This document shows positions 1 through 45,669 of a stretch of 45,669 bases of DNA, piece after piece. The notes under the pieces are model-generated. The model was not told the origin of the DNA, did no database searches, and saw only the letters and a program-made list of their open reading frames with translations. The translations under genes were made by a program, and so were the position numbers. The DNA is from Actinomycetota bacterium (GTDB lineage: Bacteria > Armatimonadota > SYMT01). Location: assembly GCA_005805375.1 (NCBI GenBank), contig SYMT01000400.1, forward strand, positions 1 to 45,669, written 5' to 3'. The stretch's first letter is position 1. Each line of letters opens with the position of its first letter.

Positions 1-20
1 CATTCCAAATCCCTCCTGTG
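1..20 (-). promoter_or_regulatory. RBS and start codon of a divergent gene that leaves the window on the left
   Basis: The reverse complement of 1-20 is CACAGGAGGGATTTGGAATG: AGGAGGG, a 7-nt spacer, then ATG at 3..1. The gene body lies outside the window. Confidence 0.35.
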
Positions 21-267
21 TTAGGTCTGCGTCGTCCCCAGGGCAGGCCAGCCGGGGCGCCGGTTTGCGACTGTTCTGGGGAACAATGGCGTGATGTTAG
101 CAGGAAACAAGTTCGATGCGGTGCATGTTTCCTCCTGTAGTGTTTCCGGCATTGTCGGATTGGGCCCATGCCGCTACAGGAGGGTGGAGCCGGCGGGGCG
201 AACAGCGAGGGTGGTTCCGAGGAAGCCTGTGGGAACCCTGGTCGGCTTCAACACAGTCGTCGAATCA

Positions 268-372
268 GGGGCTGGAAGGGGCTGGAAGGGGCTGGAAGGG
301 GCTGGAAGGGGCTGGAAGGGGCTGGAAGGGGCTGGAAGGGGCTGGAAGGGGCTGGAAGGGGCTGGTAAGGGG
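268..372 (+). repeat. 10-bp tandem repeat (GCTGGAAGGG), 9 perfect plus 2 degenerate copies, G-run array
   Basis: Perfect head-to-tail copies occupy 271-360. Degenerate copies flank them (..CAGGG before, GCTGGTAAGG at 361-370). The + strand carries 11 GGGG runs spaced about 10 nt apart. The array ends 3 nt before ATG 375. Confidence 0.95.
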
Positions 373-374
373 TC

Positions 375-1286
375 ATGGTGCGATCTGCTCGGTGGAGAAC
401 GGATGCGTGGGAGGGGTACCTCTTTGTCTCGCCCTGGTTGGTCGGGTTCCTGCTCTTCACGGCAGGGCCGATGGTTGTGTCTTTGGCGATGAGCTTCAGC
501 ACCTGGGATGGGATTACCCCCATCTCGCGCATTCGCTGGGTGGGTACCGAGAACTACGGGACGCTGCTGTTGGGTGATCCGCGGTTCGGCAAGGCGCTGG
601 GCAATACGATTCTGTACGTGCTGGGCGCTGTGCCGTTCGGGACCCTCAATGCGCTCGGGATGGCGCTGCTGCTGAATCAGGAGGTGCGGGGACAGGCGGT
701 GTTCCGCACGTTGTTCTACCTGCCCTCGGTTGTCTCCGGGGTAGCCACTTCGATGATGTGGATGTGGCTCTACAACCCGTCGTTCGGGCCGATCAATGAC
801 GCGCTCGCGCGGGTGGGTGTGCCGCAGGAACACCTCCCTGGATGGCTGACGGATCCGGCGTGGGCGCTCCCGGCGCTGGTCTTCATGTCATTCTGGGGGG
901 TTGGGAACTCGATGCTCATCTACCTGGCCGGTCTCCAGGGAGTGCCGCAGTCTCTCTATGAGGCCGCGGATCTCGACGGAGCCACTTCCTGGGTGCGGTT
1001 CCGCAATGTGACGCTGCCGATGCTCACACCTACGCTGTTATTCAACCTGGTGATGGGAATCATCGGGAGCTTCCAGACATTCACGCAGGCGTTCATCATG
1101 ACCAACGGCGGCCCGCAGGATGCGACGCTGTTCTACGTGCTCTACCTCTACCAGAAGGCATTCCAGCAGTTCAAGATGGGGTATGCGAGCGCGATGGCCT
1201 GGATCTTGTTCGCGATCGTCCTGTCGCTCACCCTCACGCTGCTGCGCAGCAGTCGGCGCTGGGTCTACTACGAGGGGGAGCGATGA
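375..1286 (+). CDS. Carbohydrate-type ABC transporter permease (MalF/UgpA-like)
   Basis: 303-aa ORF with a multi-TM profile. The N-terminus AWEGYLFVSPWLVGFLLFTAGPM and the EAA loop EAADLDGATSWVRFRNVTLPMLTP are typical of binding-protein-dependent permeases. Confidence 0.9.
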   Translation: MVRSARWRTDAWEGYLFVSPWLVGFLLFTAGPMVVSLAMSFSTWDGITPISRIRWVGTENYGTLLLGDPRFGKALGNTILYVLGAVPFGTLNALGMALLLNQEVRGQAVFRTLFYLPSVVSGVATSMMWMWLYNPSFGPINDALARVGVPQEHLPGWLTDPAWALPALVFMSFWGVGNSMLIYLAGLQGVPQSLYEAADLDGATSWVRFRNVTLPMLTPTLLFNLVMGIIGSFQTFTQAFIMTNGGPQDATLFYVLYLYQKAFQQFKMGYASAMAWILFAIVLSLTLTLLRSSRRWVYYEGER

Positions 1287-2182
1287 GGCAGGCGGGAATC
1301 GCCGGATCTGGGGGGCAGCCGCCGCCACGCAGGCGCCATTGGGTGCGACCTGCGATCGTCTGGTCTTACGTCGCTCTCGTGGGGCTCGGCGGGCTCTTCC
1401 TGGCTCCGTTCCTCTGGGCGCTCGCCGCCAGCTTCAAGACCAACGCGGCCATCTATGAGTATCCTCCCAATTTCCTCCCGCACCCGTTCCACCCGGAGAA
1501 CTACCGGATGGCGCTGACCGTGCTGCCGTTCTGGCAGTTCGCGTGGAATACGGTCGTAGTCACTCTCTCCTGCGTCCTGGGGCAACTGCTCACGGGAAGT
1601 CTCGTTGCCTACAGCTTTGCCCGCCTGCGGTGGCCGGGACGGGATGCCTGGTTTGTGGTGCTCCTCGGCACCATGATGCTGCCCCCCCAGGTGACGATGA
1701 TTCCCACCTTTGTCGGGTGGACCCAACTGCGCGCGGTCACCGGGGTGGACTGGGTGGATACGTACCGTCCACTCATCATTCCGAGCTATCTGGGCGGCAG
1801 TGGGGTGTTCATTTTCTTGATGCGGCAGTTTTTCAAGACGCTGCCGGTCGAGCTCGAGGATGCGGCGCGGATGGATGGGTGCAGCACATGGCTCACCTAT
1901 TGGAAGGTCGTGCTGCCGCTGTCACGCCCGGTACTGGCTACAGTCGCAGTGCTCTCCTTCATTGCTCACTGGCACGACTTCCTGGGACCCCTGATCTACC
2001 TGAACAGCGTGGATAAGTACACCATCCAGATCGGGCTGCGCATGTTCCAGGACATCAACGGCAGCCGGATGAATCTGCTCATGGCCGCCAGCATGATTGT
2101 CTTGCTTCCCGTACTGACACTCTTCTTTGCCGCACAACGGTACCTGGTAAAGGGCATCGTTCTCTCCGGTATCAAAGGGTAA
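1283..2182 (+). CDS. Carbohydrate-type ABC transporter permease (MalG/UgpE-like)
   Basis: 299-aa ORF. Its ATG overlaps the upstream stop as ATGA (1283-1286). EAA loop EDAARMDGCSTWLTYWKVVLPLSRP; multi-TM profile. Confidence 0.9.
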   Translation: MRQAGIAGSGGQPPPRRRHWVRPAIVWSYVALVGLGGLFLAPFLWALAASFKTNAAIYEYPPNFLPHPFHPENYRMALTVLPFWQFAWNTVVVTLSCVLGQLLTGSLVAYSFARLRWPGRDAWFVVLLGTMMLPPQVTMIPTFVGWTQLRAVTGVDWVDTYRPLIIPSYLGGSGVFIFLMRQFFKTLPVELEDAARMDGCSTWLTYWKVVLPLSRPVLATVAVLSFIAHWHDFLGPLIYLNSVDKYTIQIGLRMFQDINGSRMNLLMAASMIVLLPVLTLFFAAQRYLVKGIVLSGIKG

Positions 2183-2290
2183 GCCTGCACGGCCGTCCGA
2201 ATGTTGGTCCGGAGGGTCTCGCTGCGACTTTTGCTTGCTCCGGTGCGTCTGACTGACACAACGGGAACAGACGGCCACGGAGAAAGCACG

Positions 2291-3559
2291 ATGCAATACA
2301 AGCAAGGCGGGAAACGGGTCTGCGCACTCGCGGTGGCTCTCACCGCCGGCAGCACGATGATGGTCGGCGCCACGCCAAGGACTCCGCAGCACTCGGCAGA
2401 CGCAGGAGGGCGCTCCGCGGCCGGTCAACCTGGCGCGGCGCAACTGGCCCAATTGTTTGGACCTGGAAGTGGGGGTATCGGCCAGGGCGGCGGGTTCGGC
2501 CAGGGTGGCGGGTTCGGCCAGGGCGGCGGGTTCGGCCAGGGTGGCGGGTTCGGCCAGGGCGGCGGGTTCGGCCAGGGCGGCGGGTTCGGCCAGGGCGGCG
2601 GGTTCGGGCAGGGCGGCGGGCTCGGTCAGGGGAGTGGTTTTGGAAACCGGCAAGGGGGGATCGTCCCCGGCGGCGGCACATTTGTGCTGGCGGCGGGCCA
2701 GACTGCGACGCTTGCCGCTTTCTGCACGGAACTCACTGCTGACCCGCCGGACGAGACGACTCGTTTTCAGGTCGGCGAGGGGGCGCTGGTGGCGGCATCC
2801 GGTGGAACCACACTGCCGCTCGATCAGGCGATTCGCGCGGGGCTTGTGGGGATCCGCGGACACAGCCGTACCTTTGATCCTGCACGGCGGGATGGCAGCC
2901 TCGCCCTGGACCTGCATCTGGGGAACTTCTCCGGACAGCCGGTCCGCGTGACGCTGCCGCGGGGTACCCAACTCACACCGGAGGGAGGCGCAGCACAGTC
3001 CCTGCCCACCGGGGCGCAGCAACTCCTCGACCTGGCGGGACGGCAAGGTCTGACCCATCGCAACACCCTCCAATTCGCCGTATGGGCGGCGCGGGGGAGC
3101 ACGACCGAGGAGGTGGAGCAATCGTACCTTCAGGTGCTGCCTCCGACTGAGACGGTGAAGGTGCAAAGCCTCCTGGATCGCAGTGCGATCGCGCGCACGT
3201 TTGATCGGGATCGCGGAGTGTATGCGGCGCGTTTTGAGGCACAGAAGAAGGAGTTGGGGGCGAATGTGATCCGCGACGAGCGCACTGTGTTCCTCCCGAA
3301 TGCTACCCGCGCCACTGTGGAAACCTATCGCGCCCCGGACGGAAAAGGGCTGGTGCGCCTTCGCCCGGCGAAGGGCGGGGAGTTCTTCTGCCGGGCGAGT
3401 TTCAACTCTCGCCCCGGTGGAAAACAGGAAGTGGAGCTGCGGAACCTGGTCACCGGCCGCCGGATCCATGCACTGGGAGGCCGGCTCTTGCTGGGCAACC
3501 CCGGCGCCGGAACGACCCAGGCACAAACGGCCGGACTGCGACGGGCGGCTGCCGGATAG
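2291..3559 (+). CDS. Secreted hypothetical protein with a (GQGGGF)n glycine-rich repeat
   Basis: The ORF spans 2201-3559. The preferred start is ATG 2291, with GGAGA about 9 nt upstream, which gives the signal-like N-terminus MQYKQGGKRVCALAVALTAGSTMMVGA. A Gly repeat block follows, then a roughly 300-aa region with no motif I recognise. Confidence 0.7.
   Translation: MQYKQGGKRVCALAVALTAGSTMMVGATPRTPQHSADAGGRSAAGQPGAAQLAQLFGPGSGGIGQGGGFGQGGGFGQGGGFGQGGGFGQGGGFGQGGGFGQGGGFGQGGGLGQGSGFGNRQGGIVPGGGTFVLAAGQTATLAAFCTELTADPPDETTRFQVGEGALVAASGGTTLPLDQAIRAGLVGIRGHSRTFDPARRDGSLALDLHLGNFSGQPVRVTLPRGTQLTPEGGAAQSLPTGAQQLLDLAGRQGLTHRNTLQFAVWAARGSTTEEVEQSYLQVLPPTETVKVQSLLDRSAIARTFDRDRGVYAARFEAQKKELGANVIRDERTVFLPNATRATVETYRAPDGKGLVRLRPAKGGEFFCRASFNSRPGGKQEVELRNLVTGRRIHALGGRLLLGNPGAGTTQAQTAGLRRAAAG
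2480..2623 (+). repeat. 18-bp in-frame tandem repeat x8 (GGCCAGGGYGGCGGGTTC) encoding GQGGGF
   Basis: Eight consecutive 18-bp units differ only at a GGC/GGT wobble position and in the last unit (GQGGGL). The antisense ORF 2340-2681 (RRPGRT repeats) is the mirror artefact of this repeat. Confidence 0.95.
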
Positions 3560-3592
3560 GCTCGACCACCGGACTCCGGATGCGACCAACGT

Positions 3593-3630
3593 AAGAAGCC
3601 CGCCCCCGGCACTTCGGGAGCGGGCTTCTT
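3593..3630. terminator. Bidirectional terminator-like hairpin between the Gly-repeat gene and tRNA-Arg
   Basis: AAGAAGCCCGCCCCCG / CGGGAGCGGGCTTCTT forms a 16-bp stem with one mismatch and a 6-nt loop (GCACTT). It lies 34 nt after stop 3559 and 7 nt after the tRNA 3' end. The T-tract is weak (CTTCTTTG). Confidence 0.6.
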
Positions 3631-3637
3631 TGATGAG

Positions 3638-3709
3638 CGCCCTCGAGAGGAATCGAACCTCCGCACCCGGCTCCGGAGGCCGGTGCTCTATCCACTGAGC
3701 TACGAGGGC
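3638..3709 (-). tRNA. tRNA-Arg (anticodon CCG)
   Basis: The reverse complement is GCCCTCGTAGCTCAGTGGATAGAGCACCGGCCTCCGGAGCCGGGTGCGGAGGTTCGATTCCTCTCGAGGGCG. It has a 7-bp acceptor stem (GCCCTCG/CGAGGGC), D arm GCTC-AGTGGATA-GAGC, and anticodon stem CCGGC/GCCGG. The anticodon loop is CTCCGGA (U33, CCG, G37) and the T arm is GGAGG-TTCGATT-CCTCT. Length is 72 nt and CCA is not encoded. Confidence 0.95.
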
Positions 3710-3715
3710 ACGGGC

Positions 3716-3744
3716 ATGATACTCGACCCCATCGCCCCTGTCAA
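3716..3744 (-). promoter_or_regulatory. Near-consensus sigma70-type promoter for tRNA-Arg
   Basis: The minus strand reads TTGACA (3744..3739), a 17-nt spacer, then TATCAT (3721..3716). The -10 element ends 6 nt upstream of the mature tRNA 5' end (3709). Confidence 0.7.
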
Positions 3745-3863
3745 CGCCTTTCGCGGCCCTCTGCGGGCACGCCTGGCTGGTTACTGCCGATTGCCCCGGG
3801 TCTCTGCTATCATGATCCTCCAGCCCACGCACAGGCGCGTGGATCACACGTGCAGGTCCCCGG

Positions 3864-4202
3864 ATGCAGCGCTTGAACTTTACCCTCGACGAAGAGACGA
3901 TTCGTCTCCTCGACCAACTGGCACAGAAGTACTACCACGGGAACAAGTCACTTACCGTCAGGTCGGCGTTGGAGTCTCTCGCGGTCCATGCCGGGCATGA
4001 AGGGTGGAGTGTCGGTGGGTACACGGGTGTGGTAGCCGATGAGCGCACCCAGTGCCATACCTGCGGAGAGATGCACGACAAGGGAAATGTGCTCTACCGG
4101 CCGGTATTCCAGCGCGGGGATGGGCCGCGGGTGCTGACTCACCTGCCGGTGGAAATCTGGCTGGAGTGCGCGAGTTGTGTGGAACGCCAGGTGGTAGCTT
4201 GA
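3864..4202 (+). CDS. Ribbon-helix-helix (CopG-like) DNA-binding protein with a C-terminal CxxC...CxxC zinc-ribbon-like module
   Basis: 112 aa. The N-terminus MQRLNFTLDEETIRLLDQLAQKYYHGNKSLTVRSALESLA fits the RHH pattern (beta strand, helix, helix). The C-terminus carries QCHTCGEMH ... ECASCVE. Confidence 0.75.
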   Translation: MQRLNFTLDEETIRLLDQLAQKYYHGNKSLTVRSALESLAVHAGHEGWSVGGYTGVVADERTQCHTCGEMHDKGNVLYRPVFQRGDGPRVLTHLPVEIWLECASCVERQVVA

Positions 4203-4325
4203 GGCTGTGCCGGAGCAGGACCCTGCTGTAATTATCCACGCACATCCCCTGGCGGACTACAACGCGCATCCTGGTAGTGGTGGGCGCCCGCAGGCGTAAT
4301 GCAGGGTTCTTAACAACTTGCGGCA

Positions 4326-4342
4326 GGGATTCAGGTAATCCC
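4326..4342. promoter_or_regulatory. Perfect 6-bp inverted repeat GGGATT-N5-AATCCC (candidate operator)
   Basis: It sits in the 255-bp gap between the RHH gene and the P-type ATPase. No binding evidence exists; the call rests only on position and symmetry. Confidence 0.2.
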
Positions 4343-4456
4343 AGGCGCGTACAGGTGTATGCCATATACGGGGTGTTGGTGTGAGTGTGTGTCAGGGGTA
4401 GGTACTCTCAAGCACCCAGTTTTGCCGCCTTCCTGCCCTCATCACCCCTGCCAACG

Positions 4457-6475
4457 ATGCACCTTTTCAGTTCCAGCGATCCTGACCGTGCTCCGAATGA
4501 CCCTGCGAGTCAGCGCAGGGAGTCTACGCAGTCCCCTCACCCGGTTGTCCGCGCAGTAGTTGCCGATGGCGCCCAGCGTCCCTTGTCTGATGAGGCCCAT
4601 GGTGTCGAACCGGCCGATCTGCGGCGTGTGGTGTGCGTGGGGCTGGCGGTGCTCCTGACGAGTCTGGGCGTGGGGCGGCTGTCATCCGGGGTGAACTGGC
4701 TTGCGCTGACCGCCGTAATCATCGGTGGGATTCCGATCTATCGCCATGCCCTGGCGGCGCTGCGAGCCCACCGCATGACGATGGAGCTCTCGATGACGGT
4801 GGCGCTTGGGGCAGCACTGGGGATCGGCGAATCGTTCACCGCGCTCGTCATCGTGTTCTTTGTTCTGGGAGCGGAGATCCTGGAGGGGCTCACAGTTCAG
4901 CGGGGCCGGCAGGCCATTGAGAGATTGGTGGAGTTGCTCCCGCAGCAGGCACTGGTGCGGCACGGCGACCAGGTCATGACGGTTCCGGTCGGGGGTTTGC
5001 ACCCTGGTGACGTGGTGGTGGTGCGTCCCGGGAGCGCCATCCCGATTGACGGGATGGTGCTGGACGGGCATTCCGTTGTGGATCAGTCCACGATCACCGG
5101 TGAGTCGCGCCCTGTGGAAAAGTCAGCCGGCGCCGAAGTGTACGCCGGGACTATGAACCACGCCGGCTCGCTCGACATCCGTGTGGACCGTGTCGGAGGC
5201 GACACAGCGTACGGACGCATCATCCGCACGGTGGAAGATGCCGAGAAGACCCGGGCGCCGGTGCAGCGGGTGGCGGATCAACTTGCTGGCTACCTGGTCG
5301 TGGTAGCGGTGGTGCTCGCAGGGATTACGTTTCTGCTGACGCGAGATCTCCGGGCCACGATTTCGGTGGTCATCGTCGCCGGGGCCTGCGGGGTGGCAGC
5401 AGGCACTCCGCTGGCGCTGTTGGGTGCGATTGGGCGGGCAGCCCGGATGGGAGCGGTGATTAAAGGCGGGTTATACATCGAGACATTGGCTCGCGTGGAC
5501 ACCGTAGCGTTCGATAAGACAGGCACGCTTACCATCGGCCATCCTGCCGTCAGCGAGGTGGTCCCCGCGCCGGGCGTCTCCGAAGCAGAACTCCTGCGGG
5601 TAGCAGCGGTGTGCGAGGCGCCCTCGGAGCATCCTCTGGCCCTGGCGGTACTCCGTCGCGCAGAGGAGGCCGGGATTCAGCCGGCGGAGCCGACCGACTT
5701 CGACTACCTCCCCGGGAAGGGGGTCACAGTCTCGTACCGCGGCACTCCTGCCGTGGCGGGCTCAAGGGCATTTTTGCTGGAGCGGGGACTTACCGTGCCC
5801 GAGCCGCCGCCAGGCGAGCGCCCGGCCTCAGAAATCTGGGTGGCTCATGCGTCACGATGGCTGGGACGACTGCGTATCACGGACCCGGTGCGGCCGGAAG
5901 CGGCACAGGCATTGAAGGCGCTGCGCGCCTCCGGCGTGCGGACCCTGCTGCTGACCGGTGATGGGGAAGCCATCGCCCGGGACGTCGCTACCCAGGTAGG
6001 TCTCGATGACGTGCAGAGTTCCCTGCTCCCCCACGAGAAAGCAGAGCGCATTCGCTTGTTGCAGGCATCTGGTCGCACCGTCGCGATGCTGGGAGATGGC
6101 ATCAATGACGCTCCGGCGCTCACTGCTGCCGGCGTGGGTGTGGCGATGGGTTCGGGAACCGACGTGGCGCGGGAGAGTGCCGACGTCCTTTTGATCGGGA
6201 ACGACCTCTTGAAGTTCGTCGAAGTCTGGCAGCTCTGCCGCCGGTGTCGCCGCATCATCTTCGAGAACTTTGTGGGCACCCTCGTCGTTGATGCAATCGG
6301 GATGCTCCTGGCGGCGTTCGGCTTGCTCAGCCCGCTGCTGGCGGCGTTCATTCACGTGTCGTCCGAGTTGGGGTTTCTGCTCAACTCAGCGCGCTTGCTC
6401 CCTCGGAATGGAGGGGGAGCAGCACGGCGTACGAAAATGCCGGCGCCCGGCGCCGGCCGAGCAGCCCTGAAATAG
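4457..6475 (+). CDS. Heavy-metal (P1B-type) P-type ATPase, non-canonical, no N-terminal HMA domain
   Basis: Motifs present: ITGES (A domain), DKTGTLT (phosphorylation), SEHPLA (P1B HP motif), GDGINDAPAL (hinge). About 8 TM segments. The ORF opens at GTG 4385 and the first ATG is 4457, so the start is uncertain. The CPx position reads GAC (see findings). Confidence 0.85.
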   Translation: MHLFSSSDPDRAPNDPASQRRESTQSPHPVVRAVVADGAQRPLSDEAHGVEPADLRRVVCVGLAVLLTSLGVGRLSSGVNWLALTAVIIGGIPIYRHALAALRAHRMTMELSMTVALGAALGIGESFTALVIVFFVLGAEILEGLTVQRGRQAIERLVELLPQQALVRHGDQVMTVPVGGLHPGDVVVVRPGSAIPIDGMVLDGHSVVDQSTITGESRPVEKSAGAEVYAGTMNHAGSLDIRVDRVGGDTAYGRIIRTVEDAEKTRAPVQRVADQLAGYLVVVAVVLAGITFLLTRDLRATISVVIVAGACGVAAGTPLALLGAIGRAARMGAVIKGGLYIETLARVDTVAFDKTGTLTIGHPAVSEVVPAPGVSEAELLRVAAVCEAPSEHPLALAVLRRAEEAGIQPAEPTDFDYLPGKGVTVSYRGTPAVAGSRAFLLERGLTVPEPPPGERPASEIWVAHASRWLGRLRITDPVRPEAAQALKALRASGVRTLLLTGDGEAIARDVATQVGLDDVQSSLLPHEKAERIRLLQASGRTVAMLGDGINDAPALTAAGVGVAMGSGTDVARESADVLLIGNDLLKFVEVWQLCRRCRRIIFENFVGTLVVDAIGMLLAAFGLLSPLLAAFIHVSSELGFLLNSARLLPRNGGGAARRTKMPAPGAGRAALK

Positions 6476-6489
6476 CCCCATAGTGCTCG

Positions 6490-7080
6490 CTAATGCCCCG
6501 TTGCCTGTGCCAACCCTACGCACGCCACCACGACAATGACGAGTAGTGTGCCGCCGATCAGTCCCGCAGCCACCCGCGGACTCACGCTTTCCAGACGCTG
6601 GGCGACGGCATTCCATTCGGGACCAGCGGTGCGCGTGGCGGGGTATTCCGTACGCGCGACAAAACGAGGCCCAGGGTCTGGTGAACTGGGCTTGTCCTCC
6701 GGCCCCCTGGAGAGAGTGTCGGACGCCGCCGCCCGGGCCGCCGATTGCCGGGTTGCGTTTTTCCCCCCGGCGGAGGCCGCCGCAGTTGCGGCGGCCTCCG
6801 CCATTCGGGGCGGTACCCACGAGCCTGCCAGATCTGCGTGGGACACGCGGTTGGCTGCCATTTCCTCCAGAGTGCGTCCGCACTCTGCGCACTCTGCCAC
6901 AGAGGAAGGAAGGGCAGTCCAGCAGAAGCTGCAATAGAGACGCGCCGGCCCCGAAGCACGAGACGGGTGGCGCGTCTCCCCCGACCCCGGGCTCGCAATC
7001 AGTGCGGCCGCGAGGACGGCAGTGTCGTCCTTTTTCTTGCGCGTCGTGCGTCGCGCTCGAGTTTGCGTCTGAGCGTCCAT
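6490..7080 (-). CDS. Hypothetical zinc-ribbon protein with a C-terminal TM anchor
   Basis: 196 aa. It has a basic N-terminus, YCSFCWTALPSSVAECAECG (CxxC-N11-CxxC), a low-complexity linker, and the C-terminal hydrophobic helix AAGLIGGTLLVIVVVACVGLA. There is no clear SD. Competing + strand ORFs look like shadow ORFs. Confidence 0.5.
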   Translation of the reverse strand: MDAQTQTRARRTTRKKKDDTAVLAAALIASPGSGETRHPSRASGPARLYCSFCWTALPSSVAECAECGRTLEEMAANRVSHADLAGSWVPPRMAEAAATAAASAGGKNATRQSAARAAASDTLSRGPEDKPSSPDPGPRFVARTEYPATRTAGPEWNAVAQRLESVSPRVAAGLIGGTLLVIVVVACVGLAQATGH

Positions 7081-7157
7081 CGTTCAGGAATTATGGGCAA
7101 AGGGCCGCTGGTTCTGAAGTCCCACAAACGTGTGATACAGTAGCCGGGAGACCGCCC

Positions 7158-7859
7158 GTGAAGCTCCGCATCGAAGCCTTCCTTTCATCCACAGGAACGA
7201 AAGTCGTCATTGCCCTGACGGGCCTGGCGCTGTACGCCTTCCTGTTCGTCCACCTGGCCGGGAATATGATGTTCTTTGCCGGCCAGGACAAGTTCAACGC
7301 GTACTCGCACTACCTCATCAGCAATCCGCTGATCTATCCGGTAGAGATTGGGCTCGCGCTGATCTTCGTTCTACACCTGGTTCGGGCTGTGGGAAACTTC
7401 CACAAGAACCAGCGCGCTCGCCCAGTCCCGTACCACGCACAGGTTCCTGTGCGGCACACCAGCCGGAAATCTGTGGCCTCAACCACCATGATCTACACCG
7501 GCGTGCTCATTCTGGTGTTCGTGGGGATCCACCTGTTCCACTTCAAATTTGGGCCGGAACTCCACGTCAACGATGCAGCCGGCCAGCCGACGGACGTGAA
7601 GGATCTGCACGGCCTGATGGTGACGCAGTTCTCCAACCCGCTCATGGTCCTCTTCTACGTGGTGAGCATGCTCGTGGTCGGGACACACCTGTGGCACGGA
7701 AGTTGGAGCGCGCTGCAATCCTTGGGCGCCGGGAATGTTGCGTCCACGCCGCGGCTCGTTTCGACCGCGCGCATCGTCACGCTGGTGCTGATGGCGGGCT
7801 TCGTGCTCGTGCCCATTCTGATTTTCGCCTTCTACCGGGGCGCCGGAGGCACGCCGTGA
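7158..7859 (+). CDS. sdhC: Succinate dehydrogenase/fumarate reductase cytochrome b subunit (b558, single-subunit anchor type)
   Basis: The start is GTG 7158 with GGGAGA 6 nt upstream. It has 5 predicted TM helices with conserved His residues ([29 protein letters not shown]). Its stop overlaps the sdhA start as GTGA. Confidence 0.85.
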
Positions 7860-9769
7860 ACCTCGATCCTCACATCCCGTCCGGACCGCTGGCTGAAAAG
7901 TGGCACCGCCACCAGTTCGAGTGCAAGTTGGTAAATCCGGCGAATCGGCGGCGCTACACGATCATCATCGTGGGTACCGGACTCGCAGGCGCCGCCGCCG
8001 CTGCTGCTCTGGGCGAGTTGGGGTACAACGTCCTCTCGTTCTGCATCCAGGACAGTCCCCGGCGCGCCCATAGCATTGCCGCTCAGGGCGTGATCAACGC
8101 TGCCAAAAACTACTCAAACGACGGCGACTCCATTTGGCGACTGTTCTACGACACCATCAAAGGCGGGGACTACCGGGCGCGGGAAGCGAATGTGCATCGC
8201 CTCGCCCAGGTAAGTGTGGACATCATTGACCATTGCGTCGCCCAGGGTGTCCCGTTTGCCCGCGAGTACGGCGGTCTCCTCGACAATCGCTCCTTTGGCG
8301 GCGCTCAGGTCTCCCGTACGTTTTACTGCCGCGGCCAGACGGGGCAGCAGCTCCTGCTCGGCGCCTACCAGTCCATGATGTGCCAGGTCAACCGGGGGAC
8401 GGTGAAGGTATTCTCCCGCCGGGAGATGCTTGACCTGGTGGTCGCGGAGGGGCGCGCGCGCGGCATTGTTGTGCGCAACCTGACCACCGGGGAGTTGGAG
8501 TGCTACGAGGGGCATGCGGTGCTCCTGGCGACCGGCGGCTACGGCAATGCCTGGTACCTTTCGACCAACGCGGTCAATTCCAACGTGACCGCGGCTTATC
8601 GCTGTCATCGCCGCGGGGCCGGTTTTGCCAACCCGTGCTTTGCGCAGATCCACCCGACATGCATTCCGATGTCCGGCGACCATCAGTCCAAGCTGACGCT
8701 GATGAGTGAGAGTCTGCGCAATGACGGGCGGGTCTGGGTTCCGAAAACACAGGGCGACCGCCGCAAGCCCGCCGAGATTCCCGAGGCCGAGCGAGACTAC
8801 TTCCTGGAGCGCAAGTATCCCAGCTTTGGCAACCTCGTGCCCCGCGATGTGGCCTCGCGCAACGCCAAGGAAGTCTGCGACGACGGGCGGGGCGTTGGAG
8901 ACTCCGGTCTCTCGGTCTACCTGGATTTCTCGGATTCCATCCAGCGGCTGGGGCGGAACGCGATCGAAGAGAAGTATGGAAATCTGTTCCATATGTACCA
9001 GAAGATCACCGACGAGAACCCTTACGAATCTCCAATGCGCATCTACCCCGCCATTCACTACACGATGGGGGGGCTGTGGGTAGATTACAACCTGATGAGC
9101 ACTATCCCGGGGCTGCACGTGCTGGGAGAGGCAAACTTTTCCGATCACGGAGCCAATCGGCTGGGAGCCAGCGCGTTGATGCAGGGGCTGGCTGACGGCT
9201 ACTTCGTCATTCCGACCACCGTGGCGCACTACCTTGCCGGCATCCCACAGGCTCGGCTTTCCACAGATCACGAGGCGTTCCGGGATGTGAGTGCCGCCGT
9301 GCAGGCGCGCCTGGATCGGATGCTTCGCATCAGCGGTTCCCGTACCCCGCGGCAGTTCCATCGGGAACTCGGGAGAATCCTCTGGGACCAGGCGGGGATG
9401 TCGCGCAACGAGGCGGGGTTGAAGGATGCGCTGGCACGGATTCCGAAGCTGCGCGAGGAATTCTGGCAGGATGTCCGGGTGCCGGGCGAAGCAAACAACC
9501 TGAACCAGTCTCTGGAATACGCCGGCCGTGTCGCCGACTACCTGGAGTTCGGGGAGTTGATCGCGCGCGATGCGCTGGAACGCCGGGAGTCCTGCGGGGG
9601 CCACTTTCGTGAAGAAAGCCAGACTCCCGATAACGAAGCGATGCGCGATGATGCCCACTTCCAGCACGCGGCTGTGTGGGAGTACACCGGCGAAGGCAAA
9701 ACGCCGAACTTCCATAAGGAGCCGCTGGTGTTTGAGAACGTGACACCTACTCAGCGCAGTTACGCGTAG
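7856..9769 (+). CDS. sdhA: Succinate dehydrogenase/fumarate reductase flavoprotein subunit
   Basis: The N-terminal FAD fold is [21 protein letters not shown]. The covalent-FAD His context is [14 protein letters not shown]. About 637 aa counted from GTG 7856. Confidence 0.93.
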
Positions 9770-9811
9770 TCCGGCAGGGATTGAGTGATGAATGGTGGAT
9801 AATAGCGAACC

Positions 9812-10603
9812 ATGAACTTGAAGCTGCTGGTCTGGCGCCAGAAGGGTCCCCAAGCTCCCGGTCGGATGGTCGAGTACCCTGCCCCGGATGTTTCACCCGA
9901 CATGTCCTTCCTGGAAATGCTCGACGTGGTCAACGAAGGGCTGATCCGAAAGGGGGAAGATCCGATCGCCTTCGATTCGGACTGCCGTGAGGGGATCTGC
10001 GGCATGTGCAGCCTCGTGGTGAATGGCGTACCCCACGGGCCGGATCGGGCGGCCACGGTCTGCCAGTTGCACATGCGTCGCTTCCATGACGGAGAGACGA
10101 TCGTCGTGGAACCCTGGCGGGCCGCTGCCTTCCCGGTGGTGAAAGACCTGATCGTGGATCGGAGTGCGTTCGATCGCATCGTCGCAGCGGGCGGGTACAA
10201 CACGGTCAAGGCCGGGGGGGCGCCGGATGGCAACTCGATCCTGATCCCGAAGGATCAAGCCGAGCAGGCGATGGACGCAGCGCAGTGCATCGGCTGTGGC
10301 GCGTGTGTGGCTGCCTGCAAGAATGCATCCGCCGCCCTGTTTGTCTCCGCCAAGGTCCAGCACCTCGCTTCAGTGCCGCAGGGGCAACCGGAGCGCTACC
10401 GCCGCGTCCGGGCCATGATCGCGCAGTTGGATCGCGAAGGCTTCGGCAGTTGCTCCAACGAGGGGGAGTGCGAGGCCGTCTGTCCCAAGCAGATTCCCAT
10501 CGCGAATATTGCTGCAATGAACCGGGACTACGTCCGGGCGATGATGCCCGGCCCGCTGGCGCTGGCGCTGGGTGGGATCACCGAAGCGTTTGAAGACGAC
10601 TGA
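9812..10603 (+). CDS. sdhB: Succinate dehydrogenase/fumarate reductase iron-sulfur subunit
   Basis: Three Cys clusters are present: [28 protein letters not shown] and [16 protein letters not shown]. Confidence 0.93.
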
Positions 10604-10739
10604 TCCGGTAGATCCACCATTTCGGTGCTTCCTACAGGGCGGGATGGGATCGGTGCCGGTTGCTACGGATTATGCAGCAGCCGAGTCCCGACGGCCCCGC
10701 CGCGAGGGAGTGTGAGAACTGGCTCTGTGCTGCTCCGTG

Positions 10740-10768
10740 AGCCCGAGGATGTACCACATCCTCGGGCT
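10740..10768 (+). terminator. Strong GC-rich hairpin downstream of sdhB (possible operon terminator)
   Basis: AGCCCGAGGATGT-ACC-ACATCCTCGGGCT forms a 13-bp perfect stem, followed by TGCGCTTTGG. It lies 137 nt after the sdhB stop. Confidence 0.45.
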
Positions 10769-11216
10769 TGCGCTTTGGTCCGGCCGAACCGGATAGAGGG
10801 TGCATTTCGAGCGGGCAGGCTATCGGCAGAAAGATCATCTTGCGCAAGCTGCTCCCGCCGGCCGGTCGTCCGGAGTGGATGAGCGGAATGTGGAAACTAC
10901 GCGCCTCCGGCAGGTGCGCGCGAGTGCGATGCCGGAGATCCGGGTCCGCGATCGCTGCCCGTTTGAGGTCGAGTCTCCAGGTGCTTCCCGTTGCGCTCGG
11001 AGCGTTTTCATCGGCGGCATACGGCAGCGGGCCCGCTGCCCGGAGGCAGAACGAGCGCCCGCCACTTGATTCCCGTGAGGAGCCTGCGGCGTCCCGCCGC
11101 CACCGTGGATGGAAGTATCCGCCCTACCGGCGTTTCCGTTGTAGAACTGTCTGGAAGCGGAATCACAGGAGCCCACAGGGACCAGCACCTCCCCCGTCTC
11201 GCCGAATGTACATTCC

Positions 11217-13256
11217 ATGAATGGCCTGACCCTCGCCCGTTGGATGATCGCGAGCGCTCTGTTTGTGGCAGTCCCCACCATTGCTCAGACCCCCGGCAAT
11301 GCACCTGCACCGGAAGACTCGCTTCGTCCGAAGAAAAAGCCCCCTCCGGTGAATATGTTGATCACCGTGGGGCAGCGGAATCTCGTTCGCGTGGGTGAGC
11401 CGATGCCTGTAAGGGTAGTGCTCGACAACCTCGGACCACCGGTCACCGCGCGCCTCGAAGTGAACGACGGCCGCGGGCACGGGACCGAGGCGTTGGTCGA
11501 ACTGCCTCGCGGAGCGCATCAGGTCTACACAATGTATGCGCCCCTGCACCCGGAAATGGGCGCCGATCGCTCCGGGGTGCTCGACGTTCGATTGATGGAT
11601 GGGTTCCGCACGCTTGCCCGTGAGGCGGTCCGCCCGCGGTTCCTCGACCAGCAGAAGCTGCTCCTGTCGTGCAGCGCGGATGATTCCGGCCTTCAGTTCT
11701 TTCATCAAGAAGATGGGTCGGGCGATCCATCCGCGCCGCCGGCGTACGCGGTTGCGCACCTGTTGCCACTGGACATGCCGCGCGAGTGGGCCGGTTACCG
11801 GCCTGCATCGGTAGCCGTGATCAACGGACGCGCCTGGCAGGAGATGGATGACGAGCAGCGCCGGGCGATGCGCATCTGGATCGAGCGCGGGGGACGGGCC
11901 ATCCTGTGCGGCGAAACGTCCACCGAATGGCGAGATCCGGAAGGTCGCTCGCTGGCGCCTATCACAGTGGAACGCCTGACACCCGACCCGGAACTCGGCT
12001 GTACGCGCCGATTTGCCGGCCGTCCCTTCCGCGTGAACGTGGGCGCGATCCAGACCGTGACGGGTCCGGTCCGGCATGGGGGAGGGGTGCTCCTGGAAGA
12101 AGAGGGCCGCCCACTGTGCGTGTTGCGTCCGGCGGTGGGCGGAGCGGTGCTCTGGCTCGGATTCGACCCCATGCGTACCGGCTTCCGGGAATGGGAAGGC
12201 GCCCCTGCGATGTGGAAGTGGGCGCTCCGCCAGGTTACCCTGGCAACCCCGGCGCTGCGCGAGGTTGCAGTAGAGACCCTCACACCCGTGCGGTCGGCGG
12301 CGGGGGCGCTGCCCCGGCTGCCCGCTCCGCCGCTGCCGGTGATTGTCGGCTTCGGCATCCTGTACGCACTCATTTTCGGACCGCTCAATCTCTGGATGCT
12401 GCGGCGGCTGCGGCGGACCGTCCGCTCCTGGCTCTGGATGCCGTCGCTGGCGGGCGGGATGACTGTTGTCGTCCTGGCGCTGGGCCAGATCTGGGGCCAG
12501 GCGCGCACCGTGCTGAACCGGGTGTCGGTACTTTCCACGGTTGGGGGTAGTCGCACCGCTTCCGAGCGGGCGATTCTTGGTCTCTTCAGTCCGACCAACC
12601 GCACCTTCCAGTTGTCCGTGGACGAAGTTTCCCCGAAGCTCGTTGATCTGGGCGACTCTACCTCGTCTGTGTTGTCCCATGTGGCGCCTTCGGTTCCTTA
12701 CGGAGTGTTCGGCGCCACTCGTCAAAGAGAGGAAGTGGTTCAGGGTCCGTTTGACTGGCCCCGCAGACAAGGAGACGGGGTCACCCGCTGGAATGATGTG
12801 GCGCTGCAACTTTTCTCCGTGCGCTATCTTTTGGAGGAGCGCCCCCGGGACCTGGGCGGCACGTTTGAGGTTGCTCTCGTCGGCAAGGATCGCATCACCG
12901 TGTCGAACACCACCCTGATCGGAGTCAGGGATGCCTATCTGTGCCGCGGTGGGCGCTTCGCCTGGATCGGCGACCTGGGCATCAGGGCAACCGCACGAGT
13001 AGCAGCGCGGGACTGGCAAGCATCCCTGAAGGGGCGCGGCTCAACGATCGCGTCGTCCTCCGAAACGCTCGTGGAACGCATCCAGTTCCAGCAGCAGTTT
13101 CAGGAATTCTGGCGTTCCGCTCCCCGGCTGGTAGGTGGGGGTGGTAGCGATCATCTGTGGCTCGTCGGACGCAGCCCGGACCTGACGGGAGGCCTTGACG
13201 TTGCCGGCACCCCTTACAGTAATCGGGACACCCTGGTAGTGGTACGGCTGCGTTAG
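11217..13256 (+). CDS. Large secreted/membrane-anchored hypothetical protein
   Basis: 679 aa. The signal peptide is MNGLTLARWMIASALFVAVPTIAQT. A central TM hairpin lies at about aa 385-445 (PVIVGFGILYALIFGPLNLWML ... LAGGMTVVVLALGQIW). The segment MRIWIERGGRAILCGE is reminiscent of GATase1-like or GldG-like auxiliary domains, but that is a weak resemblance. Confidence 0.75.
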   Translation: MNGLTLARWMIASALFVAVPTIAQTPGNAPAPEDSLRPKKKPPPVNMLITVGQRNLVRVGEPMPVRVVLDNLGPPVTARLEVNDGRGHGTEALVELPRGAHQVYTMYAPLHPEMGADRSGVLDVRLMDGFRTLAREAVRPRFLDQQKLLLSCSADDSGLQFFHQEDGSGDPSAPPAYAVAHLLPLDMPREWAGYRPASVAVINGRAWQEMDDEQRRAMRIWIERGGRAILCGETSTEWRDPEGRSLAPITVERLTPDPELGCTRRFAGRPFRVNVGAIQTVTGPVRHGGGVLLEEEGRPLCVLRPAVGGAVLWLGFDPMRTGFREWEGAPAMWKWALRQVTLATPALREVAVETLTPVRSAAGALPRLPAPPLPVIVGFGILYALIFGPLNLWMLRRLRRTVRSWLWMPSLAGGMTVVVLALGQIWGQARTVLNRVSVLSTVGGSRTASERAILGLFSPTNRTFQLSVDEVSPKLVDLGDSTSSVLSHVAPSVPYGVFGATRQREEVVQGPFDWPRRQGDGVTRWNDVALQLFSVRYLLEERPRDLGGTFEVALVGKDRITVSNTTLIGVRDAYLCRGGRFAWIGDLGIRATARVAARDWQASLKGRGSTIASSSETLVERIQFQQQFQEFWRSAPRLVGGGGSDHLWLVGRSPDLTGGLDVAGTPYSNRDTLVVVRLR

Positions 13257-13308
13257 CCGGAAAATGTGAGGGGCAGGGATACCATGGGTAAAGAACATCG
13301 CACATCGT

Positions 13309-15039
13309 GTGGGGGGTAGCGTGAAGAACATGGGAGGGGTCCGTGTGCGCATTTCTGAGTTGGGCTCCCGGCTGACCCAGACCGCGGTCCAGAAGATGGA
13401 CGAGGCCGTCCGTGTGATTGAGTGGCGGCGGTATGTGCGGACCCTGTCTTCCGGACGCCTGCCCGTGCTTTACGCGGTGGGGATTTTTGTCGCTGCCACA
13501 TTGCTCGCTCCCGCACTGCTGGCGGGCGGGGGGCTGATTGCCGGCAGCTACCCGATAGACTCATACAGGGGCTGGTTTCCTGGAGTATTGTTTGTTGTGT
13601 GTGGGCTCGGCGCCATCGTCGCCGCCTATCTGCGCGTCCAGGCGTTGTGGCAGCAGGAACGGCGGGTGCAGGGCATCCTCGCCTGGCTGCTCACCCGCCA
13701 ACAGCCCGCCCGGGTCTGCGTCACCACGATGCTCATGGCAGCCGCCCTTGGCATCCTTCTCGTGCTGCCACCTTTGGTATTCGCGTGTATCTGCGCAGTG
13801 TTCGGTCGGGTCGCCTGGTGGCAACTCCCGCTCGCACTGGTGCAGGTGGTGGGGTGCGCCCTCGTCGGGGCAGCTCTGGGCGCAGCCAACTTCTTTGTGG
13901 GGTATCAGTTGGTGCGGCCCCGGTGGTGCCTCCCGGGCCTGGTGATGCTCGCCGGGGTTGTCCTGGCAATCTGGTTTGGGATTGAGGCCCAGGAGGGCGG
14001 CTGGCGGCGCGGTTGGGAAGAGCATCCGGGTCGCATCGGGCGCGCGCTTCTCTATGTCACCCCTGTCCCCACGGTCTTCAGCGCCCTGGCTCCCGGTTGG
14101 TGGTCCCATCTCGCGCGTCCGAGCCTCCCGCTGCACTTGCAGGCCGGGCAGGCGGGGCTGGTGCAAGTGGGGTGGCTGTTCTGTGTGGGGGGCTACTGTG
14201 CCTGGCTCTCGGTGCGGGGCTACCTCAGGCTGGTGGAAGATCCGGATCGCCTGGAGGCGCGACCGCGGAGTCAGCAGGTCGAGGGCGGGCAGGAGTTCTA
14301 CTGGCAGGGTTTCCGCAACCCTGTGTTGACCCGCGACATCCGCACTCGCCTGCGTGAGAAGGAGACCGCCGAGTTCATCGGATTCGCTTCCATTGCCGTG
14401 GCTGCCGGAGCGTTCGTGCCCCTGGTGCTCACGGCATCCGACCTGGCGGACCCGCTGCAAACCGCGGCCGCCGCCCGGGAAGTTTTTTTCTGGCTCACCA
14501 TGACGCTCGTGGCCCTCGTTACCCTGATCGGACCGGGCCTGACCTCCGACGTCATCACCCAGGAACGGGAGCGCGGTTCGCTGGAATTACTGATCAGCAC
14601 CCCGCTCCGGGCCGGAGACATCCTGAAGGGAAAGCTGCTTGGGGCGGTGGGCGTGGTGCTGTTGCTCGTCAGCCCCTCGCTGCCGCTTTTCGGCCTCTGC
14701 TACTTGTTCCACGGCGCGTCGGGTCCCCAGGTGTTTGGGGTACTGTCGCTGGTGGTGCTCACCGCGGTGGCCTGCTGCTTCATCGGGTTGATGCAGTCTG
14801 CGATCAACGGTCGGGCGGGAATGGCCAAGTTCTGGGCCTACGCCACCACCGCGCTGTTCGTGGCATTTCCGGGCGGTCCTTTCTGGGTTGCGGCCGCGCT
14901 TGCTGCCTCACAGGCGGAACTACGACAGTCTCTCGGACAGGGGAACGCGGTAGCGGTAGTCATCGGGATCGTGTGGACGTTTGTCTTTGCTCTGTTCTGG
15001 GGAAATGCGCGGGAGCAACTCGAATATGTTGAGCATTGA
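13309..15039 (+). CDS. Polytopic membrane protein; the C-terminal half is an ABC-2 (NosY/GldF-like) permease domain
   Basis: 576 aa. The hallmarks FRNPVLTRDIRTRLREKE and ITQERERGSLELLISTPLRAGDILKGK sit in the C-terminal half, preceded by a roughly 330-aa multi-TM extension. The start is uncertain (GTG 13309 or ATG 13330). Confidence 0.75.
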   Translation: MGGSVKNMGGVRVRISELGSRLTQTAVQKMDEAVRVIEWRRYVRTLSSGRLPVLYAVGIFVAATLLAPALLAGGGLIAGSYPIDSYRGWFPGVLFVVCGLGAIVAAYLRVQALWQQERRVQGILAWLLTRQQPARVCVTTMLMAAALGILLVLPPLVFACICAVFGRVAWWQLPLALVQVVGCALVGAALGAANFFVGYQLVRPRWCLPGLVMLAGVVLAIWFGIEAQEGGWRRGWEEHPGRIGRALLYVTPVPTVFSALAPGWWSHLARPSLPLHLQAGQAGLVQVGWLFCVGGYCAWLSVRGYLRLVEDPDRLEARPRSQQVEGGQEFYWQGFRNPVLTRDIRTRLREKETAEFIGFASIAVAAGAFVPLVLTASDLADPLQTAAAAREVFFWLTMTLVALVTLIGPGLTSDVITQERERGSLELLISTPLRAGDILKGKLLGAVGVVLLLVSPSLPLFGLCYLFHGASGPQVFGVLSLVVLTAVACCFIGLMQSAINGRAGMAKFWAYATTALFVAFPGGPFWVAAALAASQAELRQSLGQGNAVAVVIGIVWTFVFALFWGNAREQLEYVEH

Positions 15040-15946
15040 GCGGCGAATCGTCCTGGCTGCAGCCCTGGGCCTCGGACTCAGTGGTTGTACGCGACCGGAT
15101 CCCTGGGCCGGCATCTCGGACGCCAGGTTTGCGGAACTGGAGGGACACCGCGCGCGCGGTCTCGCCGCCCTCGACCGGGGCCGGTCCGGCGCCCCGGAGG
15201 CGGTGCGTGAATTCCAGGCAATCCGTCGCCTGGCCCCCCGTCTGGCCCTGGGCCACCTGAATTGTGCTGTGGCGTTCCTGCTCGGCGGCTCTCCGGGTGA
15301 AGCCCAGGGCGCGGCCCGCGATGCGCTGGAGTTGATGCCCAGTATGGCGCTGCCTCGCATGGTGATGGCTCGTGCGATGGAGGCTACGGTCATCAACCAG
15401 CTCGGGGAACACGTCGGGCCGCGCCGTTTCTCGAAGGACCGGACCCCTTTCTGGGTGACCGGCCTCGAAAAAGTAGATGAGGCTGCCACGCTGGGCTTCG
15501 AATACGCCTCCCGTGGGGAGCCGAACAATCCGCGGGCGCTGGCGATGTATATGGATCGCCTTGCGCGTCTAGGGGTGAAGGACATCGAGAAGCGCCTCTA
15601 CCCGCGCCGCCGCCGCCTGGCTCAGTTGGCTCCCAACGACCCCGCCGCCCGTTTCGCGTGGTTCACGTCACTCGTCGAGCGGGACCACTACCCCGAGGCT
15701 CTGGTCGAACTGGATCGTGCGCTCGCCACCCTCCCCAAACCGGAGGCCGTCCAGGGTCCCGCCCTCACCCGTCTGCGCGCCTCCCTCCAGGCAGGGCATC
15801 CCGATGCCGAACGCAACCTGGTCGCGTTCCAACAAGTCCTCCAGGCCCAGCCGGAGTACGTCCGTGCCGTCCGTGCCCTTTTCGGCGATACTGCCCACCC
15901 CGAGGATCTGGCCCTCCGCGAATGGGATGTGAAACGGCTGGAGTAG
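15026..15946 (+). CDS. Helical-repeat (TPR-like) lipoprotein
   Basis: ATG 15026 has GGGAG 10 nt upstream and overlaps the upstream gene by 14 nt. The lipobox is MLSIERRIVLAAALGLGLSGC. The remainder is Ala/Leu/Arg-rich and helical. Confidence 0.7.
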   Translation: MLSIERRIVLAAALGLGLSGCTRPDPWAGISDARFAELEGHRARGLAALDRGRSGAPEAVREFQAIRRLAPRLALGHLNCAVAFLLGGSPGEAQGAARDALELMPSMALPRMVMARAMEATVINQLGEHVGPRRFSKDRTPFWVTGLEKVDEAATLGFEYASRGEPNNPRALAMYMDRLARLGVKDIEKRLYPRRRRLAQLAPNDPAARFAWFTSLVERDHYPEALVELDRALATLPKPEAVQGPALTRLRASLQAGHPDAERNLVAFQQVLQAQPEYVRAVRALFGDTAHPEDLALREWDVKRLE

Positions 15947-16104
15947 GGGGAACAGACGAGGAAAGAGTGAAGAGAAGTGCGGCGTGAGTTGGGGATTCCG
16001 TGCCTGCACTTGGTTTTCGCTTGCCTCTCCCTTTCCGCAGCGGGGGGCATCGCGTCAACGCCTCAATCAGTTCGTGGACCGGAACCTACCGTGAAGACAG
16101 AGGT

Positions 16105-16135
16105 GAGACCGGCCGGGCACTGGCCGACCGGTCTC
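16105..16135. terminator. Hairpin between convergent genes
   Basis: GAGACCGGCCGG / CCGACCGGTCTC forms a 12-bp stem with one mismatch and a 7-nt loop. There is no T-tract. Confidence 0.35.
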
Positions 16136-16164
16136 GTGCGCGTGCGTCAATGAACCGGTCGAGG

Positions 16165-16952
16165 TCACGGCTGCCCCGCGAACACGCGCCACAGGCTGCC
16201 GTCCACCCGTACCCGGTCGTAGTTCAGTGTCTTTACATGACCATCGGCGAAGAGGCAGTTCAGGTTGCCCTGGTGGCGGGCCTTCCCCAACTGAATGGCC
16301 TCGGCATCAGACGGGGCTTGCGCACTTCCGCCGGTCCAGCGGAACAGGTATGAATTCCCGAGGTGCTTCCAGTATTCCGGATAGGTAGTAGTGGTCAGCA
16401 TCCGCTGGCCCAGGAAGGAAGCACCGTAGTAGCTGCCGTCCGTCAGGATCAACGTGTCGGCCGACCGCTCGAACTGTGCCAGGGGCAGGCCTAGATCGGC
16501 CGGGAAACAATAGAGGGTGTTTGCTGCGTAGGAATTCTGGCCCCGTGGCTCCAGAATGCAGGTTCGGTGTCGGATCCCGCCGGATCAATGTTCACCCAGG
16601 CGCCCGGCTTCGACGGGCACTTCCAGACCCCGTTATTCTTGATGTACGGCGCCAGAAGTTGATTGAAGAACGAGCGGCCCCCCGCGTTAGCGGAAACACG
16701 GGGCTGTCCGGCAAACGGGTTCACCGCGCGCGTGCGGTACGGGAAGAGGACCTCATCGTAGTCCTGGGCATACATCTGCATTGCTGTGCCGATCTGGCGC
16801 AGGTTGGACGTGCAGGTGATCGAACGCGCTTTCTTGCGCGCCTGTGCGAAGACCGGGAAGAGGATGGCAGCGAGTATGGCAATGATCGCTAGGACCACTA
16901 GCAGCTCGATGAGCGTGAAGCCGGCGCGCCGGCGGTGTGAGTGGAGGGGCAT
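16165..16952 (-). pseudogene. Prepilin-type N-terminal cleavage/methylation protein with an H-X9-DG C-terminal domain (DUF1559-like), frameshifted
   Basis: ATG 16952 has AGGAG upstream. The N-terminal part (16491-16952) reads [43 protein letters not shown]. The C-terminal domain ...RHQGNLNCLFADGHVKTL lies in another frame (16165-16584). The two frames overlap as open reading only within 16494-16584. Confidence 0.8.
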
Positions 16953-17101
16953 CGGTGTGTTTCTCCTTGTGGGGCGGACGGGAAACGCAGGAAACCTGCT
17001 CTGCGGGCAATTTCCCTCGACCCTGGGACATTGTCTCGGGCCGGGCTTGCGCACGGGTGACACAAAGACTAAGACTCCCTTAATTTCCACTGATTCCGGC
17101 C

Positions 17102-18004
17102 ATGTCTGACCCCGGAAGACCGGCCAGTGTTGCGGGCGTTCTATCGAACGACAGGGAGCAGGACCGGCGCATTCGGTTGGCGCTGGCCGCCGACCTCTTT
17201 GAACGCGGGGCCCTCGATCTGACCGACGCCGCCCAGTTGGCGGGCATGGACCGCGCGGCGTTTCACAGCGCAGTGGCGGACCGGCATCGCTCCTCATCTA
17301 CCACCGGCGCCGGCCCGTTCCTGTCGGTCGTCATCCCGGTGTACAACGAGGTCCGGACTCTCATCCCGCTGCTTGAGGCAGTGCGTGCCGTCCCGATCCA
17401 CAAGGAAATTCTCGTCGTGGACGACGGGTCCACCGACGGGACCCGCGATCTGCTTCGCGAACAGGTCGCGGGCCTCATGCCGGAAGTCCGTGTGTTCTAT
17501 CAGCCCGAAAATCGGGGAAAAGGTGCGGCGCTGCGCCGGGGGTTTGCTGAGGCGGCCGGAGAGGTCGTGCTTGTGCAGGATGCGGATCTCGAATATGATC
17601 CCCGGGAGTATCCCCACCTGCTGCGCCCGATCCTCGACGGGAGGGCGGACGTGGTCTACGGTTCCCGCTTCCAGGGGGGCCCGCACCGGGTGCTCTATTA
17701 CTGGCATGCCGTGGGCAACGGGCTGCTGACGGCACTCTCCAACATGACTACCGACCTGAACCTCACGGACATGGAGACGTGCTACAAAGTCTTCCGGCGG
17801 GAGGTCATCCAGGGGCTGCCGCTCCGTCAAGATCGCTTCGGCTTCGAGCCGGAGGTGACCGCGAAGGTGGCCCGGCGCGGCTGGCGGGTGTATGAAATCC
17901 CCATCAGCTATGCCGGGCGCAGCTACGCCGAGGGCAAGAAGATCTCCTGGAAGGACGGTCTGCAGGCCATCTGGTGCATCCTCCGCTACGCGCGCTGCGA
18001 TTGA
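17102..18004 (+). CDS. Family 2 glycosyltransferase with an N-terminal UPF0175-like HTH extension
   Basis: The GT2 core shows [20 protein letters not shown] and [13 protein letters not shown]-terminal aa 20-60, [36 protein letters not shown], resembles UPF0175. Confidence 0.85.
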
Positions 18005-18008
18005 ACGG

Positions 18009-18914
18009 TTAGTCCCGCGGGTGCACGATCAGCAGCGAACAGGTTGCCCCATTCAGCAGGCGGTCCGCCACGCTGCCGACGAACAGTCCCGCCAGCGGCG
18101 ACACTCCACGGGCGCCCACGATGATGAGATCGGCATGGAGTTCTTCTGCCAGTGCCAGGATTTCGCCGGCCGGATCGCCCGTGCGCACTGCAGTATCAAC
18201 GACCTTTCCGGCTTCCACCAGTTCCAGACGCGCTGCCACCACCAGACGGTCGGCCGCCCCCTGGCGATGCGCCCGCACTTTCTCTGTGTGCGCCTCAAAC
18301 GCTTCCCGATCCGTCGGTAGGATTCCGGGAAATGGGTCGTACGGTTTGGTGACATGGACAATCGTGAGAGTACAATCCTCCGGAAGCGGCAGCGCCCCCG
18401 CAAACTGTAGTGCGTCGCGGGAGTTCTCCGAGCCATCGGTCGCCAGGACCGCACGCTTGATGCCCGCACCCGGTGCGCGGGCAATGAGCACGGGACGGCC
18501 GGCGTGCTTGGCGACGTTGCGTGCAACGCTCCCCAGCAGGAAACGGTCCAGCCCGGTGAGGCCACGCGATCCCAGCACCAAGAGGTCCGCCGCCCAATCT
18601 CGAGCTTCCGCCAGGATTTCACCGGTCGGGTCACCGTCTCGCACGGTAGAAGATGTGTCCACACCGTCCCGCGCCAGCCGCGCGGCGCCTGCCGAAGCGG
18701 ACTCCGCTGCGTACGTGCGCTCTCGCTCCTGAATCTCGGCGAACCGATCCATCAGCACGACCCCGCCCTCCGGGTACGGAGCGAGCATGGGTCCTGGGCC
18801 GGGAACAACCGACACTACCCGTACTGCACTTCCCGGAGGCAGGGGCAAAGCCTGCACAAATGTGAACGCGTGGCCTGCGTCATCCGAGCCATCGGTTGCA
18901 AAAAGGATTCTCAC
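18009..18914 (-). CDS. Universal stress protein, tandem UspA domains
   Basis: The start is GTG 18914, preceded by GAGGAAGGGA. Two repeats are present (VRILFATDGSDD..., IKRAVLATDGSENS...), each ending with a GSRG...LGSV-type ATP-binding motif. The long ORF extension to 19355 is rejected. Confidence 0.85.
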   Translation of the reverse strand: MRILFATDGSDDAGHAFTFVQALPLPPGSAVRVVSVVPGPGPMLAPYPEGGVVLMDRFAEIQERERTYAAESASAGAARLARDGVDTSSTVRDGDPTGEILAEARDWAADLLVLGSRGLTGLDRFLLGSVARNVAKHAGRPVLIARAPGAGIKRAVLATDGSENSRDALQFAGALPLPEDCTLTIVHVTKPYDPFPGILPTDREAFEAHTEKVRAHRQGAADRLVVAARLELVEAGKVVDTAVRTGDPAGEILALAEELHADLIIVGARGVSPLAGLFVGSVADRLLNGATCSLLIVHPRD

Positions 18915-19005
18915 CGTGTTTCCCTTCCTCTGGGCGCGGAGCCTATTGCCTCGTCCATACTGAGTCCTTGACGAGAGCCCTCTTTCAGGATACCCTGCCG
19001 CTGCC

Positions 19006-20454
19006 ATGCATCGCCGCGTACATCCATTCTTTAGCGCCTGGGCCGCCCTTTTTCCTGCCGCCATCATTGCCGGAGGAGTTGTGTGGGCCCGCGGTTCCTG
19101 GCCGCACCCGGCAGGGGCTTCGCATCCGGGTGCTCTCCCGACGGAGGGCCAGCTATCGCATCCCATCGGTACCGCTCCACCGCGCCGCGGGATCGCTCCG
19201 GTGTGGCAGCAGCCAGAGGGAAGTGCGTTCACGCCTTCTGCCCGGCCGCACGCTGCAGCGCTCGCCGTGGCGTACCAGGGCGGTATGTCCTCTCCGGCGG
19301 GACTGCTGCGCATCGGGCTCACCCGGCTCAGTGGGCGCTCCGCGGTGTCGGTCAAACTGGGCGCCGCCGGAGTGTTGGCGGACGCGGCGACCGGAGAGCG
19401 GGTGCGGACCCTCGCACCCGGTGAATCGCTGCGTCTTGCCGTGGACTACAACACCGGCGAAGTGGTGGTGCGCGGCGCCGGCTATTCCGTACGGCGACAG
19501 ACGGTGTCTCTGCGTGGCGGCGTGCTGCAGGTTGAGGGGCGACGCTATCCCGACACGCTACTGTGCCGGGTCGCGGGCGCCGGGCTGCAACTGGTCAACC
19601 AGGTGGACGTCGAACGTTATCTGGAGGGAGTGCTTCCGGGGGAACTTCCCGCCTGGTTCGGCCTGGAGGCGCAGAAGGCGCTGGCGGTGTGCGCCCGTTC
19701 GTACGCACTTGTGCAGCGCGGCAAGCACGGGGACTTCGACCTCTGTGACCGCCCGCACTGCCAGATGTACGTCGGGTTGGGGCCGGGGGGAGCGCGGGCT
19801 CTTGCCGCCGTGCAGGCTACGCGCGGGCTGGCCCTGTGGTCCGGTGAGGAGCTGGTTTATGCATTCTATTCGGCCGATTGTGGTGGAGTGTCCACGGGCC
19901 TCGAGGAAGTGCCGCTGACGGATAAACCTCCGGGAACAAAGCCGTACCTCCGGGTAGTGCGCGATCGGAATCCGGCAGGGAAGGACTACTGCGCCGGCAG
20001 CCCATATCACTACTGGCGGGTGAGTCTCACCCGCCAGGCGCTGCAAAACCGCCTCAACAAGGATCCCGAAACGAGGATCGGACAACTCCAATCCGTTGAG
20101 GTGCGGCGGGTGGACGCCTCGGGGCGGGTAGCGGATGTGGTACTGCGCGGCCGGGTTGCGCAACGCGATCCCTCCACCGGCGCTAGCAGCTTGATTCCTG
20201 TCGAAAAGCAGACGACCGGGTGGGCACTGCGGCGTGCGGTCGGCTCCCTGCGTCTGAAGTCCACGCGAATGCGCATTGAGGCCGTGGGCAGCGCAGGATA
20301 TCGCTTCATCGGCAGCGGCTTCGGGCACGGGCTGGGGCTCTGTCAGATCGGGGCCGACGGGCGAGCGAAGGCAGGCCAGAGTTTTCAGCAGATTCTGGCG
20401 GTTTATTACCCGAATGCCCGTGTCGCCCCTCTTTCCGTGGCGTCGCAGCCCTGA
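19006..20454 (+). CDS. SpoIID/LytB domain-containing protein
   Basis: Motifs: YLEGVLPGELP, ALAVCARSYAL, DLCDRPHCQMYVG, YSADCGGVS and GFGHGLGLCQIGA. It has an N-terminal hydrophobic anchor. Confidence 0.88.
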   Translation: MHRRVHPFFSAWAALFPAAIIAGGVVWARGSWPHPAGASHPGALPTEGQLSHPIGTAPPRRGIAPVWQQPEGSAFTPSARPHAAALAVAYQGGMSSPAGLLRIGLTRLSGRSAVSVKLGAAGVLADAATGERVRTLAPGESLRLAVDYNTGEVVVRGAGYSVRRQTVSLRGGVLQVEGRRYPDTLLCRVAGAGLQLVNQVDVERYLEGVLPGELPAWFGLEAQKALAVCARSYALVQRGKHGDFDLCDRPHCQMYVGLGPGGARALAAVQATRGLALWSGEELVYAFYSADCGGVSTGLEEVPLTDKPPGTKPYLRVVRDRNPAGKDYCAGSPYHYWRVSLTRQALQNRLNKDPETRIGQLQSVEVRRVDASGRVADVVLRGRVAQRDPSTGASSLIPVEKQTTGWALRRAVGSLRLKSTRMRIEAVGSAGYRFIGSGFGHGLGLCQIGADGRAKAGQSFQQILAVYYPNARVAPLSVASQP

Positions 20455-20481
20455 GCTCGATACCGGCCCCGGACAGCACAC

Positions 20482-22344
20482 GTGCAGCTCAAACATCTCG
20501 TACTCCACGGCTTCAAGACCTTCGCGGACCGGACCGAACTGCAGTTTCCGGCCGGGCTGACCTGCATTGTGGGGCCAAACGGTTCCGGCAAAAGCAACAT
20601 CTCAGATGCCATCCAGTGGGTGCTGGGTGAGAACAATGTCCGCGATTTGCGCGGCGCCACCGCACAGGACGTGATTTTCTCCGGAAACGATCGCCGCCGG
20701 CCACTCGGCATGGCCGAAGTTTCCCTGACCTTCGACAACAGCACCCGCATCCTCCCGCTCGACTTCAGCGAGATCACGGTGACCCGCCGCCTCTACCGTT
20801 CCGGGGAAAGCGAGTGCTTCATCAACCGGGTGAGCTGCCGGCTCCGCGATCTTTACGAACTCTTTCTGGACACTGGAATCGGACGTGACGCCTACGCGAT
20901 GGTCAGCCAGGGGGAGATTGACCGGCTGCTGAGTGCCCGCGCCGAGGATCGCCGCGCCGTGTTCGAAGAAGCAGCCGGCGTCAAGAAGTATCACGTCCGG
21001 AAACGCGAGGCGCTGCGCAAGCTGGAGACCACTGAACAGAACCTGCTGCGGGTTCGTGATGTGATCGGCGAAATCGAAACCCAGTTGGGCCCACTACAGC
21101 GGCAGGCGGCGGCAGCCCGGCGCTGGCGGGACCTCATCACGCGACTCGCCTGTCTGGAAGATGCCTGGTTCGGGACCCGCCTGTGTGCGCTCGAGGCGGA
21201 GCAGGCAGCTCTGGAACAAGAGGTGACCGCCTGTCGCCACAGCGAATCAGACGTGGAGAGTGAACTCAATGCAGCACGTGCCGCGGAGCAGCGACTGCAG
21301 CCGGTCCTGCAAGAGCTGAGTGTTGCCCTTGACACCGCCCGTGCCGCGGAACTGGACACGCTCCAGCGGGAAGCGGGAGCTCGGGAAGAACTGGCCCGGT
21401 TGGAATCCCGGCTGGCAGAGGACCGCCGGCGCCTGGAGAATGCCGGACAGAGCTTGCGCGAATTGGTCTGGCGGGCTGAAGAACAGACACGCCGCGCGAC
21501 GGATGCCGCCCGTGTCGAACAGCAGCTTGTCGAAGAAACCGGCACGCTGCGGGCCTCCCTGGCACTCGCGGAACGAAGCGCACGGGAAACCCGGGAGGCG
21601 CATGAAACAGCCTCCGGTCGGCTGGAACAGATTCGGCAGGCCTGGCTGGCCGGTATGCGGCGCCAGGCCGAGGCGACAGCGCGTGTGCAGAGCCTGGAAA
21701 CGCGAGTGCAATCGCTCCACGCCCAGCGGGCCCGCGGCGCCGAGGCGCTGCACGATGCCGCAGAGGAGCAAACCCGCTGGGAAACCGAACGGGAGAGTTT
21801 CCGCACCGCCGGCACGTCTACCGGCGCACGCCTGCAGGAGACCCGCGAGGCAGCCCGCACCGCTCACACAGCAGCCCACGCGGCGGAGGCGGCTGAATCC
21901 GAAGCGCGAAAGACTCTGAACCGGGCGGAGGCAGAGCGAAACGCCCGGGCTGCCCGCCTGCAGGCCCTCCGCGAGTTACAGGAACGGGGGGAGGACCTTG
22001 CGGCAGGCGCGCGGACCTTGCTGCAGGCGGCCCGGCGCGGTCAGGCGCCGGGCCGGTGGGATCGCTTCGCGGCACTACTTTCGGCCCCTGCCGGCTGGGA
22101 GCGCGCCGTGGAATCTGCTCTGGGTCCCTATGGCGATGCACTGCTCTGCGACAGCCCCGAGGCTGCCCGGGCCGGTCTGGCCTGGCTGCGCAGCCGCAAG
22201 CTCTCCGCACTGGTCCTGCCCGACCTACCGCTGGTGAACGTCGAATGCCCCCCCGTACCCGAGCCACGCGCGTCAGCAAGTGGCGCCGGAGGCGACTGGC
22301 GAACGGCGAACGGCGAACTGCGGGCGGGGAATGGCGAATGGTGA
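20482..22344 (+). CDS. smc: Chromosome segregation protein SMC, N-terminal fragment (head, coiled coil, first half of hinge)
   Basis: GTG start. MQLKHLVLHGFKTFADRTELQFPAGLTCIVGPNGSGKSNISDAI contains Walker A. A long coiled coil follows, then the first half of the hinge (...WERAVESALGPYGDALLC...). The fragment terminates at TGA 22342-22344 inside a 7-bp repeat array. Confidence 0.9.
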   Translation: MQLKHLVLHGFKTFADRTELQFPAGLTCIVGPNGSGKSNISDAIQWVLGENNVRDLRGATAQDVIFSGNDRRRPLGMAEVSLTFDNSTRILPLDFSEITVTRRLYRSGESECFINRVSCRLRDLYELFLDTGIGRDAYAMVSQGEIDRLLSARAEDRRAVFEEAAGVKKYHVRKREALRKLETTEQNLLRVRDVIGEIETQLGPLQRQAAAARRWRDLITRLACLEDAWFGTRLCALEAEQAALEQEVTACRHSESDVESELNAARAAEQRLQPVLQELSVALDTARAAELDTLQREAGAREELARLESRLAEDRRRLENAGQSLRELVWRAEEQTRRATDAARVEQQLVEETGTLRASLALAERSARETREAHETASGRLEQIRQAWLAGMRRQAEATARVQSLETRVQSLHAQRARGAEALHDAAEEQTRWETERESFRTAGTSTGARLQETREAARTAHTAAHAAEAAESEARKTLNRAEAERNARAARLQALRELQERGEDLAAGARTLLQAARRGQAPGRWDRFAALLSAPAGWERAVESALGPYGDALLCDSPEAARAGLAWLRSRKLSALVLPDLPLVNVECPPVPEPRASASGAGGDWRTANGELRAGNGEW

Positions 22345-22356
22345 ATGGCGAATGGC
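22291..22356 (+). repeat. Two adjacent heptanucleotide tandem arrays: (GGCGAAC)x3-4 and (GAATGGY)x4
   Basis: GGCGACT/GGCGAAC/GGCGAAC/GGCGAAC occupies 22291-22318. GAATGGC/GAATGGT/GAATGGC/GAATGGC occupies 22329-22356. The unit length is not a multiple of 3. Confidence 0.9.
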
Positions 22357-24419
22357 GGCCGGGGCCCGGCGAACAGCCGGCAACGCCGCGGCCGACAGAC
22401 CGGAGCCACCCGAGTCCACAAGCGGTCCCGGCGCCGCATGACTCACCGGGCGTGGCAGGCGCCGAACACGACTGCGCCGACAGGTCCGCCCGCGATATTC
22501 GCATCTCCCAGGCAGCGGCATGGGCCGAAGCGCTACTGGTGACTACCCTGCTTGTGCCGGAACTTCCCGACCTACCGGACCCCGCCCGGCCCGATGTAGA
22601 GTTGTGGGTCGCGCAGGACGGGAGCTGGCTGACTCGGCAGGGCGCACGGAGCGGCGGTCCGGCGGGGGCAGAAGGCTCCGCAGCGATTCTGCTCGCGCGG
22701 CAGCGGGAAGTCGAGCAACTCGTGGCGATGCTCCCTCCCCTGGAGACTGCCATCACGACAGCACGGCAGGCGCTCGGGGAGGCGGAACAGGCGTCGAAGG
22801 TGGCGCGCACCGCACTCGCCGCCCGTCAGGGAGAGGAAGAACGCCTGCGTCTGGAGCAGCAGGCCGCACTGCGCGACGTGGATCGGCGGCATCAGGAAGC
22901 GACACGCGCCCAGCATCGCGTGGAGCGCCTGCGCGCCGATCTGGCGCGGTTGGAGCAGGAGATCAGTGCGGCCGAAGCCTCGCTCGCAGCCGCGCGGCGT
23001 GACGCTCCGACCGCGCCGGCGCGGACTGCTGCCAACGAAGCGCCGGCCCCCAGCGCCGAACTCGTTGCGGCGCAGGATACTGCCCGGCGCAGTGAGACCG
23101 AACGCCGGCAGGCGGATCAGGTCGTTACCGATTTGCGCGTGCGTCTCGCAGGACAGGAACAGCGCACCCGCGAAGCCGGCGCAGCGGCACGACGATTGGC
23201 GGACGGACTCGAACGCCTGAACCGGGAGCAAACAGAGGGGATTCACGCCGAGGCGGCGCTGCGAGACGCGGTCACGCGCTCCCGGGCGGCGCTGGAACCG
23301 CTGGGAGAGCGCCTGACTGCGGCCCGAGCCTCTCTGGTAGTCACGCGCGACACGCTTTCCCGTCTCCAGAAGTCCCGGGCAGAGCGCCAGGAAGAGCTGG
23401 AACAGATCCGGGCCCGCACCGCGGCACTCACGACGCGTCTCCGCGCGCTGCTGGACACACTCCGCCGCGTGGAGGTACGACTTGCCGAAGTGTCTGGCCG
23501 GCGCACGGGACTCGCAAGTCAGTGGTTGGAAACCGCTGCCTCCCGGCCGACGGCGGCGGAGCTTGCCGGCGCGGGAGGGTCTGCCGCCGCGGGACCTGGC
23601 GGGGGCGCTTCTGCCGCTCCCACAGATTTGTCAGCACCGGGTGATGGCCCTGTGCCGGAGCCGCCTGACCTCCTCGGCTTGCTGCGTGCAGATTGGGACC
23701 GGGAGGCGGCCGCCCGCGTGCTGGCGGAACACGGAGCGCCGGAAGAAGAACTCGGGCGCCTCCGCCGGCAACTCCGCGCGTTGGGCGCGGTGAATCCGGA
23801 AGCGGACGCTCAGCTCGCCACGGCGCGCGAGCGCTTCGAATTCCTGTCCACGCAGCAGAAAGATCTGGAAACGGCGCGTGAGCAATTGCTGGGCGTGGTC
23901 GGAGACCTCGACGCCGCCAGCCGGGACACCTTCCTGAAGGCGTTTCGCGAGATTGCCGTTGCCTTCGAGGAGATGTTTCAGAAACTCTTCGGCGGCGGTG
24001 CGGCCGAACTTCGGCTCACCGATCCAGAGGATGTGCTCCAAACCGGTGTGGACGTATTCGTACAACTTCCGGGCAAGAAGCCGCAGAACCTGATGCTGCT
24101 CTCCGGGGGTGAGCGGGCGCTGACCGCCACTGCCATGCTGTTTGCACTGTTGAAGGTGCGGCCCAGTCCGTTCTGCGTGCTCGACGAGGTAGATGCACCG
24201 CTCGACGAAAGCAACGTGCACCGGTTCGCCGCAGTGCTACGGGAGTTTCTCGCGCAAACTCAGTTTCTAATAGTGACTCACAACCGCGGCACGATGGAGC
24301 GCGCTGACGTGCTCTACGGAGTGACCATGCAGGAGCAGGGAGTGAGCAAGGTGCTCTCCTGCACGCTGTCGGATCCGGTGGTTGCCCAGGTGAAAGCCGA
24401 ACAAGACGCCGCAGCCTGA
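22338..24419 (+). CDS. smc: Chromosome segregation protein SMC, C-terminal fragment (second half of hinge, coiled coil, head)
   Basis: This fragment is in a different frame from the N-terminal fragment. The second half of the hinge reads ARDIRISQAAAWAEALLVTTLLVPEL...VAQDGSWLTRQGARSGG. A coiled coil follows, then the signature LSGGERALTA and Walker B FCVLDEVDAPLD. The first in-frame ATG is 22338, overlapping the upstream stop as ATGGTGA. Confidence 0.88.
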   Translation: MVNGEWRPGPGEQPATPRPTDRSHPSPQAVPAPHDSPGVAGAEHDCADRSARDIRISQAAAWAEALLVTTLLVPELPDLPDPARPDVELWVAQDGSWLTRQGARSGGPAGAEGSAAILLARQREVEQLVAMLPPLETAITTARQALGEAEQASKVARTALAARQGEEERLRLEQQAALRDVDRRHQEATRAQHRVERLRADLARLEQEISAAEASLAAARRDAPTAPARTAANEAPAPSAELVAAQDTARRSETERRQADQVVTDLRVRLAGQEQRTREAGAAARRLADGLERLNREQTEGIHAEAALRDAVTRSRAALEPLGERLTAARASLVVTRDTLSRLQKSRAERQEELEQIRARTAALTTRLRALLDTLRRVEVRLAEVSGRRTGLASQWLETAASRPTAAELAGAGGSAAAGPGGGASAAPTDLSAPGDGPVPEPPDLLGLLRADWDREAAARVLAEHGAPEEELGRLRRQLRALGAVNPEADAQLATARERFEFLSTQQKDLETAREQLLGVVGDLDAASRDTFLKAFREIAVAFEEMFQKLFGGGAAELRLTDPEDVLQTGVDVFVQLPGKKPQNLMLLSGGERALTATAMLFALLKVRPSPFCVLDEVDAPLDESNVHRFAAVLREFLAQTQFLIVTHNRGTMERADVLYGVTMQEQGVSKVLSCTLSDPVVAQVKAEQDAAA

Positions 24420-24422
24420 ACC

Positions 24423-25520
24423 ATGTCGAATGCCTGGATTGAGATTGACCGGGGCGCCTACCAGCGAAATCTGACGGCTCTGGCCCGGTGGACCGCTTGC
24501 CCGGTGCTGGCCGTAGTCAAAGCCAACGCGTATGGGCACGGCGCCCCCATTCTCGCCGCCGCTGCGCTGGAGACGGAATGCCCCGGCGTGGCGGTGGCCC
24601 GCGTAGACGAAGGGGTCGCCCTGCGCGCCGCCGGGATCGCCGGCCGTATCGTGATCCTGGGGCTTTCACTGCCGGATGAGGCGGAAACCATTTGCGACCA
24701 ACGACTCGAACCGGTGGTCGCGGACCCCGCATTGGTTGCCGCCCTGGCGCGGGCCGGGGAACGGGCCGGTAGCCCGGTGCCGGTTCATGTCAAGGTTGAT
24801 ACGGGGATGACCCGCGCAGGGCTCGATCCCACCGCTGCCCTTACCCTCTGCCGGGAGATCCGCGCCGGCGCCGGGTTGCGTCTCGCCGGAGTGCTCACGC
24901 ACTTCGCCGCGGCAGAGGCCGAGGACGGGACAACCATGCGGGCCCAATGGCGCCGGTTTGAGGGCGTGCGGGTAGAACTGGCGCAGTGGACCCCGCGTCC
25001 GCTGCTGCACGCCGCGAACAGCGCTGCCGCCCTCTGGTTTCCCCCGGCGTGCCTGGACTGGGTACGAGGTGGGCTGCTGACCTACGGTGTGGCTCCCGCC
25101 GACCGCCCCCTTCCCTTTTCCGTGGAGCCCGTAGCCGCAGTGAAGGCGCATCTGGTGCAGGTGCGGGACGTGCCTGCCGGCCGCGCGGTGAGCTACGGAG
25201 GCGCCTGGACGACGCCGCGCCGGTCGCGCCTGGCGCTGGCGCCGCTCGGCTATGGCGACGGCCTGCCCTGGAACCTGTCAAACCGGGGATGGGGCCTCGT
25301 GAAGGGATGCCGGGTCCCTATCCGCGGCAGAGTGTGTATGGATCAGGTAGTGCTGGATGTCACAGACTTGCCGCCGGTTCATCCCGGAGAGGAAGCTGTG
25401 TTCCTCGGTCGCCAGGGAGATGCCGCGATCACCGCCGCGGAACTCGCGACTCTGGCGGAAACGATCCCCTATGAGATATTGACCCGACTGGCCGAGCGCC
25501 TGCCGCGCCGGGTCGTGTAG
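24423..25520 (+). CDS. alr: Alanine racemase
   Basis: 365 aa. The PLP-lysine motif is AVVKANAYGHG, and the protein is racemase-like along its length. The ATG is 3 nt after the smc stop. Confidence 0.92.
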   Translation: MSNAWIEIDRGAYQRNLTALARWTACPVLAVVKANAYGHGAPILAAAALETECPGVAVARVDEGVALRAAGIAGRIVILGLSLPDEAETICDQRLEPVVADPALVAALARAGERAGSPVPVHVKVDTGMTRAGLDPTAALTLCREIRAGAGLRLAGVLTHFAAAEAEDGTTMRAQWRRFEGVRVELAQWTPRPLLHAANSAAALWFPPACLDWVRGGLLTYGVAPADRPLPFSVEPVAAVKAHLVQVRDVPAGRAVSYGGAWTTPRRSRLALAPLGYGDGLPWNLSNRGWGLVKGCRVPIRGRVCMDQVVLDVTDLPPVHPGEEAVFLGRQGDAAITAAELATLAETIPYEILTRLAERLPRRVV

Positions 25521-25690
25521 GGGGTGTGCGAGACAACCCGGCAGCGAAACAACCGCCTGCAAGTCGGGCGCATTTCTGGGACGGGCCGACCAATCGCCGT
25601 CTCCGGTCACGGATCGGTAGGAAACTGCATCGCGACAGAGGAACGATCTCCAGGATCATTCCCGCCGACTCGGGCGGAGCAACACGTATC

Positions 25691-26059
25691 ATGGCATCCT
25701 ACCCATCCCTGACCGAGAGACTGGACGAGTGCATCGCCCTCCACCGGCGGGGCGAATTGACCGAAAGCGATCTCCGTGGCCTGGCAGCGTGCCGTCCCGG
25801 AATGCAGGATCTCCTGTACCTGCAGGCGGGGAGCACCTCGCCTCTGGCGCAGATCAACGGCATCGCGCTGTTCGCCGCCGGGGTGCAGGCGCCCATGCCG
25901 CGGGACCCCTCGGAGTGGCCGTACCGCCGCGTCATGGACGCGCTGGCGGACGGATGGCGCATCGTCAGTTTCCCCAACCCCGCACTGCTCCTGGACGAAT
26001 CCCGGAACTACGGCCTCGGCTGCGAGTTCATCCTGGAGCGCTGGAGTGAGTGTCCGTGA
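25691..26059 (+). CDS. Small hypothetical protein (122 aa)
   Basis: ATG 25691 lies within ORF 25526-26059. The stop overlaps the next ATG as TGATG. I recognise no motif (MASYPSLTERLDECIALHRRGELTESDL...WPYRRVMDALADGWRIVSFP). Confidence 0.55.
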   Translation: MASYPSLTERLDECIALHRRGELTESDLRGLAACRPGMQDLLYLQAGSTSPLAQINGIALFAAGVQAPMPRDPSEWPYRRVMDALADGWRIVSFPNPALLLDESRNYGLGCEFILERWSECP

Positions 26060-26916
26060 TGCGCATCCACGACTGTGCCCCGAGTCTGACCGATACCCAG
26101 GTGCTGGATTTCTGCAAGGCGGGTTTCCTGATGCTGCCGGCGGTCGTGCCGGACGAGGTGAACCGCCGCGCGACCGAGTGGTGCAATGAGCGGAACACCA
26201 GTCACGAGCCGAGCGATCTGCTGGAAGAGCCCTGGTTCGTGGAGGGAGTGCTGCTGAACCCGGCGGCGGCAGGGGCTGTTCGCAGTCTGCTCGGCGCTCA
26301 CTTCGGACTGCCGCTCATCGTCAGCAACCACCGGGTGCAGCTTCCGGCTCCGGCCCAGGGGTGGCACCGGGACGGCGGATCCGTCTACGGCCCCGAGGTG
26401 AACTATCTCCAGGTCTTCTATTACCCGCAGGAGACCCCCGAGGCATCGGGACCGACCGAACTGCTGCCTGGATCACACTTCCTCTACTCGCATGGGCCCT
26501 GGATGGCGCACTACGATGCGATCCGGAACACGTACCTCTCCGCCGCGCCCGCCGGCTCCATTTTTCTCACGATGTACAACATCTGGCACCGGCGCTCCGC
26601 CTCCGCGCCGGACGCCGCCGGAGTGCGGAGCCTCCTGAAGTACAACTACTGGCGCCTCTCGGCGCCCGTGCGGGACTGGCTGCCCGCGCCGGGTTTCGAT
26701 CCGGAGACGGCGGATTACTCCAGCCCGTGGCATCCGACGTATCGGGAGCAGTTCCGGGAGTGCTTCGATGCCGCCGAGATGTTCTTCTGGCTGTGCGGCC
26801 GGCAGCACGAGTACCGCCGCGTCGGCGGTCAGGGTTGGCCGATGCCCGCCTACAGCTATGAGCGCTATGGCATCGGCGAGCGCCCCGCCCCCCCGCTCCT
26901 GAAGACTCCCGACTGA
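26059..26916 (+). CDS. Phytanoyl-CoA dioxygenase (PhyH) family Fe(II)/2OG oxygenase
   Basis: The HxD motif lies in QGWHRDGG, followed by TELLPGSH and the distal His in NIWHRRSAS. ATG 26059 overlaps the upstream stop. Confidence 0.75.
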   Translation: MRIHDCAPSLTDTQVLDFCKAGFLMLPAVVPDEVNRRATEWCNERNTSHEPSDLLEEPWFVEGVLLNPAAAGAVRSLLGAHFGLPLIVSNHRVQLPAPAQGWHRDGGSVYGPEVNYLQVFYYPQETPEASGPTELLPGSHFLYSHGPWMAHYDAIRNTYLSAAPAGSIFLTMYNIWHRRSASAPDAAGVRSLLKYNYWRLSAPVRDWLPAPGFDPETADYSSPWHPTYREQFRECFDAAEMFFWLCGRQHEYRRVGGQGWPMPAYSYERYGIGERPAPPLLKTPD

Positions 26917-26944
26917 TTGGGAGAGGATTCGGCCTGCCGGCCGC

Positions 26945-26986
26945 TCATCCGCTCTCTCAACTCCCACCGATGGAGAGAGCGGGTGA
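26945..26986 (+). terminator. Hairpin after the PhyH gene
   Basis: TCATCCGCTCTCTC / GAGAGAGCGGGTGA forms a 14-bp stem (one G-U pair) with a 14-nt loop. There is no T-tract. Confidence 0.35.
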
Positions 26987-27079
26987 CGCTGCAGGGTGTG
27001 GGCATTCTGCGGCCGGGCGCGCCGCCCTCCGTCCTCCCGGCGCCGGTGCGGACAGGTCAGACCGGGGGGCGCCACGCGA

Positions 27080-27104
27080 AGCCGGGTGCTTGATTCACCC
27101 GGCT
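27080..27104 (-). terminator. Hairpin after the beta-propeller lipoprotein gene
   Basis: AGCCGGGTG-CTTGATT-CACCCGGCT forms a 9-bp perfect stem 60 nt downstream of stop 27164. There is no T-tract. Confidence 0.35.
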
Positions 27105-27163
27105 CCGGCCCGCAGGATTACTCATTCCCGTGCTTCCCTGCGGACTCTCGCATGTCCAACGGA

Positions 27164-28423
27164 CTACCGCCGCCGTCTGGCGCCAGGTACCGGGCGGGCC
27201 GGCGGCTCGGCTTTCTCCGCAGCCGGCACCGGAAGGGGCACGAAACGCGGGGCGCCGCCCTCGGTGGGAATGAGCACCAACCGGGTCTGGCGGCTTCTCT
27301 CGACACCGGGGGGCAGGATGAGGGATACGGTCCGCGCGTCCGGGGACAGCGACGGGGTGATGATCGTCAGATCCAGGTCTGGCGCCCCCTCTTGTTTTTG
27401 CGTCGGGGGCAAGAAGCGATAGAGCACGCGCGTAGGGCCCGCGGGCAGGTCCATCAGGGAAAACTTGAACTCCTCACCCTCTTTCCCTGTGGCAAAGGCC
27501 ACGCGCCGGAGATCCGGGGTGGGCGAGACGAAGATGCTGGGACCAGGGATGTCGGCCAGTTTTTCGGGCGCGCCCTCCGTCAGCGGAACTTTCCAGAGTT
27601 CACAGGTTTCGGCCAGCTTGATGTTCGTCTGGTTGGGCTTTCCGTCCGGGGAAGTTTCGGTGGGGCGTGCTTCCACCAGGACCACGAGCGATTTTCCATC
27701 GGGGGACCACATCGGAGCGCGCGCGGTGCCCGGCTGCTTTCCTTCGGGAACGTCCCACACCGTGCGGAGGGTTGCGGTGGCGACCTCAAGAACCTGAAAG
27801 TCCTTCTCCTCTGAAATGCAGGCGAGCCGCCGGCCATCCGGCGAGAAGGACGGCAGTTCCACGCTGGTTGCCAGTGGACCCTGCTTCCTGGCCGGGCCGC
27901 CGGTGACATTCGCGGTCCAGACGTAACGTCCCGCCTTTCCACCGACGAAACAAAATACCTGCCGGCCGTCCGGCGACCAGCGAAGAGCCGCGCTTGCAGC
28001 GAAGAGTCCGTCCCAGTCGCCGCCCAGCGAAATCACCCCCGGTTCCGGTTTCAGGTCCAGTTGCAGATTTGGCACCAGCACACGTTCGCGGCCGCTCGCC
28101 GGATCGGCCACCCAGAGGGCAGCCGACTCCAGTTGCTCTTTCTTGTGTGTGGTCCGCAGGAACGCGACGCTGCGGCTGTCGGGCGACCAGGTCGGCGCCA
28201 CCGTGTGGCGGCGGCCCGAACCGAGCGGACGAACCTGGCGCGTGGCCGTGGAGTACAGCAGCACGTGCGGTCCGAGTTGCAGCGAAATCCACTTCCCATC
28301 CGGTGACCAGACGCTGCCCGGCCGGCAACCGGCGAGCATCAGGAGCACGAGGAAAGCGCACATCGTGAGCAGGACACGATATGAACGCAAGCCGCGCGGA
28401 AGGGTGAGAGAAGGAGCAAGCAT
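27164..28423 (-). CDS. TolB-like (PD40/WD40-like) beta-propeller lipoprotein
   Basis: ATG 28423 has AGGAGA upstream. The lipobox is LVLLMLAGC. (W/F/L)SPDG-type blades recur six times (WSPDGKW, WSPDSRS, WSPDGRQ, FSPDGRR, WSPDGKS, LSPDART). Confidence 0.85.
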   Translation of the reverse strand: MLAPSLTLPRGLRSYRVLLTMCAFLVLLMLAGCRPGSVWSPDGKWISLQLGPHVLLYSTATRQVRPLGSGRRHTVAPTWSPDSRSVAFLRTTHKKEQLESAALWVADPASGRERVLVPNLQLDLKPEPGVISLGGDWDGLFAASAALRWSPDGRQVFCFVGGKAGRYVWTANVTGGPARKQGPLATSVELPSFSPDGRRLACISEEKDFQVLEVATATLRTVWDVPEGKQPGTARAPMWSPDGKSLVVLVEARPTETSPDGKPNQTNIKLAETCELWKVPLTEGAPEKLADIPGPSIFVSPTPDLRRVAFATGKEGEEFKFSLMDLPAGPTRVLYRFLPPTQKQEGAPDLDLTIITPSLSPDARTVSLILPPGVERSRQTRLVLIPTEGGAPRFVPLPVPAAEKAEPPARPVPGARRRR

Positions 28424-28696
28424 GGTGCGGACGTTCTCCTGAACGGTGCGAATGGTAAGAGGGCAGCACAGCGATGGAGAGAAATCGGGCAAAGGCCGAT
28501 CGGTCGGCTCACTGACCATCCACCATACACCAGTTCCTGGAATCTGCGGCGAGCAGAAGCCCGGGAAGGCGAGCACCGGATACCTCAAGCTCGTGTACCT
28601 CAGTGGATATCACCATCCGACCCTCCGGTGAACATAACTGATCGGCGCAGAATTGTGTTCCCTCTGTAGCCGGACGCTTCGGATAGACTTTCTCCA

Positions 28697-29914
28697 ATGT
28701 CGCTTGCAGTTCAGAAATATGGGGGCAGTTCCGTCGCCAATGCGGAACGGATCCTTCATGTCGCCCGCCGGGTGGCTGCCCGCCGGGCGGAAGGGACGGA
28801 CCTTGTGGTGGTGGTCTCCGCCATGGGAGACACCACCGACGAGTTGATCGGCCTCGCCCAGCAGGTGACTACGCGGCCGGACGACCGGGAGATGGATCTG
28901 CTCCTGTCCACCGGCGAGATCATCTCCTGCACCCTCCTGGCGATGGCGCTGCGCGAGTTGGGGGTGCCCGCTTCCAGTTTCACCGGCGCCCAGGCAGGAA
29001 TCCAGACCGATCAGACGCACGGCCGCGCGCGCATTTTGAACGTGGAACCGGATCGGGTGCGCGCTGCGCTCGCCGATGGCCGCGTGGCCATCGTGGCCGG
29101 GTTTCAGGGGATCACCGCGGAGACGGATGTCACCACGCTCGGACGCGGAGGAAGCGACACCACCGCTGTGGCGCTGGCAGCGGCGCTGCTGGCCGATCAG
29201 TGTGAGATCTATACCGATGTCCAGGGGGTGTATACCTGCGACCCGCGGTTGGAGCCCCGGGCGCGGAAACTGACCACGATCTCCTATGAGGAAATGCTGG
29301 AGATGGCAAGTCAGGGCGCCCGGGTCATGCATCCCCGCGCAGTGGAGTTGGGTGCGCTCTATGGGATACCCATCCTGGTAGCCAGCAGCATGGTGGAGGC
29401 TCCGGGAACACTGATCCAGGGAAGCAGCGAGATGGAACCCTCAAACAAGGTCCGCGGCATCAGCCACGATGCGGATATCGCCAAGATCACCGTGGTCGGT
29501 GTGCCGGACAAGCCGGGGGCGGTGGCGACACTGTTCACTGCTCTCGGAAGCGCCAACCTGACTGCGGACACCATCGTGCAGAACGCGAACGTCACCGGTT
29601 CCGCCACCGACGTTACTTTTACCGTGCCGGATGCCGACCTGCAGAAGGCGTTGGCGGCGATCGCGCCTGCGGTCGGCCGCCTCGGGTGTGCGGTGGTGAC
29701 GGACGCATCGTTGGGGAAGGTGAGTATCGTCGGCACCGGTGTGCTGAATACGCCGGGCTACGCGCCGCGCATGTTCCAGGTGCTCGCCGACACCGGGATC
29801 AATATCGAGCTCATCACCACCAGCGAAATTCGCATTACGTGCATCGTGACGCGGAACCGGCTGGCGGATGCAGTGCGGGCATTGCACGCGGCGTTCGAAC
29901 TCGAGTCAGCCTGA
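28697..29914 (+). CDS. lysC: Aspartate kinase
   Basis: 405 aa. The N-terminus is MSLAVQKYGGSSVANAERI. It also carries VVSAMGDTTDEL, two C-terminal ACT-like repeats, and IYTDVQGVYTCDPR. Confidence 0.93.
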   Translation: MSLAVQKYGGSSVANAERILHVARRVAARRAEGTDLVVVVSAMGDTTDELIGLAQQVTTRPDDREMDLLLSTGEIISCTLLAMALRELGVPASSFTGAQAGIQTDQTHGRARILNVEPDRVRAALADGRVAIVAGFQGITAETDVTTLGRGGSDTTAVALAAALLADQCEIYTDVQGVYTCDPRLEPRARKLTTISYEEMLEMASQGARVMHPRAVELGALYGIPILVASSMVEAPGTLIQGSSEMEPSNKVRGISHDADIAKITVVGVPDKPGAVATLFTALGSANLTADTIVQNANVTGSATDVTFTVPDADLQKALAAIAPAVGRLGCAVVTDASLGKVSIVGTGVLNTPGYAPRMFQVLADTGINIELITTSEIRITCIVTRNRLADAVRALHAAFELESA

Positions 29915-29945
29915 ATCGGAAGCGATCATTCCAGCAGAGGCACGC

Positions 29946-31013
29946 ATGGGACAGCAATTTCGCGCAGCAGTGATCGGGTGTGGACGCCCACGGGTGGAAG
30001 AGGGCGCCACCGGATTCGGGATGGCGCACAGCCACGTGCATGGCTACCTCGCTACGGGCCGCTGTCAACTGGCAGCGGTGGCGGACATCAGCCGCGAGAA
30101 CGCAGAAGCGTTTGTCGCCCGCTATGGCGGCACGGCCGGCGTGTATCGGGACTACCACGAGATGCTGGCTGCCGAGAAGCCGGACGTGGTGAGTGTGTGC
30201 ACCTGGCCGCATCTGCACGCACCGATGGTGTTGGCGGCCATTGGAGCCGGCGTGCGGGCCGTCCACTGTGAGAAGCCGATGGCTCCCACCTGGGGAGAGG
30301 CACGCCGCATGCATGCCGCAGCCGTCGCGCGGGGAGTGCAGCTCACCTTCAACCACCAACGGCGCTTCCTGGAGCCGTTTCGTCTGGCACGCCGGTTGCT
30401 CCGCGAGGGGGCCATCGGGGAACTGCGCCGGATTGAGGGTGCGTGCGGGGACATGATTGACTGGGGTACGCACTGGCTGGACATGTTCTTCTTCTACAAC
30501 GGAGAGACCCCCGCTGAATGGGTGCTGGGCCAGGTGGACGGCCGGGAAGAGAGGAAGATTTTCGGGCTGCCGGTGGAAAGCCAGGGTCTCTCTCAGGTGC
30601 GCTTCAGCAATGGTGTCGTGGGGCTACTGTTTGCCGGCTATGGGCAGGATATCGGATGCGCGAACCGCCTGGTGGGCGCGGAAGGGGTGTTGGAGTTACA
30701 CAACACGGCGCCCCACGTGCGTCTGCGCGGGCGTGGCGATGTGGCATGGCGCACTTACCCCACCCGGGAGGGGCTGCACGGCGGGATCGCCATTGACCGC
30801 GGGATCGCCGACCTCCTCTCCTGTCTGGAGAACGGTGCGGAACCGGAGCTCAGTTCACACAAAGCGGTGCGCTGCACCGAAGTGATTTTCGCCACCTATG
30901 AGTCGAGCCGCCGCCGGGGCCGCGTGGATCTGCCGTTGGAGCAGGAAGATTCCGCGTTTCTGACGCTGCTGGCGCAGGGACAATGGGGTGAGACTGGACC
31001 TGACCCGGCGTGA
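29946..31013 (+). CDS. Gfo/Idh/MocA family oxidoreductase
   Basis: ATG 29946 has GAGG 6 nt upstream. The Rossmann N-terminus is FRAAVIGCGRP. It also has the VHCEKPMA motif. Confidence 0.85.
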   Translation: MGQQFRAAVIGCGRPRVEEGATGFGMAHSHVHGYLATGRCQLAAVADISRENAEAFVARYGGTAGVYRDYHEMLAAEKPDVVSVCTWPHLHAPMVLAAIGAGVRAVHCEKPMAPTWGEARRMHAAAVARGVQLTFNHQRRFLEPFRLARRLLREGAIGELRRIEGACGDMIDWGTHWLDMFFFYNGETPAEWVLGQVDGREERKIFGLPVESQGLSQVRFSNGVVGLLFAGYGQDIGCANRLVGAEGVLELHNTAPHVRLRGRGDVAWRTYPTREGLHGGIAIDRGIADLLSCLENGAEPELSSHKAVRCTEVIFATYESSRRRGRVDLPLEQEDSAFLTLLAQGQWGETGPDPA

Positions 31014-31107
31014 ACAGGGGCAATTGGGCCCACCCGGGGCGGAGCCGGTCGGACCGGGCACCCTGGTGTCAGGGGCGTTCAGGTCCCCGGCAAGGAGAGA
31101 TCAGAGG

Positions 31108-31971
31108 ATGAAGATCGGTTTTCGCATTCCCGGAAAGGCCCGGGATCTCGGTTTCGACCAGCTTTGCGGCTGGGCAGCTCGCGCTGGATTCGGTTCGATT
31201 GACCTCGCCGCCGCCGACCCGGAGCGCATCCGCGTCGCCACGGCAGCCGGACTTGAGATCGGCACCATTGATCTGCCCGGCACGCGCGAGATGATCAGCG
31301 CCGACGCCGCAGACCAGATGGCCGGAGTGGACGCCGCGAAGCACGCCATCGCCGCCGCCGCGGAGAACGGCTGCCATCGGATGTTCTGCGTTTTCGTGCC
31401 GCGCGACGCCTCCCAGAAGCGGGCCGACACGTTTGCGATCTGGAAGCAGACCTTCCCGCTGGTGGCTCATTTTGCGGAAGAGAAGGGCGTGCGCATCGCG
31501 ATGGAAGGCTGGCCCGGCGGCGGCCCCCACTACCCGGCCCTGGGTTGCACTCCGGAAACGTGGCGTGCTATGTTCGCTGCAGTCCCTTCGGCGTCGTTCG
31601 GGCTGAATTTTGACCCCTCTCACCTGGTCCGCATCGGAGTGGACTGGCGGCGCGCACTTGAGGAATTCGGTGACCGGGTGATCCACGCGCACGGGAAGGA
31701 CACCGATCTGGACACCGAACGGCTCTACGAACACGGCAATCTGGGACCCACGTTCCGGAAGCCGGTCGGGTTCAGTGAGAGTTGGTGGCGCTACACCATT
31801 CCGGGAGACGGTTTGGTGGACTGGGGCCGTCTGCTCGCCCGGCTGGAGGACTTCGGCTTCAACGGTGTCGTGAGCGTGGAACTTGAGGACTACCGCTACA
31901 ACGACACCTGGGCCCTGCAGGCCGAAGGACTGGAACGCAGCCGGGCGCACCTGGCCCGGTGGCTGCGTTAG
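31108..31971 (+). CDS. Sugar phosphate isomerase/epimerase (xylose isomerase-like TIM barrel)
   Basis: ATG 31108 has AAGGAGAG/AGAGG upstream. The sequence MKIGFRIPG...GFGSIDL...GVRIAMEGWPG...NFDPSHL...HAHGKD...VSVELED follows the AP-endonuclease-2/TIM pattern. Confidence 0.8.
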   Translation: MKIGFRIPGKARDLGFDQLCGWAARAGFGSIDLAAADPERIRVATAAGLEIGTIDLPGTREMISADAADQMAGVDAAKHAIAAAAENGCHRMFCVFVPRDASQKRADTFAIWKQTFPLVAHFAEEKGVRIAMEGWPGGGPHYPALGCTPETWRAMFAAVPSASFGLNFDPSHLVRIGVDWRRALEEFGDRVIHAHGKDTDLDTERLYEHGNLGPTFRKPVGFSESWWRYTIPGDGLVDWGRLLARLEDFGFNGVVSVELEDYRYNDTWALQAEGLERSRAHLARWLR

Positions 31972-32059
31972 GAACACAATCGCGGCGCTCGCGGCGGCTC
32001 GCACTACGTCCGCTTCCTGCCCCGCCGGGTGGGAAGCCGGACCGCTGAGGATGGGAAGA

Positions 32060-33121
32060 ATGAGCGGGAAAGTCTACGGGTTTGCGATCCTTGGTTCCGG
32101 GATCATCGCTCCTACGCACTGCAAAGCGATTCAGGTGCTCCCGAATGCGCGCCTGATCGCCTGCTGCGACCTGGAGCGGGCGAAAGCAGAGAAACTGGCG
32201 GCCGATTTCGCCATCCCTCACGTCTATGACGACTACCGGGAAATGCTGAAGCGGGAAGACGTAGACGTCGTGGAGGTGGTCACCTGGAGCGGTGTGCATG
32301 CCGAGCAGGGCACGGCGGCGGCGCTGGCCGGGAAGCACGTCATCTGCACCAAGCCCATGGACACGAAGCTGGAGCGCATTGACGCCCTGATCCGGACGTG
32401 CCATGCGGCGGGCGTAAAATTGGGGGCCACTCACCAGTTCCGCAGCTACCCGTCCTACCGGCGCCTGAAAGATGCCATTGACGCAGGTCGTCTGGGACGT
32501 CTTTTCCTTGGAAACGGGTTCCTGAAGTGGTGGCGTGGCCAGGAGTATTACGATAGCGCTGCCTGGCGCGGCACATGGGCTCTGGATGGCGGCGGCGCCT
32601 TGATGAACCAGGCGATCCACTACGTGGACATGCTCACCTGGCTCATGGGACCGGTGCGCCGCCTGCGCGGGTTGATCGCGACCCACTGCCACGACATCGA
32701 GGTGGAAGACTGTGCCAGTGCCACCCTTGAATTCGCAAACGGGGCTCTGGGCGCCTTTCAGGGCGCCACCTGCACCTACAAGGGGATGCCCTCACGGATT
32801 GAGGTTCACGGCGAGCGCGGTAATGTCGTGGTTGAAGGGGATCGCACGATTCTCTGGAATGTGGAAGGCGAGCCTGTCGAACAGGGAGCAGCCGGTGCAG
32901 GCTCGACCACGGGCCCCGGCGGGAGCGGTGGGAGCGGCGTGCAATCCCACATCGAGCAGATCGGAGATTTCCTGGCTGCGATTGAGGAAGATCGCGAACC
33001 GGCCATCTCCGGGAGCGAAGCCCGTCGGGCCGTAGAGATCATTCTGGCGATCTACCAGTCCGCGTGGACCGGCGATACGGTAGAATTCCCGCTGAGCAGG
33101 GACCCCATCCCGCCGCGGTAG
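32060..33121 (+). CDS. Gfo/Idh/MocA family oxidoreductase
   Basis: The start is ATG 32060, or possibly 32051. Motifs: YGFAILGSGIIAPTH and VICTKPM, with a C-terminal alpha/beta domain. Confidence 0.85.
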   Translation: MSGKVYGFAILGSGIIAPTHCKAIQVLPNARLIACCDLERAKAEKLAADFAIPHVYDDYREMLKREDVDVVEVVTWSGVHAEQGTAAALAGKHVICTKPMDTKLERIDALIRTCHAAGVKLGATHQFRSYPSYRRLKDAIDAGRLGRLFLGNGFLKWWRGQEYYDSAAWRGTWALDGGGALMNQAIHYVDMLTWLMGPVRRLRGLIATHCHDIEVEDCASATLEFANGALGAFQGATCTYKGMPSRIEVHGERGNVVVEGDRTILWNVEGEPVEQGAAGAGSTTGPGGSGGSGVQSHIEQIGDFLAAIEEDREPAISGSEARRAVEIILAIYQSAWTGDTVEFPLSRDPIPPR

Positions 33122-33329
33122 CGGAAAACCGACAGGGTGCGCGGGCACATCTCAAGCGTACCCGCAATGCTTGGGACGCACCTGTGGATCGAGCGGGGAT
33201 CTGCGCTGGTGCCGGTGTTTGTCGGGGTCCCCTCGCGGGAAGGAGGAGGCCCGGCCTTCCCGGCGGAAACTGGCATCGGCCCTGCAGGATGGTCACAGGC
33301 GGGGCGGAAGAATTGGGAGTGGAACGCTC

Positions 33330-34694
33330 GTGCTCAAGCTGGGAAGTATCAAGAATCAGGATTGCGGCGGATGCTCCCGACGAGAGGTTCTGCAGGTGGG
33401 GGCCGCGGGAGCGCTCGGCCTATCTCTCCCGACGGCGTTGAAGGCGGAGGCGGCGGGCAGTGCGGCCGGCCTCTCCGTGCTGGTGGTCTTCCTCCGTGGG
33501 GGCGTGTCTCATCTGGACACGTGGGACTTGAAACCGGAAGCGCCGATCCCGGATGCCCGTGGGGAGTTTCGGCCGATCGAAAGCAGTGTCCCGGGCCTTC
33601 GCTTTTGCGAGTTATTGCCCGGGGTGGCCCGGCAGGCCCGCCTGCTGACGGTGCTGCGCAGCCTGAGCCACCGCGAGGGGGAGCACGACCGCGCGATGCA
33701 GTGGGTGCTCACCGGTCAGCCCGCCGCGCAGGGACAGGTGTTCCCGAATCCGGGTGCAGTCCTCGGGCGGTACCGGCCCGGTGCAACGACGCTCCCTCCC
33801 GCCATCCACGTACAGACGCCGGGCATCGGCAATCCCCAGGCCCCTCCCTCCCCACCGAACCAACCCGGTCTCGGCGCTGGTTTCCTGGGCGCACTTCACC
33901 AGCCGTTTCTGATCGGAGATGCAGCGAAAGTGGAGCAGGAAGATTGGCTGACACCTGCGCCGGAACTGGTGGGCCGGTTGGACCGGCGCCGAGAGTTGCT
34001 CCACGCGCTCGACTCCCTGCGCGGCAATGCGCAGACCAGCGGATTGGAAGGGCACGACGCCGCGTTCCAGCGTGCCTTTACCATGGTCACTTCCCCGGAT
34101 GCGCGGCGTGCGTTTCGGTTGGAAGCGGAACCGGTGGCCCTGCGGGAACGCTACGGGCTGCACGAGTTCGGTCAGAGCTGCCTGCTGGGGCGGCGGCTGA
34201 TTGAAGCCGGGGTCCGGTACGTGCAGGTGAACTGGTCGGCCCGCGGCTGGGAGGCCATCACGCCCAAGGATGATCTCTTCACGCGCTCCACCTTCGACAG
34301 CCACTTCGGGCATTTTCCGTGGCTGCGGCGGCAACTCCCGCGCCTGGACCAGGGCCTGGGTTCGCTGCTCGGGGACATGAACGAGCGGGGCTTACTCTCG
34401 CGCACGCTGGTGGTGGTGCTGACTGAATTCGGGCGCAGCGCGAAAATCAACGGGGATGCAGGACGCGATCACTGGCCGCAGGCGTTTTCCGTTTTGCTGG
34501 CGGGGGGCGGCTTGCCGGCAGGGCGGGCCCTCGGCGCCACGGACGCCAACGGTCAGGAGATCGTGGAGGGCCGCTGTGAGCCCGAGGCGCTCGTCAATTC
34601 CATCTATCATCTCTGCGGACTTGATGTAGTGGTGACGCTCCGCGGCGCCGGCCTCGTGAAAAACTCGTCCGAAGGCGTGCCTGGCCTGATCTGA
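33330..34694 (+). CDS. DUF1501 domain protein (sulfatase-like, Tat signal)
   Basis: GTG 33330 gives VLKLGSIKNQDCGGCSRREVLQVGAAGALGLSLPTALKAEA, a twin-Arg signal. VVFLRGGVSHLDTWDLKPEAP follows, which is a typical DUF1501 N-terminus. Confidence 0.85.
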   Translation: MLKLGSIKNQDCGGCSRREVLQVGAAGALGLSLPTALKAEAAGSAAGLSVLVVFLRGGVSHLDTWDLKPEAPIPDARGEFRPIESSVPGLRFCELLPGVARQARLLTVLRSLSHREGEHDRAMQWVLTGQPAAQGQVFPNPGAVLGRYRPGATTLPPAIHVQTPGIGNPQAPPSPPNQPGLGAGFLGALHQPFLIGDAAKVEQEDWLTPAPELVGRLDRRRELLHALDSLRGNAQTSGLEGHDAAFQRAFTMVTSPDARRAFRLEAEPVALRERYGLHEFGQSCLLGRRLIEAGVRYVQVNWSARGWEAITPKDDLFTRSTFDSHFGHFPWLRRQLPRLDQGLGSLLGDMNERGLLSRTLVVVLTEFGRSAKINGDAGRDHWPQAFSVLLAGGGLPAGRALGATDANGQEIVEGRCEPEALVNSIYHLCGLDVVVTLRGAGLVKNSSEGVPGLI

Positions 34695-35464
34695 TGGCAG
34701 AATCCACCTGCACCCTGGAAGAGCAAGGGTTCACCAGGGTGCCCAATGTGCTGGATGATGCGACGCTGGATGCCCTGCGCGCGCAGGTCGAGGCACTCTG
34801 GGAGCAGGAAGGGGATCGGGCCGGGTCCGAATTTCGGCAAGAGCCCGAATCTCGCCGCCTGGCCAACCTGGCGGACAAGGGGGAACTCTTTTACAGGCTC
34901 ATCGCCCTCCCCGAGGTGCTGTCCCTGGTACGAACAGTGCTCGGACCGGATTGCAAGCTGAGCAGCCTGAACGCCCGTTCGGCGAATCCCCGGCAATCAC
35001 GCGGCCAGCCGCTGCACGCCGACATGGCCGCCCTTCCGGATGCACGGGGGGCGTGGGTCTGCAACACCGTCTGGCTGCTGGACGATTTCACGACGGAGAA
35101 CGGTGCGCTCCGGGTGGTCCCGGGGTCACATCGTTGGGGACGCCTCCCCCAGGAGGTGTTGCCGGATCCGTACGCACCCCACCCGGATGAAGTGCTGCTC
35201 ACCGGGGCTGCCGGCACGGTCTTTGTGGTCAATGCCCACACCTGGCACGCCGGCACTGCGAACCGGACAGACGCCCCACGACGGGCGATCCACGGTTTCT
35301 ATTGCCGCCGTGACCGTCCGCAACAGCAGTACCAAAAGGCGCTCCTGCGTGCCGAAACCCGTGCCGCACTCTCGCCGGAACTGCTCGCCCTGCTCGCGCT
35401 TGAGGACCCGGAGAACGATCGGTTGAGTCAGGCAGTCACGACGCGAAGTGGATTTCTGAAGTAG
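34694..35464 (+). CDS. Phytanoyl-CoA dioxygenase (PhyH) family Fe(II)/2OG oxygenase
   Basis: The ATG overlaps the DUF1501 stop as TGATG. The HxD motif lies in QPLHADMAA, followed by LRVVPGSHRW and the distal His in HTWHAGTANRTD. Confidence 0.8.
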   Translation: MAESTCTLEEQGFTRVPNVLDDATLDALRAQVEALWEQEGDRAGSEFRQEPESRRLANLADKGELFYRLIALPEVLSLVRTVLGPDCKLSSLNARSANPRQSRGQPLHADMAALPDARGAWVCNTVWLLDDFTTENGALRVVPGSHRWGRLPQEVLPDPYAPHPDEVLLTGAAGTVFVVNAHTWHAGTANRTDAPRRAIHGFYCRRDRPQQQYQKALLRAETRAALSPELLALLALEDPENDRLSQAVTTRSGFLK

Positions 35465-35469
35465 TCACC

Positions 35470-36222
35470 ATGTCTTCACCCAACCAGAATCAGTTCACGG
35501 AGGTTGCCGACGTCTACGATGACCTGATGGCGGGAGTGCCCTACGCGCTTTGGGTACGGTATGTGCGGGACCTCTGGGATCGCTACGAAACGGACCCGTA
35601 CCGGGTGCTCGATCTGGCTTGCGGCACCGGGAACGTGCTCTTGGAGTTGCACCGTGCCGGGTACGAGGTTGAGGGTGCGGACTACTCGGCTGGAATGCTG
35701 CAGACGGCATCGCGCAAAGTGGGACGCGATGTACGGCTCTGGCATCAGGACGCCCGTTTCCTGAATCTCCCTGGACCTCCGTTTGATGCCTGTGTCTGCC
35801 TGTTTGACAGCCTCAACTATCTCCTGGAGCCGGAACATCTTCTCCAGGCGTTTCACTCGGTCCGGCGCGCCCTGCGAGAGGGAGGTTCGTTCGTATTTGA
35901 TATGAATGCCATTCTCGCGCTCGAAGCAGGAATGTTCACACAGCGGGGCACCGGGAGGGACTCGGGCCTCGAGTTCGACTGGCATAGTGAGTGGGACGCG
36001 CATCGTCGTCTTTGCACCATCCGGATGGAATTCCACTCCCACGAACAAGCCGGCACCCGGGTGTTCCATGAAACGCATGTGCAGCGGGGTTACACACTGG
36101 ATGAAGTCCAGGACGCCCTCGAAACCGCCGACTTTTCCGTGCTTGCGTTCCACGATGCCTTCACGTTTCGGCCGACTCACGCCCGCACGGATCGCTTTCA
36201 CTGCATAGCCCGAGCTCGATGA
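35470..36222 (+). CDS. Class I SAM-dependent methyltransferase
   Basis: 250 aa. Motif I is VLDLACGTGNVLLEL, post-I is VEGADYS, and motif II-like is FDACVCLFDSLNYL. Confidence 0.88.
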   Translation: MSSPNQNQFTEVADVYDDLMAGVPYALWVRYVRDLWDRYETDPYRVLDLACGTGNVLLELHRAGYEVEGADYSAGMLQTASRKVGRDVRLWHQDARFLNLPGPPFDACVCLFDSLNYLLEPEHLLQAFHSVRRALREGGSFVFDMNAILALEAGMFTQRGTGRDSGLEFDWHSEWDAHRRLCTIRMEFHSHEQAGTRVFHETHVQRGYTLDEVQDALETADFSVLAFHDAFTFRPTHARTDRFHCIARAR

Positions 36223-36383
36223 GCGTACATTTCAAGTGATGCCACTTTCTGGCACGGAGAAACTTGAGTGGACGCGCATTTTGGCACAGAATCTTTCACT
36301 GGCAGAGCAACGGTTCTGTCCCGGGATAGAATCAGCCGTGGGGGGGCGCGCAGCGGACCAACCTCCGGCCGGGGCGTACAAGA

Positions 36384-36965
36384 ATGGCGGCAAGAACATC
36401 CAGTGGGCGGTTGGGAGTGCCCGGCGTCCATGGAAAGTGGCAGATCTGGCTGGCGGTGGGCTTGGTGGGGTTGACGGTGGGGCTCAGCCGGATGCGTCCG
36501 CCCGCTGCTGCGGCGCTGTCGGCAGCGCCGGCAGCGGCCCCGGCGGGGATAGAGGGGCCGACGTTACCACCCTTCGAGTCGCCCGAGGGGTGGGTGGTCG
36601 CATCGCCGCAGATCCGCATCAGGGTCGAGCGCACGATCTGAGGGCAACTGGAAGCACTCAAGGAAGGTGACTTTGAGGCGGCAGTCGAGTGCCAGAGCCG
36701 GGCCCTGCGACAGAATTTTCAGTCGGTGGACGCCTTTCGCCAGATGCTCGAGAGTTCCTACCCGCAATTCTTGCGCTATCGTTCTCTCGAGATCGGGGAA
36801 GCCCGCTCGGATGCGAGGGCACGCCGGGTAATGGTGTCGGTGACGGTGACGGGTGAGGATGGGGTCACCGTTCAGGCCACATACCTGCTGATCAAGGAAG
36901 ATGGCAAATTCCGGGTCGAGAGCGTCTTTGGGGGACAGTTCGGGGAACCGGGAGAGGTCGCCTGA
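36384..36965 (+). pseudogene. Membrane-anchored DUF4864-like (NTF2-like) protein interrupted by an in-frame TGA
   Basis: ORFs 36384-36641 and 36726-36965 share one frame and are separated only by TGA 36639-36641. The read-through product contains GQLEALKEGDFEAAVECQS...FRQMLESSYPQFLRYRSLEIGEARSD...LLIKEDGKFRVESVF. Confidence 0.6.
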
Positions 36966-37509
36966 AGCGACGTCTCCCGCGGTCGGAGAATCACGTCTGG
37001 CTGCCCTGGAGGAGCGGTTCTATCTCCACTGGGGGGAAATGGCGAATGCCTGGGGGATCAACCGCACGATGGGTCAGATCCACGCGTTGCTCTACATCAG
37101 CCCTCGCCCCCTGACTGCCGATGACCTGATGCATCGCCTGCAGATCTCCCGGGGCAATGTCAGCATGAGCCTGCGGAGCCTGGAAGAGTGGGGCGTGGTC
37201 CAACGTCTGCATTACACGGGTGATCGCCGGGAGCACTACCGTTCGGTGGGTGATGTGTGGGTGCTGTTCCACACCATTGTTCAGGAGAGGAAGCGCCGGG
37301 AGTTTGATCCGATGCTTCGCTCGCTGCGTGAGTTCTTGAACGACGCTGTGCCTGGCGAGGATGCTGGTCTGGCTCACTACCGCACCCAATTGGGGGAATT
37401 GCTCGCTGTTCTGGAGACCCTCGACAGCCTCTTCAGCCGCATGCTTCCGCGGGACCCGCGCGACCTGCCGCGAGTGCTGGAAGTCCAGGTGGAGGGTCTG
37501 GAGGAGTGA
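36901..37509 (+). CDS. MarR/GbsR-like winged-helix transcriptional regulator
   Basis: WGINRTMGQIHALLYISPRPLTADDLMHRLQISRGNVSMSLRSLEEWGVVQR matches the GbsR/MarR_2 pattern. The only ATG upstream of this domain is 36901, which implies a 65-nt overlap with the preceding ORF, so the start is uncertain. Confidence 0.75.
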   Translation: MANSGSRASLGDSSGNRERSPEATSPAVGESRLAALEERFYLHWGEMANAWGINRTMGQIHALLYISPRPLTADDLMHRLQISRGNVSMSLRSLEEWGVVQRLHYTGDRREHYRSVGDVWVLFHTIVQERKRREFDPMLRSLREFLNDAVPGEDAGLAHYRTQLGELLAVLETLDSLFSRMLPRDPRDLPRVLEVQVEGLEE

Positions 37510-38681
37510 CCCGTCTGCTGTTCCTCGCCGGGAAGGGAGGTGTGGGAAAGTCCACTATCGCGGCCGCCACTGCCCTGCTGGCGGCGGCACGGGGTCGGCG
37601 GGTGCTTGTCGCCAGTGTGGACAGTGCCCACAACCTGGGAGATCTCTTCGAAACCCGGTTGGGTCATCTCCCCACGCCGGTGGTGGAGGGTCTGGACGGT
37701 CTGGAAGTGGACACCAACCGGGAACTGGCCGATCACTGGCACGCCGTCCTCGATTTCGTGCGTCTGATCTCCGCGAATGATCCGGGGGTCTCCAGCCTGG
37801 TGGCTGAGGAGTGCGCGGTGCTTCCAGGCCTGGAGGAAGTTTTCGGGCTGCTGCGGCTGCAGTCCATTCTGGCAGGAGGAGCGTACGATCTGGTGGTAGT
37901 GGACGCCCCTCCCACCGGCGACCTGCTGAAGTTCCTCCGCTTGCCCGAAGTGCTGCGGTGGTTCATGGACCGCTGCCATCCCCTGGACCGGGGTCTGGCG
38001 CGGAGAGTGCGCCCATTGGCTGAGGCCCTGCGCTGGCCGATGCCGCCGGAAGAGGCGCTTGATGAAATGGATCACTGGTATCAGCGGGTCTCGGACATGG
38101 GAGCGCGGCTGGCGGACCCGTCTCAGGCAGCAGTCCGTCTGGTGCTGACACCGGAGCGGGTGGCGCTTGCAGAGACCCGGCGCGCGTGGGCCTGGACCTG
38201 CCTGCTGGGGATGAATGTGGACGGCGTGATCCTGAACCGCGTGCTGCCGGGAGCGGCTTACCCTCCTGCTGTCGCCCGCTGGCGCGAAAGGCAGCAAGAG
38301 GTGCTGGCGGATGCCGCAGATAGTTTTGCCGACCTGACGGTGCTTTCCACGTTTCTCCGCGAGCAGGAAGTGCTCGGAGTAGATGCACTCCGGGAGTTCG
38401 GCGCGGCGTTGTACGGGGAGCGCGATCCAGGGGCCATCTGGACCGCGGAGGCGCCGCTGCGCTGGGAAGAGCGACCGGACGGGGCGGATCTCTGCATCCG
38501 GCTTCCCTTCCTGAAGCGTGACCAGTTCCGGCTGCTTACGGGTCGGGAAGGGCTCACGGTGGTGGTGGGCAATCAACGAAGAGTGATTCCGCTGCCTGCG
38601 TCCGTGCAGCGGCGAGACCTGCGTGGGGCACGCTATGTGGACGGTTGGCTGCGCGTAGAGTTCGGGCGACGCGGGAGTTGA
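37506..38681 (+). CDS. ArsA/GET3/TRC40-family ATPase
   Basis: GTG 37506 overlaps the upstream stop as GTGA. The P-loop is LFLAGKGGVGKSTIAAATA. It also carries SVDSAHNLGDLF and VVVDAPPTGDLLKFL. Confidence 0.88.
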   Translation: MTRLLFLAGKGGVGKSTIAAATALLAAARGRRVLVASVDSAHNLGDLFETRLGHLPTPVVEGLDGLEVDTNRELADHWHAVLDFVRLISANDPGVSSLVAEECAVLPGLEEVFGLLRLQSILAGGAYDLVVVDAPPTGDLLKFLRLPEVLRWFMDRCHPLDRGLARRVRPLAEALRWPMPPEEALDEMDHWYQRVSDMGARLADPSQAAVRLVLTPERVALAETRRAWAWTCLLGMNVDGVILNRVLPGAAYPPAVARWRERQQEVLADAADSFADLTVLSTFLREQEVLGVDALREFGAALYGERDPGAIWTAEAPLRWEERPDGADLCIRLPFLKRDQFRLLTGREGLTVVVGNQRRVIPLPASVQRRDLRGARYVDGWLRVEFGRRGS

Positions 38682-38684
38682 ACG

Positions 38685-39527
38685 ATGGCATTCCAGTTTT
38701 CCGATCGGCACATTGAAGAGTTCCTCACCCAGGGATTCACGGTGTTCCGGGGGATTGTGCCCCCGGCCCTGGTGCAGGACCTCCGGGGGGAGACGGACCG
38801 CGGGCGGGAGCAGATCCGGACAACCCGCGGCCCGCAGGCGCAACGCTTTCAGCCGATTACCAGCGTGGACGTGGATGCAGCTCCATTTGCGGCCTTCCGC
38901 GAGTTACCGGAACTGAACGATGCGGTCCATCGCACGTTGAGTCCGCACCACTCCTATGGTGACCCGTCCCAGATGGGAGTGCTGCTGGAACCGCGCGATC
39001 ATGCCTATTGCATCCGCTGGCACCGGGACGGCCGTGATAACCAGCCTTTGCTCGTCCTGGAACAGTGGGAGGAGAAATTCGGCAACCTCGATTTCTTTGG
39101 CCAATCCAACTGTGCACTCTATGACGATCATTCGCTCTGGGTGGTCCCCGGCAGCCACCTGCGCGACGACCTCCCCCGCGAGCGGGCTCGATTTCCCACG
39201 CGACCCATCATGCCCCCGGTGCTGGACGGGCTTGGTGAGCCGGAGCGCGAACGGGTCTGTCTGGCCTATTGTCGCTCCATGCCCGGTGCGGTACAGATCT
39301 GCCTCGAGCCCGGTGACTACACGCTCTACCGCAGCGTGCTCTGGCATGCCGGCAACTATGTTCCGTACACCCGGCGGGCCACCCTGCACGACTACGTAGA
39401 TACTCCCGCTTTCCGCCAGTGGCGCACCGAGCAGCGTGCGGTCGTGGCCGGTCTTCGGGCCGCGGGAAGGGCGGAGTGGGACTGGAGTGTACCGCGCTGG
39501 GGGCCGGTCAAGCCGGTCGTGGGTTGA
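38685..39527 (+). CDS. Phytanoyl-CoA dioxygenase (PhyH) family Fe(II)/2OG oxygenase
   Basis: The ATG is 3 nt after the ArsA-like stop. The HxD motif lies in IRWHRDGRD, followed by LWVVPGSHLRD and the distal His in VLWHAGNY. Confidence 0.75.
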   Translation: MAFQFSDRHIEEFLTQGFTVFRGIVPPALVQDLRGETDRGREQIRTTRGPQAQRFQPITSVDVDAAPFAAFRELPELNDAVHRTLSPHHSYGDPSQMGVLLEPRDHAYCIRWHRDGRDNQPLLVLEQWEEKFGNLDFFGQSNCALYDDHSLWVVPGSHLRDDLPRERARFPTRPIMPPVLDGLGEPERERVCLAYCRSMPGAVQICLEPGDYTLYRSVLWHAGNYVPYTRRATLHDYVDTPAFRQWRTEQRAVVAGLRAAGRAEWDWSVPRWGPVKPVVG

Positions 39528-39640
39528 CGCCCGTTCCATGCGAGGATACCCTTCATTCAGAACCGCGTGTGCAGGCGAGTGGAATCCAGACTCCTCCAGC
39601 CTCACAATCCCTTCCGTTCTCCCTTTCCCCTCTCGAAACC

Positions 39641-41902
39641 GTGATCACTGAAGCTTCCCTGGACTCACTCACCCGCTCGTCTCTCGCCACCGATGTGGAA
39701 CGCGGGAAAACTACCGTTGCGGAACTGGTGGATCATCTCCGCACCATGTGTGAGATCCGCGAGTTCGAGGACGGGCTCTACAACCTGTACCGCGCCGGGC
39801 AGCTCAAGGGAGCAACCCACATGTCCGCCGGGCAGGAAGCTGTTCCCACCGGCGCGTGTGCGGCCATCACGCGGCGCGACCTGATAGCCAGCACCCACCG
39901 GGGGCACGGACACTGCGGTGCGATGGGCAACCTGATGGCCGCATCCGAAGACGACCGGCAGGCGCATTGGAACGCCATGATGGCCGAGTTGTTCGGCAAG
40001 ACGACCGGTTACTGCCGGGGCCGCGGCGGCTCGATGCACATAGCCGATGTGGAGAAGGGAAACCTCGGCGCGACCGGCATTGTAGCGGGCAACCTTCCTG
40101 TCGCGACAGGCGCCGCGCTGGCCGAACACCTGCGAGGTACGGGTACGGTTGTCCTCTGCTTTTTTGGAGACGGTGCGACCAACACGGGGGCGTTCCACGA
40201 GGCGCTCAACATGGGAGCTTCGCTGCTGGGCGGCCTCCCGGTGGTGTACATCTGCGAGAACAATCTCTATGGGATGTCGGTGCCGTTCCACCAGACCAGC
40301 GTGCCGGACTGCGGGCACGTTGCATCCAAGATCGAGCACATCGCCCAGCGGGCCGATGGTTACCCGATGCCGGGCGTCATCGTGGATGGTCAGGACGTGC
40401 TGGCGGTGAAGGCTGCCGTCGAGGAGGCAGTGGCGCGGGCACGGCGAGGTGACGGACCGACGCTCATCGAGTGCAAGACCTATCGCTACTACGGACACAG
40501 TCTGTCCGACGCGCGCGCCTATCGCAGCCGGGATGAGGAACGGCAGTGGCGCGAACGAGACCCGATTGATATCTTTGCCCGAAAACTGACCGACCACGGC
40601 CTGCTCACCCAGACGGAAGTGGACTCGATCCGGGCACAGGCGAAAGCGACCATCACAGCATCGGTGCAGTTCGCTCAGGAGAGCCCGCTGCCGGACGCGT
40701 CGGAGTTGCACGACAACGTGTTCGTTCCGGCGGACCCGGCCGAGGTCCGCAGGCAGACGGAAGCTGAGCAGACACTCGTGGAGCGAGTCCGCCCCGCGGA
40801 GCGGGCCTTTTACCGTGCCTTCTACGAGAGCACCGGGTTGGACCCGAAGAATCCGCTGCCCCGCTTCAACAAGCCGGAACTGGATGCGCTGAGCAAGGAG
40901 CATGACATCCGTTTTGTGCCGATGGTCGAGGCGATCCAGGAAGCAAACCGCGAGGAGATGCGGCGTGACGAGCGGGTCGTGTACCTCGGCGAGGACATCG
41001 GGATCTACGGAGGCGCCTACGGCGCCACGCGGGGCCTGCTTCAGGAATTCGGTCCGCGCCGCGTCATAGATACAGCCATCTCGGAGGCGGCAGTGGTCGG
41101 CGCCGCCTGCGGAGCGGCCATGCGGGGCCTGCGGCCGATCGCGGAGATCATGTACATTGACTTCATCACGATCTCCAGCAACCAACTGGTCCACAACATC
41201 GCCTACAACCGCTACCAGTTCGGCGGGAAGATCAAAGTGCCGTGCGTGATCCGCACGGAGGGCGGCGTGGGACGTTCGTTTGCCGCCACACACAGCGAAA
41301 GCCTGGAGAGCTGGTTCTACCACATTCCCGGGCTTTACGTGGTGATGCCGAGCACTCCCTACGACGCGAAGGGACTGCTCAAATCGTCCATTCGTGACGA
41401 GAACCCGGTCCTCTTCATCGAACACAAGGAGATGTACTCGAAGGTGCAGGGACCGCTCCCGGAAGAGGACTATGTGATCCCGCTGGGGGTGGCGGACATC
41501 AAGCGCCCCGGAGCCGATGTGACGCTGGTCGCATACAGCCGGATGGTCCACTTCGCGCTGGCCGCGGCCGCCCTGCTGGAGCGAGACGGTATCCAGGTAG
41601 AAGTAGTGGACCCACGCTCGCTTTGTCCGCTGGATCTGGATACAATCGCCGGTTCGGTCCGCAAGACGGGGCGTCTGGTGGTGGCGCAGGAGTGTTACCC
41701 GTACGCCAGCGTCGGGGAGAGCATCATCCGCCGCGTAATGGAGTACCGTTTTGAGAACGGCCGCACGGGATTCACGTACCTGGACGGCCCTCCCACCCTC
41801 CTGGCGGCCGCCCACACGCCGGTTCCGATGAGCACTCCGCTGGAAGAAGCCGCGGTGCCCACCGTGATGGGGATCGTCGAAGCCTGCCGGCGGCTGGCCT
41901 GA
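39641..41902 (+). CDS. Fused 2-oxoacid dehydrogenase E1 component (alpha + beta subunits in one polypeptide)
   Basis: The alpha part has MSAGQEAVPTGA and the TPP motif GDGATNTGAFHEALNMGASLLGGLPVVYICENN. The beta part has VVYLGEDIGIYGGAYGATRGL...IDTAISEAA...PVLFIEHK. The start is uncertain (GTG 39641, no SD). Confidence 0.85.
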   Translation: MITEASLDSLTRSSLATDVERGKTTVAELVDHLRTMCEIREFEDGLYNLYRAGQLKGATHMSAGQEAVPTGACAAITRRDLIASTHRGHGHCGAMGNLMAASEDDRQAHWNAMMAELFGKTTGYCRGRGGSMHIADVEKGNLGATGIVAGNLPVATGAALAEHLRGTGTVVLCFFGDGATNTGAFHEALNMGASLLGGLPVVYICENNLYGMSVPFHQTSVPDCGHVASKIEHIAQRADGYPMPGVIVDGQDVLAVKAAVEEAVARARRGDGPTLIECKTYRYYGHSLSDARAYRSRDEERQWRERDPIDIFARKLTDHGLLTQTEVDSIRAQAKATITASVQFAQESPLPDASELHDNVFVPADPAEVRRQTEAEQTLVERVRPAERAFYRAFYESTGLDPKNPLPRFNKPELDALSKEHDIRFVPMVEAIQEANREEMRRDERVVYLGEDIGIYGGAYGATRGLLQEFGPRRVIDTAISEAAVVGAACGAAMRGLRPIAEIMYIDFITISSNQLVHNIAYNRYQFGGKIKVPCVIRTEGGVGRSFAATHSESLESWFYHIPGLYVVMPSTPYDAKGLLKSSIRDENPVLFIEHKEMYSKVQGPLPEEDYVIPLGVADIKRPGADVTLVAYSRMVHFALAAAALLERDGIQVEVVDPRSLCPLDLDTIAGSVRKTGRLVVAQECYPYASVGESIIRRVMEYRFENGRTGFTYLDGPPTLLAAAHTPVPMSTPLEEAAVPTVMGIVEACRRLA

Positions 41903-41904
41903 GT

Positions 41905-43455
41905 ATGCTGCGCACTGGCGCCTCGCGCCTTCTCGGGCTGCTGCTTCTCGCCGGGATGGCGACGGCCTGTGAGCCGACCCGGGGCGACGACCCTTCCGGC
42001 AAGCAGGCGGCGGCAGCTCAGAGGCCGATCCCTATCCGGTCGGCGGCGATCCCGAATGACCTTCCAGCGCCGGCGCGGGAGTTTCGCGGCGTCTGGGTGG
42101 CCACAGTAGACAATATTGACTGGCCTTCGAAGCCGGGCCTACGCACCGAGCAGCAGCAAGCGGAACTGATTGCCCTGCTCAACCGGGCTGCGTCGCTGCG
42201 CTTGAATGCCGTGATCTTCCAGGTCCGGCCGGCTTGCGATGCCCTGTACGCCTCTTCGCTGGAGCCGTGGTCGGACTACCTGACGGGGCGGATGGGCGAG
42301 GCGCCTTCCCCGCCCTGGGATCCGCTCGCCTTCGCTGTGGAAGAGGCACACCGGCGCGGCCTGGAACTGCATGCCTGGTTCAATCCTTACCGGGCACATC
42401 ACCCCTCCAGTAAGTCGCCATTGTCGCCCGGTCACATCGGACGGCTGCGGCCTGACCTGATGCGCACTTACGGGAAACAACTCTGGCTCGATCCGGGCGA
42501 ACCGGACGTGCAGGATTACTCTTTCTCGGTAGTGATGGACGTGGTGCGGCGCTACGATGTAGACGGCATCCACTTCGACGACTACTTCTACCCCTACCCC
42601 GAACGCACCAGGTCCGGCAGCGTGCCGTTCCCGGATGATGCGAGCTGGCGCCGCTATCAGAGTACCGGCGGCGTTCTGAATCGGGCCGACTGGCGGCGCG
42701 ACAGCGTAGATCGGTTCATCCAGCGGGTGTCGGAAGGCATCCACAAGGAGAAACCGTGGGTCCGGTTCGGCATCAGCCCATTCGGGATCTGGCGGCCGGG
42801 CAATCCGGCCCAGATTCGCGGCTTTGACGCGTACGCAGAGTTGTATGCCGACGCGCGCAAGTGGCTCGCGAACGGTTGGGCAGACTACTTCGCGCCCCAA
42901 CTCTACTGGAAAACTGAGGCGCAGGCCCAGAGCTACCCGGTGCTGCTGAAGTGGTGGACCGAGCAGAACCTGCTGAAGCGGCACCTCTGGCCGGGGAACT
43001 ACACGAGCCAGGTAGGCACCTGGCCCGCCGCAGAAATCATGAACCAGATTCGCCTGACGCGGCGTACGGAGGGGGCGTCCGGCAACATCCACTTCAGCAT
43101 GAAGCCGTTGATGCAAGACCGGGCCGGGCTATCCAGATCACTGGAAAACAGCCTCTACTCACGGCAGGCCCTGCCGCCCGCTACCCCCTGGTTGGATGAT
43201 CGCCCCCCGCCGTCCCCCGAGGTACGGGGAAAGCCGCCCACCCTCTCCTGGACCGCGGGACCGGGGGAAGCCGCCTGGTTGTGGGTCGTGCGGCTGCGAC
43301 GCAACGGGGCCTGGGATATCCGCATCCTGCCCGCGCAGCAAACGACGTGGGACGTCGGTGATAGCGGGTCCACCGATCTGGTCGCCGTTTCGGCGGTGGA
43401 CCGGTGCGGAAACGAAAGCAAGCCCTTTGTCCTGAACCTCGCCGGGAGCCGGTAG
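41905..43455 (+). CDS. Glycoside-hydrolase-like family 10 (YngK/YddW, UPF0748) lipoprotein
   Basis: The lipobox is LLLLAGMATAC. EFRGVWVATVDNIDWPS...LNAVIFQVRPACDALYAS..EPWS...ELHAWFNPYR is typical of the family. Confidence 0.8.
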   Translation: MLRTGASRLLGLLLLAGMATACEPTRGDDPSGKQAAAAQRPIPIRSAAIPNDLPAPAREFRGVWVATVDNIDWPSKPGLRTEQQQAELIALLNRAASLRLNAVIFQVRPACDALYASSLEPWSDYLTGRMGEAPSPPWDPLAFAVEEAHRRGLELHAWFNPYRAHHPSSKSPLSPGHIGRLRPDLMRTYGKQLWLDPGEPDVQDYSFSVVMDVVRRYDVDGIHFDDYFYPYPERTRSGSVPFPDDASWRRYQSTGGVLNRADWRRDSVDRFIQRVSEGIHKEKPWVRFGISPFGIWRPGNPAQIRGFDAYAELYADARKWLANGWADYFAPQLYWKTEAQAQSYPVLLKWWTEQNLLKRHLWPGNYTSQVGTWPAAEIMNQIRLTRRTEGASGNIHFSMKPLMQDRAGLSRSLENSLYSRQALPPATPWLDDRPPPSPEVRGKPPTLSWTAGPGEAAWLWVVRLRRNGAWDIRILPAQQTTWDVGDSGSTDLVAVSAVDRCGNESKPFVLNLAGSR

Positions 43456-43490
43456 CGGCGTGCTCCGGCATTGCGCTCGAAACTGGAACT

Positions 43491-44516
43491 GTGAAACCTG
43501 ATATTCTCCGAGGACTGCTCTCCGTGGTCGCGGACGGAGGCGCATTGGACGCCGAACAGGCCGCCGATGCAGTGACGGCACTCACCTCCGGTGATGCCTC
43601 CCCGGTGCTCGCCGCTGCTCTGCTCACGGCATTGCACATCCGGGGAGAAACACCCGTCGAGGTGGCCGGATTCGCCCGCCGCCTGCGGGAGCTCGGGGTG
43701 CGCATTTCGCCTCGCCGCGACGGGCTGGTGGATACCTGCGGCACCGGTGGAGGCGCCGTTCCCACGTTCAATGTGTCCACGACGGCCGCTTTCGTGGTGG
43801 CCGGCGCGGGAGTGCCGGTTGCCAAGCACGGCAATCGGGCGATGACGTCCGCGTGCGGGAGCGCAGATGTCCTGGAGGCGTTGGGAGCACGGCTGGACCT
43901 GCCGCCCGAGCGGATCCGGGAGTGCATCGAAACCGTGGGGATCGGGTTCCTCTTCGCGCAGGCGCACCATCCAGCGATGCGCCATGTAGGCCCCATCCGC
44001 CGCGAACTCCCGTTCCGCACCATCTTCAATTGCGCCGCCCCCCTGACCAATCCCGCCGGCGCGCGGCGTCAGGTGATCGGTGTTTACGAAGAGCGCCTGG
44101 TACCCCTGCTGGCCGGCGCCCTCGTGTCCCTTGGATGCGAACGGGCCCTCGTGGTCCATGGGCGGGATGGTTTGGATGAGTGTTCGACGTTGGGTTCCAC
44201 CCTTGCCGCCGAAGTTCGCAACGGGGTCGTGGAAACCTACGAGTTCGTTCCGGAGGATGCGGGCGTGCGGAGGGCGCGGCCCGCGGAGATCGCACCCGGC
44301 GGCAGTCCCGCCGAAAACGCAGCAATCACCCGCTCGGTGCTCGGGGGGGAGGCGGGGCCCCGGCTGGAACTGGTGCTCTTGAACGCGGCGGCGGCACTCA
44401 TGGTGGCGGATACCGTGTCGGACCTGGCTGCCGGCGTGGATTGTGCGGCTGCCAGCGTGCGTTCCGGCGCGGCGCTCGCCTGCCTCAATGCCTTTGTGGC
44501 GTTCACCCGGTCCTGA
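43491..44516 (+). CDS. trpD: Anthranilate phosphoribosyltransferase
   Basis: The start is GTG 43491. Motifs: VDTCGTGGG, FNVSTTAAFVVAGAGVPVAKHGNRA and GSADVLEALG. Confidence 0.9.
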   Translation: MKPDILRGLLSVVADGGALDAEQAADAVTALTSGDASPVLAAALLTALHIRGETPVEVAGFARRLRELGVRISPRRDGLVDTCGTGGGAVPTFNVSTTAAFVVAGAGVPVAKHGNRAMTSACGSADVLEALGARLDLPPERIRECIETVGIGFLFAQAHHPAMRHVGPIRRELPFRTIFNCAAPLTNPAGARRQVIGVYEERLVPLLAGALVSLGCERALVVHGRDGLDECSTLGSTLAAEVRNGVVETYEFVPEDAGVRRARPAEIAPGGSPAENAAITRSVLGGEAGPRLELVLLNAAAALMVADTVSDLAAGVDCAAASVRSGAALACLNAFVAFTRS

Positions 44517-44539
44517 CGCCGATAGAAGCCGGTCCACCG

Positions 44540-45370
44540 ATGTCTATTCCCTCTCGCCTTCTGGAAATCGTGACCCACAAGCGCGAAGAAGTCGCCGCCC
44601 GCAGGGCTGCCCGGCCGGTCGTGGATCTTTCAGACGCGCCAGGTCTCCGCGATTTCCTGGGAGCCCTCCATACGCGCACCGGCGCCGGCCCGCGACAGGA
44701 CCACTCGCCCCAGCCGGTGCGGCTGATCGCGGAGGTGAAGCAGGCGTCGCCTTCCCGCGGCCTGCTGCGGCCGGACTTCGATCCGGTCGCCCTGGCCGAG
44801 ACCTATGCGGACAACGGTGCGGCGTGTCTCTCCGTTCTCACCGACGAACGCTTCTTCCGCGGGCACGATCGCTATCTGGAGGAGATCCGCTGCCGCGTGT
44901 CCGTACCGTTGCTGAGGAAAGAATTCCTGCTCGACTGCTGGCAGGTGGACGAGTCTCGCGCCCTGGGAGCGGATGCCGTCCTTCTGATCGTCGCCATCCT
45001 GTCCCCGGAGCGCCTGCACGACCTGCACGCCCGCGCCGCGGAACTCGGGATGGCGACGCTGGTAGAGGTGCAGACCGACGAGGAGCTGGAGATTGCGCTG
45101 ACTCTCGGTGCGCCGCTGCTCGGGATCAACAATCGCAACCTCCACACGTTCGAGACGAGCCTGGAAACCACCGAACGCCTCGCTGCTCGGGCTCTGGAGC
45201 ACGGGGAACGCGTGCTCGTCAGCGAGAGCGGCATCTTTACGGCGGCCGATGTCGCGCGGGTGGGACGCTGTGGGGCATCGGCGGTGCTGGTGGGCGAGGC
45301 CCTGGTGCGTGAGACGGATGTGGGTGCGAAGGTGCGCGAGCTCAGCACGGTTGTTCCCGCGCACGAGTAG
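44540..45370 (+). CDS. trpC: Indole-3-glycerol phosphate synthase
   Basis: The start is ATG 44540. Motifs: LIAEVKQASPSRGLL, LSVLTDERFFRG, LLRKEFLLD and LLGINNRNLHTFE. Confidence 0.9.
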   Translation: MSIPSRLLEIVTHKREEVAARRAARPVVDLSDAPGLRDFLGALHTRTGAGPRQDHSPQPVRLIAEVKQASPSRGLLRPDFDPVALAETYADNGAACLSVLTDERFFRGHDRYLEEIRCRVSVPLLRKEFLLDCWQVDESRALGADAVLLIVAILSPERLHDLHARAAELGMATLVEVQTDEELEIALTLGAPLLGINNRNLHTFETSLETTERLAARALEHGERVLVSESGIFTAADVARVGRCGASAVLVGEALVRETDVGAKVRELSTVVPAHE

Positions 45371-45669
45371 TCCGGTCCCAATTTGCCGGGTTTCAGGCGC
45401 CGGTACCCTGGATGTAACGGCGTAAAGAGGGTGGACACTTCCCAGGGAAAATCGGTAGACATCGCGCGCCTGATAGTTTGCTATTACCCCGACCCGGTGA
45501 CCGCCCCACATACCCGAGCCACGCACGTGAGTAAGGGAACCGAGCAGAATTAATCCTCCCACCCGTGAGGAGACACGGCGGCATCTGAGAGGACACAACT
45601 GGACGGAATCATGTACGTCATGGTGTTATGGAACTCACTGCCGCCGCCACTGCCCTCCTCCAAGTTACC

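Follow-up and report, generated by a model that had tools for sequence, protein, structure and literature searches.

A one-nucleotide frame deficit in a repeat-derived hinge insert splits smc in an Armatimonadota-related MAG

The window, by which we mean the whole 45,669-nucleotide stretch of DNA analysed here, carries the single syntenic smc of an Armatimonadota-related MAG in the order SpoIID-like gene, smc, alr, with the synteny of the alr neighbourhood kept across the clade. Why is this gene read in two frames? The original prediction had placed the SMC motifs on an ORF at 20482-22344 and on the frame ending at 24419, and ORF, Pfam and motif checks agree; all features below lie on the plus strand. 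The N-terminal ORF (20482-22344, frame 1, 620 aa, source-record gene P0248) encodes the head N-lobe, the N-terminal coiled-coil arm and the first hinge half, and its tail consists of 37 out-of-frame codons followed by TGA. The head lobe is recognised by a Walker A motif, GPNGSGKSN (20572-20598, motif search), and by a match of SMC_N (PF02463) to residues 3-180 with E = 3.6e-36. The first hinge half (RWDRF...LSALVLPDLPL, 22054-22233) was delimited by alignment to PDB 5H69 and to relatives, by codon usage and by PF06470 (SMC_hinge), whose match in the N part spans residues 524-580. This is also the last stretch with frame-1 homology to intact orthologues, and the codon-usage log-likelihood of frame 1 is +22.5 up to 22245.

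The C-terminal ORF (22338-24419, 693 aa, source-record call P0247) was assigned by Pfam and by alignment to the close relative L028. Its frame, frame 3, is open over 22056-24419, and from 22233 onward it shows homology to intact SMC. The second hinge half (AAAWAEALL ... LWVAQDGSW ... GARSGG, 22512-22658; alignments and motifs) corresponds to VTLDGD...GGAMTGG of the Geobacillus Smc hinge, and both halves align to that hinge (5H69) and are colinear with intact orthologues. Motif search located the head C-lobe at 24099-24296, with the LSGGERALTA signature at 24099-24128, Walker B FCVLDEVDAPLD at 24171-24206 and the H-loop VTHNRGTM (THN) at 24273-24296; profile positions 135-220 of PF02463 match the C-fragment with E = 7.4e-29. 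Across the two fragments, all the catalytic motifs are intact.

A comparison with the smc of close relatives had been proposed as a check. The closest intact orthologue, L028 (Logan SRR17828888; 90.5-91.7% nucleotide identity to the window over 5.4 kb), has a continuous ORF of 1327 aa; it contains the same heptamer array and reads it in the frame of the C-fragment, frame 3 of the window. The sole difference between window and L028 that is not a multiple of three is a net +50 nt at 22233-22290, an interval that includes a C7 tract and falls one nucleotide short of 51; defined from these two sequences, it reads as a single 50-nt indel or as a gap of 1 nt together with an in-frame segment of 51 nt. 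Optimal pairwise alignments under four scoring schemes place the 1-nt gap at CTG|GTG (22231-22236; TTGCGTG in L028), where frame-3 homology to L028 starts. The window-specific segment lacking in L028 then occupies 22240-22290 (51 nt pairwise; 50 nt, 22233-22282, in MAFFT), and is an old duplicate, by now diverged, of insert sequence further downstream. A further gap relative to L028, at 22471-22472, measures 96 nt (32 codons) and is in frame.

Just 3' of the frame-breaking difference lie the repeats of the original prediction, GGCGAAC and GAATGGY. They are indeed present, and in register they merge into one degenerate array of 12 units of the GGCGAAC/GGCGAAT family at 22291-22374, spanning the stop (repeat analysis, L028 alignment). 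Units 1-6 read GGCGACT, GGCGAAC three times, TGCGGGC and GGGGAAT; units 7-12 read GGCGAAT, GGTGAAT, GGCGAAT, GGCGGCC, GGGGCCC and GGCGAAC. In Tandem Repeats Finder the period-7 array extends over 22298-22357, with 8.6 copies and 79% matches, and no other period-7 array with at least three copies was found in the 45.7-kb window. The 12 units align without gaps to the array of L028, counted as 13 units, and the defect lies 5' of them and does not amount to whole repeat units when compared with this orthologue; the copy number of the array is therefore unlikely to have caused the break.

The array belongs to a larger hinge-loop insert of about 280 nt, which we call site A (22233-22511; alignments), of repeat-derived low complexity. 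That the insert is real, as originally proposed, follows from alignment, in which four relatives lack any equivalent of about 70 residues. It is common only to the window and L028, whose intact gene reads it in frame 3; L031 carries an unrelated insert at the same site. Between 22246 and 22440, codon usage points to coding in none of the frames. Internal direct repeats pair 22257-22294 with 22399-22436 (D3, 74%) and 22232-22261 with 22339-22368 (D4, 73%). Nucleotide identity to L028 drops to 83% in the insert vs 91% in its flanks, and three indels fall within about 300 nt of insert vs seven gap openings across the remaining 5.3 kb. The C7 homopolymer (22248-22254) is a feature of this interval that had previously gone unmentioned; read as C8, it yields a single ORF of 1312 aa. 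This tract is a candidate location for true mutation by slippage, for an error in base calling or for a shift by -1. The earlier frame arithmetic was also correct: fusion takes +1 or -2 nt, hence +7 or -14 as well, and repairs simulated in silico give single ORFs of 1307-1314 aa.

Selection on the gene was assessed against L028, at a dS of about 0.27-0.32. The N part has a dN/dS of 0.082; the C part and alr both stand at 0.125, and the C head at 0.03. The C head of the window is as identical to those of intact relatives as the latter are to one another, and the codon-usage signal in the C part is normal.

We favour, with about even confidence, the explanation that the split smc in the window is a genuine, evolutionarily very young indel allele. 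In this lineage a surface loop of the hinge, between its two halves, has gained a fast-evolving insertion of about 280 nt from degenerate heptamer repeats and local duplications, and in this assembly the insert is one nucleotide short of frame, net +50 rather than +51 relative to L028, so that the frame is lost at about 22233 and translation stops at TGA 22342. The indel itself would have been born of instability in a repeat- and homopolymer-rich tract. A process of this kind is directly visible in a related species, in which smc alternates between intact and split by gain or loss of a 7-bp unit. The lesion would then be real in the DNA, with consequences for phenotype that we infer: an N-terminal fragment of 620 aa would be produced, a C-fragment of 693 aa would be made only via reinitiation at the non-conserved ATG 22338, and reversion could proceed by +1 nt (for instance C7 to C8), +7 or -14. 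Three points weigh against a real allele. The strain is represented in the collections by a sole assembly and the interval has a C7, so a consensus error is possible; in most bacteria smc matters enough to make a fixed null allele less likely a priori; and the lesion is no clean change of repeat units, so the analogy with the related species is indirect.

The strongest competitor, possible but less probable, is an artefact: the true smc would be continuous, about 1312 aa, and the assembly would have lost a base (for example C8 as C7) or followed a chimeric path through strain-variable repeats. A C7-type tract is a classic site of sequencing error, and the net single-base deficit falls within the 60 nt of the window that are most prone to error (C7, heptamers, hypervariable). 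The window lies on one 75-kb contig of a MAG, the strong purifying selection on the C part is what an intact gene would show, and SMCs split by plain indels are common in long-read-style metagenome contigs, as in L019-L021. However, the other genes checked by Pfam in the window are full length (30 of 30, none broken), and its other homopolymers, seven of 7 nt and 22 of six nt, 26 of them inside ORFs, break no full-length gene. Perfect repeat stretches reach at most 21-28 nt, below read and typical k-mer size, and the best pairwise 1-nt gap sits at CTG|GTG, where there is no homopolymer.

The 7-8-nt repeats in the hinge loops of this clade might instead form a reversible switch of smc between ON and OFF (or full-length and split), with the window and L001 caught in the OFF state; we regard this as unlikely. 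Slipped-strand variation, as originally suggested, does hold within the clade. L001 (an ENA MEGAHIT k141 contig) and L022 (a JGI assembly), from a species more distant than L028, are 99.93% identical and differ over 10,744 bp by one mismatch and one 7-bp CATCTCC unit, yet smc is split in L001 and intact (1256 aa) in L022. With the two alleles one 7-bp unit apart, repeat slippage toggles smc in the clade. A co-occurring species in the two assemblies, L023/L032, shows six SNPs and no indels in 8.8 kb. For the window the suggestion fares worse: its ORF does contain tandem repeats of non-triplet length, as a phase-variable locus should (the heptamer array and C7), and +7 would repair it, but its array is gap-free against L028 and the L001/L022 unit lies in a different hinge insert. 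Within the clade such inserts are found repeatedly, at two loop sites, and the remaining ones keep the frame (L003, L023/L032, L028, L031), and inverted paired heptamer arrays were seen in L004-L007, L013 and L018. Across six lineages, SMC hinge loops are the main local sink of 7-8-nt tandem repeats, which are translated as low-complexity inserts.

A naturally split SMC, also raised at the outset, would consist of 620- and 693-aa polypeptides translationally coupled at ATGGTGA and reassembling through the antiparallel coiled coil and the hinge halves. The junction has the expected look: TGA 22342-22344 and ATG 22338-22340 overlap as described, GGGGA (22326-22330) stands 7 nt 5' of the ATG, and the source-record gene caller chose this ATG as the start of P0247, making 22326-22344 a possible reinitiation site for the 693-aa C-fragment. 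Moreover, the break falls in a loop that separates the hinge halves, purifying selection acts on the C part, and no terminator or promoter was found between the two parts. Nevertheless, we consider a natural split improbable. The position of the ATG has an ACG/GCG context in L028 (GGACGGCGATCGG), so neither a conserved start nor, with it, a conserved ribosome-binding arrangement serves the downstream part. An ATG comes with every GAATGG unit, and consecutive units place it in each of the three frames in turn, so that ATG 22338 is expected by chance. The other split allele, L001, lacks any start codon able to take in the second hinge half. Intact smc genes were found in L002, L003, L022, L023/L032, L028 (91% identical), L029/L030, L031 and P0001, and no other sampled lineage is split at the window's site; apart from the 7-bp OFF allele of L001, the relatives are intact.

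Recoding is less probable still. A full-length SMC could arise by -1 ribosomal frameshifting or by transcriptional slippage on C CCC CCC: the shift needed is -1, the C7 lies in frame as TGC CCC CCC, which would let tRNA-Pro re-pair, and a shift there leads into the reading frame of the orthologue. Yet CCC CCC is not known to be an efficient -1 slippery site, the RNA structure is not significant (fold z = -0.19), and the C7 segment is lacking in L028 and hence unconserved, so that a slippery heptamer joined to a conserved stimulatory structure was not found here. Finally, an old decaying pseudogene whose role has passed to another SMC-like system elsewhere in the genome would explain the interruption, but this reading is effectively refuted by a C-part dN/dS equal to that of alr, near that of the N part and far from 1, with the C head lower still. 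There is also a single lesion where a pseudogene should carry several, the catalytic motifs are whole and C-part codon usage is normal.

What the young indel allele would mean depends on its being real. A genuine frameshift would show that smc-null or split alleles can be frequent enough to dominate an assembly and that hypermutable non-triplet repeats can reside inside a core gene, and would bear on the dispensability of Smc-ScpAB in slow-growing environmental bacteria; were the reversible switch true, a core protein of chromosome organisation would be phase-variable in free-living bacteria. If the split is an artefact, it warns that core-gene splits in MAGs cluster in hypervariable tracts and that reads are needed before interpretation. 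The hinge-insert pattern offers a small, concrete case of repeat-driven protein evolution with the risk of frameshift built in.

How does this locus compare with known systems? It shares Walker A, signature, Walker B, hinge and two long arms with canonical bacterial Smc (Smc-ScpAB condensin; 5H69, 4RSJ), and differs by a loop insertion of 70-105 aa after the 'FLPL'-type strand, at which the ORF is interrupted. Like the frameshift-split metagenome genes of L019-L021, it appears in the gene calls as two neighbouring ORFs that differ in frame, but here there are no other splits in 45.7 kb and the break falls at a biologically hypervariable tract. In-ORF repeats of Borgs come in multiples of three, whereas the units here are 7-8 nt, a single-unit change breaks the frame and the host is bacterial. 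Fast-evolving in-ORF tandem repeats of independent origin, giving low-complexity and probably disordered insertions, are common to Borg proteins (PMC9879509) and our clade.

The 7-nt unit itself recalls the prokaryotic heptamer SSRs, such as cyanobacterial tandem heptamers, GGGAATC of Xanthomonas and TAACTGA of Beggiatoaceae; according to PMC4692102 and PMC4679880, citing Mrazek et al. 2007, heptamers are the most abundant class of long SSRs and are ascribed to polymerase slippage. There, as here, length and sequence vary widely among close relatives and inverted paired arrays occur, but the described arrays are overwhelmingly intergenic, whereas ours is translated inside the hinge domain of an essential-type protein. 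The SSR contingency loci of Haemophilus, Neisseria, Helicobacter and other bacteria, which vary in phase by slipped-strand mispairing, resemble the window in having non-triplet tandem repeats within an ORF, with homopolymer and heptamer tracts at the break, and resemble L001/L022 in that one 7-bp unit gained or lost toggles the frame. Unlike them, the window has short (3-4 perfect units), degenerate arrays, and it departs from the intact orthologue by a length that is not a multiple of the unit. Nor is smc a surface or restriction-modification gene of a host-adapted pathogen: it encodes a housekeeping ATPase of chromosome organisation, and the Armatimonadota-like lineage that carries it is environmental.

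Consistent with the original prediction, the smc motifs in the window are distributed over two frames. The N-terminal fragment (20482-22344, frame 1) encodes 620 aa, with SMC_N at residues 3-180 and the first half of SMC_hinge at residues 524-580, and the C-terminal fragment lies in a frame open at 22056-24419 (frame 3), which matches the C-terminal part of SMC_N and contains LSGGERALTA, FCVLDEVDAPLD and THN. Frame 1 terminates at TGA 22342, which is overlapped by ATG 22338 as ATGGTGA, with GGGGA 7 nt upstream of the ATG; these positions, proposed earlier, were confirmed in the sequence. The heptanucleotide repeats predicted around the stop were recovered by Tandem Repeats Finder as a period-7 array at 22298-22357, which, read in register, forms a single degenerate 12-unit array at 22291-22374. 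Rejoining the frames requires +1 or -2 nt, and each simulated repair (+1 at 22233, C7 to C8, +7, -14) yielded a single ORF of 1307-1314 aa, in agreement with the ~1310 aa anticipated for +7 or -14. A C7 tract (22248-22254) falls within the same interval as the frame break. Codon-usage likelihood gave no signal in any frame of the insert and hence could not locate the frame switch. No significant RNA fold was obtained for the insert, and no promoter or terminator was found between the N and C parts.

The original prediction also suggested comparison with smc of close relatives. Homology search with the N-fragment returned at best <=57% identity and missed a 90%-identical full-length SMC, seemingly being biased to short proteins. 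Since smc-alr synteny is conserved, we searched for relatives through the neighbouring alanine racemase gene, alr, and retrieved their loci. The closest, L028 (Logan SRR17828888), is 90.5-91.7% identical to the window across 5.4 kb and carries an intact smc of 1327 aa, whose hinge retains the same insert and heptamer family, translated RERRTANGERRTAIGEWRTAIGEWRSATGEQ and corresponding to window frame 3. The heptamer arrays of the two are gapless in DNA alignments. The window differs from L028 by an in-frame 96-nt gap at 22471/22472 and by a second, non-3n difference immediately 5' of the main array, which MAFFT aligned as a single 50-nt insertion (22233-22282) and four pairwise scoring schemes as a 1-nt gap between CTG and GTG (22233/22234) plus a 51-nt in-frame segment (22240-22290). 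With either placement the conserved frame switches at ~22233, so that the N-fragment ends in 37 codons of out-of-frame read-through. The extra segment in the window derives from an old duplication of insert sequence lying further downstream, from which it has diverged (direct repeats D3 and D4, 73-74% identity), and the insert changes faster than its flanks (83% vs 91% identity). The defect in the window amounts, net, to one base too few 5' of the array, possibly at the C7 tract, and heptamer slippage is probably not its proximate cause.

Slippage of a repeat unit does, however, toggle smc elsewhere in this clade, as demonstrated in a more distant relative. In L001 (ENA ERZ27250632, a MEGAHIT-style k141 contig), smc is split just before WVSRDGQW at site B, one of two hinge loops carrying inserts, inside an insert that contains (TTCAGGG)x3.7 and (CCCATCT)x3.6. 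Its counterpart L022 (JGI Ga0255338) matches it at 99.926% identity over 10,744 bp; apart from a single mismatch, the only difference is a gap of exactly one CATCTCC unit, and the SMC of L022 is intact at 1256 aa. A co-occurring sister species from the same two assemblies (L032 vs L023) shows 6 SNPs and 0 indels in 8.8 kb, so that the heptamer tract holds the only indel in the ~19.6 kb compared. Both alleles must be present in reads, since typical k-mers exceed the length of the perfect tract. In the split allele of L001, no start codon could take in the second hinge half, which makes it either a null allele or one that yields the N-fragment only. The slipped-strand variation offered by the original prediction holds for a related species, by one 7-bp unit, and is probably not the proximate cause in the window, where the arrays are gapless against L028.

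That the split in the window is a real young allele is, in our judgement, evenly poised. Between the window and L028, dS is ~0.27-0.32, and dN/dS is 0.082 for the N part of smc, 0.125 for the C part, 0.023 for the N head and 0.03 for the C head, with 0.125 for alr. In the C head, the window is as similar to intact relatives as these are to one another. Purifying selection has therefore acted on the C-terminal 2 kb over essentially all of the divergence, and the break is either very young or artefactual, or it is compatible with function. An artefact would here be a consensus error, a reading that we consider possible but less likely than a real allele. The sequence of this strain is known from one assembly: the window proteins in the protein collection are P0248 (620 aa), P0247 (693 aa, starting at ATG 22338) and P0245 (alr) only, all on one MAG-type NCBI/ENA contig of 75,398 nt. 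At the same time, 30 other ORFs of the window have full-length Pfam matches, including a P-type ATPase, SdhA/SdhB, alanine racemase, aspartate kinase, an E1 dehydrogenase, TrpD and TrpC, and the other homopolymers (seven of 7 nt and 22 of six nt, 26 of them inside ORFs) break no full-length gene; the smc break is therefore the sole one in 45.7 kb.

Adaptive phase variation of smc appears improbable. A naturally hinge-split SMC, also raised in the original prediction, is not supported. Apart from the L001 allele with its near-identical intact twin, smc is intact in all other sampled lineages (L002/L024, 1229 aa; L003, 1258 aa; L023/L032, 1241 aa; L031, 1361 aa; L029/L030, 1224-1252 aa depending on start call), and protein P0001 is uninterrupted across the hinge. 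L028 lacks a counterpart of ATG 22338, which arises trivially from the GAATGG unit, successive units giving ATG in each of three frames. A decayed pseudogene is excluded by the dN/dS of the C part and C head, with purifying selection over the divergence.

Other SMC proteins of 600-700 aa from long contigs (P0011, P0024 and P0017) resembled further hinge splits and were rejected as evidence: their contig names suggest long-read assemblies, and the one junction read, in L019, is a plain indel without repeats. The splits of smc near the hinge in loci L019-L021, on contigs with long-read-style names, are probable consensus errors. The homology search preferentially lists such fragments.

Several other repeats and loci were observed. 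The window carries (AGGGGCTGGA)x10.5 at 267-372, 98% perfect, which stops 3 nt short of ATG 375 in a gene for an ABC-transporter permease; being a long non-triplet SSR within a 5' leader, it could influence expression. The 452-aa product of ORF 2201-3559 has a hydrophobic N-terminus and lacks Pfam matches; its (GFGQGG)n stretch comes from an in-frame repeat of 18 nt x8.8 at 2473-2631. A single ORF at 17102-18004 joins an N-terminal UPF0175 (antitoxin-like) match to a GT2 glycosyltransferase domain, and may represent two genes or a start called too far upstream. In MAG loci of Omnitrophota and Planctomycetota, intergenic DNA frequently contains pairs of arrays, mostly inverted and hairpin-capable, each with 4-6 tandem heptamers and set around a short spacer (L004:2096-2185; L005:99-195, 1068-1171, 5070-5143; L006:3385-3439; L007:22-109, 1971-2039; L013:5428-5500; L018:111-228; L021:8586-8862), and units are shared across phyla (GGTTCAG in L001 and L013; TGCGGAA in L004 and L006). 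A genome-contig scan returned intact relatives and an unrelated Planctomycetota (GGCGAAC)n array, the latter matched through the repeat peptide. This array, of 13.9 copies in the Planctomycetota MAG locus L018 (3264-3360), has the GGCGACT and GGCGAAT variants found in the smc insert of the window, and is apparently non-coding and close to a contig end.

Hinge inserts recur across the clade at two loop sites, site A (window, L028, L031) and site B (L001/L022, L023/L032, L003, L031), and the recent ones are composed of 7-8-nt tandem repeats. L031 has at least seven arrays, with units of 7 or 8 nt, spread over three sites (2935-3017, 3320-3402 and 4332-4459, in both hinge loops and the C-terminal coiled coil), and its smc (1193-5278) is still net in frame. 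In L003, a 15-nt x3.7 repeat (6474-6528) lengthens the C-terminal tail of SMC, encoding (SGNGA/V)n. Our literature searches turned up no bacterial smc described as split or phase-variable. Heptanucleotide SSRs are over-represented in prokaryotes, are mostly intergenic and have been ascribed to polymerase slippage (PMC4692102, PMC4679880); in the loci studied here, nearly all period-7/8 arrays of at least three copies sit in smc.
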